A stretch of 64,000 nucleotides of DNA, taken from contig NC_086097.1 of NCBI RefSeq assembly GCF_963921235.1, positions 162,814,001 through 162,878,000 of the forward strand. The letters are read 5' to 3'. Position numbers and translations under genes: made by a program. Shown in pieces: positions 1 to 64,000 of the stretch (the stretch's first letter is position 1; each line of letters opens with the position of its first letter). The notes beneath the pieces were generated by a model, which was not told where the DNA came from, did no database searches, and worked only from the letters and a program-made list of their open reading frames with translations. The DNA is from Mobula hypostoma (taxonomy: Eukaryota).

Positions 1-105
1 CAGTTCACAATAGAGACCCATATCAGAATTAGATTTATCTTCACTCACGTCATGAAACTTGCTTTCCTTTGCGGCAGCAGTATAGTGCAATTGATAAAAT
101 CCACA

Positions 106-310
106 GGTGGCACAGTGGCGTAGTAGTTGGCACAACGCTGTACAGCTTAGGCGACCCGGATTCAGTTCCTGCCACTGCCTGTAAGGAGTTTGTATGTTCT
201 CCGCGTGACCATGTGGGTTTCCTCCGGGTGCTCCAGTTTCCTCCCACAGTCCATTGTAAATTGCCCTGTGATTAGGCTAGGATTAAACTGGGGGACTTGC
301 TGTGCGGCAT
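106..310 (+). mobile_element. tRNA-derived V-SINE (HE1-like)
   Basis: tRNA-like head GGTGGCACAGTGGCGTAG..GGATTCAGTTCC and V-domain core GGGTTTCCTCCGGGTGCTCCAGTTTCCTCCCACAGTCC. Weaker copies near 3180-3330 (-), 5050-5240 (+), 5430-5570 (-), 55735-55880 (-). Confidence 0.7.
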
Positions 311-344
311 GACACGGGAGTGACAGTCTCAGCAGCAGCCACTG

Positions 345-1035
345 CACTTGAAGGCACTGTCCTCCAGTGTTGTCTTGGTGTTGTTTTTTCAGCGAATGCG
401 CTTTTCTTCAGCTGCAAGCCTCAGCCTCTCTTCTCCTCTTTTTAGATCTCTGCGTAGTTCCATCCTCCGCTTGCAATGTCCTCCCACCTCTCGACGTTCA
501 TGTTCAGTGACTTCATGTCTCTTGCAGACATCTTTGAAATGAAGATGGGGCCGCCTTGTGCTCTCTTGCCAGAGGCCAGTGCCCCGTACAGCAGGTCTTT
601 TGGGATCATCCCGTCCGACATGCAGTGTACGTGGCCCAGCCAACGGAGACGGCGTTATTGGAGCAGGGCGAAGAGGCTGGGTATCTGGGCGCGGGCCAGG
701 ACCTCATTGTTGGTGACTTGGTCAACCCACTTGATGTCCAGGATGCGTCTCAGGCTGCGAAGGTGGAAGGCGTTGAGACGCCACTCGTCTGGAGTAGAGG
801 CTCCAGGTCTCGCTGCCGTGAAGCAGTGTACTGAGGACGCAGGCCCTGTAGATTGCCACCTTGGTGTGTGTCGTCAGCTTTTTGTTCTCCCAGACTCTCT
901 TTGTCAGCCTGGCGAATGTTGAGGCTGCTCATCCGATCCGTCTGTTGATCTCGGGGTCTAGGGAGAGACTGTCCGTGATGGTGGAGCCAAGGTATGTAAA
1001 CTCGTGAACTACCTCCAGCTCGTAGTTGTTGATGG
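345..1035 (-). mobile_element. RTE-clade LINE, 3' fragment
   Basis: Minus frames give FTYLGSTITD, RRLRWLGHVH, IPKDLLYG and RPHLHFKDVCKR, typical of the RTE ORF C-terminus; frameshifted. Confidence 0.85.
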
Positions 1036-1972
1036 TGTATATATATTGTATTTTTTTATGTATTGCACTGTATTGCTGCTGCAAATCACTGAATTTCACA
1101 ACCATGCCAGAAATAATGAGACCATTTCTGATTTCTTATTGGACCAATCTGAGAAAGATTTGTATTTTTTTATATTTTGCCTTCTCCACCGAAAAGCTAT
1201 CTTGCTTCTGGAGGCTAAAATTACCTGTTGAGAAACCTCAATAGTGCATTCATAACTTTTTACAGTACTGATCACATGTGCATCTTCTGTTAGTACAATT
1301 AATCTAAACCAAGGACTCCAAAAATAACAAACAGTGGAAACTTTAGGACTGCACATCATTATTCAGTTTAATAGAGTTCAGCAGACCAAAATCAGTCTTC
1401 TGCAAGTGTGCTACCTAATGACCTTACACTGCAGCAGATGCAAGGTCTTCCTCTACTGTGTTGTGTGTAGAGAAACAGTTGTACGCTATAATAAAAATAC
1501 CATCAGTGATTCAAAGAAACACTTCAGGAGTCTTGTTTGCACTCCCAACCAAGGTATAATTCCACAGGCAAGATTTTAGCTAATTTTGTGAACAGCGAGC
1601 TTCCATGAGCAGCAGAATATGGTAATCGGATCATCTTGTTGATTGATTTTAGATAAAGGATAAATATTGGCCAGGGATCTGCTCTTGTTAAAATAGTGCC
1701 CAACTGTTACGTTCATCTGACAAAGGAGATAGAATTGTGGTTTAGTACTCCATCGATAAAGTTCCCAATGAAATGCAGCATCCTCTTAGTACTGCAATAA
1801 AGGAACCACCTAGATTTTTCAGTTGATATCTCAGATATGACCTAAACCCATAAACATCTGATTCAGAACTGACAATGTCATTCTTTGAACCATTCCTTCA
1901 AATGACCTTTTGAAAATAAGCTTAAAAATCATTCGACAGTAACTTTCACGTCTATTATGGAAAATTTCTTAC

Positions 1973-2085
1973 TTTCTCTTCACTGAGTTCTCATCAAAGG
2001 AAAGAATCATATGGCTGCCCCGGGCAAGACCAAATTGGAAAGCTTTGGGAATAATGGCTGGCAACTCCGCTGCGGCACACTGCAC
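1973..2085 (-). CDS. LAMA1: Laminin alpha-1 exon, start of LG4 (last exon found in window)
   Basis: 113 nt encoding VQCAAAELPAIIPKAFQFGLARGSHMILSFDENSVKR; resembles human EQCVVDAALEYVPGAHQFGLTQNSHFILPFNQSAVRK (recalled). Confidence 0.92.
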
Positions 2086-4260
2086 CTGTTGATCAGAAAT
2101 GACCAGCAATAAAACAGTTACCAATGGAAGTATTGTTAGCATTGCTTTATTTGTATTCTCCTTTGCAGGAACCCCATTCAGGAAGGTGGACTGGCATCAT
2201 GTGTTCCTGCCTTTGCCAGCTTTAGGTGTTATTGAGCACCCCCCCCACCCCGCCGCCCGAAGACATCACCTTCTGGAACATTCCCTTGCCAACACCCAGA
2301 GAAATGTCCTTATCCACTGCATAAACTCCAGAAACTGTTTCCAGAGGCAGAAGGGTTGATAACCAGAGGACATGAATATAAGGGAATTAACTATAAAATG
2401 AAGTGTGAGGCTGTTTGAGGACACAGTACTTCACACAGCTGGTAATGCCTGAAAGGAAGGTGGAAGCACAATTAAGGATATAAATACCTGAAGGGAAACT
2501 ATTTACAGTTTAATGTAGATAAAGGAGCAGGATTGATTTAACAGCTCAATCAAAAGAGCCAGCACAGATTTGGTGGCCTGAATAGGTCTCTTGTGAACCA
2601 ATTTAGAACATAGAACAGTACAGCAGAAGACAAAGTTTGCACCAACTACGATCCTGAATTAAACTAATTCTCTTCTGCCTGTACATGATCCATATCCTGC
2701 CATTCCCTGTATATCCATCTGTCCAACAGCCTCTTCAATGCCACTGTCAAATCTGTTTCCAGCATTATCACCAGCATCACGTTCCAGGCACCTGCCCGGC
2801 AGAACTCCCCTCCCACCTTAAATGTATGCCCTCTAGTACTTGACAATTCCCTCCTGAGATAGATACTATCTGCCTTCACCTCTGCCTCTCATAATCTTAC
2901 AGACTGCTCATCAGATCTCCCTTCAGTCTCTGTTGCTCCAAAAAGTAACCCAAGTCTGTCCAACCTCCCCTTATAGCTCATCTCAGGCAGCAACCTGGTA
3001 AACCTCTTCTGCACCCTTTCCAAAGCCTCACATCCCATTTCTCATTCTATCTCTCGTAATTCCATGATACGGAAGCAGTGTTTAGATCCACTGAATTTAG
3101 ATCAATCCCATTCCATCACTTAACTCCCTGCAACCTACTCTCCCTCAATTCTCCCCAGTTACCTAGAGGTAGTTAACAACAGTCAATTTATCTTGCCAGA
3201 GCATCTTTGGGATGCATGAGGAAACCGGAGCAGCTGCATGAGGAGCAGGAAAACTCTACACAGACAGCACTGGACATCAGGGTCAAATCCGAGTCACTGC
3301 AAACTGTGCAGTGCTGCCAGATGCTGTGTCAACTTGCCGCTCCGAGATTCGCCAAAAGGGAGAGATGTGCCATCACCACACCTCTCCCAAGCTAAATAAA
3401 TAAATATTTTGGAAACTGCAATGTTTTAGTTCAATTTAAAGTGGGAAGTGTTTCAGACTGCAGTTAGATTTGCAATGTGGCGAAGAGGGAAAAACAAGAT
3501 GCCTGTGTTTCAAAATGAGGAATTGCATGTGACGTGCTGGACTTACCTGCCTGTCAAGACCTGTCACACTTAGCCTTTTCTTAAACGCAATTGAAAGAAG
3601 TCCTTTTCTAGGTTGTTACTTTTTAATATTACATCAATATAGGTGCATATACCTGCTTTCACCTTACATTAAAAAGATTCAAAATTACAGGTGAGTAAAG
3701 CTCCAGACTCTGTGATCTCTGTGAACCTGCTTGGAGAGGTCCCCTGCTGGATACAAATACAATGGAACTACCTGGCAGAGGTGGGTTCAATGCCTGGTCA
3801 CTGAGGCCAAGGTGATATGACACATTCATATACAATAATACTTCATTTCATATTAACTGAAATTGAAAGCCTCAATTATCGAATTAAGAACATAAGAAAT
3901 AGCAGGAGTCAGCCATCTAGCCTGTTAAGCTTGATCTGCCATTCATAAAATCATGACTGATCTGGCTATTGATTCAACTCCTCCTACCTGCCTTTTTCTC
4001 AAACCCTTATTTCCCCTGAAATGTAAAAATCTAACTTTGCCGTAAGTATATTTAATGAGGTAGCTTCTACTGTTTCCCTGGGCAGAGAATTCCACGGATT
4101 CACATCTCTGGGAAAATTAGTTTCTCCTCACCTCCTTCCTAAGTCAATTCCCTCGATTCAAATAGGCTATGCCCCCTAGTTCAAATACTACTTCTGTGAA
4201 TTTAATCAAAATTTGGCAAATGTTTTCAACTGCATGGAGTTGATAATTCAAAATCCTTAC

Positions 4261-4459
4261 AGCTTTCTTGTTGGAAGGTGAGCTGAGGGCTGTGGTTGAG
4301 GAACCTAATGATTTTTCAGGTGGTCTTATGGGTATGACAGTAGGCTGATGTGCAAGCTCAGAGCCTCTCTCATCTGGTGCAGGTGTTGGTCTCTCTGAAA
4401 GCAGGCAACTGTCCAGCTCGATGTTCTGGTACTTCAGTGCACCACTGAAATCTAACAAC
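4261..4459 (-). CDS. LAMA1: Laminin alpha-1 exon, end of LG3 and LG3-LG4 linker
   Basis: 199 nt encoding LLDFSGALKYQNIELDSCLLSERPTPAPDERGSELAHQPTVIPIRPPEKSLGSSTTALSSPSNKKA. Donor GTAAGG gives the phase 0 needed by the next exon; this boundary is less certain than the others. Confidence 0.85.
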
Positions 4460-6069
4460 CTGGGATTAGAAGAAAAACATTATTTTAAATTGCATAGGCT
4501 CAGCAGCAATCAGCATAAAAGATAAGACACAATTTTACAGCAAATGATTACAGAGAAGTGATTTATACAGCTAATGTCCCTTAATGATGCAATCTTTTTA
4601 CCATTTGTTTTTAAGATGCAATTTATATTTAGATGCAACAGAACTGGATTTATTAGCTGCTGGTATTTTAAGAGATGGTGCTGTTCAAAGTGTGACAGGA
4701 CAATTCAAGCTTTATGATTTCTGTCCTAGTGCTTTTCATTAACCAATCATAAAATGTTACTGGTAACAATAGCTTCTCTGTTATGGGTGACCTAGCAGCA
4801 AATGCTTCTGTGATGTGATATTGTGTAACTCAGAACATAGCTAGAGGGGCACTCATTCCCCCCACCCCACCCCCTTTTGTGGTTGTTGCTGCTTTGGATG
4901 AGATTTTAGTTTGAATGTGGGATATTGCAGGAACTCAAACACACTACAATTTGTCCTCAGAGGGTAAGATTAACATCCGTATCATTTGTCCCCATTTAAT
5001 CTGGATGGTATATGTAGTTATATTTAAGAGCGACACAGTTATGATTGGAGTTATTGCCTCACAGTTTCAGTGATCTGGGTTCAACCCTGACCACTGGTGT
5101 TGTCCTGTGAAGCCTGCATGTTCTCCCTGTGACAATATGTGTTACCCTCCAATAGACCAATTTTATCCCATGTCCAAAAAATGGGGGAGGGGTTAGTAGG
5201 TTATTTGACCTTTGTAAATTGATCCAAACATGTTGATGAGTGACAGAATCTGGAAGGAGAATAATGTTTTATATGTCACATGTACATCAGAATATTGAAG
5301 CATACAGTGAAATGCATTGCTTGCATCAACGATCAACTCTGGTCGAGGATAAGCTGGCAGCAGTCGTCAGTGTTGTAATGCGTTCGGCGCCAACATAGCA
5401 AGCCCTCAACTTACTAACCCTAACCCGTACACCTTTCGAATATGTGAGGAAACTGGAGCATCCAGAATAAACACGTGGTCATGGGGAGAACGCACAAATT
5501 CCTTACAGTTAGCGGCAGAAATTGAACCCCAATGTAAAGCATTACACTAACTTACTACTCTACTGTGTCACCCTGAAAAAATGGGAATGCACAGAAAAAA
5601 AGCTTACACTGAAAACTAGCATGAGAAAAGAATTGCTTTGTGCGCTGGCATCAAAACAAAGGGCCAAATGGTCCACTTCTATGGCAAAGTAAAATATGAA
5701 ATCTATCCATACCATGGTTCCAATGGCATTATTTCTGCTGTATTATTCTCATGAAGGCTGTTCCAAGGACTTTACAGCTAATCAAATACTGTTGTAGTAT
5801 TGTAAAGTGGCACCGCGTTTGTCCACAGTAAGCTCTCAGCAACAGCAATCTAATAATAATCTGAAATTTTAACTGTGGGATAAATACTGGCCACATTCTT
5901 CTATTTGTTGTGCAAGGATTAACTTCCATACATTTGAAGAGGCAGGCTACAGGGCCTCAGTTTATTGTCTGATCTGGAAGTCAGTAATGCTGACAGTGTG
6001 TACATCCCTCAGTGTTGCACTGGGATTTCAGCCTAGATATGCTGGCCAGGCAGAATTGTCGAAACTTAC

Positions 6070-6252
6070 TCCGTGTTGAGGATCAGGTTCTTGATGCAGC
6101 CCCGGAACGATTTTGTTATCTTAAGGACAACAGCGCCCTCTCCAGCAGGAACTCCACCAGCATACAGCCTGGTAATGTTCAACGGACTGTCTGCAGAAGA
6201 GCCGAGCCTCATTTCAACGAAGTTTCCCTCATCGACCTGCAGCGCCATTATT
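6070..6252 (-). CDS. LAMA1: Laminin alpha-1 exon, LG3
   Basis: 183 nt encoding IMALQVDEGNFVEMRLGSSADSPLNITRLYAGGVPAGEGAVVLKITKSFRGCIKNLILNT(E). Confidence 0.95.
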
Positions 6253-7129
6253 CTGAAAGAGTGAGTTTAACACTCAAAACCAAGATGTCAAAGGGAAACC
6301 TATACATTCACCTCCCTCATTATGTATCCCACTATTTCAGATATTTATGGGCAGGGCAGTGGCCCAGAAACTCCACCACACACTGTTGCAACAGCCTCTT
6401 TATCCACAAACTGTTAATTTTGCAGGTCACCAGAATGTATGGAAGGGTCCAATATCGCACCTGCACACTCACTCTGCCCATGGGCAGCATGGTTAGAGGG
6501 CACTGGTATCTCCCAGTGGAAGTGGGCAACTTCACTTCACTTTTGGCCCCTTTAGAGAAATGGGTTGTAACTGACTCAAAACCAGGTAGCATATTAAGAA
6601 AACCTACAGAGGATGTCATTAAACAGTGGTTAAAGGTAAACTGACCCCTGCAGTTGGAGCAAATGTGGGGGGTGCAGGTGGGAGGTGAATTGCAAGTTCC
6701 ATTTTGAAACCACAGGTTACTACTGGTCATTGTTTAAACCAGCCCTAAGATCTCTGTGCTATCCCTCTAATAAAGCAATGGACCACCTAATGTGGTGACA
6801 TTGACACAAACTGGAAGGTCTCACAATTTAAACTCTTGGGTGTTCAGTTCTGTGTCAGCTAGCTAGTCTCAGAAGCTACTAAATTCTCCCCTTTGAGTTC
6901 ATTATTCATTATGGAAGCGTATTTTTGAAGATGCCAATTCACACAGATAAATTTACACTTATGTGAGCACTGCTGGACTGATCAAAGTGATGGCACTAAA
7001 TTTTGTCTGCTTGTAGGCCTTCTGTCCAAGTCAAGAAGTGAAATGAGAAAACCTGTCCCTTTGACTTGCTTTCGTTTTGCTTTGCCACATCCTCTGGCTT
7101 TGGCCAGGTACATTCATGCCAATACACAC

Positions 7130-7281
7130 CTCCTGTTCCTTCTGAGTATGATGGAGTGCTCCAGCCCATCACTGTATGTTCCGGATGGGGCCTTGGCAAC
7201 GAGTCTCCTTGTGCCGATTCCATCTCCAGTGTTTATGTACACTTCGATACGCCCATCAATCATCACGATGCTAAGAAATGC
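7130..7281 (-). CDS. LAMA1: Laminin alpha-1 exon, LG3
   Basis: 152 nt encoding AFLSIVMIDGRIEVYINTGDGIGTRRLVAKAPSGTYSDGLEHSIILRRNR(R); cAG..GTgtgt. Confidence 0.93.
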
Positions 7282-7609
7282 CTGCAGATGTTGAAGGAGT
7301 AGTTAAAAAATCCACACCATACCGCACCAATCATCTAGTTCTGCCTGTTCATACCATGAGCTGTGTGGAAGGCAGGAACACCCCCAATACCTCCATAAAT
7401 GAAGTCAGCAACAACAGAATTATTTAATCCTTGTGATTTTCATTTAGAATATGGTAACAAGATGTCAAGGCAGAAATGAAGGAGCATAGAGATTTTGGAA
7501 AGCTCTAGGGTTGGGAGATGAGTTAATGTGAGGGTGACATCACAGAGATATCAGAACATAAGGGTGAAACTTCATATTGGCTATTGTGGAACTGCGGGCA
7601 TCTTCCACC

Positions 7610-8935
7610 ATGTGGGAACTCAGTTTGGAGCTGTAATTCACAACCTTCATACTATTTCATTAGGAGTTTGAGGAGAATTGGTATGTCACCAAAGACACTC
7701 ACAAAATTCTACAGATGGACCGTGGAGAGCATTTTAACTGATTGCATCATCATTGTCTGATATGGAGGGGCCACTGCACCGGATCAGAAAAAGCTGCAGA
7801 AAGTTGTAAACCTGCCAGCTTCATCCTGGGCACTAGCCTCCCCAACATCTGGGACACCTTCAAAAGGTGATGCCTCAAAAAGGCAGCATCCATCATTAAG
7901 GACACCCATCAGCCAGGACATGCCCTCTTCTCATTACTACCACAAAGGAGGAGGTGCAGGAGCCTGAAGACACATACTCAATGATTCTGGAACAGCTTCT
8001 TCCCCCCCACTCCCCACCATCAGACTTCTGAATGGACAATGAACCCATGTACATTACCTCAGTAATTTTTCCCTATCTTTTTGCACTACTTTCTTTTTTT
8101 ATGTAAGGGGTTTCTTCTTTTATGTCACTGTGAAGGCTAACAAAATGGCTTCTTTGTTACGTTATAATTAAAATGGCTTTTCTGTACTAATAACTGTGAT
8201 GTAAGGAGTTCTCTCTCTCTCTGCTTGTTTGGGTTATATTATTGATAAGAGAGGGAATGAACCAGTTGGGATAGGTGTTATTCTTTTTTCTGTGTCTGTA
8301 AGCTATTGTGTTTCGTCGGCTTTGGAGAGAAGGCACGATGGGGACAGAGAGAGGAGACGCGATGCTGTGACCCTGGGCGGTGGGACAGACCCCGAGCAGG
8401 AGTCTGAGGCCCAGGGTCTTCGACGTGGAGAGGAGACGAAGACAGACTCATGTGGAGCGTCTGGTTGACCACTGTGGTTGGTTCCAGGCGGCAGGTCGAA
8501 ATGGTCGGAGGGGATCGAATGGTGGAAAGAAGACTCCGTTAATTGGGCTCCAACTGTTGTGCACGAAGTGGTTGAACTTTGATAAGTTTGGTGCCTTTTA
8601 CTTTCCTTTTATATTTTATCTCTATTAATTACATAGTTCCAGTAATATCTATAAATTGTAATCATTTAATCATATATGGTGTATCATCTGTTATTTGGCG
8701 GGGTGGGGTACATCACACAGCATCCACACAAACTTGATTACCCAATTTGGCAGGACCGAAGGCTGCTCCCCCTAGATGGAAACAAGTTGAGCGAGCCTGA
8801 GGCTTGCCAGGGGGCCACATATATATATTCTTATTACAATTTATAGCTTATTGTTATGCATTGCAATGCACTGCTGCCACAAAACAACAGATTTCACAAT
8901 GTATGCCAAAAACATTAAACTTGATTCTGATTCTG
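7610..8935 (+). mobile_element. Rex1/Babar-like LINE 3' fragment, interrupted at 8102-8819
   Basis: GAGAGCATTTTAACTGATTGCATC (ESILTGCI-type motif) and GATTCT-type tail. Related fragments at about 9000-9330, 45560-46100, 53910-54400 and 56935-57500. Confidence 0.7.
8102..8819. mobile_element. Probable solo LTR
   Basis: 718-bp block, TGTAAGG...GCCACA, splitting a Rex1-like 3' tail that is contiguous in the other copies. TSD unclear in a T/A-rich site. Confidence 0.55.
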
Positions 8936-9344
8936 TGCGGGTAATGAACAGTTCTCAGGAATGAGATCCTGCTGTAACCTCAGGAATTCCTGCAATATTT
9001 CAAAAGGCACATCTTCAAAAGGTGGTGCCTCAGGAAGATAGCATCCATCATTCAGGACACTCACCATGAGGGACATGCCCTCTTCTCATTACTACCATCA
9101 GGCAGTTGAGACAGGAGCCTGGAGATCCACACTCAATGCTTTAGGAACAGCTTCATCACCTCTGCCATCAGATTTCTGAACAATCTGTGAAACCATGAAC
9201 ACTATTTCGCCATTCCTCTTTGACACTATTTATTATCTATTCAACATAATAATTTTTTGTTTTGCACTGTATTCCCACAAAATAACAAATGTCATGACAT
9301 CTGTCTGTGGTAATAAATTCTGATTCTGACTTTGATGCAGATCC

Positions 9345-10105
9345 CTCCCCTTCCAGTTAAGATGGTGCTGGTGAACTTCAGTGACTTTTGGCTGGTGGCT
9401 AATGAAATAAGGATAGCAGCTAACTGCTTTTTAAATCTCACTTTTTCTGGCAAACCATCATCGCAAGTAATAGTCTGTGACTTCCCTTTGGACTTGGAGG
9501 CAATTCGATGTGGCAGAACCAAGGCAAGCTGAGGCAGTGAGCCCAATACTGACAGCGTGGAAGACTGTGAAAGGTCAGCTACAGCCCAATTCAAAGCTGT
9601 GGGGTTATCTCTCTCTTTAGACAGAGATTTACAGGCTGAATCAGTGAAGTCCGGTGTGATCAAGCGGCAGAACCTGTTTCTTGGCTGGAGATTTAATCTC
9701 CAGATCAGATTGAAAAGGTCAGGGTATCCAGGCCCAAGGCAATGGGCGGGCCAGTTCAGATCACTGCTCGAAGCAGCAGAACCTGGTGCTCAGACAGAAT
9801 TTTGTGCCGGGCCAAATTGAAAAGGCCAGGGTGTCGGAGCCCCATGTGAGCTATGGGCTGGTTCGGATTGCTGCTCCAAGACGTTTACTTGGCTCTGCGG
9901 TGAACTGTGGGACTCGCTTTGCAGACTTCAGTTCAGGAACGGTATTCGTTTGCGGTTATTGTTTTGCATGATGTACTTTTCATTGCACATCGGGTATATA
10001 TGGAGTATTTTTTTGGGTGCCTCTTTAGTGACTGCCTGTTAGGAGATGAATTTCAAGGTTGTATAATGCATAAATACTTTGATAATAAATGTACTGAACT
10101 CTCTT
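9345..10105 (+). mobile_element. Unclassified non-autonomous retroposon with Rex1-like tail
   Basis: Ends in TACTTTGATAATAAATGTACT, similar to tails near 44610-44635 and 57475-57500; body has no recognisable coding motif. Confidence 0.4.
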
Positions 10106-10113
10106 GGAAGTAA

Positions 10114-10623
10114 AGCCTGATTTATACTTCTGCGTTGACTCGACGCCGTAACCTACGCATGTGACTTACAGGCGTTGAGAGCATTTATACTTGTGCGTTG
10201 GTGTGACAGCATCGCTCTGCAATTCGCACACGTTATGCATGCGCACAAACCTGCCCGTGCAAGGCTTCATGGTCATGGCAGTCTTTCTCGGGGTAAAAAA
10301 GAAGCGAGCGTCTTTTTTCGTAAAAGCGAAATGTGTCTTCCATAATTTCAGAAGTCTGTAAAGCTTTACGGAAAGCATTGCAGCCAGAGTTCCTTCCCTG
10401 CCCTTCAGTTGCCCAATGGGAAGCTATTGCAGCATAGGAGGAAAAGCGATGCTACCAATCGGACCAATCACAGCTGTTGCGTTCTGCGTTGCTGCGACGC
10501 GCGGTTACATTTTGGAAGAAGTGAGCGTCGCAGCAATGCAGGCTCTGGCATAGGGATCCGCCTCAGTTTTGCGGCGGCGCAGTACTTACGGCATCGCGTT
10601 GACTCAGAAGTATAAATCAGGCT
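10114..10623. mobile_element. PIF/Harbinger-like MITE
   Basis: About 38-bp TIRs AGCCTGATTTATACTTCTG.../...CAGAAGTATAAATCAGGCT flanked by TAA on both sides (10111-10113, 10624-10626). Confidence 0.85.
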
Positions 10624-12719
10624 TAACCAAGTGGATACAATGGTTAAGGTGTTTCATTTTGAGTTACACTGCAAGTGCTCATTGAAATTTGCTGAACTTC
10701 ACTTCATTGTCACTCTCAGGTGGACAAAACACTCACTCACAGGGGCTGGGAAGAGGACGAAGGAACAAAAGAACTCAGAAAACACAAAGGAGAATGAGAG
10801 ACGGAGGGAAAAAAAACAGGAAAAAATACAAAACAAGAAAAAAGAGTGTGGGTAGAAATGTTGACCAATTGAAATCAGCAGAATAACTAAATTAGGTGTT
10901 TATACTGCTATAACAGAAATCATGAGATATGACTGACACAATCACCATTTTTAACTATTTTTAGGTTTCTGGTGAAGTAATATCAAGACGCTGGCCTTTC
11001 TTCTGTAATTAGCACAATGCCATTAGTCCTGCTGATTCTAACATATTCACTATTGCCTATATCAGAGAGTGAGTGGAGTATTCCTGCATTGTGAAAATGA
11101 TGATGCTTGTATACTAGAAATACAGGAACCTTGCCATAATGTATTGGAATGTCCCTCAATTACATACAGCATTTCCTCATCTCAGCTGTTGTACTTTACA
11201 CTGATAGAAAAGTTAACAGTGGGATCTAGATCAACACAGAGATCAAGGGGTACAGGGGTAGAACTGGTGATTCCACTGGCATTCTCTGTGTAATGTTTCT
11301 GAATGCAACTGATACAACTTGTTCTGATTTTCAATAGTTTTAAAGTTGTTTACTTTCATAATTAGAGATTCAAATGATTAAGTACGAGAAAATGGATTTT
11401 ACTTCACAGATCAGTGAATGGGAACTAATCGTAACAAAAAATTGAAGAGAAGTTTGCTTTAAAATACCATTAAATGCATTTCAAAGCAATTAAGTCTATG
11501 GAAGGTGATTTCAGATATTCTTCTGAGACTTGACAAGGTACTTTATAAGTCTAAGCTGTTATTTCATTTAAAGCCATTCGCTTCGCACAAAGTATTCAAA
11601 GATGTGGCAAAAATAACAGTCAACATATGCCTTCTTGTTTATTATTAACTAACTAGTGTACTTGGAAAGTTCATGCTTTTTTTATTCTAACAATATCTTG
11701 CAATTGTAAAATGACTTAACAATTGTAAAATAGTACAACTGCAAAGGCATCAGCAAGATGACCCAAGGTTCCTCACAAGAGTGCTAACAAAATTAAAGTG
11801 GCCTCTGTGCAGCATGAAGTTACTTCAGGTCAGGTGGCCAAAATAAAGGTCAAAAAAAACTTAAAGAAGATAGGAAAGTGGAGGGGTGGAGATTTTGGGG
11901 AGTTAATCAAGCTAAGGGCTTCAAGAGTTTGAAGTAATATTGGAGAAGATGAAATTTAAGATCCTCAAGAGGCAGATGGAGAGAAATTCAGATAATGCAG
12001 AGGGCTGTAGGAGAGGACAGAAAGAGCGAGAGAGAGATAGCTAGGTAGATACAGGAGGGATTTGAAAACAGTTTTTTTTAAGGAATCATGCAGCTCAGAG
12101 AGAAGCTATTCAGCTTAAATTGTCTGTGCCAAAAGCTATCTAATTTGTTCCTGATCTGAATAAAATCGTACTGTACAGCAGAGAAAGGGGCCCTTTTGGC
12201 TCAACTTGTACATGCTAATCATGATGAATATATCTATTCTTATCTTAAGGTTATGTGTTCTAGTTGTAGGTTCCCTAACCTAGACAAAAGGCTTGTACTA
12301 TCTGCTCTATTTATTCCTCTCATTAACTTTATTGACTTCTAAATGGTTATCCCTAAGCCTTCTTCATTCCAGTGGGAATAAACTTATTCTATCCAATCTC
12401 TCCTGGTTGCTAAATTCCTCCATTCTAAACAGCTCCTGATGAATCTCTTCTATACTCTAATACCATCATATTCTGGTGATGACCAGAACTGTACATAATA
12501 CTCCACCAATACTTTTATACAGTGTGACATGATACCCTATCTCTTCAACTCAATGCCTTGGCCTTTGAAGGCAAACATACCAGGTGCCTTATTCACTACT
12601 CTACCCACCTGTCTCTTCATTTTCAGGGAACTATGAACTTGCACCTCAAGGTCACTCTCTACATCAACACCCCTAAAGTCCCTGTCATTTACTGGGTTTA
12701 ACAGGTCAAAATGCCTATT

Positions 12720-15700
12720 GGACTATAAGACTATAGGACACAGGGGCAGAATTAGGCTATTCAGCCCACCAAGTCTGCTCTGCCATCCCATCATGACTGA
12801 TCCCGGGTCCCACTCAAACCCATACACCTGCCTCCTCACCATAACCTTTGATACCCTTGCCAATCAGGAAACTATCGATTTTCACATTAAATATACCCAT
12901 GGACTTCGTCTCCACAGCCGTCTATGGCAAAGCATTCCACAGATTCACTACTCTCTGGTTAAAACCATTCCTCCTTACCTCTGTTCTAAAGGTCACCCCT
13001 CAATTTTGAAGCTGTGCCCTCTAGTTCTGGATACCCTCACAACAGGAAACACCTTCTCCACATCCACATTATCTAGTCCTTTCAACATTCAGTATATTTC
13101 AATGAGATCCCCCCTGCATTCTTCAAAATTCCAGTGAGTACTGACCTAAAGCTGCCAAATGCTCCTCATATGTTAGTCCCTTCATTCCTGGAATCATCCT
13201 TGCGAACCTCTCTCCAATGACAACACATCCTTTCTGAGATATGGGGCCCAAAACCATTGACAATACTCTAAGTGTAGCCTGACTAGTGTCACATAAAGGC
13301 TCAACATTATCTCCTTGCTTTTATATTTTATTCTCCTTGAAATAAATGCCAAACATTGCATTTGCCTTCGTTACCACAGACTGGACCTGTAAACTAACCT
13401 TCTGGGAGTCTTGCATGAGGACTCCTAAGTCCCTTTGCACCTCTGATGTTTGAATCTCCCCCCGATAATGTGCACTTTTGTTCCTTTTACCAAAATGCAT
13501 TATCATACATTTCCCAACACTGTATTCCATCTGCCACTTTTTTGCCCTTTCTTCCAAATTGTCCAAGTCCTTCTGCAATTGCATTGCTTCCTCAGCACTA
13601 CCTACCCCTCCACCTATCTTCGTATCATCCACAAACTTTGCCACAAAGCCATCAATTCCATTGTCTAAATCATTGACAAACAATGTGTGAAGCAGCAGTC
13701 CCAAAATTGACCCCTGAGGAACGCCGCTAGTCATTGGCAGCCAACAAAGCCCCCTTTATTCCCACTCACTGCCTCCTACCTGCCAGTCATTCATCTATGC
13801 ATGCTAGTATCTTTCCTGTAATGCCATAGGATTTTATTTTGTTAAGCAGCCTGAAGCGTGGCAGCTTATCAAATGCCTTCTGAAAGTCCAAGTAATGGCA
13901 TCCACTTCCTTTCCTTTGTCCACCCTGCTTGCTACTTTCTCGAAGAACTCTAACCAATTTGTCAGGCAAGAAGCCATGCTGACTTTGACTTATTTTATCA
14001 CTAGCCTCCAAGTACCCCGAAACCTCATCCTTAATAATGGACTCTGAGGTTAGGCTAGCTGGCTTATAATTTTCTTTCTTTTGTCTTCCTCCCTTCTTAA
14101 AGAATGGAGTGACATTTGCAAAGTTCCAGTCCTCTGGGACCATGACATAATCAAGTGATTCTTGAAAGATTGTAACCAATGCATCTGCTATCTCTTCAGC
14201 AACCTCTCTCAGGACCCTGGGATGTAGTCCACCTGGTCCAGTTGACTTATACACTTTAAGACCTCTGAGTTTGCCTAGCACTTTTTCCTTTGTAATAGCA
14301 ACAGTACTCACTCCTGCTCCCTGACACACTGCTATTCTCTTCCACAGTGAAGACTGACGTAAAGTACTTACTTAGTTCATCCGCCATTTCCTTGTCCCCC
14401 ATTACTAGCTCATTAGCATAATTTTCTAGTGGTGCAATATCAACTCTCACCTCCCTTTTACTCCTTATGTAACAGAAAAAACTTTCAGTATCCTGCCTTA
14501 TTTTATTGGCTAGTTTGCCCTCATATTTCTTCTTTTCCCATCTTATAGCTTTTTAGTTGCCTTGTGTTGGACTTTTAAAAACTTCTAAATCATCCTAATT
14601 CCCACTCACTTTTGCTACATTGTACGCCTTTCCCTTCCCTTATCAGCCAGCCACAGTTGCCTACCCTGCCATCTGAGAACTTCTTCCGTGGAACATATCA
14701 ATTCTGCTCCTTGTGATCTATTCCCAGAGATTTCAGCCTCCTCTGCTCTGCCATCATCCCTGTCAGTATCCCCCTCCAATCCATCTGGGAAAGCTCCTCT
14801 CTCATGCATCTGTAATTCTTTTTTTTCCCACTGCAATACAGATACATGTGAGCTATGCTTCTCCAACTTAAACTGCAGTATGAATTCAACCATATTATAA
14901 TCACTGCCTCCTAAGGGTTCCTTTACCTTAAGCTACCTAATAAAATCTGGATTATTACACAACACCCAATCTAAGATAGTCCTTCCCCAAGTAGGCTCAA
15001 GCACAAGCTGCTCTAAGAAACCATTTCAACAAATTCCTTCTCCTGTGATCTACTACCAACCCAATTTCCCCAATCCCCCCAATCCCCTTGTATACTGAAG
15101 ACCCCCATTACAATTGTGAAAATACCCTTTTAAAATGCCTTTTCCAGCTCCCTTTGCAGTCTCAACCCTACACCTTGGCTACTACTTGGAGGCCTATATA
15201 TTATTCCCATAATGGTTTTCTTTTTATTGTTGCTGTTTCTTAACTCCACCCACAAAGATTTGACATTCTCTGACCCTACGTCACCTCTTTCTAAAGATGA
15301 AATTCCATCTCTTACCAAACGAACCGCACCACAGCCTATGCCTTCCTGCCTGTCCGTTCAATAAAAAGTGTATCTTTTGATATTAAGTTCCCAACGATGA
15401 CCTTCTTTCAGCCACAACTCAGTGAGGCCCACAACATCATACCGACCAATCTGTAATTGCACTGTGAATTCATCCACCTTATTCTGAATACTACATGCAT
15501 TGACATGCACCTTCAAGTCTTGCATTCTTTGCCCTTATTAATTTTGCCTCTGTGGATCAATTTAACTCTTTGCACTGTCTGCATTTGTACCCAATCATTG
15601 GCTTTTCCTCCCTTACATTCCTGTTACATCCACCATCTACTTGTAAACCTGCTGGCTCATCCTCAGCTCTATCACACTGGTTAACATCCCCCTGTCATAT

Positions 15701-16495
15701 TAGTTTAAACAGCTCCCAACAGCTTTAACAAACCTTCCCACAAGGATATTGGTCCCCCTCAGATTCAAGTGCAACCTGCCCCCTTTGTGCAGGTCACACC
15801 TGCCCCAGAAGATGTCACAATGATCCAGAAATCTGAATGCCTGCCCCTTGCTTCAATTCTTCAGCCACGCATTGATCGGCTACCTTAATCCCTATTGTCA
15901 CTGTCACATGGCACAGAGCACAGGTAGCAATCCCAAAATTACAATCCTTGAGGTCCTGTTTCTCAACTTCTTTCCTAGCTCCCTGTATTCTGTTTTCAGG
16001 ACCTCCTCCCTTTTTGTTTAACCTCTGTCACTGGTACCAATATGTACCACAACCTCTGGTTGCTAACCCTCCCTTTTCAGGATACTGCGGACATGTTCAG
16101 AAACACAGCAGCCCCCGGCATCTGGGAAGCAAGCTACCATCCGTGTTTCTTTTTCGCATCCACAGGATTACCTATCTGTGCTCCTCACTATGGAGTCCCC
16201 TCTTATGGCTGCCTTCCTCTTTAGTTCCCTACCTTTCTGAGCCATAGGACTAGACTCAGTGCCAGAAGCACGGTCGCTGTTGCTTCCCCCAGGTAGGTCT
16301 CCCCTCCAACAGTACTCAAGGTGGAGTGCTTATTGTTGAGGGGGGCCGCTCTCCACTATTTGACGTTTTTCCTTCCCTCTCCTGACAATCACCCATTTAT
16401 CGGTCTCCTGTAGCCTTGGGGTGACAACCTCCCTGTAGCTCCTGTCTATCACCTCCTCACTTTTCCTAACAAGTTAAAGCTCCTGCTCCTGCTCC
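12720..16495 (-). mobile_element. Long decayed CR1 LINE (probable ORF1 remnant, APE, RT, 3' tail)
   Basis: ORF pieces WVELRN..IIYRPP (APE), YLDFQKAFDK, SGVPQGSILG, KFVDDTK; short tandem tail GACTATAAGACTATAGG; many stops and frameshifts. Confidence 0.92.
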
Positions 16496-16854
16496 CTACT
16501 TACGCTTATCTGAATTAAATTCCACAGGTCACTGTTCTACCCATGTCCCCTTGTATCCATAGAGAAACTATCTATGAATCTACCAATTTTCATGTCATTT
16601 GCAAACTCACTAATCAGGCCACCCGACGTTCATTTTCAAGTTATTTATATATAAGACAAACAACGAAGGCTCCGGCACCAGTCACTACGGTATAGCACTT
16701 CCAGTCAGACAAAACAACTCTACCACAACCCCCTGCCTCCTATCACCAAACCAACATTCCTCGGATCCACAGTGTTTTAGCCTTCTGGACCAGCCTACCA
16801 TGCAGGAACTCATCAAAAGCTTTGCTAAAGCCTATGTATGTGAGCCACATATAC

Positions 16855-17617
16855 CGGGGTCCCCAACCTTTTTTGCACCGCGGACCGGTTTAGTATTGAC
16901 AATATTCTTGCGGACCAGCCAACCGGGCCGGGGGGGGGGCGGTGTTCAAGTAGGGTTAAACTCACCTCAACATGTCTTTTACAGTTAGGGTTGCCAACTT
17001 TCTCACTCCCAGGTAAGGGAGAAAAGTAGCAGTCAAATACGGGACACTTGTGTTTACCCCGAGAAAGACTACCATGACCATGAAGCCTTGCGCGGGCACC
17101 TGTGTGTGCATGCGTGTACATGCCAATTTTTTTCTACAAATCGGTTTTGGTTTAATCTTCCCGACTCGAATTGAAACTACACTGTACATACATTATTTCC
17201 ACTTTATATAGGCTGTGTACTTATCATATCATTCCTGCTTTTACGATACATTAGTGTTATTTTAGGTGTTATTTGGTATGATTTGGTAGGTTAATTTTTG
17301 GGTCTGGGAACACTCAAAAACTTTCCCCACATAAATTAATGGTAATTGCTTCTTCGTTTCACACCATCTCCACTTACGAACGGTTTCATAGGAACGCTTT
17401 ACCTTAGCGGGGGAAGTACGGGACAAGGGCGGTCCCATATGGGACAAACCAATTTAGCCCAATATACGGGATGTCCTGGCAAATACGGGACAGTTGGCAA
17501 TCCTATGTTCAAGTTCAATAGTGCGTGACAGGGAATGAGGAAAGGTGCAGCTGACTCATATCTTTTCCTCACGGCCCAGTAGCACATGCTTTGCGGCCCG
17601 GTGGTTGGGTACCACTG
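16855..17617. mobile_element. Non-autonomous hAT (Charlie-like) element with nested hAT at 16951-17505
   Basis: Ends CGGGGTCCCCAACC / GGTTGGGTACCACTG with 8-bp TSD ACATATAC. Inner element TAGGGTT...TGGCAATCCTA with CGGGAC subterminal motifs and TSD TGTTCAAG. Confidence 0.85.
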
Positions 17618-17714
17618 ACATATACCACTCTGCCTCATCAATTTTCCTAGGTGCCTCCTCAAAAGATTGTGATTTTCGCTGCACCAAACCATGCTGACAC
17701 CTCCTAAGCAATTA

Positions 17715-19266
17715 CAGGTGTCCCCCGCTTTTCGAACGTTTGCTTCACGAAACCTCACTGTTACGAAAGACCTACATTAGTACCCTGCTTTCGCTTTCAG
17801 AAGGTGTTTTCACTGTTACGAAAAAAGAATTCAGTGCACGATAAAAGGCAGCGCACCCTGAGCAGCCGCTCTGCCCCAGATTCGGAATGGCATTGCTTAA
17901 ACACATTGCATTGAGCAGCCGTTAGCAAGATGAGTTCTAAGGTGTCGGAAAAGCCTGAAAGAGTAAGGGTGTTACACTTAGCGTAAAACTAGACATAATT
18001 AAGTGTTTCGATCGTGGCGAACGAAGCAAGGACAAAGTGAGTTTGGCTTGTGGAAGTTGATGAAGATGATGTTGAAGAGGTTTTGGCATCCCATGACCAA
18101 GAACTGATAGATGAAGAGCTGATGCAATTGGAAGAGGAAAGGATAACAATCGAAACCAAATGCAGAAAGTGAAACAACTGCATGAGATTTTCGCTGCAGC
18201 GATAAAGTATGACTTTAATTTTGAAAGGGTACGTAGGTTTAGGGGATATTTGCAGGATGGTTTGAGTGCTTACAAACAACTGTATGATAGAAAAATGCGC
18301 GAGGCTCAGCAGTCAAGCAAACCTTCCACATCAGCCACAGCAGACAACGAACCTCAACCTTCGACATCGAGGCAGGCAGTCATAGGAGAAGATGAGCTGC
18401 CTGCACTGATCAACGACGAGATGACACCCCCCGTGTCCCACCACCCCAACACCTGGGCCCCGGACAGATACTGCACCGATTCGCGAAGAATGCAGCAGTA
18501 GCCGGGAGACACACAGCACATCTTTAAGAAAAAAGCCGAAATAAACATGCTAATTAATTAGGTGCCGCCTAGCACGTAATTGTCGGCCCAGATCAGAGGC
18601 GGTGCAATCGGCAATCGTCTCTGATCTGCGCCGATATTTACGTGCCGGGCAGCACCTAATTAATTAGCATGTTTATTTCAGCTTTTTTTCTTAACAATGT
18701 GCTGTGTGCCTCCCGGCTACCACTGTGTTCTTCGTGGCAATGTATCGGGTCAGCGGCCCGGAGGGTGGGGGCCACTGCACCACCCAACCTGTGACGACTC
18801 AGTCTAACACACCATCATCAGTGTGCTCGGTGCTGTTTTCCCAATTCCGGTAAGTGATACTACACTGTACATACATTATTTTTACTTTATATAGGCTGTG
18901 TATTTTTACATGTTATTTGGTAGATTTGGTAGCTTCATAGTTTAACGGCTACTGGAGAGCGCGTCTATGCCAACAGCGCTTGCGTGAGATTTTCTGCCGA
19001 CAGCGCTTGCGTGAGATTTTCGCTACGGAGATCTGTGCAGGCAATCATTGTAGAGAAGTATTTCTACTTTATGTAGGCTGTGTATTTATCATATCATTCC
19101 TGCTTATGTGTTATTTGGCATGATTTGGTAGGTTATTTTTGGGTTTGCGAACGCTCACAAAATTTTCCCATAAAAATAAATGGTAATTGCTTCTTCGCTT
19201 TACGACATTTCAGCTTACGAACCATTTCATAGGAATGCTCTACCTTCTGATGGCGGGGGAAACCTG
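17715..19266 (+). mobile_element. Internally deleted Tigger/pogo-like DNA transposon
   Basis: TA-CAGGTGTCCCCCGC ... GCGGGGGAAACCTG-TA. Transposase remnants LSVKLDIIKCFDRGE (N-terminal HTH) and acidic EVDEDDVEEVLASHDQELIDEELMQLEEE (C-terminal). Confidence 0.88.
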
Positions 19267-19592
19267 TACTGCCTTTCCAAATAACCATAAATCTTGTTCC
19301 CTTAGAATCATCTCCAATAACTTCCCTCCTACTGATGCAAGACTATCTGGCCTGTTGTTTCCCAGTTTATCTGCTCTGACCTTGTGAATAAGGGAACAAT
19401 ATTTGTTATACTTTCTCTTTCTAAATGGTTCTGTAGTGTTTTTCCTTTATTCTCAGTTCCCATATGAAAGTAACTCCTGGACTTCCAGACATCCTCACAC
19501 AGTGTCCCCAGAACTCTGTAAAAACATTTTCCTCATTGCCCCTCCTCAATCACTCCCCACAGATTCAATCAAGTCTCTTCCAGAGGACTCAC

Positions 19593-19763
19593 CATTTTTG
19601 TCTGCCGCCGATTACGGCCTCCAGTTGTTTTGCCCATACCAGCTAAGATAAGCCCAGTGCCATTCTTGGTGGCAAATGTCGCCATTAACTTTGCTTCCAG
19701 TGGCAGGACCTTAGGCCGCAACTGAATGTACCCATCACTGAAAATACTCACACTCCGGATAGG
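19593..19763 (-). CDS. LAMA1: Laminin alpha-1 exon, start of LG3
   Basis: 171 nt encoding PIRSVSIFSDGYIQLRPKVLPLEAKLMATFATKNGTGLILAGMGKTTGGRNRRQTKM; phase 0-0. Confidence 0.94.
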
Positions 19764-20690
19764 CTGTTAAGTCAAAAACATAAACATTATTGAGAGCATT
19801 TCCATTGATACCATAGTCTTGGTCTTTGTACTCAAGAAACTAAAGTTAATCAACTTTACAACAATAAGTTGAATGAAACAAATTACAACAAGGGAAGGGG
19901 TGCAGGTGCTGGAACTTGGAAACAGAAGTAGAAATTGCTGTAAATACTCAACAGCTCAGGCAGCTTCTGTAGAGAGGGAAAGGTGTTTATAATTTTGGCC
20001 AACAACCTACAATACTGAGAAACAATGACCTGAATACTGACATCCTTGACCTAAAATATTAACTGATATTGTCTGGACAGCTAGGTGTATCAATAGGCAT
20101 ACTGATTTGAAACAATGGTAATCATGATAACTGGGAGACTCTGGTTTAATCATTATCACATATTATCTGCAGTGGAATATTGTCTGGGTAAGAGGTGTTC
20201 AAAAGCACAACAACAGCTAAGCTAATGGGGGAGAGAGAGAAGAATCTATCTTGAAAAAGAAGGAACATGAAATTAGAAGCAAGAGTTGGTTATTTGACCC
20301 ATGAAACCTGTGCCACCATCCAATGTCCAACATTCTCTAACATTGAGAAGAATAAGAGGTAAATTCTTCAGGGCTCATCATCTCAAAAAACAGGATAAAC
20401 CATTTAGGACTGAGACACGGAGAAAGTTCTTCACTCAGATGGTGGTGAAGCTTTGGAATTTTCTACCCTGTAGGGATCAGTTTTTTTGAACTCAGATATC
20501 AATCGTTTTTGGGATATTACAAACGCTTGTAATAAAATTCAAAGACATCAAGTTATATGGGGATAGGGCAAGAAAATAGCATGAGGAAAAAGATCAGCCA
20601 TGATCTTGATGAATGGGGGAGTAGGCTTGAGAAGTTTGATGGCCTAGAGCCAATTCTTACATTCTTCATGAAAATTCTCTTTTCTTTTAC

Positions 20691-20805
20691 CTCAAGTAAA
20701 CAGCCTTTCTTCACACCCAAGGAATTCTTCAGCAGGTCAAACGTAGATCGGTAAATCTCCACCTTCTTCAAGCAGCCCACAAATGATTTGCTGAGAACTT
20801 CTTTC
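20691..20805 (-). CDS. LAMA1: Laminin alpha-1 exon, end of LG2
   Basis: 115 nt encoding KEVLSKSFVGCLKKVEIYRSTFDLLKNSLGVKKGCLLE. Confidence 0.95.
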
Positions 20806-21548
20806 CTGAAAGATAGCCAACAGTTGAAGTAGAAACATGGGTTGGTGACAGCATCACACCATTGTAGATTGAAGTATCAAAAAAGAAAAGTAAAATATGA
20901 CCAGAAAGTACTGGCTATACTCAGCAGGCCAGGCAGCAGAGGTAATGCTGCATGTTGATAATATTAGAGAAGAAAATAAAATATAAAATTGAAACAGAAA
21001 ATGCTGGATATTCAGCAAGTCAAGACAGCATATGTGGACTGGGATTCAAAGTTAATATTTCAGTTCCACGGCCTTTTGTCAGAATGGGAATAGTTGGAAA
21101 TTAAACACATTTTTAGTTGGCGAGAAGGTAAAAGGGGAGGAGGGAACAAAGGGAATGCCGACCATAGGGAGGAAATGAAAAGAGGCTGATGACACAAAAG
21201 TTGGTGGTGCAAGGTAAGAGAGACTGTTGAAGGCTTGTTCACCATGACTAATCTATCTGAGCAGATGAACAATTGTTAACTGTGGCTAATCTATCTGAGT
21301 AGCTGTAAACAAGAGATGAAGAACAGTGGAGAATGAGCCAAAGGAGTTGCTGGAACCAGGGGATACAAAGTCATGCAATTAGCCAGATTTCTGAAATTAA
21401 TGAGAATAGTTTAAATATGCAGCAAATCAGGCAGCATCTGGGGAGACAAAAACAATTAACATTACCGATTTTGATGATCTTTCATTAGAACCAGCCATTT
21501 CTGATGCACTGTTAAGTCTGGTTATTTGAAATGCTGCTTCACCTAGAT

Positions 21549-21628
21549 CAAGAGTTCCCAACCTTATTTATGCCATGACTCCCTACCATTAACCAAGAGG
21601 TCCATGGACCCCAGGTTCAGAACACCTG
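21549..21628. mobile_element. 80-bp hAT/Charlie-type MITE
   Basis: Imperfect TIRs CAAGAGTTCCCAACC / GGTTCAGAACACCTG; flanks ACCTAGAT / ATCTAGAT (7/8), matching the Charlie-type NTCTAGAN target. Confidence 0.7.
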
Positions 21629-22605
21629 ATCTAGATCGAGTTTTTGATCTCTGGATGGTGGGAACAAAAGAGGCCAAAAGACAAATGTTGCAAGGCAAGT
21701 GAGGCTTCAGAGGCAGAGAGGACGATATTGGGGTAGAATGAAATCACCATGAGTACAATCCCTCTTGGGTGAGTGGGTTGTAGAAGATGCATCCGGGTGA
21801 TATGAGTGGAAGATGATGGTAAGGAGAACCTTACTATTGCTTCTGGTGAGAGCCCCATCAAATACCATCGATAGGAAGTTATAGTTAAGGTGAAAAAAAA
21901 CATCTTCAAAAAACTAGGCTAGAAAGTCTGGTCATCAGAACGGATAAAACAGAGCTGGAGGATTTGGGAGAGTGGTAGTCCTTGTGGGCAGCAGGGAGAA
22001 AATAGGTTTGTCAAGTTAGTGGTGACAGTGCATGACAGTATAGAAACACTAACGCATCTCTACAGATGGAGCTATAGAGTTGAGAAACAGAAAAAATGAT
22101 AGGCGGACCAGCTGAGATTGAGAGCTGAGTGGAAACTGGGAGAAAATGTAAAGGAACATTCATTTTCTGTATGAGAGAAGGGTTTAATGTCAATACAGTC
22201 ATCAATATACCAGGGATATAGATCAGTGAGGGAGATTCAGTAGGATTGAATCCATTCATCTTATTATGAGGGACTAGAACTGCTTACTACACAGCTCTCC
22301 ATTTATATTCCGGTCCTCTGCAAATACCAGTCATTGAACATTTTGTTTCATTTTCTGCACCAGTTCATCTATTTTAAGGATGTACACCCTTAGACCACCT
22401 GATCTTTCAACCTAACTGTCTAGATATACAATGCTTAGAAAGTAATTGGAATCATGAACGGCGGTCTAAAGCAGCCTGATTTAAAACACATTTTAAGTCA
22501 AAAATGAGATTACTAGAAGATTACAGCCATCTATCTTGTTATATTCAGGGAGATTTGTATCAGTAGAGCAAACTTAGAACATAAGTCTGCTTACAAATTA
22601 AGTAC

Positions 22606-22747
22606 CTGTAAGTTCTGGAACGAGGTAGACCCCCTATATATATTGGATCTTTGTGCCCACGGTTGAGATCGGAAGCACTTCCCGGCGATTCTCCTTGGAC
22701 AGTTTCTCGGTCAGTTGAATTAAATGGGTCCATGACAGCCAAAACAC
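22606..22747 (-). CDS. LAMA1: Laminin alpha-1 exon, LG2
   Basis: 142 nt encoding (G)VLAVMDPFNSTDRETVQGESPGSASDLNRGHKDPIYIGGLPRSRTY(R); donor AG|GTACTT. Confidence 0.94.
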
Positions 22748-23339
22748 CTGTGAACATTCATAAAACTGCTCTTTTTAAATGTTCCTGGTGACATGATACT
22801 ACTGAGAAATAAAAGCCCAGATGTATGCCTCTGATCACAGAGGCTGGAGTACTCCTTTTATAATGACAAATGACAGAAGCTAACTGCCAATGTGCCAGTT
22901 ATAGCTTTTGGGAAATATGGACATCATCTATCAATGGACACTATTATTACATCCTTTCTGGCTGAATATCTTGCCAATTCAGATGAAAGGCCTTGACCCA
23001 AAACAATGCCTCACTGTTTCCCTCTACAACAGTGTGCGCCAAAGAGCCTGTACTGTGCTGTGCTATTCTATGTTCCAAATGCAGCCTAACCACTGAGTCC
23101 CCCAGCAGCCTGTTTATTTTTGCTCCACATTTCAGCATCTACAGACAACTGCAGAATTTGAGGGGCACAAAGGTAAATTCAATAATCCCATACGAGCCAT
23201 ATTGACATCACTCCGATGGAAAGGTTCTCATCTGTTTACTGATGAAATGTGGAAAATGAGTTCCAGCAACAACAAAAGTCAGGAAGGGTTCAAAATGGGC
23301 GATGGACCCATACTGAGTAAATTAAGTTAAAATCGGGAA

Positions 23340-25430
23340 GGAGGTGCTGTTAGAGATGACAGCAGAGCAGCAATGGTTTGAGTTTCTGGGAAACATGAGG
23401 AGGGTGCAGGATAGATGTATTCCAAAAACAAAGAAATACTCAAATAGCAAAATAGTACAACAGTGGCTGACAAAGGAAGTCAAATCAAATATAATATTAA
23501 AGAAAAAAAAGAGGGCATAAAAAAAAGCAAAAATTAGTGGGAACATAGAGGATTGGTAAGATTTTAATAACCTACAGACAGCAACTAAAGAGAATCATTA
23601 GGAGGGAAAAGATTAAATTTGAAAGCAGGCCAGCAAACAATATAAAGGTGGATAGAAAAAGCGTTTTCAAGTATATAAAAAATAAGAGATAAGAGTGGAT
23701 ATAGAAAATGAGGCCAGAGAATAATAACGAGGGACAAGGAGATGGCAGATGAACTAAATGTAGACACTAGCAGTGTGCCAGATGTTGAAGGGTGTGAGGG
23801 AAGAGAGGTGAGTGCAGTTACTATTAGATGGGAGAAGGTGCTCAAAAAGCTAAAAGACGTAAAGTGTATAAGTCACCTGGACCAGATGAACTGCACCCTA
23901 GGGTTTGAAAGAGGTAGCGGAAGAGATTGTGGAGGCATGAGTAATGACCTTTCAAGAATCATTACACTCTGGCATGGTTCCAGAGTACTGGAAAATTGCA
24001 AATGTCACTCTACTCTTTAAGAAAGGAGCAAGGCAGCAGAAATGAAATTATAGACCAGTTAGCCTGACCTCAGTGGTTGGGAAGATCTTGGAGCCAATTG
24101 TTAAGGATGAGGTGATGGAGTGCTTGGCGGCACAGGGCAAGGTAAGACAAATTCGGCATGGTTTCCTTAAGGGAAAGTCCTGCCTGATGAACCTGTTGGA
24201 ATTCTTTGAGGAGAGTACAGGTAGGATAGATAAAGGGGATGCAGTGGATGTTGTATATTTGGATTTTCAGAACGCTTTTGACAAGGTGCCACACATGAGG
24301 CTGCTTACCAAGTTAAGAGCCCCTAGTATAACAGGAAAGTCACTGGTTAGAGCATTGGCTCATTGGTGGGAGGCAGTAAGTGGGAATAAAAGGATCCTTG
24401 TCTATTTGGCTGTCAGTGCTGTTCCGCAGAGGTCAGTGCTGGGACCACTTCCTATTATGCTGTATATAAATGATTTAGGTGATGGAACAGATGGCTTTGT
24501 TGCCAAATTTGCAGATGGTACGAAGATTAATGGAGGGGCAGGTAGTGTTGAGGAAACAGGTAGGATGCAGAAGGACCTAGACAGATTTGGAGAATGGGCA
24601 AGAAAGTGGTAGATGAAATATAATGTTGGAAGATGCATGGTCATACACTTTGGTAGTGGAAATAAACGTGTGGACTATTTTCTAAACAGGGAGAAAATCC
24701 CAAAATCTGAGATGCAAAGGGACTTGGGAGTCCTTGTGCAGAACACCCTGAAGGATAACTTGCAGGTTGAGTGGGTTGTGAGGAAGGCAAATGCAATGTT
24801 AGTTTTCATTTCAAGAGGTCTAGAATACAAGAGCAAAGATGTGATGCTGAGGCTTTATAAGGCACACCTTGAGTATTGCGAACAGTTTTGGGGCACTCAT
24901 CTTAGAAAAGATGTGCTGGCATTGGAGAGGGTCCAGGGGAGGCTCACAAGGATGATTCCAGGAATGAAAGGGTTATCATACGAAGAACGTTTGATGGCTC
25001 TGGGTCTGCACTCGATGGAATTCGGAAGTCTGAGGGGGCAGCTCGTTGAAACTTTTCGAATGTTGAAAGGCCTAGACAGAGTAGTTGTGGAAAGGATGTT
25101 TCCCATGGTGGAGGAGTTTAGGACAAGAGGACACAGCCTTAGGGTGGAGGGGCATCCATTTAAAACAGAGATGCAGAGAAATTTCTTTCGTCAGAGGGTG
25201 GTGAATTCATGAAATGTGTTACCATAGGCAGCTGTGGATTCCAAGTCGTATAGTGTACTTAAGGCAGAGATTGACAGGTTCTTGATTGGCCATGGCACCA
25301 AAGGTTACGGGGAGAAGGCCAGAGAGAGGCGCTAAGGAGTGGAGAAAAGGATCAGCTATGGTTGAATGGCAAAGTAGACTCGATGGGCCTAATGGCCTAA
25401 TTTTGCTCCTATCTCCTATGGTCTTGTAAT
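23340..25430 (+). mobile_element. 5'-truncated CR1 LINE
   Basis: ORFs 24073-24612 and 24613-25212 with YLDFQNAFDKVPH, KFADGTK, HLEYCEQFW; CR1 3' end. Confidence 0.93.
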
Positions 25431-25614
25431 CCAATGACTGATTTATGGTCTCAATTACTTTACAAGCTTTTAATATGGTTAACCAATGGAGTTCTGGAGC
25501 AAGGAATTTACACTAGAATTCCATGAAGAGGCAGCATCTTCAGGTGGAGAGGAGAAAACTGATGAAAACCAAAGAAATCTGAAACATTCCAGGGAATTCC
25601 TATTGTAATATTAT

Positions 25615-28505
25615 AGAAACATAGAAAACCTACAGCACAGTACAGGTCCTTCAGCTCACAAAGCTGTGCTGAACATGTCTTTACCTTAGAAATTACCTAG
25701 AGTTACCTACAGCCCTCTATTTTTCTAACCTCCATGTACCTGTCCAACAGCCTCTTAAAAGACCCTATTTTATTCACCTCCACCACTGTCTCCGGCAGCC
25801 CATTCCACACACTCACCACTCCGCATTAAAATAAAACCTACCCGACATCTTCTCTCTGCCAGCTTCCAAGCACCTTAAAACTGTGTCCTCTCGTGTTAGC
25901 CATTTCAGCCCTGGGAAAAAGCCTCTGACTATCTACATGATCAATGCCTCTCCTATTGTTATACACCTCTATCACGTCACCTCTCATCCTCTGTCGCTCC
26001 AAGGAGAAAAGGCCGAGTTCACACAACCGATTCTCATAAGGCAGGGGTCCCCAACCTTTTTTGCACTGCAGACTGGTTTATTATATTCTTGCAGACCGGC
26101 CGACCCAGCGGGGGGAGGGTTGCCAACGAACAAGAGTATGTAGCAGACAAATACATTGTGTTTACCCCGAGAAAGACTACCATGATCATGAAGCCTTGCG
26201 CAGGCACCTGTGTGCAGATGCGTGACTTGCACATGTGTGTACATGCCAATTTTTTTCTACAAATCGTTTTTGGCGATTCTGTTCGGGGGGGTGTTAATCA
26301 CCAATGAAATATAGGTGATAAGTGGCTAATACACTCAATTTCATTTCTAAAAGGGTTTCTCTAACGAGTTTAATATTAAACACACAGCGCATACTTTCCT
26401 CGCATGAATATAGTGATAAGTCAATTATCAGGGGAGGACAGGGGAGCTTGAAGTAAGTGTTGAACGAACTTCCAGTAGAAGTGGTAGAGGCAGGTTTGAT
26501 ATTATGATTTAAAGAAAAATTGGGTAGGTATATGGACAGGAAAGGAATGGAGGGTTATGGGTTGAGTGCAGATCGGTGGGACTAGGTGAGAGTAGCGTTC
26601 GGCACGGACTAGAAGGGCAGAGATGGCCTGTTTCCGTGCTGTAATTGTTATATGGTTATTTAAGTCACATATAAGTCAATAGCATCATAACATTTTAAGT
26701 AACGTTTGAATATTAAACACACAGCACATATTTTCCCCATATGAACATATAAAATCATTGCAACACACCAATATCGCTGAATCAGTGGGAGCCCTGGGCT
26801 TGTTTTCCTGCAACAAGACGGTGCCATTGAGGGGTGATGGGAGACAGTGATACTCGAAGGGGTTTCCTTATATCCAGTCTATTCTGCAACTTAGTTTTCG
26901 TGGCTTTCATTGCAGAGATATGTTGGAAATGGAAGCAACGTTTTCAGTGCTTTCATGGCTATCTCAGGATATTTAGCCTTGACTTTGATCCAGAATGCCG
27001 GCAGAGATGTTATGTCAAACATACTTTTCAGCCTGCCGTCATTTGCAAGCTCGAGGAGTTGATCTCCTTCCCGCGCTGACATGGATGAAGTGTGCGTAAT
27101 GACCTCGCATGCGTTCAAGCTCAACAGTGGGTGTGACAGGGAATGAGGGAAGGTGCAGCTGAGACTCATATCGTTTCATATCGCCAAATCATATTGTTTC
27201 CTTGTGGCCCGGTAGCACATGCTATGCGGCCCGGTGGTTGGGGACCACTGTCATAAGACATGCTCCCCAATCCAGGCAACATCCTTGTAAATCCCCTCTG
27301 CAACCTTTCAATGTTTTCCAGATCCTTCTTGTAGTGAGGCGACCAGAACTGAGCACAGAACTCCAAGTGGGGTCTGACCAGGGTCCTATATAGCTGCCAC
27401 ATTACCTCTCGGCTCCTAAACTCAATCTCATGATTGATGAAGGCCAATGCACCATATGCTTTCTTAACCACAGAGTCAACCTGCGTAGTAGCTTTGAGTG
27501 TCCTATGGACTCGGAGCCCAAGATCCCTCTGATCCTCCACACTGCCAAGAGTCTTACCATTAATACTATATTCTGCCATCACATTTGACCTACCAAAATG
27601 AACCACCTCACACTTATCTAGGTTGAACTCCATCTGCCACTTTTCAGCCCAGTTTTGCATTCTATCAATGTTCCTCTGTAACCTCTGACAGCCCTCCACA
27701 CTATCCACAACACCCCCCCCAACTTTTGTGTCTTCAGCAAATTTACTAACCCATCCCTCCACTTCCTCATCCAGGTCATGCATAAGAACCATGAAGAGTA
27801 GGGGTCCCAGAACAGATTCCTGAGGCACACCACTGGTCACCGACCTCCATGCAGAATATGACCCGTCTACAACCACTCTTGCTTTGCCTTCTGTGGGCAA
27901 GCCAATTCTGGATCCATGAAACAATGTCTCCTTGGATCCCATGCTTCCTTAATTTCTCAATAAGCCTTGCATGGGGTACTTTATCAAATGCCTTGCTAAA
28001 ATCCACATACATTACATCTATGGCTCTACCTTCATCAATGTGTCACATCCTCAAAAAATTCAATCAGGCTCATAAGGCACGACCTGCCTTTGACAAAGCC
28101 ATACTGACTCTTCCTAATCATATTATGCCTCTCCAAATGTTCATAAATTCTACCTCTCAGGATCTTTTCCATCAACTTACCAACAACTGAAGTAAGACTC
28201 ACTGGTCTATAATCTCCCGGGTTATCTCTACTCCCTTTCTTGAACAAGGGAACAACATCAGCAACCCTCCAATCCTCCGGAACCTCTCCCATCCCCATTG
28301 ATGATGCAAAGATCATTGCCAGAGGCTCAGCAATCTCCTCCCTCAGCTCCCACAGCAGCCTGGGGCACATCTCATCCGGTCCCAGTGACCCATTCAACTT
28401 AATGCTTTCCAAAAGCTCCAGCACATCCTCTTTCTTAATTACCTACATGCTCAAGCTTTTCAGTCTGCTGTAAGTCATCCCTACAATCGCCAAGATCCTT
28501 TTCCA
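25615..28505 (-). mobile_element. 5'-truncated CR1 LINE interrupted by a hAT element
   Basis: YRPVSLTSVVGK, YVDFSKAFDKVPH, SGVPQESVLGP, RPHLEFCAQFWSP; tail ATAGAAACATAGAAA. Confidence 0.93.
26042..27250 (-). mobile_element. Non-autonomous hAT (Charlie/Buster-like) element with transposase C-terminal remnant
   Basis: TIRs CAGGGGTCCCCAACC / GGTTGGGGACCACTG; TSD TCATAAGG/TCATAAGA. ORF 26891-27169 has SLPAFWIKVKAKYPEIAMKALKTLLPFPTYLC (hAT dimerisation-domain like). Confidence 0.9.
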
Positions 28506-29180
28506 TAGTCCGTGGATAAGATTAAGTGGGGTACCAGCTCATTGGGGATTACACTCTGGGGGGAAAGCTGCTGAACTTTTGGGGTGCAGAGAGGCTGGCC
28601 GACTGCTATAGTACAGTGGGGGTGACTATTAGGTTTACAGCAGTGGGTATTGTACTTTTGTGTTTTATATATAGTTTAGCGGAATGTTCACGAGGGTCAT
28701 AATAATCTGAAGGTCAAATGGTCATGGTGTCACATCTTTCAAGGGGCAGTATGTCATGTGGGGGTGCTATGTTCAATTTTTTTTAAAAGATAAATTATAT
28801 TTGGATTCATCTCATACTTTGTGTGTCAAAACATCTCATGTTATTTTACACTGTGTGAATCGACGTTCAGTGTGAGAAAATGCCTGCCACATCCCTAAAT
28901 AATGTTGAGTTATCTTATGGTATCAAAGAAGTAAAACTGTCAACTTGGGAATGTGGAGAGAATAACATGCGTTAGTGTAAGAATGGTGGCTTATGGTCAG
29001 TGCAGACTTCATGAGAAGAAGGGCCTGTTTCCATGCTCAGTCACTATGAACAAAAGAACTACTATGTTTCAAATAGTGTGAGTAATGTCCAACCACATCG
29101 AAACAGATAAGGAGATTAGCACCTCATCTACAGGAGAACGCTTGAGACTTAAAAATCAAAAACATGGTGCTTTTGGTTAA

Positions 29181-29365
29181 ATGTGAGAGATCTGAGGGAT
29201 GTGATATTTTTACACAGACAGTGGTTGAATGTGAGGGATCTGAGGGATGTGGTAGTTTTACACAGACAGTGGTTGAATGTGAGGGATCTGAGGGATATGA
29301 AATTTTTACACAGACAGTGGATAAATATGAGGGATCTGAGGGATATATTTTTTACACGGATAGTG
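29181..29365 (+). repeat. 48-bp tandem repeat, about 4 copies, within a CR1 3' fragment
   Basis: Units begin at 29181, 29229, 29277 and 29325 (ATGTGAGGGATCTGAGGGAT...TTTTACACAGACAGTGGTTGA). Confidence 0.9.
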
Positions 29366-29862
29366 TTTTAATGTTCTGCTAGAAGAGACACTGGAAGCAG
29401 ATATAACTGCTTTATTCAAAAATTTAGACAGACATTTAAATAAGCAAACTATGGAGGATATTAAATAAAAATATAAAATGCTGTATATACTCAGCAGGTC
29501 AGACCACATCTAAAGGAGTAGAAGCATTTCAGAGTTCTGATGACCTGAAACAGTTATGTTTCTTTTCCCATGGATACAGCTTAATATGCTTTTTTTTTTT
29601 TAGCCCTTTCTGTTTTCATTTTAAATTTCCAGCATCTACAACATTTTTTGTTTCTTGCATAGAAGGATTTGGTCCTAATATGGAAAGAAGGGATTAGTGT
29701 ATTTGAGCAATAAATGTCAGCATGGATCTGAAAGGGCTATACAACTCTGTGACTTAGGTTCATTACAATGCACCTCTGAATATACCGATCTTTCAATTTT
29801 TAAAAACAGCAAATAAAAGAAAAAAAAAGTTTGATGATTGGCTCATTGCTTGGTTGTCTTAC

Positions 29863-30007
29863 CTAGTTTGCGATTACGTTGAAATGCAATCTTAAACCAA
29901 GTTCCATTGTTGTATCGTTTCTTGGTCACAAGTGTCAGAACTCCAGATCCGAGGTCAAACGTCACCCGAACTTTCCCATCTGCTAATTCAACTGCTAAGA
30001 AATCCCT
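29863..30007 (-). CDS. LAMA1: Laminin alpha-1 exon, LG2
   Basis: 145 nt encoding RDFLAVELADGKVRVTFDLGSGVLTLVTKKRYNNGTWFKIAFQRNRKL. Found by reading; not in the ORF track. Confidence 0.95.
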
Positions 30008-31109
30008 CTGGTAAAAGATAATTTAACAGTAGGGGGATCAGTTGAAAATTTATACCAATTATCGTCAACCACTTCCATTATTATAACTCGTACTTGAATT
30101 GCACTGGAATTGGGAAAATGGAAACATACACATTTGCATAGCGCCTTTATCACCTTGGAGAGTCATAAAGGTGCATTACGGCAGATGTAATGTCAGGGAC
30201 TAAATCACCGTTGTAACGTGGAAAGGCAGCCAATTTGCAGAAACCAACTTCACGCAAATAACAACGTAAAAGAATTAATTTAGGGCTGATGTTTCGGCAG
30301 CAAAGGGTTTGAGAGAGGTACGATGTTTGGTTGAAGTATACACCATCATGAGCGGTTTAGATCAAGGCGATAGATGGAAGCTGTTCTGATGGTGCAAAGA
30401 CTGGGGGCACCGAGTTAAAATATTGCACAAAAGATAGAGGAAATATGTAAGGAAAAACTTATGCAGATGGTGGTTATGATTTTGAATTCATTGCCTGCAA
30501 GGCTGGTGGAAATAGCTGGTGGAATCTAGCACTGTCTTCAAAGGGAACTGGATAGACACCCTGAGAGAGAAGGAGTTACACGTCAATGGGGAGAAACATG
30601 AGCAGGGGACTGACGGAAAAGATTCAATGCCCTATATAGCCACCTTCTCTGCTATACTAATCTATGATTCTACTTGGTTTGCAATATTGAGATACCCCTG
30701 CTGTTCTTTGAAAGTAGTGGATGCTGACTCATAAAATATATTTAAAGCTTTGATGGTTAAATCTTTTGACTATGGAGGTACTGAGCAAGTAAAAGGAAGT
30801 GAAGATTGGAGGGGCCATTGTCTTATTGAAAGGTGCTGTAAGCTCGATGGGTCAAATAGCCTTCTACTGTTAGTTATATTTTTGTTATAGGTAGTCACAG
30901 CAGTTATAAACTTTGGTCAGGCCATATTTGGAATACTGTATGTACTTCTGATTGCTGCAATACTGAAAGGACTTGGAGGCTCAGAGAAGATGCCGAAGAA
31001 GTTCACCAGGATGTGGTCTGGATTAGAGAATAATAACTATAAGGAGGAATTAGTCAAACTTGGATTGCTTTGTTTGGAGGATAAGAAACTGGGGTGGCGG
31101 GGGGGGGGG

Positions 31110-32768
31110 GGGGAACCTGACAGGCCTGTTTCCAGAAGGCATTCAATAAGCTGCTACATAAAAGATCTATCCATAAGATAATGATGCACAGAGTTGGGAA
31201 TAATGTATTAGCGTAGATAGAGGATTGGTTAACTAATAGAAAGCAGAGAGTTGGAATACATGGGTGTTACTCTGGTTGGCAATTAGGGGTGAACGGTGTG
31301 CCACAGAGGTCAGTGCTGGGCCTGCAAATGTTCATGGTATACATTAACAATCTGGAAGAGGGGACCGAGTATCTAAGTTTGCTGATGATACTAAATGGAG
31401 TGGAAATGCAAATTGTGCTGAAGATACAGAGTCTACAAACAGATATAGATAGGTTAAGTGAGAGGGCAAGGGTCTGGCAGATGGAGTACAATATTGGTAA
31501 ATGCGAGGTCATCCACTTTGTAAGGGAAAATATAAGAGCAGATTATTATTTAAATGGTAAAAAATTGCAGCATGCTGCTGTGCAGAGGGACTTGGGAGTG
31601 CTTGTGTATGAATCACAAAAGGTTGGTTTGCAGACGCAGCAGGCTAATGAGAAAGCAAATGGAATGTTGGCCTTCATTGCTAGAGGGATTGAATTTAAGA
31701 GCAGGGAGGTTATGCTAAAAACTGTACAGGGTATAGGTGAGGCTGCACCCGGAGTACTGCGTGCAGTTCTGGTCTCCTCACTTGAGGAATGACATACTGG
31801 CTTTGGAAGTGATGCAGAGGAGGTTCACCAGGTTGATTCCAGAGATGAAGGGGTTAGGATATGAGGAGAAATTGAGTTGCCTGGGATAGTACTCGCCAGA
31901 ATTCAGAAAAATGAAGAGATCTTATAGAAACATAAAATTATGAAAGGGATAGATAAGATAGAGGTAGGAAGGTTGTTTCCACTGGTAGGTGAGACTAGAA
32001 CTATGGACATAGCACCAAGATTTGGGGGGAGTATATCTAGGATGGAGATGAGGAGGAACCGCTTTTCCCAGAGAAAGGTGAATCTGTGGAATTCTCTGCC
32101 CAATGAAGCCATGGAGGCTACATCAATAAATACAAGTGATGATTGATAAGTTCGTGGCCTAAGGTAGGCGGAGTCAATTTTAGAAAACCTAGCATATTTA
32201 TTTTTCCTACATTTACACACTTAGTCCAGTGGTCGTGAAGCATACAGATCCCTTCTTTGGTGAAGTCGGCATCTTGGACCTCAGAAGTGGTCCACAGCAG
32301 GGGTGATTGATAAGTTTGTGGCCTGAGGTAGAAGGAGATGAGTTATTAACTTCAAACTTTCTGCATTTTCACTCAAAGGGTGAACTGCACGTGCATGTAA
32401 TGAGAGCTGTATAACTCATCTCCTTCTACCTTAGGCCACGACCCTATGAATCACCCCTGCTGTGGACCACCTGGAGGTCCAAGACGCCCTTGTTACATGC
32501 ACGTGCAGTTCAACTCTTTGAGTGATAATGCAGTAAGTTTGAAGTTAATAACTCATCTTCTACCTTAGGCCACGAACTTATCAATCACCCCTCGTATATT
32601 GAGGCCAAGGTTGGATAGATTTTTGCATAGTAGGAGATTTAAGGGTTATGGGTAAAAGGTAGGTAGGTGGAGATGAGTCCATGGCCAAATCAGACATGAT
32701 TTTATTAAATGGCAGAGCAGGCTCGACGACCCAGAAGGTCTACTGCTGCTCCTACTTCTTATGTTCTA
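31110..32768 (+). mobile_element. 5'-truncated CR1 LINE interrupted by a MITE
   Basis: ORF 31289-31792 (GVPQRSVLG, WQMEYNIGKCEVIHF, QRDLGVLV); 3' end resumes at 32597. A related 3' fragment lies at 33270-33567. Confidence 0.9.
32133..32594. mobile_element. Tc1/mariner-like MITE
   Basis: TA flanks; TIR TGATTGATAAGTTCGTGGCCTAAGGTAG at both ends; right end reads TACGAGGGG on the minus strand. Host CR1 is restored if removed (compare 33380-33410). Confidence 0.85.
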
Positions 32769-35622
32769 ATAATAATTATTCAGTGACTTTATCAAGATGG
32801 CCTGGTTAAAATATCCCAACATGATTGGGAAGTCATCAGGATGTGCTGTTTCATGCCTCCTGAAGGATGCAGCTGGATGTACACTAAGCATTTGTTCATA
32901 GTCTTCTGCTGCTGTAACCAATCCACTTCAAGGTTTGATGTGTAGTGATTTCAGAGTTGCCCTTCTGCACACCACTGTTGCAATGCTTGATTGTTTGAAT
33001 TACTGTCACCTTCCTGTCAGCTTGAACAAGTCTGACTGGTTCACCTGCTGATCGATCTACCTGAAGGTCATCCTCACTGCAATCAATAGATCTTTAGTCT
33101 GATATCTTGTAATTGGTTACACTTTGGTAGTTCACTCTGTGACTGCACCCTGTATATTGGTAGGGTTTCCCAAAGTTCAAAGTACATTTATTATCAAAGT
33201 ACGTGTACTATATATAACCTTGAGATTTGGCCCCTTACAGGCAGCCACAAAATAAGGAACTAGGTGACATAGCCTCACGATTCAGGGGAGGAGATTTAGG
33301 ATGGAGATGAGGAGGAACTGATTTTCTCAGAGAGTGGTGAAGCTGTGGAATTCTCTGCTCAATGAAGCAGTGAAAGTTACATCGGTAAATATATTTGAGA
33401 CAAGGTTGGATAGATTTTTGCACAGTAGGGGATTTAAGGGTTATGGGGAAAAGGCAGGTAGGTGGAGATGAGTCCATGGCCAGATCTGCCACGATCTTAT
33501 TGAATGGCGGAGCAGGCTCAATGGGCCAGATGGCCTACTCTTATTCCTATTTCTTATGTTCTTATGTATATAAAAGTATGAGAGGCCTAGGCATGACAGG
33601 TAGTCTTTTTCCTGGGATGTAAATGTCAAAGTCGAGAGGGGATAGCTTTAAGGTGAATTAGAGATATATTAGATTTACATGACAAGTTTAAAAAAAAATA
33701 CAGAGTGCTAGGTGCCTGGAATGTGCTACCAGGGTAGAGAATGGAAACAGACATGACAGCAATATTTGGGAGGTATACAAACCAGCGGGAGATGGAGGGA
33801 TTAGTTTAAATTGGCATCGTAGCTGGCAAACTCATCAAGGGCTAAAGTGCCTACTCCTGTCCTGTATGTGTTCTGTGTGCCACATTCTAACCTCTTGGTG
33901 TTTCAGCATTTCCACTGTACTGCACTGTTATCTCAGGCTAGACCTCTGTGCTCAACTCAATGGAGTTGAACTTGAACTCTGATGCTCTGTTTCGGCAGGA
34001 AGACATCTACTCGCTGGGAAATGTGGTTGTGGCTCACTTTTTCTGCTTGTCTGTAAAACTGTGCTGTTATTTACTTTCTATGGAAGAATCTGGAAAGGAA
34101 GCTGATAAACTAGGAAAACAAAATATCTCAAACAAGTCGCAATTCTAATTCTTCACTCTGCAAAGAACAAACCCACATTGCTTCTCAAAGAATTAACTTC
34201 CCCATGAGGGAAATGGCCCCAGAGCAGCTGCTCTGTCTGGAAAAAAAATCAATCTGCAAGTTTCACTCTTTTGATGTTTTACAGACAAAAGGGAACAGAA
34301 GAGAATTTCACATCCAAAGAAATTTCTAATGAAGGGAAACTGACTCAGATTGGCCTACATTGCTAACACAGGACTTCAAGTACTCATGGTTGAGCCGTCA
34401 CTGTGTTACTGTGTTCACGATCAAAATATCAGTTCGATATAGCACTTTAGAGTACGATGGCACAGTGCTATAGTATTTATGATTTGCTTCGTTTTAGTCT
34501 TTAAGCAAACAGGTGCACACTTTTATCTTCCTTTGAATCTGTCAGGTTTTGGCAGTGTGGCATCAGAGCAGGATAGCCTGCTTGTAGCTGAGGAACTCCC
34601 TGTCAGAAATAAGCTATTCTGCTTCATGCTGAGATACCGTCAAAGCACCCTATAAGGTGCCTGAAATCCAGAGACAAACAGTTAATGACTAATCCTTCTG
34701 TCATAGCACATTTTCTCAAAGAAATAAAAAGATAGTGAAACAAAGAAGAAATCTGAAGGCAATTGGATTGATATTTGAGGGTTTGTGGGGAATTGGCCAT
34801 AAAATTCAGTGGATAAGATATCTCACAAGTACGGTATATACAGTATGTTTCTTTCGAGGGTCTCCAATATTAAGAAGAATCTTGTTAGGTTTAAAATACA
34901 TTTAACCAGTTCTCACAAGTTTTATGCCAATCATGGAAGAAAAATAAAATTTGAAGTCCTATTTAAGTAATAATGTTTTACATTATCATTGCTCCTAAAA
35001 TAATTAAGTTAAAATACACTTTTAAAATAAATGTTAAATTCTTTCAAGCTTCTACAACTGCCTGGAATGGAATACATTCAACATATTTACTATTAGACAG
35101 GAGACTATTCAGCCCATCTGCTCCATTCCAGCTCTATCAGAGCAATACCATTATTTACATCCATTTCCTCCCTTATTTCCTCAGTAATCTTATTCTCTCC
35201 CACATGTCCATTAACATTAACACCTCAATGAATATTCTGCTGCTTAGTTAGTCCAAAGTTTATTTCTGTAGCTAATTAACCTATCAGTAAGATTTACGAT
35301 TGGGGGGGGGGGGAGGAGTGATGGAGAGGAGAAAGCATAGTCACAGGAAGAACGTGCAAACTCATACAGATTGTACCGGAGGTCAAAATTGAAAGCATTT
35401 CACTGATACTGAGAGTCAACAGCTTTACCTGTTGCCCCAAGAAATATGTAACAAAAATATAAAGAAAACTGTGTGTGGATATAAAATCAATTGTTTGATA
35501 TTTTCAAGATTCATAGCCCAGAGGAAATAAATGGAAGTATTTTTCAGAAACGTTTGAACTTTACAAATACACTGTATTAGACAAAGCCGCTGATGAAGTA
35601 ATCTAAGATGCCTCACACTTAC

Positions 35623-35773
35623 AGTGCCATTTGAAGCCAGGTACAGGAGTAGGCCATTTGGTGAGAATGTGCTGAAGTGCATCACCAGCTGAGTTGACGT
35701 AGAGCGCAATATCTTCTCAACAGCTGAGTAGCCGCTACCATCAAAGTGGAAAGCAATGTCTTCATGTTGGGAT
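35623..35773 (-). CDS. LAMA1: Laminin alpha-1 exon, start of LG2
   Basis: 151 nt encoding SQHEDIAFHFDGSGYSAVEKILRSTSTQLVMHFSTFSPNGLLLYLASNGT. Confidence 0.95.
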
Positions 35774-36229
35774 CTGCAGAAGACACACAATGCTTATCTC
35801 CAAATGATCTGCTTCCCTCGCTTTCCACCTAAAATCCACTGTACGTGGATTCATCCACAATTCTAAATTTTAGAATACTACACAAACATGTGACTGTGCT
35901 TGAATCAACACCTCTTCCTCAGATTATATCTCTCCAGATCTACTACTGCCACCTCACATCACAATAAAAACAACACTAATTGCAATTCCTTCCCTCCACA
36001 AGAAGTCATGTGAAGGCTTTGATAGAATTGGGGTCAGGGTGATGGCAGGAGATACGCCAGCTTTAAACATCAAGCAGAATATGAGAGCCACAGCATGTGG
36101 TTAAAAACATACCTGGGCACCAGATCCTTGTGACCTAATGTTTAATTTCATTTGCAGCTGTCTGCACTTTGCAATTATTAGCAAGTAGCAAAGCATCTAA
36201 ACATCTAATAAATGAGGTTATATCCAATA

Positions 36230-37102
36230 AATGTTGCAACCCACAGCTCCAATCTGCTAATTAAATATGCTGACAATACTACACTGATTGGCCTAATCTC
36301 AAACAATAATGAGGCAGCCTGCAGAGAAGAAGTCATCACTCTGACACAGTGGTGTCAAGAAAACAACCTCTCCCTCAATGTCGCAAAAACAAAGGAGCTG
36401 GTTGGGGACTACAGGAGGAATGGAGACAGGCTAACCCCTATTGACATCAATGGAACTGGGGTTGAGAGAATGAACAACTTTAAGTTCCTTGGCATAAACA
36501 TCACCGAGGACCTCATATGGTCTATAGATACCAGCTGTGTGGTGAAAGAGGCACTGTTGTGCCTTTTTCACCTCAGACAGTTGAAGAAGTTTGGTATGGG
36601 CCCCAAATCCTAAGAACTTTCTACAGGGGCACCACAGAGAGCATCCTGACTGGCTGCATCGCTGCCTGTTATGGGAACTGTACCATCAATCACAGGACTC
36701 TGCAGGGAGTGGTGCGGACAGCTCAGCACATCTGTAGATTTGAACTTCCCATGATTCAGGACACTTACAGAGACAGGTGCGTAAAAAGGGCCCGAAGTAT
36801 TATCGGGGACCCAAGTCACCCCAACCACAAACTGTTCCAGCTGCTACCGTCTGGGAAATGGTACCACAGCATAAAAGCCAGGACCAACAGGCTCTGGGAC
36901 AGCTTCTTCCACCAGGCCATCAGATTGATTAAATCATGCTGACACAACTGTATTTCTATGTTATATTGTCCTGTTGTACATACTATTTATTATAAATTAA
37001 TATAATTTGCACATTGCACATTTAGACAGAGATGTAACGTAAAGATTTTTACTCCTCATGTATATGAAGGATGTAAGAAATAAGTCAATTCTATTCAATT
37101 CA
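36230..37102 (+). mobile_element. Rex1/Babar-like LINE, RT C-terminal half
   Basis: IKYADNTTLIGLI, WCQENNLSLNVAKTKELV, FKFLGINI, FYRGTTESILTGCI; tail of ATTCA-like repeats. Confidence 0.88.
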
Positions 37103-38161
37103 AGATGGAAAAATATCAAAAGAATCATTAATGGGAAATATACTATTGATGTAAAACCATGAAAGCCAAAACTTTGCCCAGGGGCTCCTTCTGCTCTGCC
37201 TCTTACATGTGGCCACTACAAACACAGTGCAGCATTCAGTTTTATTATACATTGAACCCCTAATGAAATCCAGCACAACCATGATCCTATTGCATCATGG
37301 GCATGTGGTTATCTTAAAGTCAGGAGAAAATATAATAATACGAAAGGAAATTCAAAAAAATTAAATCCAGAAATCCAAAATTTCTGAACTTGGAATCTGG
37401 AAAGATGAGAACTCAAATGTTAATAAAACTTCCCTAAGTCAAATTTTGAGTGATTTGCTCTGCATTTTCTCTTCTAGTCAAAAACAATGAGCCTGAAATT
37501 TATCACACAATAGTCAATGACACGAAATTTTAGAAGTGGCATTCAAACACATACATTAATTGACCACTATGCATTTGAAAGAGGACAAATTTCTTTGTCA
37601 TAATGTAGGTGAATTATGAAACCCATATTTACAGCTACAATCACTTTCATAACAATGGTTAAAACTGAACTTTTTACAGCTGTGCAATTCATAATGAACA
37701 TAGCCAAAGCTAATGGATCTTAATAAACCGAAGCCTGTTTTAAGAAGCAGCAACACCCTGTAAATTTGCAATTTCTTTATTGTAAAAGCCATGAAGAGGT
37801 TTTTTGAGCATAATTGTTTGAAACATAGATTAGGAAGTTGGCACATGAGTTAAAGTGTTTTAAGAGTGGGGGAGACTGATTTCTCAACAAGCAATATTGT
37901 GCTGTAAAATCAGTAAATACACCAATTCTCATGCAAAAAGTACACTGAATGGCCAACGTGAGACGTGGTGACTTCTACAATGATACTGGAGTTGGTATTA
38001 AGTGAGGCGTTACACAGCACCATTAGGTGCACTTCTCTGGCCTTTGACTTTGCTGCAATTTTTCTCTTTGTGCTTGATGCCTTAAGTTTTGAGGGGCACA
38101 ATGTTTATTAAAGTGAAAATTAAGAAAATGCCATCAAAGCCGGGAGAATGAAAAACTTTAC

Positions 38162-38286
38162 CTTGCAAAACACCCACTGCATTTCCCTTCTCTCTCTCGA
38201 TAGTTCCACAAACCAATAGACCTTCCATCAAGAAATGCCTCGCCCATGCAGCCCTTGAAGTGCGTTACCTTCACCGCTGGTGCTTT
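38162..38286 (-). CDS. LAMA1: Laminin alpha-1 exon, end of LG1
   Basis: 125 nt encoding KAPAVKVTHFKGCMGEAFLDGRSIGLWNYREREGKCSGCFA; canonical splice sites. Confidence 0.95.
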
Positions 38287-38386
38287 CTGCACACAAGTGG
38301 AACAAAGTCATTGCAAAGCATTGATGCAGAACGCAAGAGAAGGTTGACACCAACAGTGATTGAAATGACCCAATATTGCAACTGAC

Positions 38387-38543
38387 CTTCACTCGCTTCG
38401 ACAGGCCTCCAACGAAAACCAGGGTGGAATTATTCACATCAAGCACTGTCGAAATTCCAGGGGACGTAGCTTTCTTTATGACTGGTTTGTCTGAAGCAGA
38501 AGATCCAACTTCTTGAATGGATAGGGTACCCATACGTCCAAAT
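38387..38543 (-). CDS. LAMA1: Laminin alpha-1 exon, LG1
   Basis: 157 nt encoding FGRMGTLSIQEVGSSASDKPVIKKATSPGISTVLDVNNSTLVFVGGLSKRVK. Confidence 0.93.
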
Positions 38544-39791
38544 CTATCACCCAAATTACAATATGCAAATTGTTGAATTAAAGTGACTCATGGCAACCAG
38601 AAGCAAAAATATGCTTTTTTAAGGCAGGCAAATGGATTTATTTTCTCTTGTTCTCACTACGTGTAAAGCAGAGCACACCATACACTGAAAATCATTAAAG
38701 GTGTTTTCAAGGTGGAAATTGATCCAGGATAGAATATTCACCTACAACATTGATACGGTCATAAACATGGATCATTTTGCTTGTGCTATAGCATGACACT
38801 TTGAATTGCAATGGAAACTGTGGGCGGGCTTTTTTATGGATTCCACTGACTCAGGGCATGAAGACTTAACGAAGCAAAAGGCAAATAGCATTGGGATGCA
38901 GAACATCTATGGGCCAACTGAATGGCAGGGCAGACATTCCAGTCATTCTCTAATAGTTATAAGTAGTTGACCCACACTTCTGGATATGTCAGGACTGGAA
39001 GCAAGTTCCTTTTCCTCTGAAAGGTACAGCTCCTACTGTTTTCCAGTGATCCTGGAGGTTACCCTTCCATGCCAGCATGCAAGTCCTGTGGGAGGATCAG
39101 CCTAAGTTCTTGCTAGAAGAAGGGATAGAGAAAGATAAAAGTAAAAAAAAAATTGATGATGATGAAAATAGAGCAGGATGGAAATGCATGTGTGTAGTCC
39201 CAGCAATATTGTAGCCTGCCTCTGGGATCCATGAGGACTGCAGAGGTACAGAAAACTGCTGAGCTAGCCTTCTTAGCGGAGGCAAGAATTCCACATTTCA
39301 CAGGGTTTGTACCCAGCTTTCACAGGATACGTGGGGAAATCTGGGACTTTCAATGGCTGAATGTTAGCAGCTCTGACTGTCGCTTTCAGCAGTTGCCAGC
39401 AACATCCAACTCAAGATTTGTTGAAGTAAGATCACTAAAGGATGACCATATGAACCCATCTCAAGAACTGCCACAATACCTATTTTCCCAAATCATAGTA
39501 ACTAGAGAAAATTAAAATAAAAGAAGTTTTTTTCTCCCCTGGGAAGTAATATAGACTGACGCCACATTATATCATTACTGAACACACCATGGTCTCGGCC
39601 TGAAACATCGACTGTACCTCTTCCTAGAGATGCTGCCTGGCCTGCTGCGTTCACCAGCAACTTTGATGTGTGTTGCTTGAATTTCCAGCATCTGCAGAAT
39701 TCCTGTTGTTTGCATCTTCAAAGACTTTTTGGTACTTAAGCAATTAATAATTAGTATCATGACTATGTGGCACGAAGGAACATCAACTTGC

Positions 39792-39925
39792 CTGGCAGCA
39801 TGAATTCTGTACCACTTGTTGGTGTTAATCTGAAGATCAGGATATTCTAATCTTGCTGTTCCTGAACCCACGTCCCACAAGAAGGCGACTCTGCCCCGAC
39901 GCATTTCCAGAGCCAAGAATTCAGA
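39792..39925 (-). CDS. LAMA1: Laminin alpha-1 exon, LG1 (GC donor)
   Basis: 134 nt encoding SEFLALEMRRGRVAFLWDVGSGTARLEYPDLQINTNKWYRIHAA(R). Donor is AG|GCAAGT. Confidence 0.93.
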
Positions 39926-42900
39926 CTGTGAAATGGTGCAGAGGGCAATTGATTAACATATTTTTGGTCTTAGTTAGCAAAAGAAATGCTCAAGAGTAAT
40001 GAATAAACAATCAGGTATCTTCATGTTGTACCGAAAACCTTTAAGAGTCTGCATAAAAAAACATGCTGCCTGACGTTGAAAATGGCTAGGACTTCCTTCG
40101 AAACTAAAGTAGATGACTAAAAAAATGAACAAATACATATTTCAAGCTGATAAAAAACTTAAGCTGTTGCAATTGAAATACAAGTCCTGTTTCAGGCATA
40201 CACAATGACAACATTAAACATAATCATATTTAGAAAGGCTTCATTCTACCCTGGAGGTGTTCCTATTACAAAACTGTATTTCAATTTCCACAACAAACAA
40301 TCATCCTCACCATAGATTTTGAGATTGCTCAAAATATCACAGCAGGGGGCTGGATAGAATATCTGTGACATATAGTGCCTTGCTGGTTATTTTTGAATGC
40401 TTGAGAATTAATCTGTGATTACAATCTGGCCAATTTCTGCATCATTTCCATTAATGGACTAATAGTTCCTTTAAAAGCAATTTTTTAATACACTGTATGT
40501 AAGTAGATTCTCTTTGAGAATTTCTACTGCTTTTCACCAAGTTATTTTGAACTAATTAAATTAGTAATCAAATTTCCACTGAACTTATCCCTTCTGCCAT
40601 ATCCTTCTATTTCCTCCACATTCATGTGTCTAGCTAAGAGCCCTCTGAATGAATGCCTTTTTCCCTTCTCTGCCACCCCAAGCAGCAAATTCCACGCACC
40701 CAGTTCTCATGTGTAAAAACTTGTCCCACGTATCTTTGAATTTACCCCCTCACCTTAAATGCATGCCCACTGATAATAAACACTTCAACTCTGGGGACAA
40801 GGAACAGGTCATCTACTCCGTCTATGGCTTTCATAATTTTATAAATCAGTAATAGTTTTCCCCTCGCTCTCTGTTGTTCCAGAGAAAAACTTCTTTCACT
40901 CCAACCAATTGTGCCCACAATCCATGGCTATATTCTAATGTAAGAAATGAAAGCAGAAGAAAGACTTCTCTCCTGCCCTTTGTGCCTGCCCTGCCATTTA
41001 TCAAGATTGTGACTGATCTTCCTCAATTCAATCTTCTTCAACCACCCCCATATTCAAGGTTCATTCAACATACACAGATCTTTTTACTTCTGTTTGGAAT
41101 GGATTCTACCACTGAGGCCCTGGAGCTTCCCAGGTAGAGAATTACAAAGATTCACCACCTTCTGAGTGAAGAGACCTATCTGCATCTCAGTCCTAAATTG
41201 TCTACCCCTTACTCTTGGGCTGTGAGCCCCAGGTGACTCCCTATCCAGTGCAAATATATCCTCCATGTTGCCACCTTGTTAAGCTCTAAAAGAATTTTGT
41301 TTCTATGAACTTTCATCCCATTCTTCCAAACTCTGTGGAGAATGAAGCAACCTCCCCTCAGACAGCAAGCTCAGCAGCATTTGAAATCTAAGGGCCCTTT
41401 TCATGACTGGCACATCTTTATCTATGTAATAGACCAGAATTGTGCACAGTGCTCCAGGTGCAGCCTTGGCAAGACCCTGAAGAACTAGAGCAATACTTCT
41501 TTACTCTGCATTACCATTATAAAGTCTAGCATACTATTTGCCCTTCTGATCACCTGCTGTATCTGCTTGGCCTTCAGCAACTTACAAGTATCAATCATTC
41601 AACATTTAAAGCAAAAGCTGCTTTTCTATTTTGTGCAGCAAAGTGGGTGGCTTCAAATTATGACACATTATATTCCATCATCTCATCTTCATCCATTCTT
41701 TCACCTTGTCTACATCCTTTTGAACTGTCTTTACTCAGAATCTCACCTGCTTTAGAACCATCAGCGTTCTGGGAAATACAACATCTGAACCTCTGGGATC
41801 AAGTCCAAGCAAAGACCATTCAGTAATCCAATAGTCACAGCCTGCTACCCTGAGAAAGACCTGTTATTCCCACTTTTTACTTTCTGCCCATAACCAGTTC
41901 AATTCATATCAGTACATTACCTACAATTCTACATTTTCAAAAGATTTCTGAAAATCTAAACACATCACATCTACTGATTCCTCTTAGTCCAATTTGTCCA
42001 CCGACACAACGGGTCAACAGCTGATCCCATCTCATTGGCTCTTCACTCAACTCTAGAATATCTGGACAGCAAAGGTGCATACATCAGGATGCTCTTTATC
42101 AACTAAGCTCAGCATTCAATACTATCATTCTTCAATTCTAATCAATAAGCTTCAAAACCTCCTTGGGCAATTGGATCATTGATTTCTCACTTGGAGACCC
42201 CAGTTAGTTTGGATTGGCAACAACATCTCCTTCACAATCTTCATCAGCACAGGTGCACCACAAGGCTGTGTTTAGCTCCCATTCCTTCTTTAGGTTTGCT
42301 GACGACACCACTGTTGTAGGCCGAATCAAAGGTGGTGACAAATCAGCATTGAAAATCTGGCTGATTAATTTTGGCTGATAACAACCTACAAAGTTACATA
42401 AATAATATTGACAACCCATGGGTGAAATGGACTCTTAAAATATGGAAAACTATATAAAAGAATATAAACTGGAGAAAGACATTGCAATTCTTAATTGGTG
42501 TGCATATAACTCGGATTTTACGCCGAATAAATTGGATGCTAGATTTAAGGACTGGACAGCTAAAGGAAAAAGTTATTTGCAATATAATGAAAGAAGGAAC
42601 ACTGTTCAGTTTTGAAGTGCTCAAAGAGAAACACTTATTAGAAAAACAAGACTTTTACCGGTATTTACAGATGCAACAGTATGTTAATAGGACCGTTAAA
42701 AATGTAACCAAGGCAAGTACATGTCTGATAGAGCTATTTAGAAAAGCATATAATTCAGATAACGGTAGTAGAATAATTTCAAGTGTGTATAAGGGTTTGT
42801 CAAATCTTAAAATACATTCGACTTCATACATTAAAACAAAATGGGAGAAGGAAGGAGGGATAATAACATCTGAGGAAGACTGGACAATAATATGGAGGTA

Positions 42901-43397
42901 TCAATGGAAGTGTACCAGGTCACCGAAATGGAGGGAGTTCGGGTGGAAAAACTTGATAAGATATTTTATTAAACCCTCTCAGAAATCCCATTATGATAGT
43001 AACCCCCCTGTTTGCTGGAGAAATTGTGGAAATCAAAATGCAAACCATTATCATATTTTCTGAGAATGCCCCGTTATCAAAGACTATTGGAGTGGGAAAC
43101 ATAATGCCCTACAAGACATCTTTAAATGTGAAATACTCTTAGAGAGTAAGACCATATACTTTGGGTATATACCTCAAGAATGGTTGAAAAGAGATAAATA
43201 TTTACTGTATGTACTGCTGGTGGTTGGTAAAAAGACCCTTACCAGGAAATGGTTATCACAGAAGAGCCCAACTTTAAATGTATGAATGGAAATTACAATG
43301 GACATTTATAAAATGGAGAAGATAACAGCATCTGTTAATCATAAGTTGGAACAATTTTATTCATACTGGAAAAAAAGGTTTAACTACATAACACATC

Positions 43398-43437
43398 ATA
43401 GTCCTGACGAAGGGTCTCGGCCTGAAACGTCGACTGT
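43398..43437 (+). ncRNA. Minimal type I hammerhead ribozyme motif in a Penelope-like terminal repeat
   Basis: ATAGTC-CTGACGA-AGG(GTCTCGG)CCT-GAAA-C-GTC-GACTGT: stem I, complete core, stem II, loopless palindromic stem III (ACGT), GUC cleavage triplet. Confidence 0.75.
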
Positions 43438-43532
43438 ACCTCTTCCTAGAGATGCTGCCTGGCCTGCTGCGTTCACCAGCAACTTTGATGTGTGTTGCTT
43501 GAATTTCCAGCATCTGCAGAATTCCTGTTGTT
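43401..43532 (+). mobile_element. Short Penelope-like terminal-repeat insert
   Basis: Hammerhead motif followed by GATGCTGCCTGGCCTGCTG..TTCCAGCATCTGCAG. Related copies at 39591-39710, 56596-56692, 61430-61647, 62830-62905, and degenerate ones near 19905-20070, 20990-21090, 22980-23140, 29480-29655, 51255-51515. Confidence 0.75.
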
Positions 43533-46330
43533 AACACCTCATAGGCCTGATTTTATTCTCACAAGTCAATGAATATGTTGTAAAAAAAAGAATCACTCCC
43601 TACTCTGTACATAGTTTTCTTCTTTCGATTGTTCTTTCTTTCCTCTCTTTTCTATAAGTGTATACCTCAGATAATTACGTGGAGATTTGTGACAAATATG
43701 TTTATATGATAGATATGTACAATGATGAAATTCAATAAAAATAAATTACAAAACAGAAAATCTGGCTGATTAGTGCCACAAATACAGCCTCTTACTCAAT
43801 GTCAGGACCAAGGAGAGGACTACTGACCTCAGAAAGTCCATAAATCAGTCCTCAGAGGATCAGAGGTAGAGGGAGTCAGTAACTTTAAAATCCTTGGTGT
43901 TATTATTTCAGAGAACATGGCCTGGGCCCAGCACACAAGTACAATTACGAAGAAAGCATGGTGGTGCCTCTACTTCCTTAGGAGTTTGTGAAGGTTCGAC
44001 ATGACATTTAAAACTTTAACTCCTATAGATGTGCGGTGGAAAGTATATTGACTGGCTGCTTCACAGCCTGATATAGAAAGGCTAATGTTTTTGAAGAGAA
44101 AATCCTACAAAAAGTAGTGGATATGGCCCAGTCCATCATGGGTAAAGCCTTCCCCACCATTGAGTACATCTACATGGAGTGCTGTTGCAGGAAAGCAGCA
44201 TATATGATCAGGGACCCCCGCCACCCAGGTTATACTCTCTTTTCACTGCTGCCATCAGGAAGGTGGTACAGGAGCTTCAGGAGTACATCAATGTTTAAAG
44301 ATCGTTATCATCCCTCAACCATCAGGCTCTTAAACCAGAGAGGATAACTTCACTCAACTTTAATTGTTCCCACAACCTACGGTCTCACTTCCAAGTACTC
44401 TTTATCTCATGTTCTCAATATTCATTGCTTATTTATTATTGTTACTATTCCTTTTCTTTCTTTTTGTATTTGCAGTTCCTTGTCTTTTGCACACTTGTTT
44501 GTCAGCCCTGTTGGTCTGGTCTTTCACTGATTCTATTATACTATTGGACATATTGAGTATGCCTGCAAGAAAATGGATCTTAGGGCTTTATATGGTGACA
44601 TAATGGACTTTGATAATAAATTGACTTTGAACTTAAGTCTATTCTAAGAACTCAAAGAACTCTAGAAGTCCAATTAAACATTACCTTTTCTTAATTCCGT
44701 GTTGGCTTTTCTTAATCATGGTATTCTTTTAAAAATGTTCTGTTATTACACCTTTGTTATGGATCACAGTGATATCCCTACTACTGATGTTATACTAATG
44801 GATCTGTAGGTTTTTCTCTCATTCTCCTTTCTTAAATAATAGTCATATTTGCTGCCCTCCAATCCCCAAACGTTCTAGTATCTACAGAATTTTGGAAGAT
44901 GATATCCATGAGTGCTACTGATGTGCAAGCAAATTAATATAAAAATGATTTAAAATAAATGTAGATTATTAACATTCTCCATAAAAATGATTATTAATTA
45001 ACTGCACACTTCATTAAGGATATCTTATTAATTATTATGAATGGTCTCACACCTGGTCTTCAGTCCATCCCAAATGACCCATGAACACTACATCACTATT
45101 CTGCTCTCTTTTTGCACTATTCATTTATTTTTAATATATTTCTTATTGAAACTTACAGCAATATTTTATGTATTTCACTGCACTACTGCCGCAAAACGTA
45201 TTTCACAACATACATCAGTGATATTAAACCTGATTTTGATTCCAGTTCTGATTTTACCGCCAGTCGGTTAATCAGCGTTCTAACAAAGGAAATGCAGCAG
45301 CTAATTTACACACAATGAGCTCCCACAAAAGAAAGGAGCAACTAATCTGTTCTGGAAAAGACTGAGGGATAAATATTGGTCAAATTGGCTCACCCTGGTT
45401 ATTCTCACCCATCTGAGAGGATAGACCCCGCCTCAGTTTAACCTCTTCCAGAGGATAGTACCTTCGACACTAAAGTGTAAGCTGAAATTTTTGTGCAGAA
45501 GACACTATAATGGTATCTTCTGACTTACAAACTATTGACCCACCCTGGGCCTCAACAATTACAAAGAAGTCACACTAGCAGCTCTACTTCATTAGAAGTT
45601 TGAGGAGATTTGGTATGTCACCAAAGCCTTTAGCCAATTTCTACAAATGCATGGTGGAGAGCATTCTGACTGGTCGCATCACCGCCTGGTATACAGGCTT
45701 CACGCAAAGGGGATCGAAAGAGGCTGAAGAGGGTTGTAGCCTCAGCCAGCTCCATCATGAGTACAAGCCATCAAGGATATCTTCCAAGAGTGGTGTCTTA
45801 AGAAAGGAGCATCCAGTATTAAGGACCCTCACAATCCAAGACATGCTCTCTTTTCATTACTACCATCAAGGGCGAAGTACATGACTCTGAAGTCCTACAC
45901 TCAGTTTTAGGAACAGCTTCTTCCCTTCTGCCACCTGATTTGTGAATGGGCCATGAACCCATGAACCTCAATATTCCTCTTTTGAACTATTCCTTTTATT
46001 TCTTACTGTAACTTGTAATTGTAACTGTCTTACACGGTACTGCTGGCACAAAACAACAAATTTTATGACATTTCAGTGACGATAAACTTGACTCTGATTG
46101 TGCTTTAAGTATTTACCTTCCCATTCACATGGAAGTTGGAAATTTGGTTGGTAAACAATGATCTTTCATTTATTTGATTATTCAGTACATTAATTAAGTG
46201 CAGTTGATCAGTGATTGTAAAAAGGTAGTACATGAACCTTGGCTTCACTATATTAGCAACTTTTAGCCTCAGGACTTTAACCTCTGGATATCTCAGCAAG
46301 GTGCATCAGCGGCCCTAATGGGTTACTTAC

Positions 46331-46474
46331 ATTGCTACTGCTGCCTAGGTAGAACAGTAGGTTTTCTGTCTCAGAGGTTTTCACATTCAGGGTCAGAGTA
46401 TTGTAGTTGCTGCTCATGAGTGCAGGCTGGTAGGCACGGATACAATCTCGGTCAGCTGATACAGCCACTTTAAT
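46331..46474 (-). CDS. LAMA1: Laminin alpha-1 exon, IKVAV motif and start of LG1
   Basis: 144 nt encoding IKVAVSADRDCIRAYQPALMSSNYNTLTLNVKTSETENLLFYLGSSSN. IKVAV is characteristic of alpha-1 (alpha-2 has IKVSV). Confidence 0.97.
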
Positions 46475-47424
46475 CTGGAGAAAGATTAAATTCAGGGTTA
46501 GAAGAAAACACTTTCTTATATTTGCAAAGTGGAATTGATAAACTGCTGTCCCTTTTAAGATTCTTCAATTTGAAACATTAACGTTTTCCCTTCCCACAGA
46601 TATACATTTCCAATATTTTCTGTTTTTATTTATGCTAAGCAGCTGACACTGGAAATGTGCAATATATTGCTGGTGCTCTACAGCATCAGTGAACCAGCAA
46701 TCCAACCATTAGAAGTTCCTTATATCTGGCTTCACTCCATAGCTGTGGACCTCTCATGTCCATTCTCCATAGCCACCTGTCAGCAGGCTTGGTGCACACC
46801 AAACTGGGGTTGTGTGCCAATTGACTACAGAGTGCTCACTTCCAGCAACAACTCATCAGCTAATGCAACAAACCAGGACTATAGTTCTGTATCTGAACTA
46901 CATTCAGGAATGGACAGGTAAGTTGCAAATGCAAGTACATCACATGTACTAAATGATGACCAACTGACCAACACTCCTTTTATTACTGTTGCCCAACATA
47001 GATATCCTTGGACTTATCATTCACTAGAAATACGGCTGGACCAGCCACATAATAATTGCAGTTATAGGGGCCAGTCAGTCAATTTACCTCATGATTTTCC
47101 AAAGTCCTCTATAAGGTGCAGGTCAGGAAATATGTTCCATTTGACTGGATGAGCACAGCTTCATCAGCACTCAATGCCAACCAGGTCAATATAGTCCAAC
47201 TGAGTGGTACCCAATTTCCACTACTTCAACGTCGCACTGCAGTCTAACTTAAATTTTTCTTATGAATGTTGTGCCTGTGGTGCTGCTGGTAAATCAGTTT
47301 TTCATTGCACTATGCATGCATGCTCTTGTCCTTATGACAATAAACTTGACTTTGACAGTCATTTCATCAAGACATCTTCAATGGAACGTCCCATAACCCT
47401 GAGATCTATCATCAAAAATGTCAA

Positions 47425-49154
47425 GGACAAAATGAACATCCTTCCTAAATTCTTACACCTTTTTCAAACCATACCAACTTTCATTCCTAAAGCCTTCTTT
47501 GACTCGCTAGACTCAGTCATATCGTCCTACTTATGGAAGGGCAAGCGTCCCCAAGTGAATAAAGTCCATTTTCAAAAATTTAAGCACTGGGGGCATGGCT
47601 TTGCCCAATTTCCACTTACATTACTGGGCAGTTAATATACACTGCCTCATCTTTTGGTCTCATTTTTACAACCAATCTGACTGCCCAAAATGGGTAGCAA
47701 TGGAGCTGAACTCTATTGAGAATTTCTCCATCTCCGCATTTCTTGGATCCGCACTCCCTTTTCTTACGTCTAAACCAATTGTTAATCCTGATATCAGGCA
47801 CACCCTGAGAGTATGGGCTCAGTTCGGAAAGCAGAGTGGACTCCATGGCTTCTCTCTTTCAAGTCCTATTCTATATAACCAACTCTTCCAGCCATCTATA
47901 CATGATCCAACATTTCAAGACTGGTATAGAAAGGGTATCAGGTGCTTTAAAGATCTGTTTATAGACAACTGCTTTGCATCATTTGAACAACCGTCTGCAA
48001 AGTTTAACCTACCCAGCACTCATTTCTTCAGATATTTGCAAATTAGACATTTTATCAGCCCTTTGATATCAAATTTCCCTGAGGCACCCGATACAAACGT
48101 CGTTGATATGTTTCTCTACATGAATCCATTGCGCAAAGGTCTAATATCTACTATTTGCAACGAGCTAGAGGTCCTGAGGTGAGCCCCCCCTTGACAAAAT
48201 TAAAACTGCCTGGGAGCAAGATTTAAATATCTCACTGTCAAACGATGTATGGGATTCAGTTCTTAAGTTAGTTAACTCAACCTCTTTATGTGCCCGCCAC
48301 TGCTTGTTACAGATCAAGGTCGTACACAGGGGCCATATGCCTAAAACTAAATTATCTCACATTTACCCAGATGTTAATCCCTGTTGCGACAAAAGCAAAA
48401 GGGGCAAGGCTTCCCTTATTCACATGTACTGGACATGCCCTAGCTTGGAAAAATACTGGAAAGGTGTTTTCCAAATTCTATCGCAAATACTTAATTATAA
48501 TTTGGAACCTAACCATTTGAGTGCTCTTTTCGGCATCTCAGGAGAGGGGGACACGCACCTAAGTCCAACCAAATATCGCACACTGTCTTTTGCCTCTCTG
48601 TTGGCCAGGCGTGCAGTCTTGCTCAGGTGGAGGGATGCTGCCCCGCCCACCCACACTCAGTGGCTCAGGGACATCATGTCCAGTCTACATTGAGAACATC
48701 CATTATTCAATTCTCAACCCGGACATAAAATTCCAAAAGTGTGGGGACCCTTTCTTGAATATTTTCAGATTTCCCAGCCAAACTAAAGGTCCATCCTTTC
48801 TTCCTTTCCTCTGCACATAAATCCCTGACCTCCAGCATTTCCCAGTAAAATTCTAAGGACCCAAACTTGTAAACATACAACAGTTCATGTATTAGGAAAA
48901 TACACCCTCTCTATACCAATGCAGCTCTGTGGGGACAAAGGTTCTGTTTAACCCTTTTTGCTAATGTAATGATAGCTTGAAGATGGGGATTGGGAGGAGT
49001 GGGTCGGGGCAGGGAGGCAACCAAAGCATGATTGTACTATGGGTGCATCTCTTTCATAGATGTGAATTGTACATTTGATACATTTGTTATGAACTGCACA
49101 AACCTTCTTTACACTATCCTCTCTTTATTTAAAAAACCAATAAAAATATTTTTT
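47425..49154 (+). mobile_element. 5'-truncated L1-clade LINE
   Basis: LPKFLHLFQTIPTFIP, HFFRYLQIRHF, CDKSK..IHMYWTCP; AATAAA; TSD AAAAATGTCAA (47414-47424, 49155-49165). Confidence 0.9.
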
Positions 49155-49774
49155 AAAAATGTCAAAGGCAATGGAATCATGAAAGCAACAGTGCCCACAG
49201 GTTCCATTCCAAATCACACGTTAACTAATAGAAAATGCTGTCTACCTCCAGTTAATGCATCTACATCTGAAAGCCCCAATCTAACAACTGTGGGGGTACC
49301 TTTATCAGAGGATTGCAGCAGTTCAGGAAGGCCAGCCACTGCAGGCTATTGATAGTCGGGCAACCAATGCTGGCCTTGCCAGTGATGCCCACGTGTTGTA
49401 AATCAATGAAACATGAGCAATGGTCAATCAGCCCAGCAAGTAAAATTTGGCCAGGGAATCTGTAATTGGAATCTTAACTCTTTTGTTATCCCCTTCAGAT
49501 ACTGAAACATCAAAGTTACGGTTATTTGATATTAAGCCTCATTCATAGAACATTTAAGATCCAAAGAGACTTTTAATGTTATAGATAGAGGGAGAGAGAG
49601 AGAAGGTTATAGGTGTTGGTAGTTTTGGATTTTAAAAGCCAATAAACATAGACGGAGGATTGACTCAGCTAAGATATTCTGCTGCACTGAATGCCTTTAG
49701 CCTGGAAACTGTGCTACCATTTAAAAATGTTTGAGGTAGAGTTCATTCACAGATCCTATCAATTCCATGCTTAC

Positions 49775-49929
49775 TGAGGCAGCTTGCTTCCGGGCCTGAT
49801 TAATCAACTCCTTTATCTCTGATAAGTTTCTGCTCAGATTGTCCTCAAGCATTTTCAATGGCTTCAATCTGTCCAACAAGTAATTGGCTTGAATTTCGAT
49901 TTCTTGCACCTTTGCTCCAGCAGCCACAG
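49775..49929 (-). CDS. LAMA1: Laminin alpha-1 exon, end of coiled coil
   Basis: 155 nt encoding VAAGAKVQEIEIQANYLLDRLKPLKMLEDNLSRNLSEIKELINQARKQAAS, very close to recalled human LAMA1; canonical splice sites. Confidence 0.96.
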
Positions 49930-50371
49930 CTGTAAGGAGGAAAAATCAGAAATTAAAACAACAGTTAAAAAAGAGAAAGTCCGCAGATGCAGGAAACCAA
50001 AGCAATATACACAGCAAGAAACAACACTATGCTTACTTTCCACAAGTTATCATGGACTTTGTACTGTAGGTATCATATACAAGAATAATTGCATAGAAAA
50101 AGGATAATCATACCTTTCTGTGAGGACAATGCAGCTAATTTAATTCTCCATCGATTCCTGGAAATGTTTTATTTAATCCAAGGAGTTTAACCTATTCCCT
50201 TTTCAAAGGTGTAAATGAATTTCTCTCCACTAACCTGTCTGCTGAAGTTTTCCAGATGCTATTACTTGCTGGGTAATACAAGTTACTTACTGACTCAGGA
50301 TTCACACTCAGCAGACCCATTGATAACTTTGCAACACACATCCAACAGGCAAAATGGAACAACTATCAGAA

Positions 50372-50461
50372 ACGCAAATGGCAGATTGGCCTTTAGTTTA
50401 AAAAGGTTTCTGTTTACGCAAATGGCAGATTGGCCTTTAGTTTAAAAAGATTTCTGTTTAC
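50372..50461 (+). repeat. 44-bp tandem duplication
   Basis: ACGCAAATGGCAGATTGGCCTTTAGTTTAAAAAG(G/A)TTTCTGTTT twice, starting at 50372 and 50416; one mismatch. Confidence 0.9.
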
Positions 50462-51499
50462 AAACGGAGCTATCTTGCTCCAATTACAATGAGCTTCAGT
50501 GAAACTAAATTTGAAATACCATGCACAGCTCTGGTGTCCCTATTCAAGGAAAGTTATACCTGTGACAGAGGGAGTGCCTTAAGGATGATCAGATTTATTC
50601 CTGTTTGTCATTTTTAGAGAAGATGAAGTAGAATGAGCACACACTCTTGAATACAGCAGAATGAGAGACGATCAACTTGAAATACAGATATTCTTTCATC
50701 AGTTGGCACAGAGATGTGGGGTGTCTACAACAAAGGAATTGGCTCAGATAGTAAAAACAATTCTTTGCCTAGAGATTGTATCTTTGGAATTCTCCTGCTG
50801 AGCTCCAAAGCTCAGCTGCTGAATATATTCAAGACAGAGATGGTTAGATTTTTAGTCATTAAATAAATCATGGTATATGGGAACGACTACAGAAAGGTGG
50901 CACTGAGATTAAAATAAAAATCAGCCTTAATCTTGTTGAATTTTGGCTCACTTATGGAAATCCAAATGGCCTACTCTTAATTCTATTTTGTTTCTTCTTT
51001 TTAAATCTCAGGTTCACCTCTTCTACCAGTTGCTTGACAGTGTAATTCCCAATTTTACTCACTCCCTCACTGGTCTTGTTCCAGTGAAGATGAACTTTAA
51101 CTGAGGAACAGCATGTTCTCTTTATTCCTCCCATCTTTACATCGTGACCGCTGTGCCTTTCAATCTATTCTAGGCTCTGCCCTGTCACAATCATTTCCTT
51201 TTGTTCTCCCTCACCTCCTCCCTTTCTCTGTAACTTAAAAAAACTACTTCTCCCGGTTTTGAGGAAAGGTAAGGAACCTGAAAAATAAACTCCGCTTTCC
51301 TCTCTGTAGCATTTTGTTTTTACTTCACATTTCCACCAGTACAGTTTTTCTGGATTCCACCATAAACCAGTGAGCTCTGGTTCTCAATTCTTCTTCTGTC
51401 TATCCTGCGTAACCAGCCTGTTACTTTGAACATCACTATCACATCTCATTTCAGACGTATATAGGTAATACTTAAAACTTTCAGCAGGTCAGGCAGCAT

Positions 51500-52426
51500 C
51501 TATGGAGAGAGAAGAGCCAGTAACTCTTTGATCTGATCGACAGTCAGACTGGTTGCTGATGGAGTGAGTGACTGGGTGTCTGCTGTGACCATTGCCTGGG
51601 TTTTTCCCCTCCCTTTTGGACACTGTCTCCAGCTATGTCCCGACAGGCCACAGCTGTAGCATATCAACTCCTTCACTGCCTTATACCTGGTCCAGCAGTC
51701 CTCTGCTCGGTGCCCTGGCTGCTGGCAAGCAAAACAAGCCCTCCAGGACATCACAGCAGCTGCATCCACTATACCCACTTTACGATATCTCTTGCCTTTT
51801 CTTTGGTCTATCTCACTGGCCCATGAAACTATCTCAGAGTAGTTGGACCCTACCGTTATGCCTAAACCTAAAACTTCTTGGTGGGCTGAACTCAGACCTT
51901 CCTTCAGCATTTTCAGGAAGACTGGGTCATCCCTCCCTGGGTTATCCAACCCGGAATACTCCTCGTACATTCGGTATTTACATTCTGCGTAATCCATGGC
52001 TGTCTCGTCAGCCTTTTGAATCACTGCCATTATCATTCCCCAGCTACTCTCGCCTCCCCCCAGGCGCTGTTTCACTTCCCCTTTAAAAGAGCTATGCCTT
52101 TCTTCATTACTGGCGCTCCCAGTAGTTGCCCATGTACCATCCCGCATCCCCTGGTCCATTCTGTCCCACATATTCCTCGGGCACTTGGCTTTCACTAATA
52201 CATGTATACCTTTAGGGTGCATCTGGTGAATTTCAACCATTTCCTCAAGCTTACGCCAGAATTCTGAATTCCCACAGGCGACTTTAAGTGAGGGCAACTT
52301 GGACAAAACGCTCTGTCTCTCCCCAGGGGTGAAGGGCTTATGAATAGTCGTAATCAAGGTCAAGGGCTGGCTCGGATCGTCAGGGTTCTCAGAGTTAATG
52401 TTAATGCTTCTGATCATACTTTTCAT
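51500..52426 (-). CDS. Gag-like ORF (capsid-like region plus two CCHC zinc knuckles), LTR-retroelement derived
   Basis: ATG-initiated, 308 aa; CFACQQPGHRAEDC and CYSCGLSGHSWRQC (CX2CX4HX4C); MHR-like IQKADETAMDY. Expression unknown. Confidence 0.75.
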   Translation of the reverse strand: MKSMIRSININSENPDDPSQPLTLITTIHKPFTPGERQSVLSKLPSLKVACGNSEFWRKLEEMVEIHQMHPKGIHVLVKAKCPRNMWDRMDQGMRDGTWATTGSASNEERHSSFKGEVKQRLGGGESSWGMIMAVIQKADETAMDYAECKYRMYEEYSGLDNPGRDDPVFLKMLKEGLSSAHQEVLGLGITVGSNYSEIVSWASEIDQRKGKRYRKVGIVDAAAVMSWRACFACQQPGHRAEDCWTRYKAVKELICYSCGLSGHSWRQCPKGRGKTQAMVTADTQSLTPSATSLTVDQIKELLALLSP

Positions 52427-53361
52427 CAGAACAAGGAAAAGTTGTCAATCAGACATGGGGAGAAAGCCAAGGGATACAGAGAGCCAGAATATCTCTGTTA
52501 GGGTGAGAAGGGGAAGAGGCTGGGTGACATAAGTGGTGAACTGAATGATGTTTTGTTTCCTCTCTCTCCTCATTGGCCTCTCCCCTCGGTAGATCAATTG
52601 GGATGTACAAAATTTCACTATTTTCCATCAACAGAGAGTTCTGATACCTCTGTCTTATTCAGGTTCTGTGCAGGATGGGTGAGAAACACAGGAAATGGAA
52701 TAAACATGTACAGTTAGTTCCCCATCATCTTTGGTGGAAGAGAATCTCAATCTAAGAAAAAAAGTAAGTTATTTTGGAAGTCCTAATATGGAAGGCAATG
52801 TTGTCAGAAAAAATATAACCAAGGTGGGGAAACTGAAAGAACAGAGTAGAGTCTTTATAGGAAGCAGAACAGCAAGATGTCCAGTCAAGACAGTAGTCGG
52901 TGTTCGTGGAGTTGTCAGGAATTCTGACTCCAATTAATTCCTGCAATGGAAATGGAGGAGCAGAATTAGGGAGGAGTGAAAGGAAAGAGAAAGGTGGAAA
53001 CTGGTAGCTATTTTTCTCAAGTTTGTCTGTTCTAACCAAAACAATCACAGCTTCTCCAGCCTTGCCCCAAGCTTCCCAATCCCTTATTACCAAACATTTC
53101 TGGTAAGTGCCTTTTGCAGCCTGTCTAAAGGCTTCTTATCCTTCCTAAAGTGATCAAAGTGGACACCATGCCCCATTATGACTGTGGCCAAACCAGTGTT
53201 CTAATATTAAGGTACAAGCTTGGATGAACCAAGGACTGCCCAGTTAAAAAATACTTTTGAGTTTGTTTTCTACAAAACTTATATTAGTGCTTCTACTACT
53301 CATGTTTTGTTGACCAAAATATGACTATTTGCCAAAAATGAGGTTCAATATATGAACTTAC

Positions 53362-53544
53362 CAGTCCTTGCTGAATCATTGATGAGCTCATTTGTTTCCC
53401 TGACAGTCTTATTGACCTTCATTAAAGTGCCAGATGTGGTCAACAGCTGCCGAGTGAACTGCTGAATTTCAGCAAGAGTTGCAGTTGCGGTTAGATTAGC
53501 TAAGAACGCATGATTTTTTGCCTCACGAATTGTGTTTGTGGTAC
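53362..53544 (-). CDS. LAMA1: Laminin alpha-1 exon, coiled coil
   Basis: 183 nt, cAG..GTaagt, encoding (G)TTNTIREAKNHAFLANLTATATLAEIQQFTRQLLTTSGTLMKVNKTVRETNELINDSART. Confidence 0.92.
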
Positions 53545-55372
53545 CTGCAATGTACAAATGTTGGTACTTTTGAAAGGCAGCTGGAGTTATCTAGTGAACT
53601 TCACATTTTACATTTAATATACTTTCCTTATTTTCTGTTCCTATAATTCTGAATAACTAACACTGAATCTGGATCTATGAATGCTTCAAATTTAAAACAA
53701 TAATGATCACCTCCAAATCTCTGCAAGACCTATCACCCCTTTATTTCTGAAACCTCTTCACATCTCCTCCTTTTCAGCCTCAATATTGCAGCCATGCCCT
53801 CAGCTGATAAGTCCCAAGCATTGCAGTGCTCTCCCTAATCTTCTTCGTCTTCCTACTTCTTTGTACTGAGACACAATTAAACCTAATTGAATTGACCTTT
53901 GTCACCTAAGGCTCTAGCAAATTTCTTGAGGATGTAAATGGAGATCATTCTGGTTGGTTGCATCACTGCCTGGTATCGAGGCTCCAGTGCACAGGCTGCA
54001 GAGGGTTTTAGACGCAGCCGGCTCCATCACAGTACAATCCTCCCCAACAGGAACAGCATCTTCAACAGGCAGTTCCTGGAGAAGACGGCATCCATCACAA
54101 AGGACCTTCACAATCTGGGACATATCCTCTTCCCAAAACTACCATTGGGGAGGAGGTTCAGCAGCCTGAAGACTACACTCAACTTTTTAAGAACAATTTC
54201 TTCCTCTCACCGTCAGATTTCTGAACGGTCCATTAACCCATGAACACTACCTCAGTATTCCCCCTTTGCACTATCTATCTATGTATTTATTTATATTGTA
54301 ACTTATTGTAAATTTTTATGTCTTGTACTTAACTGCTATCACAAAACAAAAAATTCACGACACATGTCAGTGATAATAAATTCAATTCTGATTCTAATAC
54401 CTCCTTATGTTCCTTGGTTTCTTTAAAATATCATGGTACCTAATTCAAAGGTTACATCATTGCAGGTCTTCATAAAGCAGATAGTCCTCAAGGTTTCCTA
54501 AGAAAGAGTTTTCTCGTTCATTAAACTGATGAATCTACTCATTGAACTTGGCTGTCATTTTGGTGTGGATCTCACCTTCCTCCTTCCCATCCCACAATGT
54601 TTTTCTAAGATTTCTGATGATACAGCAGCTTGAATTAATTTATTTCTATTTTATATAAAGAATTTCTGCTGCTCTTCACCAAGTCGCAGAACTTGTTGAA
54701 TGGACAACTTCTTTTGAATGGCTGTGGGAAAATTAGTGGACGGATCTAACTCTTAAAAGAACATAGGAGAGAGAACCTTGTAGCCCCTTGAGCCTGCTCC
54801 ATAAGCCAAGATGACCATGAATGATTCTCAAGTTCATGTTCTCACTTCATCCACATTTATTTACATCATTGACCTTTGTATCTAGAAAGCTAACTACTCT
54901 GCCCCTGAATACATTTAATGACTGAGCAGCCTGGGTTGAGAATTTTGAAGACCCATACTCCTCTGATTGACTGTACTTCCATACCTAAAATACCTCATTC
55001 CTCATCCTGAGTTGTTCGCTCAGAAACTTAGGCAACATCAACCTGCTGAGAGTCATCACTGACCTGAAGCTCACACACCTGAGACCTTTCCACCATTTCC
55101 ATGACAGCACTCAGGAGTGATGACTTGCCCACTGGCCTGGATGAGCGTGGCTTCAATTCCGCGCAAGAGGATCAACAATCTCCAGGACAGAGTAATATCA
55201 TTTGATTCTGATTTTTTAATAAAAAGAGGGCATGCTCATATAGACCAGTGTCCCACCAATCTCCTGAGAAGTGCATTAATAATTTGAACACTTATTCATG
55301 GAACTTATCAACAATATTACTCATGACAATTAGCCTTCCAAATAATGTTCAGTGGGTGCACAGATTACTTAC

Positions 55373-55489
55373 CATTAGGCAGGCCTGCCAGTAACTGCAG
55401 GGGCTCACTCAACAGTCTGCTAATATTGTGCGCACTCTTTTGAATGTGATCAACTTTCTTTTTGAGTCCACTCAGCTGGTTAACAAGAC
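55373..55489 (-). CDS. LAMA1: Laminin alpha-1 exon, coiled coil
   Basis: 117 nt, AG..GTaagt, encoding (G)LVNQLSGLKKKVDHIQKSAHNISRLLSEPLQLLAGLPN; phase 1-1. Confidence 0.88.
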
Positions 55490-57651
55490 CTGGACAGATG
55501 AGAAAACCAAAACAAGTCGTCACATACAATACTAATGATATGGAAACAGGTCCTTCAGACCAGCAAGTCTATGCTGACCATCAAGTACCCATTACACTAA
55601 TCCAATACTATTTATTCTTCCCACACCTCCATCAGCTCCCTCAAGTCCTGCCACATCTCCGAGGACTAACTGGTTAATTAGCCACTGTAAATAAATATAG
55701 TCGCCAGTTAAATTACCATTTTGCCTATTTTTGTGATGTGGTGGGAAACAGGAGCACCTGGAGGAAATTCATACAGTCACGGAGAGAAGGTGTAAACTCC
55801 ACACAGACAGTACCCGAGGTCAAATTGAATCCAGATTACTGGAACTGTGAGGCAATAGCTCTATCAGCAGCCTCACTGAACCCATCCTTAAATCCAAGAA
55901 AATTTGTCTACTCATTGGTCAACAAAGGGTGTACATTCTTTTCGGACCTATAGAGAAACTTTAGGCCTTCCCTACCACGAGCTCCCCAATCCTGCTCACA
56001 CCCTGTGATAGTGCACACTCAGTTCAGTATCTTCAATCCTTGTCAGCAGCCTCTTGCCATTGCTGCCCACTAGCTGAGTAATTCATACCAGTGGGGCTGG
56101 GCAGAGGCTGATGAAGCCATGTAGAGGAAAACTTGACACAGCAACGAGCCAAGCATTTCTTGACATTTGGAATGCATATCTCACAGGCCATTTCACCCAT
56201 CTTTTCTCTACTACAGCTTTTATAAAATCATAGATTTTATACTCATCCATTTTGACCAAAGTACCTTTTGAGTTAGTCCTATTTGCCTGCACTAAATATG
56301 CCTCGATAAATATTTCCTATCCATGAACCTGACCCAAATGGCTTTTAAAAGTTGTAACCTTATCAGCTTCTACAGATTCCTCTGACAGCTCTTTCCACAA
56401 ACATCTGTGCAATAAAACTGCTTCTCAGTTTTCCTTTTAAATCTTTTTTCCCCTTCACCTTCAACCTATGTCCTCTAAAAGATCACTCCCTACCTCCTTC
56501 ATTCTAGCAAAAATAGTTCCAGCTTATCATGCTTCCTATGGCATGGTGACTGGAACTGTGCACAGTTTTTCAGGTCCAAGTACAGACTCATCAATGTCCT
56601 GACGAAGGGTCTCACCCTGAAACATCAATTGTTTATTCTTTTCCACAGATGCTGCCTGATCTGCTGAATTCCTCCAGCATTTTGTGTGCATCCATCAGTG
56701 TCTTGTACAGCTGTGACAAAGAGTTTTCAGTGCCTAGTCTGATAAAAGGTAAGTATACCATATGCCTTCTTTACCACCTGTCTACCTATATCAACACTTT
56801 CAGCTAACTATGTACTTGTAACTCTGTCTCTCAGTTCCACAACATCCCTAGAACCCTGTCTTTCACTGTATATATCCTGTCCTGATTTAGCTGCCTAAAA
56901 TGCATTACTTCCACTTGTCTGAGTTAAATTTAAAGCAAAGAAAACATGGCAGTGCCTCTATTTCCTTGGACGTTTGCAAAGATTTGGCATGACTTCAAAA
57001 ACTTTGACAAACTTCTACAGACGTGTGGTGGAGAGAATATTGACTGATAACATTATGGTCTATTACGGAACACCAAATCCCATAAATGGAAAATCATACA
57101 AAAAGTAGTGGATATGGTCCAGTCCATCACAGGTAAATACCTCCCACCATTGATCAGATCTACATGAAGCACTGTCACAGGAAAGAAGCATCCATCATTA
57201 AAGACCCCACACCCAGGCCATGCTCTCTTCTCAGTGCCACCATCCGGAAGAAGGTACAGGAGCCTCGGGACACACACCATCAGGTTCAGGAACAGATATT
57301 ACCCCTCAAACCATTAGGGTCTTGAACCAGAAGGGATAACTTCACATGCCCCATCACTGAACTGTTCCCACAACTATGGACTCACTTTCAAGAACTCTTC
57401 ATCCCATGTTCTCAATATTTATTGCCCACAAAAAAATGACTCTCAGGGTTGTATATGGTGACGTACACGTGTACTTTGATAATAAATTTAGTTTGAACCT
57501 TGAAATTCTATCTGCCATTCTTTTACCTATCTTCCAGCAAATCTAACTCTCCTGCTCTGTTCCCCATTGCCCAGCTATTATTTTTCTTCAGTCACTTCAA
57601 GTGTAAGTTGCTCAGATCAATATGAATTCTTAAATTGGACAAGTTATTCAC

Positions 57652-57754
57652 CCGTAGTTTTCTTCTTCAAATCACTGGCATCATTAAGGAGCTTTGAACT
57701 GCGGTCAGCTGACTCCTTGCTGACTTCCTCTAGTGTCCTTTGAGGACCTTTCGC
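57652..57754 (-). CDS. LAMA1: Laminin alpha-1 exon, coiled coil
   Basis: 103 nt, ttttaccAG..GTgaat, encoding AKGPQRTLEEVSKESADRSSKLLNDASDLKKKTT. Not in the ORF track; phase 0 to 1 bridges its neighbours. Confidence 0.88.
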
Positions 57755-58039
57755 CTGGTAAAATGAAACAAAAGGAGCATTTATCGTGGACTGTTAAGTC
57801 TACAGCATCTGCAAAATACAACAATTTGGACCTGGGTACATGTTATAAAAAGTGTGCAATGCTATTGGTGACACGGTTGCTCTACATTCATTTTCTGGAG
57901 AAACTAACCGGCTTTTATTGTAAGATGTCATAGCTTACAGAAAACACAGTACAATCAATACATTACAGGAAAAGGCCCTTCAGTACATGATGTCTGTGCC
58001 AAACATGATGCCTACATTGATCCATATCCAATGGAATCT

Positions 58040-58397
58040 TTCGAATGTTGAAAGGCCTAGACAGAGTAAATGTGGAAAGGATGTTTCCCATGGTGGGGGA
58101 GAGGCCAAGAGGGCACAGCCTCAGGATAGAGGGGCGTTCATTTAAGACAGAGATGAGGAGGCATTTCTTTAGCCAGAGGGTGGTGAATTTGTGGAATTTG
58201 TTACCTCAGGCAGCTGTGGGGGCCAGGTCATTGGGTGTATTTAAGCCAGAGCTTGATAGGTTCCTGATTGGACATGGGACCAAAGGTCATGGAGAGAAGG
58301 CCAAGGAGGGGAAAAAGGATCAGCTGTGATTGAATGGCGGAGCAGACTTGATGGGCCAAATGGCCTAATTTTGCTCCTATGTCTTATTGTCTTATGT
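58040..58397 (+). mobile_element. CR1 3' fragment
   Basis: MLKGLDRVNVERMFP..FFSQRVVNLWN; very similar to 25055-25430. Confidence 0.9.
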
Positions 58398-58827
58398 CCC
58401 TACATATTCATGGGTCCGTCTAAAAACCTCATAAAAGCCAGCTAGCGCCTCTGGCAACCTGCTCCAGGCACCTACCACCACACTTTGTGGGAAAAAAACT
58501 TATCCCATGCATCACTGCTGAACTTTCCCCCATCATGTCTTGACATTTCTATCCTAAGTAAAAGATTCTGACTGTAAAAGAAACATAATTGTATAAACTT
58601 CTATCAGCTTCTGTGTTAGGTGCTGTTTCTCTGCATTTTAAATCTATTTGGTTACCTGATCAGATTGTTTCTTTTTGCTTTGCTGTACATGGACTGCTTG
58701 CTGTAAGCCAATACATATGCCCAGCACCAGCTCACTGGAGTCATCAATAGCCACCGTCTTAAATGACATGCAACAGGTCCAACAATAGTTGCTCGCATTC
58801 ATTGATGCCATTGTTATCATTCTAACA

Positions 58828-59378
58828 TAGAGACATAGAAATCTATAGCATGTTACAGGCCCTTTGGCCCACAATGTAATGTCATGTAATCTACTCTAGA
58901 AACTGCCTAGAATTTCCCTACCGCAGAGCCTTCTGGTTTTCTCAGCTCCGTGTACCTACCTAAGAGTCTCTTAAAAGACCCGCCTCTACCACCTTCACTG
59001 GCAGTTCATTCCACGCACCCACCACTCTCTGTGTGAGAAACTTAACTCTGACATTCCCCCTTGTACCTACTTCCAAGCACATTAAAACTATGCCCCCTCA
59101 TGTTAGCCATTTCAACCCTGGGAAAAAGCCTCTGGCTATCCACACAATCAATGTCTCTCATCATCTTACACACCTCTATCAGGTCACCTCTTATCCTCTG
59201 TCACTCCAAGGAGACAAGACCAAGTTCACTCAACCTATTCTCATAAGGCATGCTGTCCAATCCAGGCAAAATCCTCGTAGATCTCCTCTGCACTCTCTCT
59301 CTATAATATCCACATCCTTCCTGTAATGAGGTGACCAGAACTGAACACAGTGCTCCAAGTGGGGTCTAACTATGGTTA
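58828..59378 (-). mobile_element. CR1 3' fragment
   Basis: Similar to 25615-26040 plus 27251-27385. Confidence 0.85.
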
Positions 59379-60674
59379 GACATTTTGACCCAGTGAATTG
59401 AATAGCTAGGACTACAGATAGGACTTTAAATCAAATAAAGGTGAGGTGGAATGGGGGAGCCAAGGGAAAATGTAGGGAGTTCTCAAGGAAGTACAAAATA
59501 CTTATGCAGGGAAGCAGTACGGGTAAAAATAATCTGTGTGACAGAAGAGAAAAAGAAATAGGGTGGCTTTGTTAATAAAGGATGAGATCAGAACATTGAA
59601 GATGTAATATCAGTTTGTGTGGAGATAAGGAATTGCAAGGGGAGGAAGGTATTAATAGCAGTGGTCTGTCGGCTCCCATCTCACCCCCAACAGTAGCTAC
59701 TTTGTAGAACAAAGTACAAACAAGAAATGTTGAGGACGGATAAAATATGCAGAATTAATTATGGACAACCTTGATCTTTATAAAGATCATGCACGATCAT
59801 AGCCAGGAGAAAGAGTTCATTGTCTGTATTCAGGACTGATTTTTAGAGCAAAATGTTGGAGAATCAAATAGGGAACAGGTGATTTTTAGACATGATCAAG
59901 TGTAATGAGACAACATGGCAAGAGAAGAGTCCTAATAATATGACAAAATTTCATGTTCAGTTTGAGTGTGAGAAATTTGGTCTGAAACTAACATCTTAAA
60001 CTAAGGGAGTTATAAGGGTATAAAAGCAGAGATGACTAGTGCTGATTGGAGAAATTGATTCAAAGGTCAGGTGGTGAGTAAACAGAGACAGATATTCTCA
60101 AAAGAGATGTATTCCACTAAGAAATGAAGACTTTTAAAAAGGATAGTCCATCTTTGACTAAGTAAGGAAGTTATGAATGGTGTATAGGGGAGACTGGGAT
60201 TATGGGAAGCGGGGGAAAGAGAAGTTGGGGCCAAAAGGAGATCAGGATAGTTATCTCTTAACGAATACTGGTGAAAGACTGAGGCCAAACTGTCTAATTC
60301 TTGTTTTGTACTTGATGGTTTTAACTTGACTCCCTCCACTTTATTTCAAGGAAACTTGCAGTTCATCCTAGAATCATGCAGTCACTCTAATATTTGTTAA
60401 ATGTATTTCCTTAAGAAATAGAACCATGCTATTTGGCACTTCAAGTGTACGCTAGCTGTCAGGGCAATTCCATCAGTTCCTTTCCCCTACTTACTTTTCT
60501 GAAACCTATCCTTTCTTATCTGTCCACTGGTCAGAGCCTGTCTATCATCTTTATCATAACTTGAGCCATGAGAACAGAAATAAAATAATCTGAGACACTG
60601 TCAGTCACTGGAGAGGACCTTGTCACATTCTTCACAACCAGCAGAAATATCAGCTAAAATTTCAGAGTAAGTAA

Positions 60675-61331
60675 CACGGAAACACAGAAAATCTGCAACA
60701 CAATACAGGCCCTCCAGCCCATGGTGCTGTGTCGAACATGTACTTTCTTTAGAAATTACCTCGGTTACCCATAGCCCTCTATTTTTCTAAGCTTCATGCA
60801 CCTATCCAGGAGTCTCTTAAAAGACGCTATCGTTTCTACCTCCACCACCGTTGCCGACACCCCATTCCAGGTACTCACCACTCTCTATGTAAAAAAAAAC
60901 TTACCCCTGACATCTCCTGTGTACCTGCTTCCTAGCACCTTAAAACTGTGCCATTTCAGTGTTAGCCATTTCAGCCCTGGGAAAAAGCCTCTGACTATCC
61001 ACACGATCAATCGCTCTCATCATCTTGTACACCTCTGTCAGGTCACCTCCGTTCCTCCGTGGCTTCAAGGAGAAAAGGCCAAGTTTACTCAACCTATTCT
61101 CATAAGGCATGCTCCCCAATCCAGGCAACATCCTTGTAATTCTCCTCTGCACCCTTTCTATAGGTTCCACATCCTTCCTGTAGTGAGGTGACCAGAACTA
61201 AGCACAGTACTCCAAGTGGGGTCTGACCAGGGTTCTATATAACTGTAACATTACTTCTTGACTCCTAAACTCAGTCCCCACAGTTGATGAAGGCCAATGC
61301 ACTCTATGCCTTCTTAACCGCAGAGTCAACC
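60675..61331 (-). mobile_element. CR1 3' fragment
   Basis: ERVQRRITRMLPGL..YENRLSKLGLFSL; same subfamily as the 25615-28505 element. Confidence 0.9.
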
Positions 61332-61720
61332 AAAGTAACTAAAGAAGCTGTAACCAAATCACAACACGTTTCTGATTATCCCATTTGTCACTTCAAAGAG
61401 AGAATAATTTTTAGTGCAAACATGAGAACATCTGCAGATTCTGAAAATCCAAAGCAATACACACATAAATGATGGAGGAACTCAGCAGGTCAAGCAGTAT
61501 CTATGGAAAAGAGTAAATGGTTGGCGTTTTGGGCAGAGACCCTTCATGTCCTGATGAAAGGTCTTGGCCCAAAACGTCGACTATTTACTCTTTTCCATAG
61601 ATACTGCCTGATCTGCTGAGTTCCTCCAGCCTTTATGTGTGTTGCTAAGAACGTTTATTGGCTGGTTTGGCCATCAGACTATGACCTGACTGAGCTAAAT
61701 CCAACACAGTAAATACTCAC

Positions 61721-61859
61721 CAACTTCAAAGCAGCATCAGCTTTGCTTCTTGCATCCAAAGCAACAGCTGCAGCTTCTTCGACCAGTGCCTTTACATTGG
61801 AGTGTTCATTCACAGGCACCGTCACATTCAGAGACACGTTCCTTACCGCTGAAAGTGAA
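61721..61859 (-). CDS. LAMA1: Laminin alpha-1 exon, coiled coil
   Basis: 139 nt, AG..GT, encoding SLSAVRNVSLNVTVPVNEHSNVKALVEEAAAVALDARSKADAALKL. RNVSLN motif as in LAMA1; phases consistent. Confidence 0.92.
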
Positions 61860-62594
61860 CTAATAAAAACATTGTTCAATGCAATGACAATCACTAAATG
61901 ATTTACATGTTTAAAACAGATGCTTTCTTGGCAGTTACTAATTTTTTGTAATTTTCTGGCCTCTGGAATGGTTGATACAGAGGGAGAATCCAAAAATCAG
62001 GCAATTGGATTGTAAACATCTCCATGTGAAAAGGGTTCTCTGGAAATCTTTGCCCTTTCAAGTGCATGAATTGAGTACTTTAGAGACAAGCTTTACAGCT
62101 TGGAACTAGTTAGAATCAGCATTTATTTGCTTGGGGTAATGCATGAGTACAGCAGTCCTGCCTTCCTGGAGGCAAAAAACCTGAGAGGTTTCCCCATTTC
62201 CATATATACTCTCCACAGGGCTGAACTTTGTGCTGGAGTACAATATGCAGATGCATACTGTGCAAGATGAACAAGGACAAAATTTAGATATCATCGGTCA
62301 TTGAAATGGCAGGCGCTATGTGAGTTCTCTTTCAGATTTTGTCTTTGATTGATATGATCCAAGGATGGACTTTGCATTTTACAACAGTCGTGTTCTGGAG
62401 AGGGAGAGAGCTCCTTTTCCCAATATTTACAAAGGTTTTAAGTAGAAATATTTCTTCACAGTACAAAAACAGAACTGAAAAGATTTTGCCAATCTGACCT
62501 CAATATTTTTTACAAAACTATTTAATAGAAAATGGCATGTGATTGGTGATTACCCACTGCTCTTTTGCTAAGGAAGATATTTATACAGACTGAC

Positions 62595-62758
62595 CTGTTT
62601 AACAGATCAGCAAGGTTCCTGAGTTCTTCAGCATGGTCCTCTGCCCTGTAGACAAGGCTAAGCACACTCCTTTGAGTCATCTCCATTACCAGCTTGTCAA
62701 TGTGCCTCCTCATCTGGGCATTCCACAAATCCAGCTGATCAGTGTATTGCTCCAGAAT
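62595..62758 (-). CDS. LAMA1: Laminin alpha-1 exon, coiled-coil region (first exon found in window)
   Basis: AG/GT-bounded 164 nt encoding ILEQYTDQLDLWNAQMRRHIDKLVMEMTQRSVLSLVYRAEDHAEELRNLADLLN. Resembles human LAMA1 LWSAKIRHHIDDLVMHMSQRNAVDLVYRAEDHA (recalled). End phase 2 fits the next exon. Confidence 0.93.
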
Positions 62759-63675
62759 CTGTCGTCATAGGTACAGAGGAACAATTTTTAAACAAGTACT
62801 GAAAATACACAGAGGACACATAGCCAACCCTGACCTGAAATGCCAGCAGTCCATTTCCCTCCACAGATGCTGCCTGACCCACTGAATTCCTCCAGCATTT
62901 TGTTTCTTTGTATAGACAGCAACTGGTACCTTCTTCAGATACAGCATGGCACAAAATACAAATGAGTCATATTTCCCCATCATTGATCTCTGCCCCATTT
63001 CCCAACTCTTAGACCCAAACAATGCAGTAATCTAATCTCAACCAACACTGATGGTGGTTCAGTACCTTCCAGCTGTCCTGATTGTGAATCTGACTGAAGT
63101 GCAAGCACGTAGTGGAAAGTCATGGAAGGAATGCGATTCCGTATGTAAAGGAATTGTACATACATCACCTCATCCCAGTGAATTCTGTCACAGTTCCAGT
63201 TGCACATGCCACTGTCAGTGTTTGCATATTAAATATGGCAAAATTTAGCATCTTTCTATTTCTATGGATATCTGGGTCTTATAGGGAGAACAGCTCACAT
63301 AAAATATAAAAACTATTAAATAATTTGTTTATAATTATTTGTAAAATGCAAGTGTAATTATTTCAACTAGATTACAGCTATGTTACACTCAGTTTGGTGT
63401 CACTCCATCAAGTAACTGAGTTTTAATTACCCACACAGAATCAAATCTGCCACAATTCAAATTCTTTACAGAGTAAATATTAACTTGTCAAATGTAAAAT
63501 TAACTTTCTGACTAGCACGGCAAGCACTGATTTAAAATAAAATGATGCTTTACTTCAAATCAAATAACTGCAAATGGAAATAGTCTCTTCTCTGGTATAA
63601 TTCTTCCAACGTTAGATAGAACTAAATTTAAAATGGCTACACGTCCAGATTCAGCGGCCACTCTGGTTCCACCTG

Positions 63676-64000
63676 ATAGAAACCATAGAAACTACAGCAC
63701 AGAAACAGGCCTTTTGGCCCTTCTTGGCTGTGCCGAACCATTTTCTGCCTAGTCCCACTGACCTGCACACGAACCATATCCCTCCATACACCTCCCATCC
63801 ATGTATCTGTCCAATGTATTCTTAAATGTTAAAAAAGAACCCGCATTTACCACCTCGTCTGGCAGCTCATCTCATACTCCCACCACTCTCTGTGTGAAGA
63901 AGCCCCCCCTAATGTTCCCTTTAAACTCTTCCCCCCTCACCCTAAACCCATGTCCTCTGGTTTTTTACTCCCCTTGCCTCAGTGGAAAAAGCCTGCTTGC
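63676..64000 (-). mobile_element. CR1 3' end (continues past window)
   Basis: ATAGAAACCATAGAAACTACAGCACAGAAACAGGCC tail followed by CR1 3' sequence. Confidence 0.85.

Follow-up and report, generated by a model that had tools for sequence, protein, structure and literature searches.

The 64-kb window of Mobula hypostoma DNA analysed here contains a compact hammerhead ribozyme motif within an intron of LAMA1, and the question is whether this motif acts on the host gene or reached it with a mobile element. Very probably, it is a passenger and not a switch of LAMA1: it arrived with a short and recent retro-insertion of a Penelope-type repeat that is hugely amplified in a ray-like cartilaginous fish.

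The hammerhead motif

The motif, a minimal type I hammerhead as judged from its letters, its fold, and comparison with a published alignment, occupies positions 43398–43437 of the plus strand. Its 5' half consists of ATAGTC (43398–43403), CTGACGA (43404–43410), and AGGGTCTCGGCCT (43411–43423); the 3' half is composed of GAAA (43424–43427), CGTC (43428–43431), and GACTGT (43432–43437). The CUGANGA and GAAA boxes of the core are present together with UH at the cut site, as in the minimal hammerhead ribozymes (min-HHRs) of Penelope-like elements (PLEs). Helix III is replaced by the loopless palindrome ACGT (43427–43430), and the predicted C17 is position 43431. All of these letters and coordinates, as well as the description of stem III as a palindrome lacking a loop, had been given in an earlier sequence-only reading and were confirmed when the sequence was read again.

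The checks proposed by that reading included a motif descriptor and a search with Rfam hammerhead models. The descriptor, for a minimal type I hammerhead, required CUGANGA and GAAA boxes, a palindrome, and UH, with a minimum length of 4 bp for stem I and 3 bp for stem II, and it tolerated one additional base after CUGANGA. Its single match on both strands of the 64-kb window was the motif at 43398–43437, and it matched in one of 600 dinucleotide-preserving shuffles of the window. No Rfam hammerhead model matched the motif, either at gathering score in the whole window or at E values up to 10 in the region 42400–44400. This would be unsurprising for a motif almost devoid of helix III. Five weak Rfam matches to other families were treated as chance. 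Scans for the exact pattern of the motif yielded 0 loci in viral contigs and 0 in metagenome contigs.

Helices and predicted folding

Stem I is formed by a 5' arm at 43399–43403 and a 3' arm at 43432–43436/7. It includes five element-encoded pairs and one pair that uses the host base A43398, so that the motif is closed by the short helix I seen in min-HHRs. The initially described 6-bp stem I was correct with regard to pairing and off by one in length, since its outermost pair recruits a base of the surrounding LINE.

Stem II follows the unpaired A43411 and is built of 43412–43415 and 43420–43423 (GGGU/GCCU) with a CUCG loop. An AGG/CCT register had been suggested for this stem, which is off by one: its pair probabilities are 0.01–0.02 versus 0.58–0.64 for the register with the unpaired A. 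Both fold and pair probabilities thus favour an unpaired base between A9 and position 10.1, as is characteristic of min-HHRs. Helix II opens with a G10.1•U11.1 pair. U11.1 is common to a sister copy in the window (see below) and is implied by Mobula protein P0034; its interpretation as private CpG decay was therefore rejected. In PMC4209133, the >80% consensus of min-HHRs has G-C at 10.1–11.1, and G•U occurs in the rows of Xenopus tropicalis(1), Latimeria(1), and Malawi cichlids.

The monomer is predicted to fold as a rod, in which GACG of the core is mispaired with CGUC, and the folding energy of the motif is unremarkable (z -1.43). Nearest-neighbour energies calculated with a model lacking Mg2+ and tertiary terms were -13.7 to -14.3 kcal/mol for the active double hammerhead, -24.8 for two mispaired monomers, and -33.1 for the inactive duplex. 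Compensatory changes were seen in 0 of 9 pairs across five copies in the window, four of which are decayed or truncated, a set too small and too degraded to be informative.

Position relative to LAMA1

The intron that holds the insertion (46330–39926, minus strand; 6,405 bp, GT-AG, phase 0) was delimited by translated comparison and by sequence. The exon upstream of it (46331–46474, minus strand), which encodes the end of domain II and the start of LG1, matched mouse laminin alpha-1 with an E value of 1.9e-19 versus 1.2e-10 for alpha-2. For the downstream exon (39792–39925, minus strand; LG1), these values were 4.4e-22 and 2.8e-18, respectively. The flanking exons carry Laminin_II and Laminin_G domains (Pfam). 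All LAMA1 matches, obtained with two named laminin alpha-1 proteins and one unnamed relative, are located on the minus strand and run in order from ~62758 to 1972. Laminin exons recognizable by their cysteine pattern were not found in the window, because it covers the coiled-coil and LG part of the gene. The exon 39925–39792 seems to end at a GC donor (AG/GCAAGT; 39791–39790, minus strand) instead of GT.

The motif and LAMA1 lie on opposite strands (plus and minus, respectively), and CUGANGA is missing from the minus strand of the insertion. The LAMA1 pre-mRNA therefore carries only the non-catalytic complement, and the copy at 43399–43531 does nothing to LAMA1 RNA. The location in a LAMA1 intron had been recognized correctly, while the antisense orientation, which removes the reason for linking the motif with LAMA1, had been missed. 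The catalytic strand is thus absent from the host pre-mRNA, unlike the conserved intronic hammerheads of amniotes, which are present in sense orientation in the pre-mRNAs of their own host genes. On its minus strand, the insertion also has an ATG together with a site resembling a splice donor at 43439 (43439–43512). In LAMA1, this donor would be of phase 2 and the next acceptor is of phase 0, so that the reading frame would not be kept after a cryptic first exon.

Insertion boundaries and host sequence

A 133-bp retro-insertion (43399–43531, plus strand) has the motif at its 5' end; it resides in a decayed LINE and is bounded by a 10-bp target duplication. The insertion consists of the hammerhead and a tail of ~95 bp, represents a young subfamily of a very high-copy family, and is delimited by a step in depth, loose ends, and a skip joint. 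The left copy of the duplication (43389–43398), defined by alignment and by the joint from 43388 to 43532, supplies A43398 and is identical to the right copy (43532–43541) in 9 of 10 positions. In the alignment, the right copy is followed by host bases, up to 43550, that match the element start in 8 of 9 positions. Overall, 43389–43407 and 43532–43550 share 17 of 19 bases, which may be read as a target duplication of 10 bp, mismatched at one position, and an adjoining 8/9-base microhomology at the 5' junction; random pairs of 41-base zones reached 12/13 in 3 of 3000 trials.

Contig records of DNA run X1 place the boundaries at the same positions. In four contigs, position 43388 is joined directly to 43532, a skip of exactly 143 bases that would be expected of an empty site or a LINE paralogue. 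Among the loose ends listed for this run, the best-supported 5' ends are at 43399–43401 and the main 3' ends are at 43526 and 43532. In longer family members, T precedes position 43399, where a pyrimidine tract with a terminal CAG comes to its end (369 loose-end records, agreement 0.55). Mobula protein P0034, which contains the repeat read backwards, terminates with RTN where the window gives RTM. As A43398 is a host base, the element itself encodes a 5-bp stem I. T43437, the partner of A43398, is replaced by C in ~22% of the summed depth in run X1. Two other readings of the tetranucleotide ATCA at 43395–43398, as a remnant in inverted orientation or as a first exon joined by splicing, were rejected in favour of the target duplication.

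The target sequence after the duplication resembles the first bases of the element in two copies, that is 43399–43407 versus 43542–43550 (8/9) and 56589–56601 versus 56693–56705 (11/13 overall). This resemblance suggests that the 5' junction may form via annealing at the edge of stem I and the core.

The host sequence appears to be the 3' end of a decayed LINE on the plus strand (42458–43760; outer limits approximate), with a zf-RVT-like C-terminus, in-frame stops, and an A-rich end. A frame remnant extends over 42458–43060, and in-frame stops occur beyond it. Atlas features for this relic point to zf-RVT clusters at a low recognition score; a Pfam search of the relic found nothing. The LINE label for the host of the insertion is a weak one.

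Related copies and abundance of the family

Further copies of the family were revealed in the window by alignment. A sister copy (39591–39710, plus strand), located 3.8 kb from the motif, is 99% identical over 120 bp, is truncated from the 5' side inside stem II and thus lacks the core, and has A in place of G16.2. A copy from a related subfamily (56594–56690, plus strand) retains the core and has a broken palindrome and a broken 3' arm of stem I; it is flanked by a probable duplication (56589–56601/56693–56705, 11/13). An inverted-repeat search additionally revealed, at 61431–61646, two decayed copies of the related subfamily that are arranged head to head in inverted orientation and have lost G12. 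Shorter fragments of the family are present as well.

None of these is an intact partner for the motif in the 64-kb window. The sister copy and the copy at 56594, the two others that could be aligned and retain GAAA, were rejected as dimer partners, because G16.2 is replaced by A in both and the core is missing from the former. The original claim that self-cleavage demands pairing with a second copy agrees with the published model; what it did not recognize is that the window holds no such intact copy. All three copies that keep CUGANGA (43404, 56599, 61552) are antisense to LAMA1, a number too small for a test, and the sense-strand copies found in the window are fragments without the full core.

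Of 29,819,287 contig records in run X1, 110,535 align to a 451-bp stretch around the insertion. The summed depth is ~17.6–17.9 million on the element versus 0.07–0.33 million on the flanking LINE; this depth is not a copy number and supports only the statement that copies are very many. Each of G43429, C43431, and G43432 is retained in ~88–91% of the summed depth despite the CpG sites. Variant rows are absent for 43394–43428, probably because differences near alignment ends went uncounted, and the run is therefore silent on C7 and U11.1. Among raw reads, 15 of 10,085,944 in run X21 matched, all of them on the LINE part, and 0 of 8,710,588 in run X22 matched the 451-bp stretch. Run X15 is RNA by guess only and its contigs are unstranded; it says nothing on transcription.

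Six Mobula gene models (P0034–P0039) contain the translation of the repeat, three in each orientation, pointing to a ray-like host. They were retrieved by two protein searches with the frames of the repeat, each of which yielded three Mobula proteins, none with a reverse transcriptase (RT) or GIY-YIG domain; five are host-gene models and one is uncharacterised. The copy at 43399–43531, closed by its target duplication, likewise lacks an RT or GIY-YIG frame. The initial reading was right about the motif and overlooked that it belongs to a short, very high-copy insertion inside a LINE relic.

Comparison with known hammerhead systems

The published min-HHR consensus (PMC4209133) is CUGANGAH-G..-GAAAN-palindrome-NUH with a U-rich lead-in. 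By its sequence features, all of which are present, the motif is of this known kind, and the Penelope-type minimal type I form claimed for it at the outset equals that consensus. As in the min-HHRs of metazoan PLEs described there, CUGANGA is followed by an unpaired base and GAAA-C-G-U-C lacks loop 3. Also shared with the published cases are a short helix I, the U-rich lead-in, thousands of dispersed single copies, and pairs on opposite strands. The core letters of the motif at 43398 are those of the rows Ixodes scapularis(1) and Strongylocentrotus(1) in the same source. Helix II differs from the published forms in being short (4 bp, two of them G•U) and in closing with G•U. With regard to activity, no cleavage was reported for a min-HHR monomer and low cleavage for dimers (Cervera and De la Pena 2014, PMC4209133), in line with the dimer-only cleavage that had been proposed for this locus.

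Membership in the Penelope-like elements is inferred. The discrete ends of the 3' tail (43526, 43532) and the inverted copies at 61431–61646 are PLE-like traits, and the head-to-head pair fits the published opposite-strand pairs, which counts for a Penelope-type reading. Against it are the lack of a linked RT/GIY-YIG frame, the 0 of 9 compensatory pairs, and the G•U at 10.1–11.1. In Penelope of Drosophila virilis, the intron 3' end is at the 5' edge of helix I; here, longer family members show a pyrimidine tract with a final CAG directly ahead of stem I.

The Poseidon element PAc of Anolis carolinensis offers a further comparison (Frangieh et al. 2024, PMC11167929). As reported in this study, PAc RNA is cut 26 bases after an ATG inside the hammerhead core, and reverse transcription starts inside the RNA ~111–118 bases after this ATG. 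Cleavage of PAc needs protein, unprocessed RNA is the dominant template, and ribozyme mutants were without effect on insertion. Both elements have a cut ~25–26 bases past the ATG position (25 here, predicted), copies that span the cut site, and discrete 3' ends ~110–125 bases past the ATG position (125 here). They differ in that the young subfamily studied here has ACG at the ATG position and its frame closes after 31 codons; thus, no ORF starts at the ATG equivalent.

Non-LTR retrozymes, which by definition comprise at least two consecutive complete units, have been reported from one chondrichthyan genome, and PLE pLTRs have been proposed as their source (bioRxiv 10.64898/2026.07.22.740005). 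Like these elements, the family described here is non-coding, carries a type I hammerhead, is related to PLEs, and has dispersed monomers, which are common in introns. In contrast to their tandem units, the copy at 43399–43531 is solitary and bounded by a target duplication, and no consecutive units were found for it. The conserved intronic hammerheads of amniotes (RECK) are likewise of type I and located in an intron of a host gene; PMC6155905 describes them as conserved across species and proposes a role in mRNA biogenesis, whereas the motif in LAMA1 is antisense, recent, minimal, and multi-copy. Cartilaginous fish are not named in the supplement of PMC4209133 outside its file 1. A literature survey for hammerheads in sharks or rays found nothing on point; the supplements of the bioRxiv preprint and file 1 of PMC4209133 may list the family.

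Origin and possible activity

The insertion may have arisen as follows. A Penelope-like RT would have nicked the LINE relic and started to copy the element RNA ~100 bases 3' of the position of hammerhead cleavage, continuing through that position. Since the copy at 43399–43531 spans the cut site, its template would have been uncut or re-ligated there. Reverse transcription would have stopped at the 5' edge of stem I, and the cDNA end would have paired with a similar sequence in the target. Within the parent element, the probable role of the motif is that of the published min-HHRs, namely a weak, dimer- or protein-dependent cutter after C17. The present copy could be cut only if its plus strand were transcribed and paired with the RNA of another copy.

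One alternative is that the insertion is a monomer of a non-LTR retrozyme, in which tandem hammerheads excise a small circular RNA and a borrowed RT brings it back into the genome. The short, non-coding, high-copy unit with its type I hammerhead would suit such an origin, as would the record from one chondrichthyan genome and the proposed PLE pLTR source (bioRxiv 10.64898/2026.07.22.740005). Rare head-to-tail hammerhead joints in run X1 (43436 to 43400 and similar) point in the same direction, but their depth is ~20–180 versus ~18 million and they span only the hammerhead. The copy itself is not tandem, and the best-supported 5' loose ends are at 43399–43401, with none at the cut site 43432 among the loose ends listed. 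We consider this origin unlikely. Comparably improbable is that the motif is vestigial or a non-catalytic look-alike in this subfamily, which is kept only through copying of the whole tail or as part of an RT-binding fold. The modelled energy of the active double hammerhead, far above those of mispaired monomers and inactive duplex, would agree with this, but the model omits Mg2+ and tertiary terms. The G•U at 10.1–11.1 and the lack of covariation in five copies can be viewed likewise, although published members (PMC4209133) also have G•U there; the Anolis element inserts unaffected by ribozyme mutations (PMC11167929). Every core position is nevertheless present, and G43429, C43431, and G43432 are kept in most of the depth in spite of their CpG context.

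It is extremely improbable that the motif is an intronic ribozyme domesticated to regulate the processing of LAMA1, in the manner of the RECK hammerheads. Such hammerheads exist (PMC6155905), and the motif is the sole intact one in the window and lies within a LAMA1 intron; but it is antisense to LAMA1, belongs to a recent insertion whose target duplication is still intact and which has a nearly identical sister copy close by, and matches no Rfam hammerhead model. Unlikely, and a little more so than the retrozyme origin, is a broader reading based on the abundance of the family and its mostly retained core: RNAs from different loci might associate through stem I and the palindrome ACGU and cleave one another in trans, so that sense intronic copies would be harmful and antisense ones would remain. 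The antisense orientation of the three core-keeping copies in the window fits this reading, but they are far too few. A strand bias that appears across the genome only among intact cores would indirectly argue that min-HHRs cut host RNA in vivo.

For the preferred reading, a passenger retro-insertion of Penelope type, the single copy is of little consequence, its motif class having been known since 2014 and LAMA1 RNA being beyond its reach as a substrate. The family has more to offer than the copy at 43399–43531, as a very large, young set of near-identical vertebrate min-HHRs would lend itself to statistical tests of in vivo cutting, such as strand bias in introns and 5' ends at the cut site.

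Other repetitive features

Joints in run X1 that lead from 43428–43450 back to 43399–43401 indicate rare head-to-tail, hammerhead-only repeats of ~35–38 bases elsewhere in that DNA; these would be natural cis-dimers. An open frame of 314 codons that encodes zinc knuckles (Pfam zf-CCHC), gag-like or ORF1-like, is located in a LAMA1 intron (51503–52444, minus strand) and ends beside a fragment of the hammerhead family (~51480–51506). Long, close inverted repeats at 18484–18734 and 32287–32561, 86–92% complementary, look like small foldback or MITE-type insertions.
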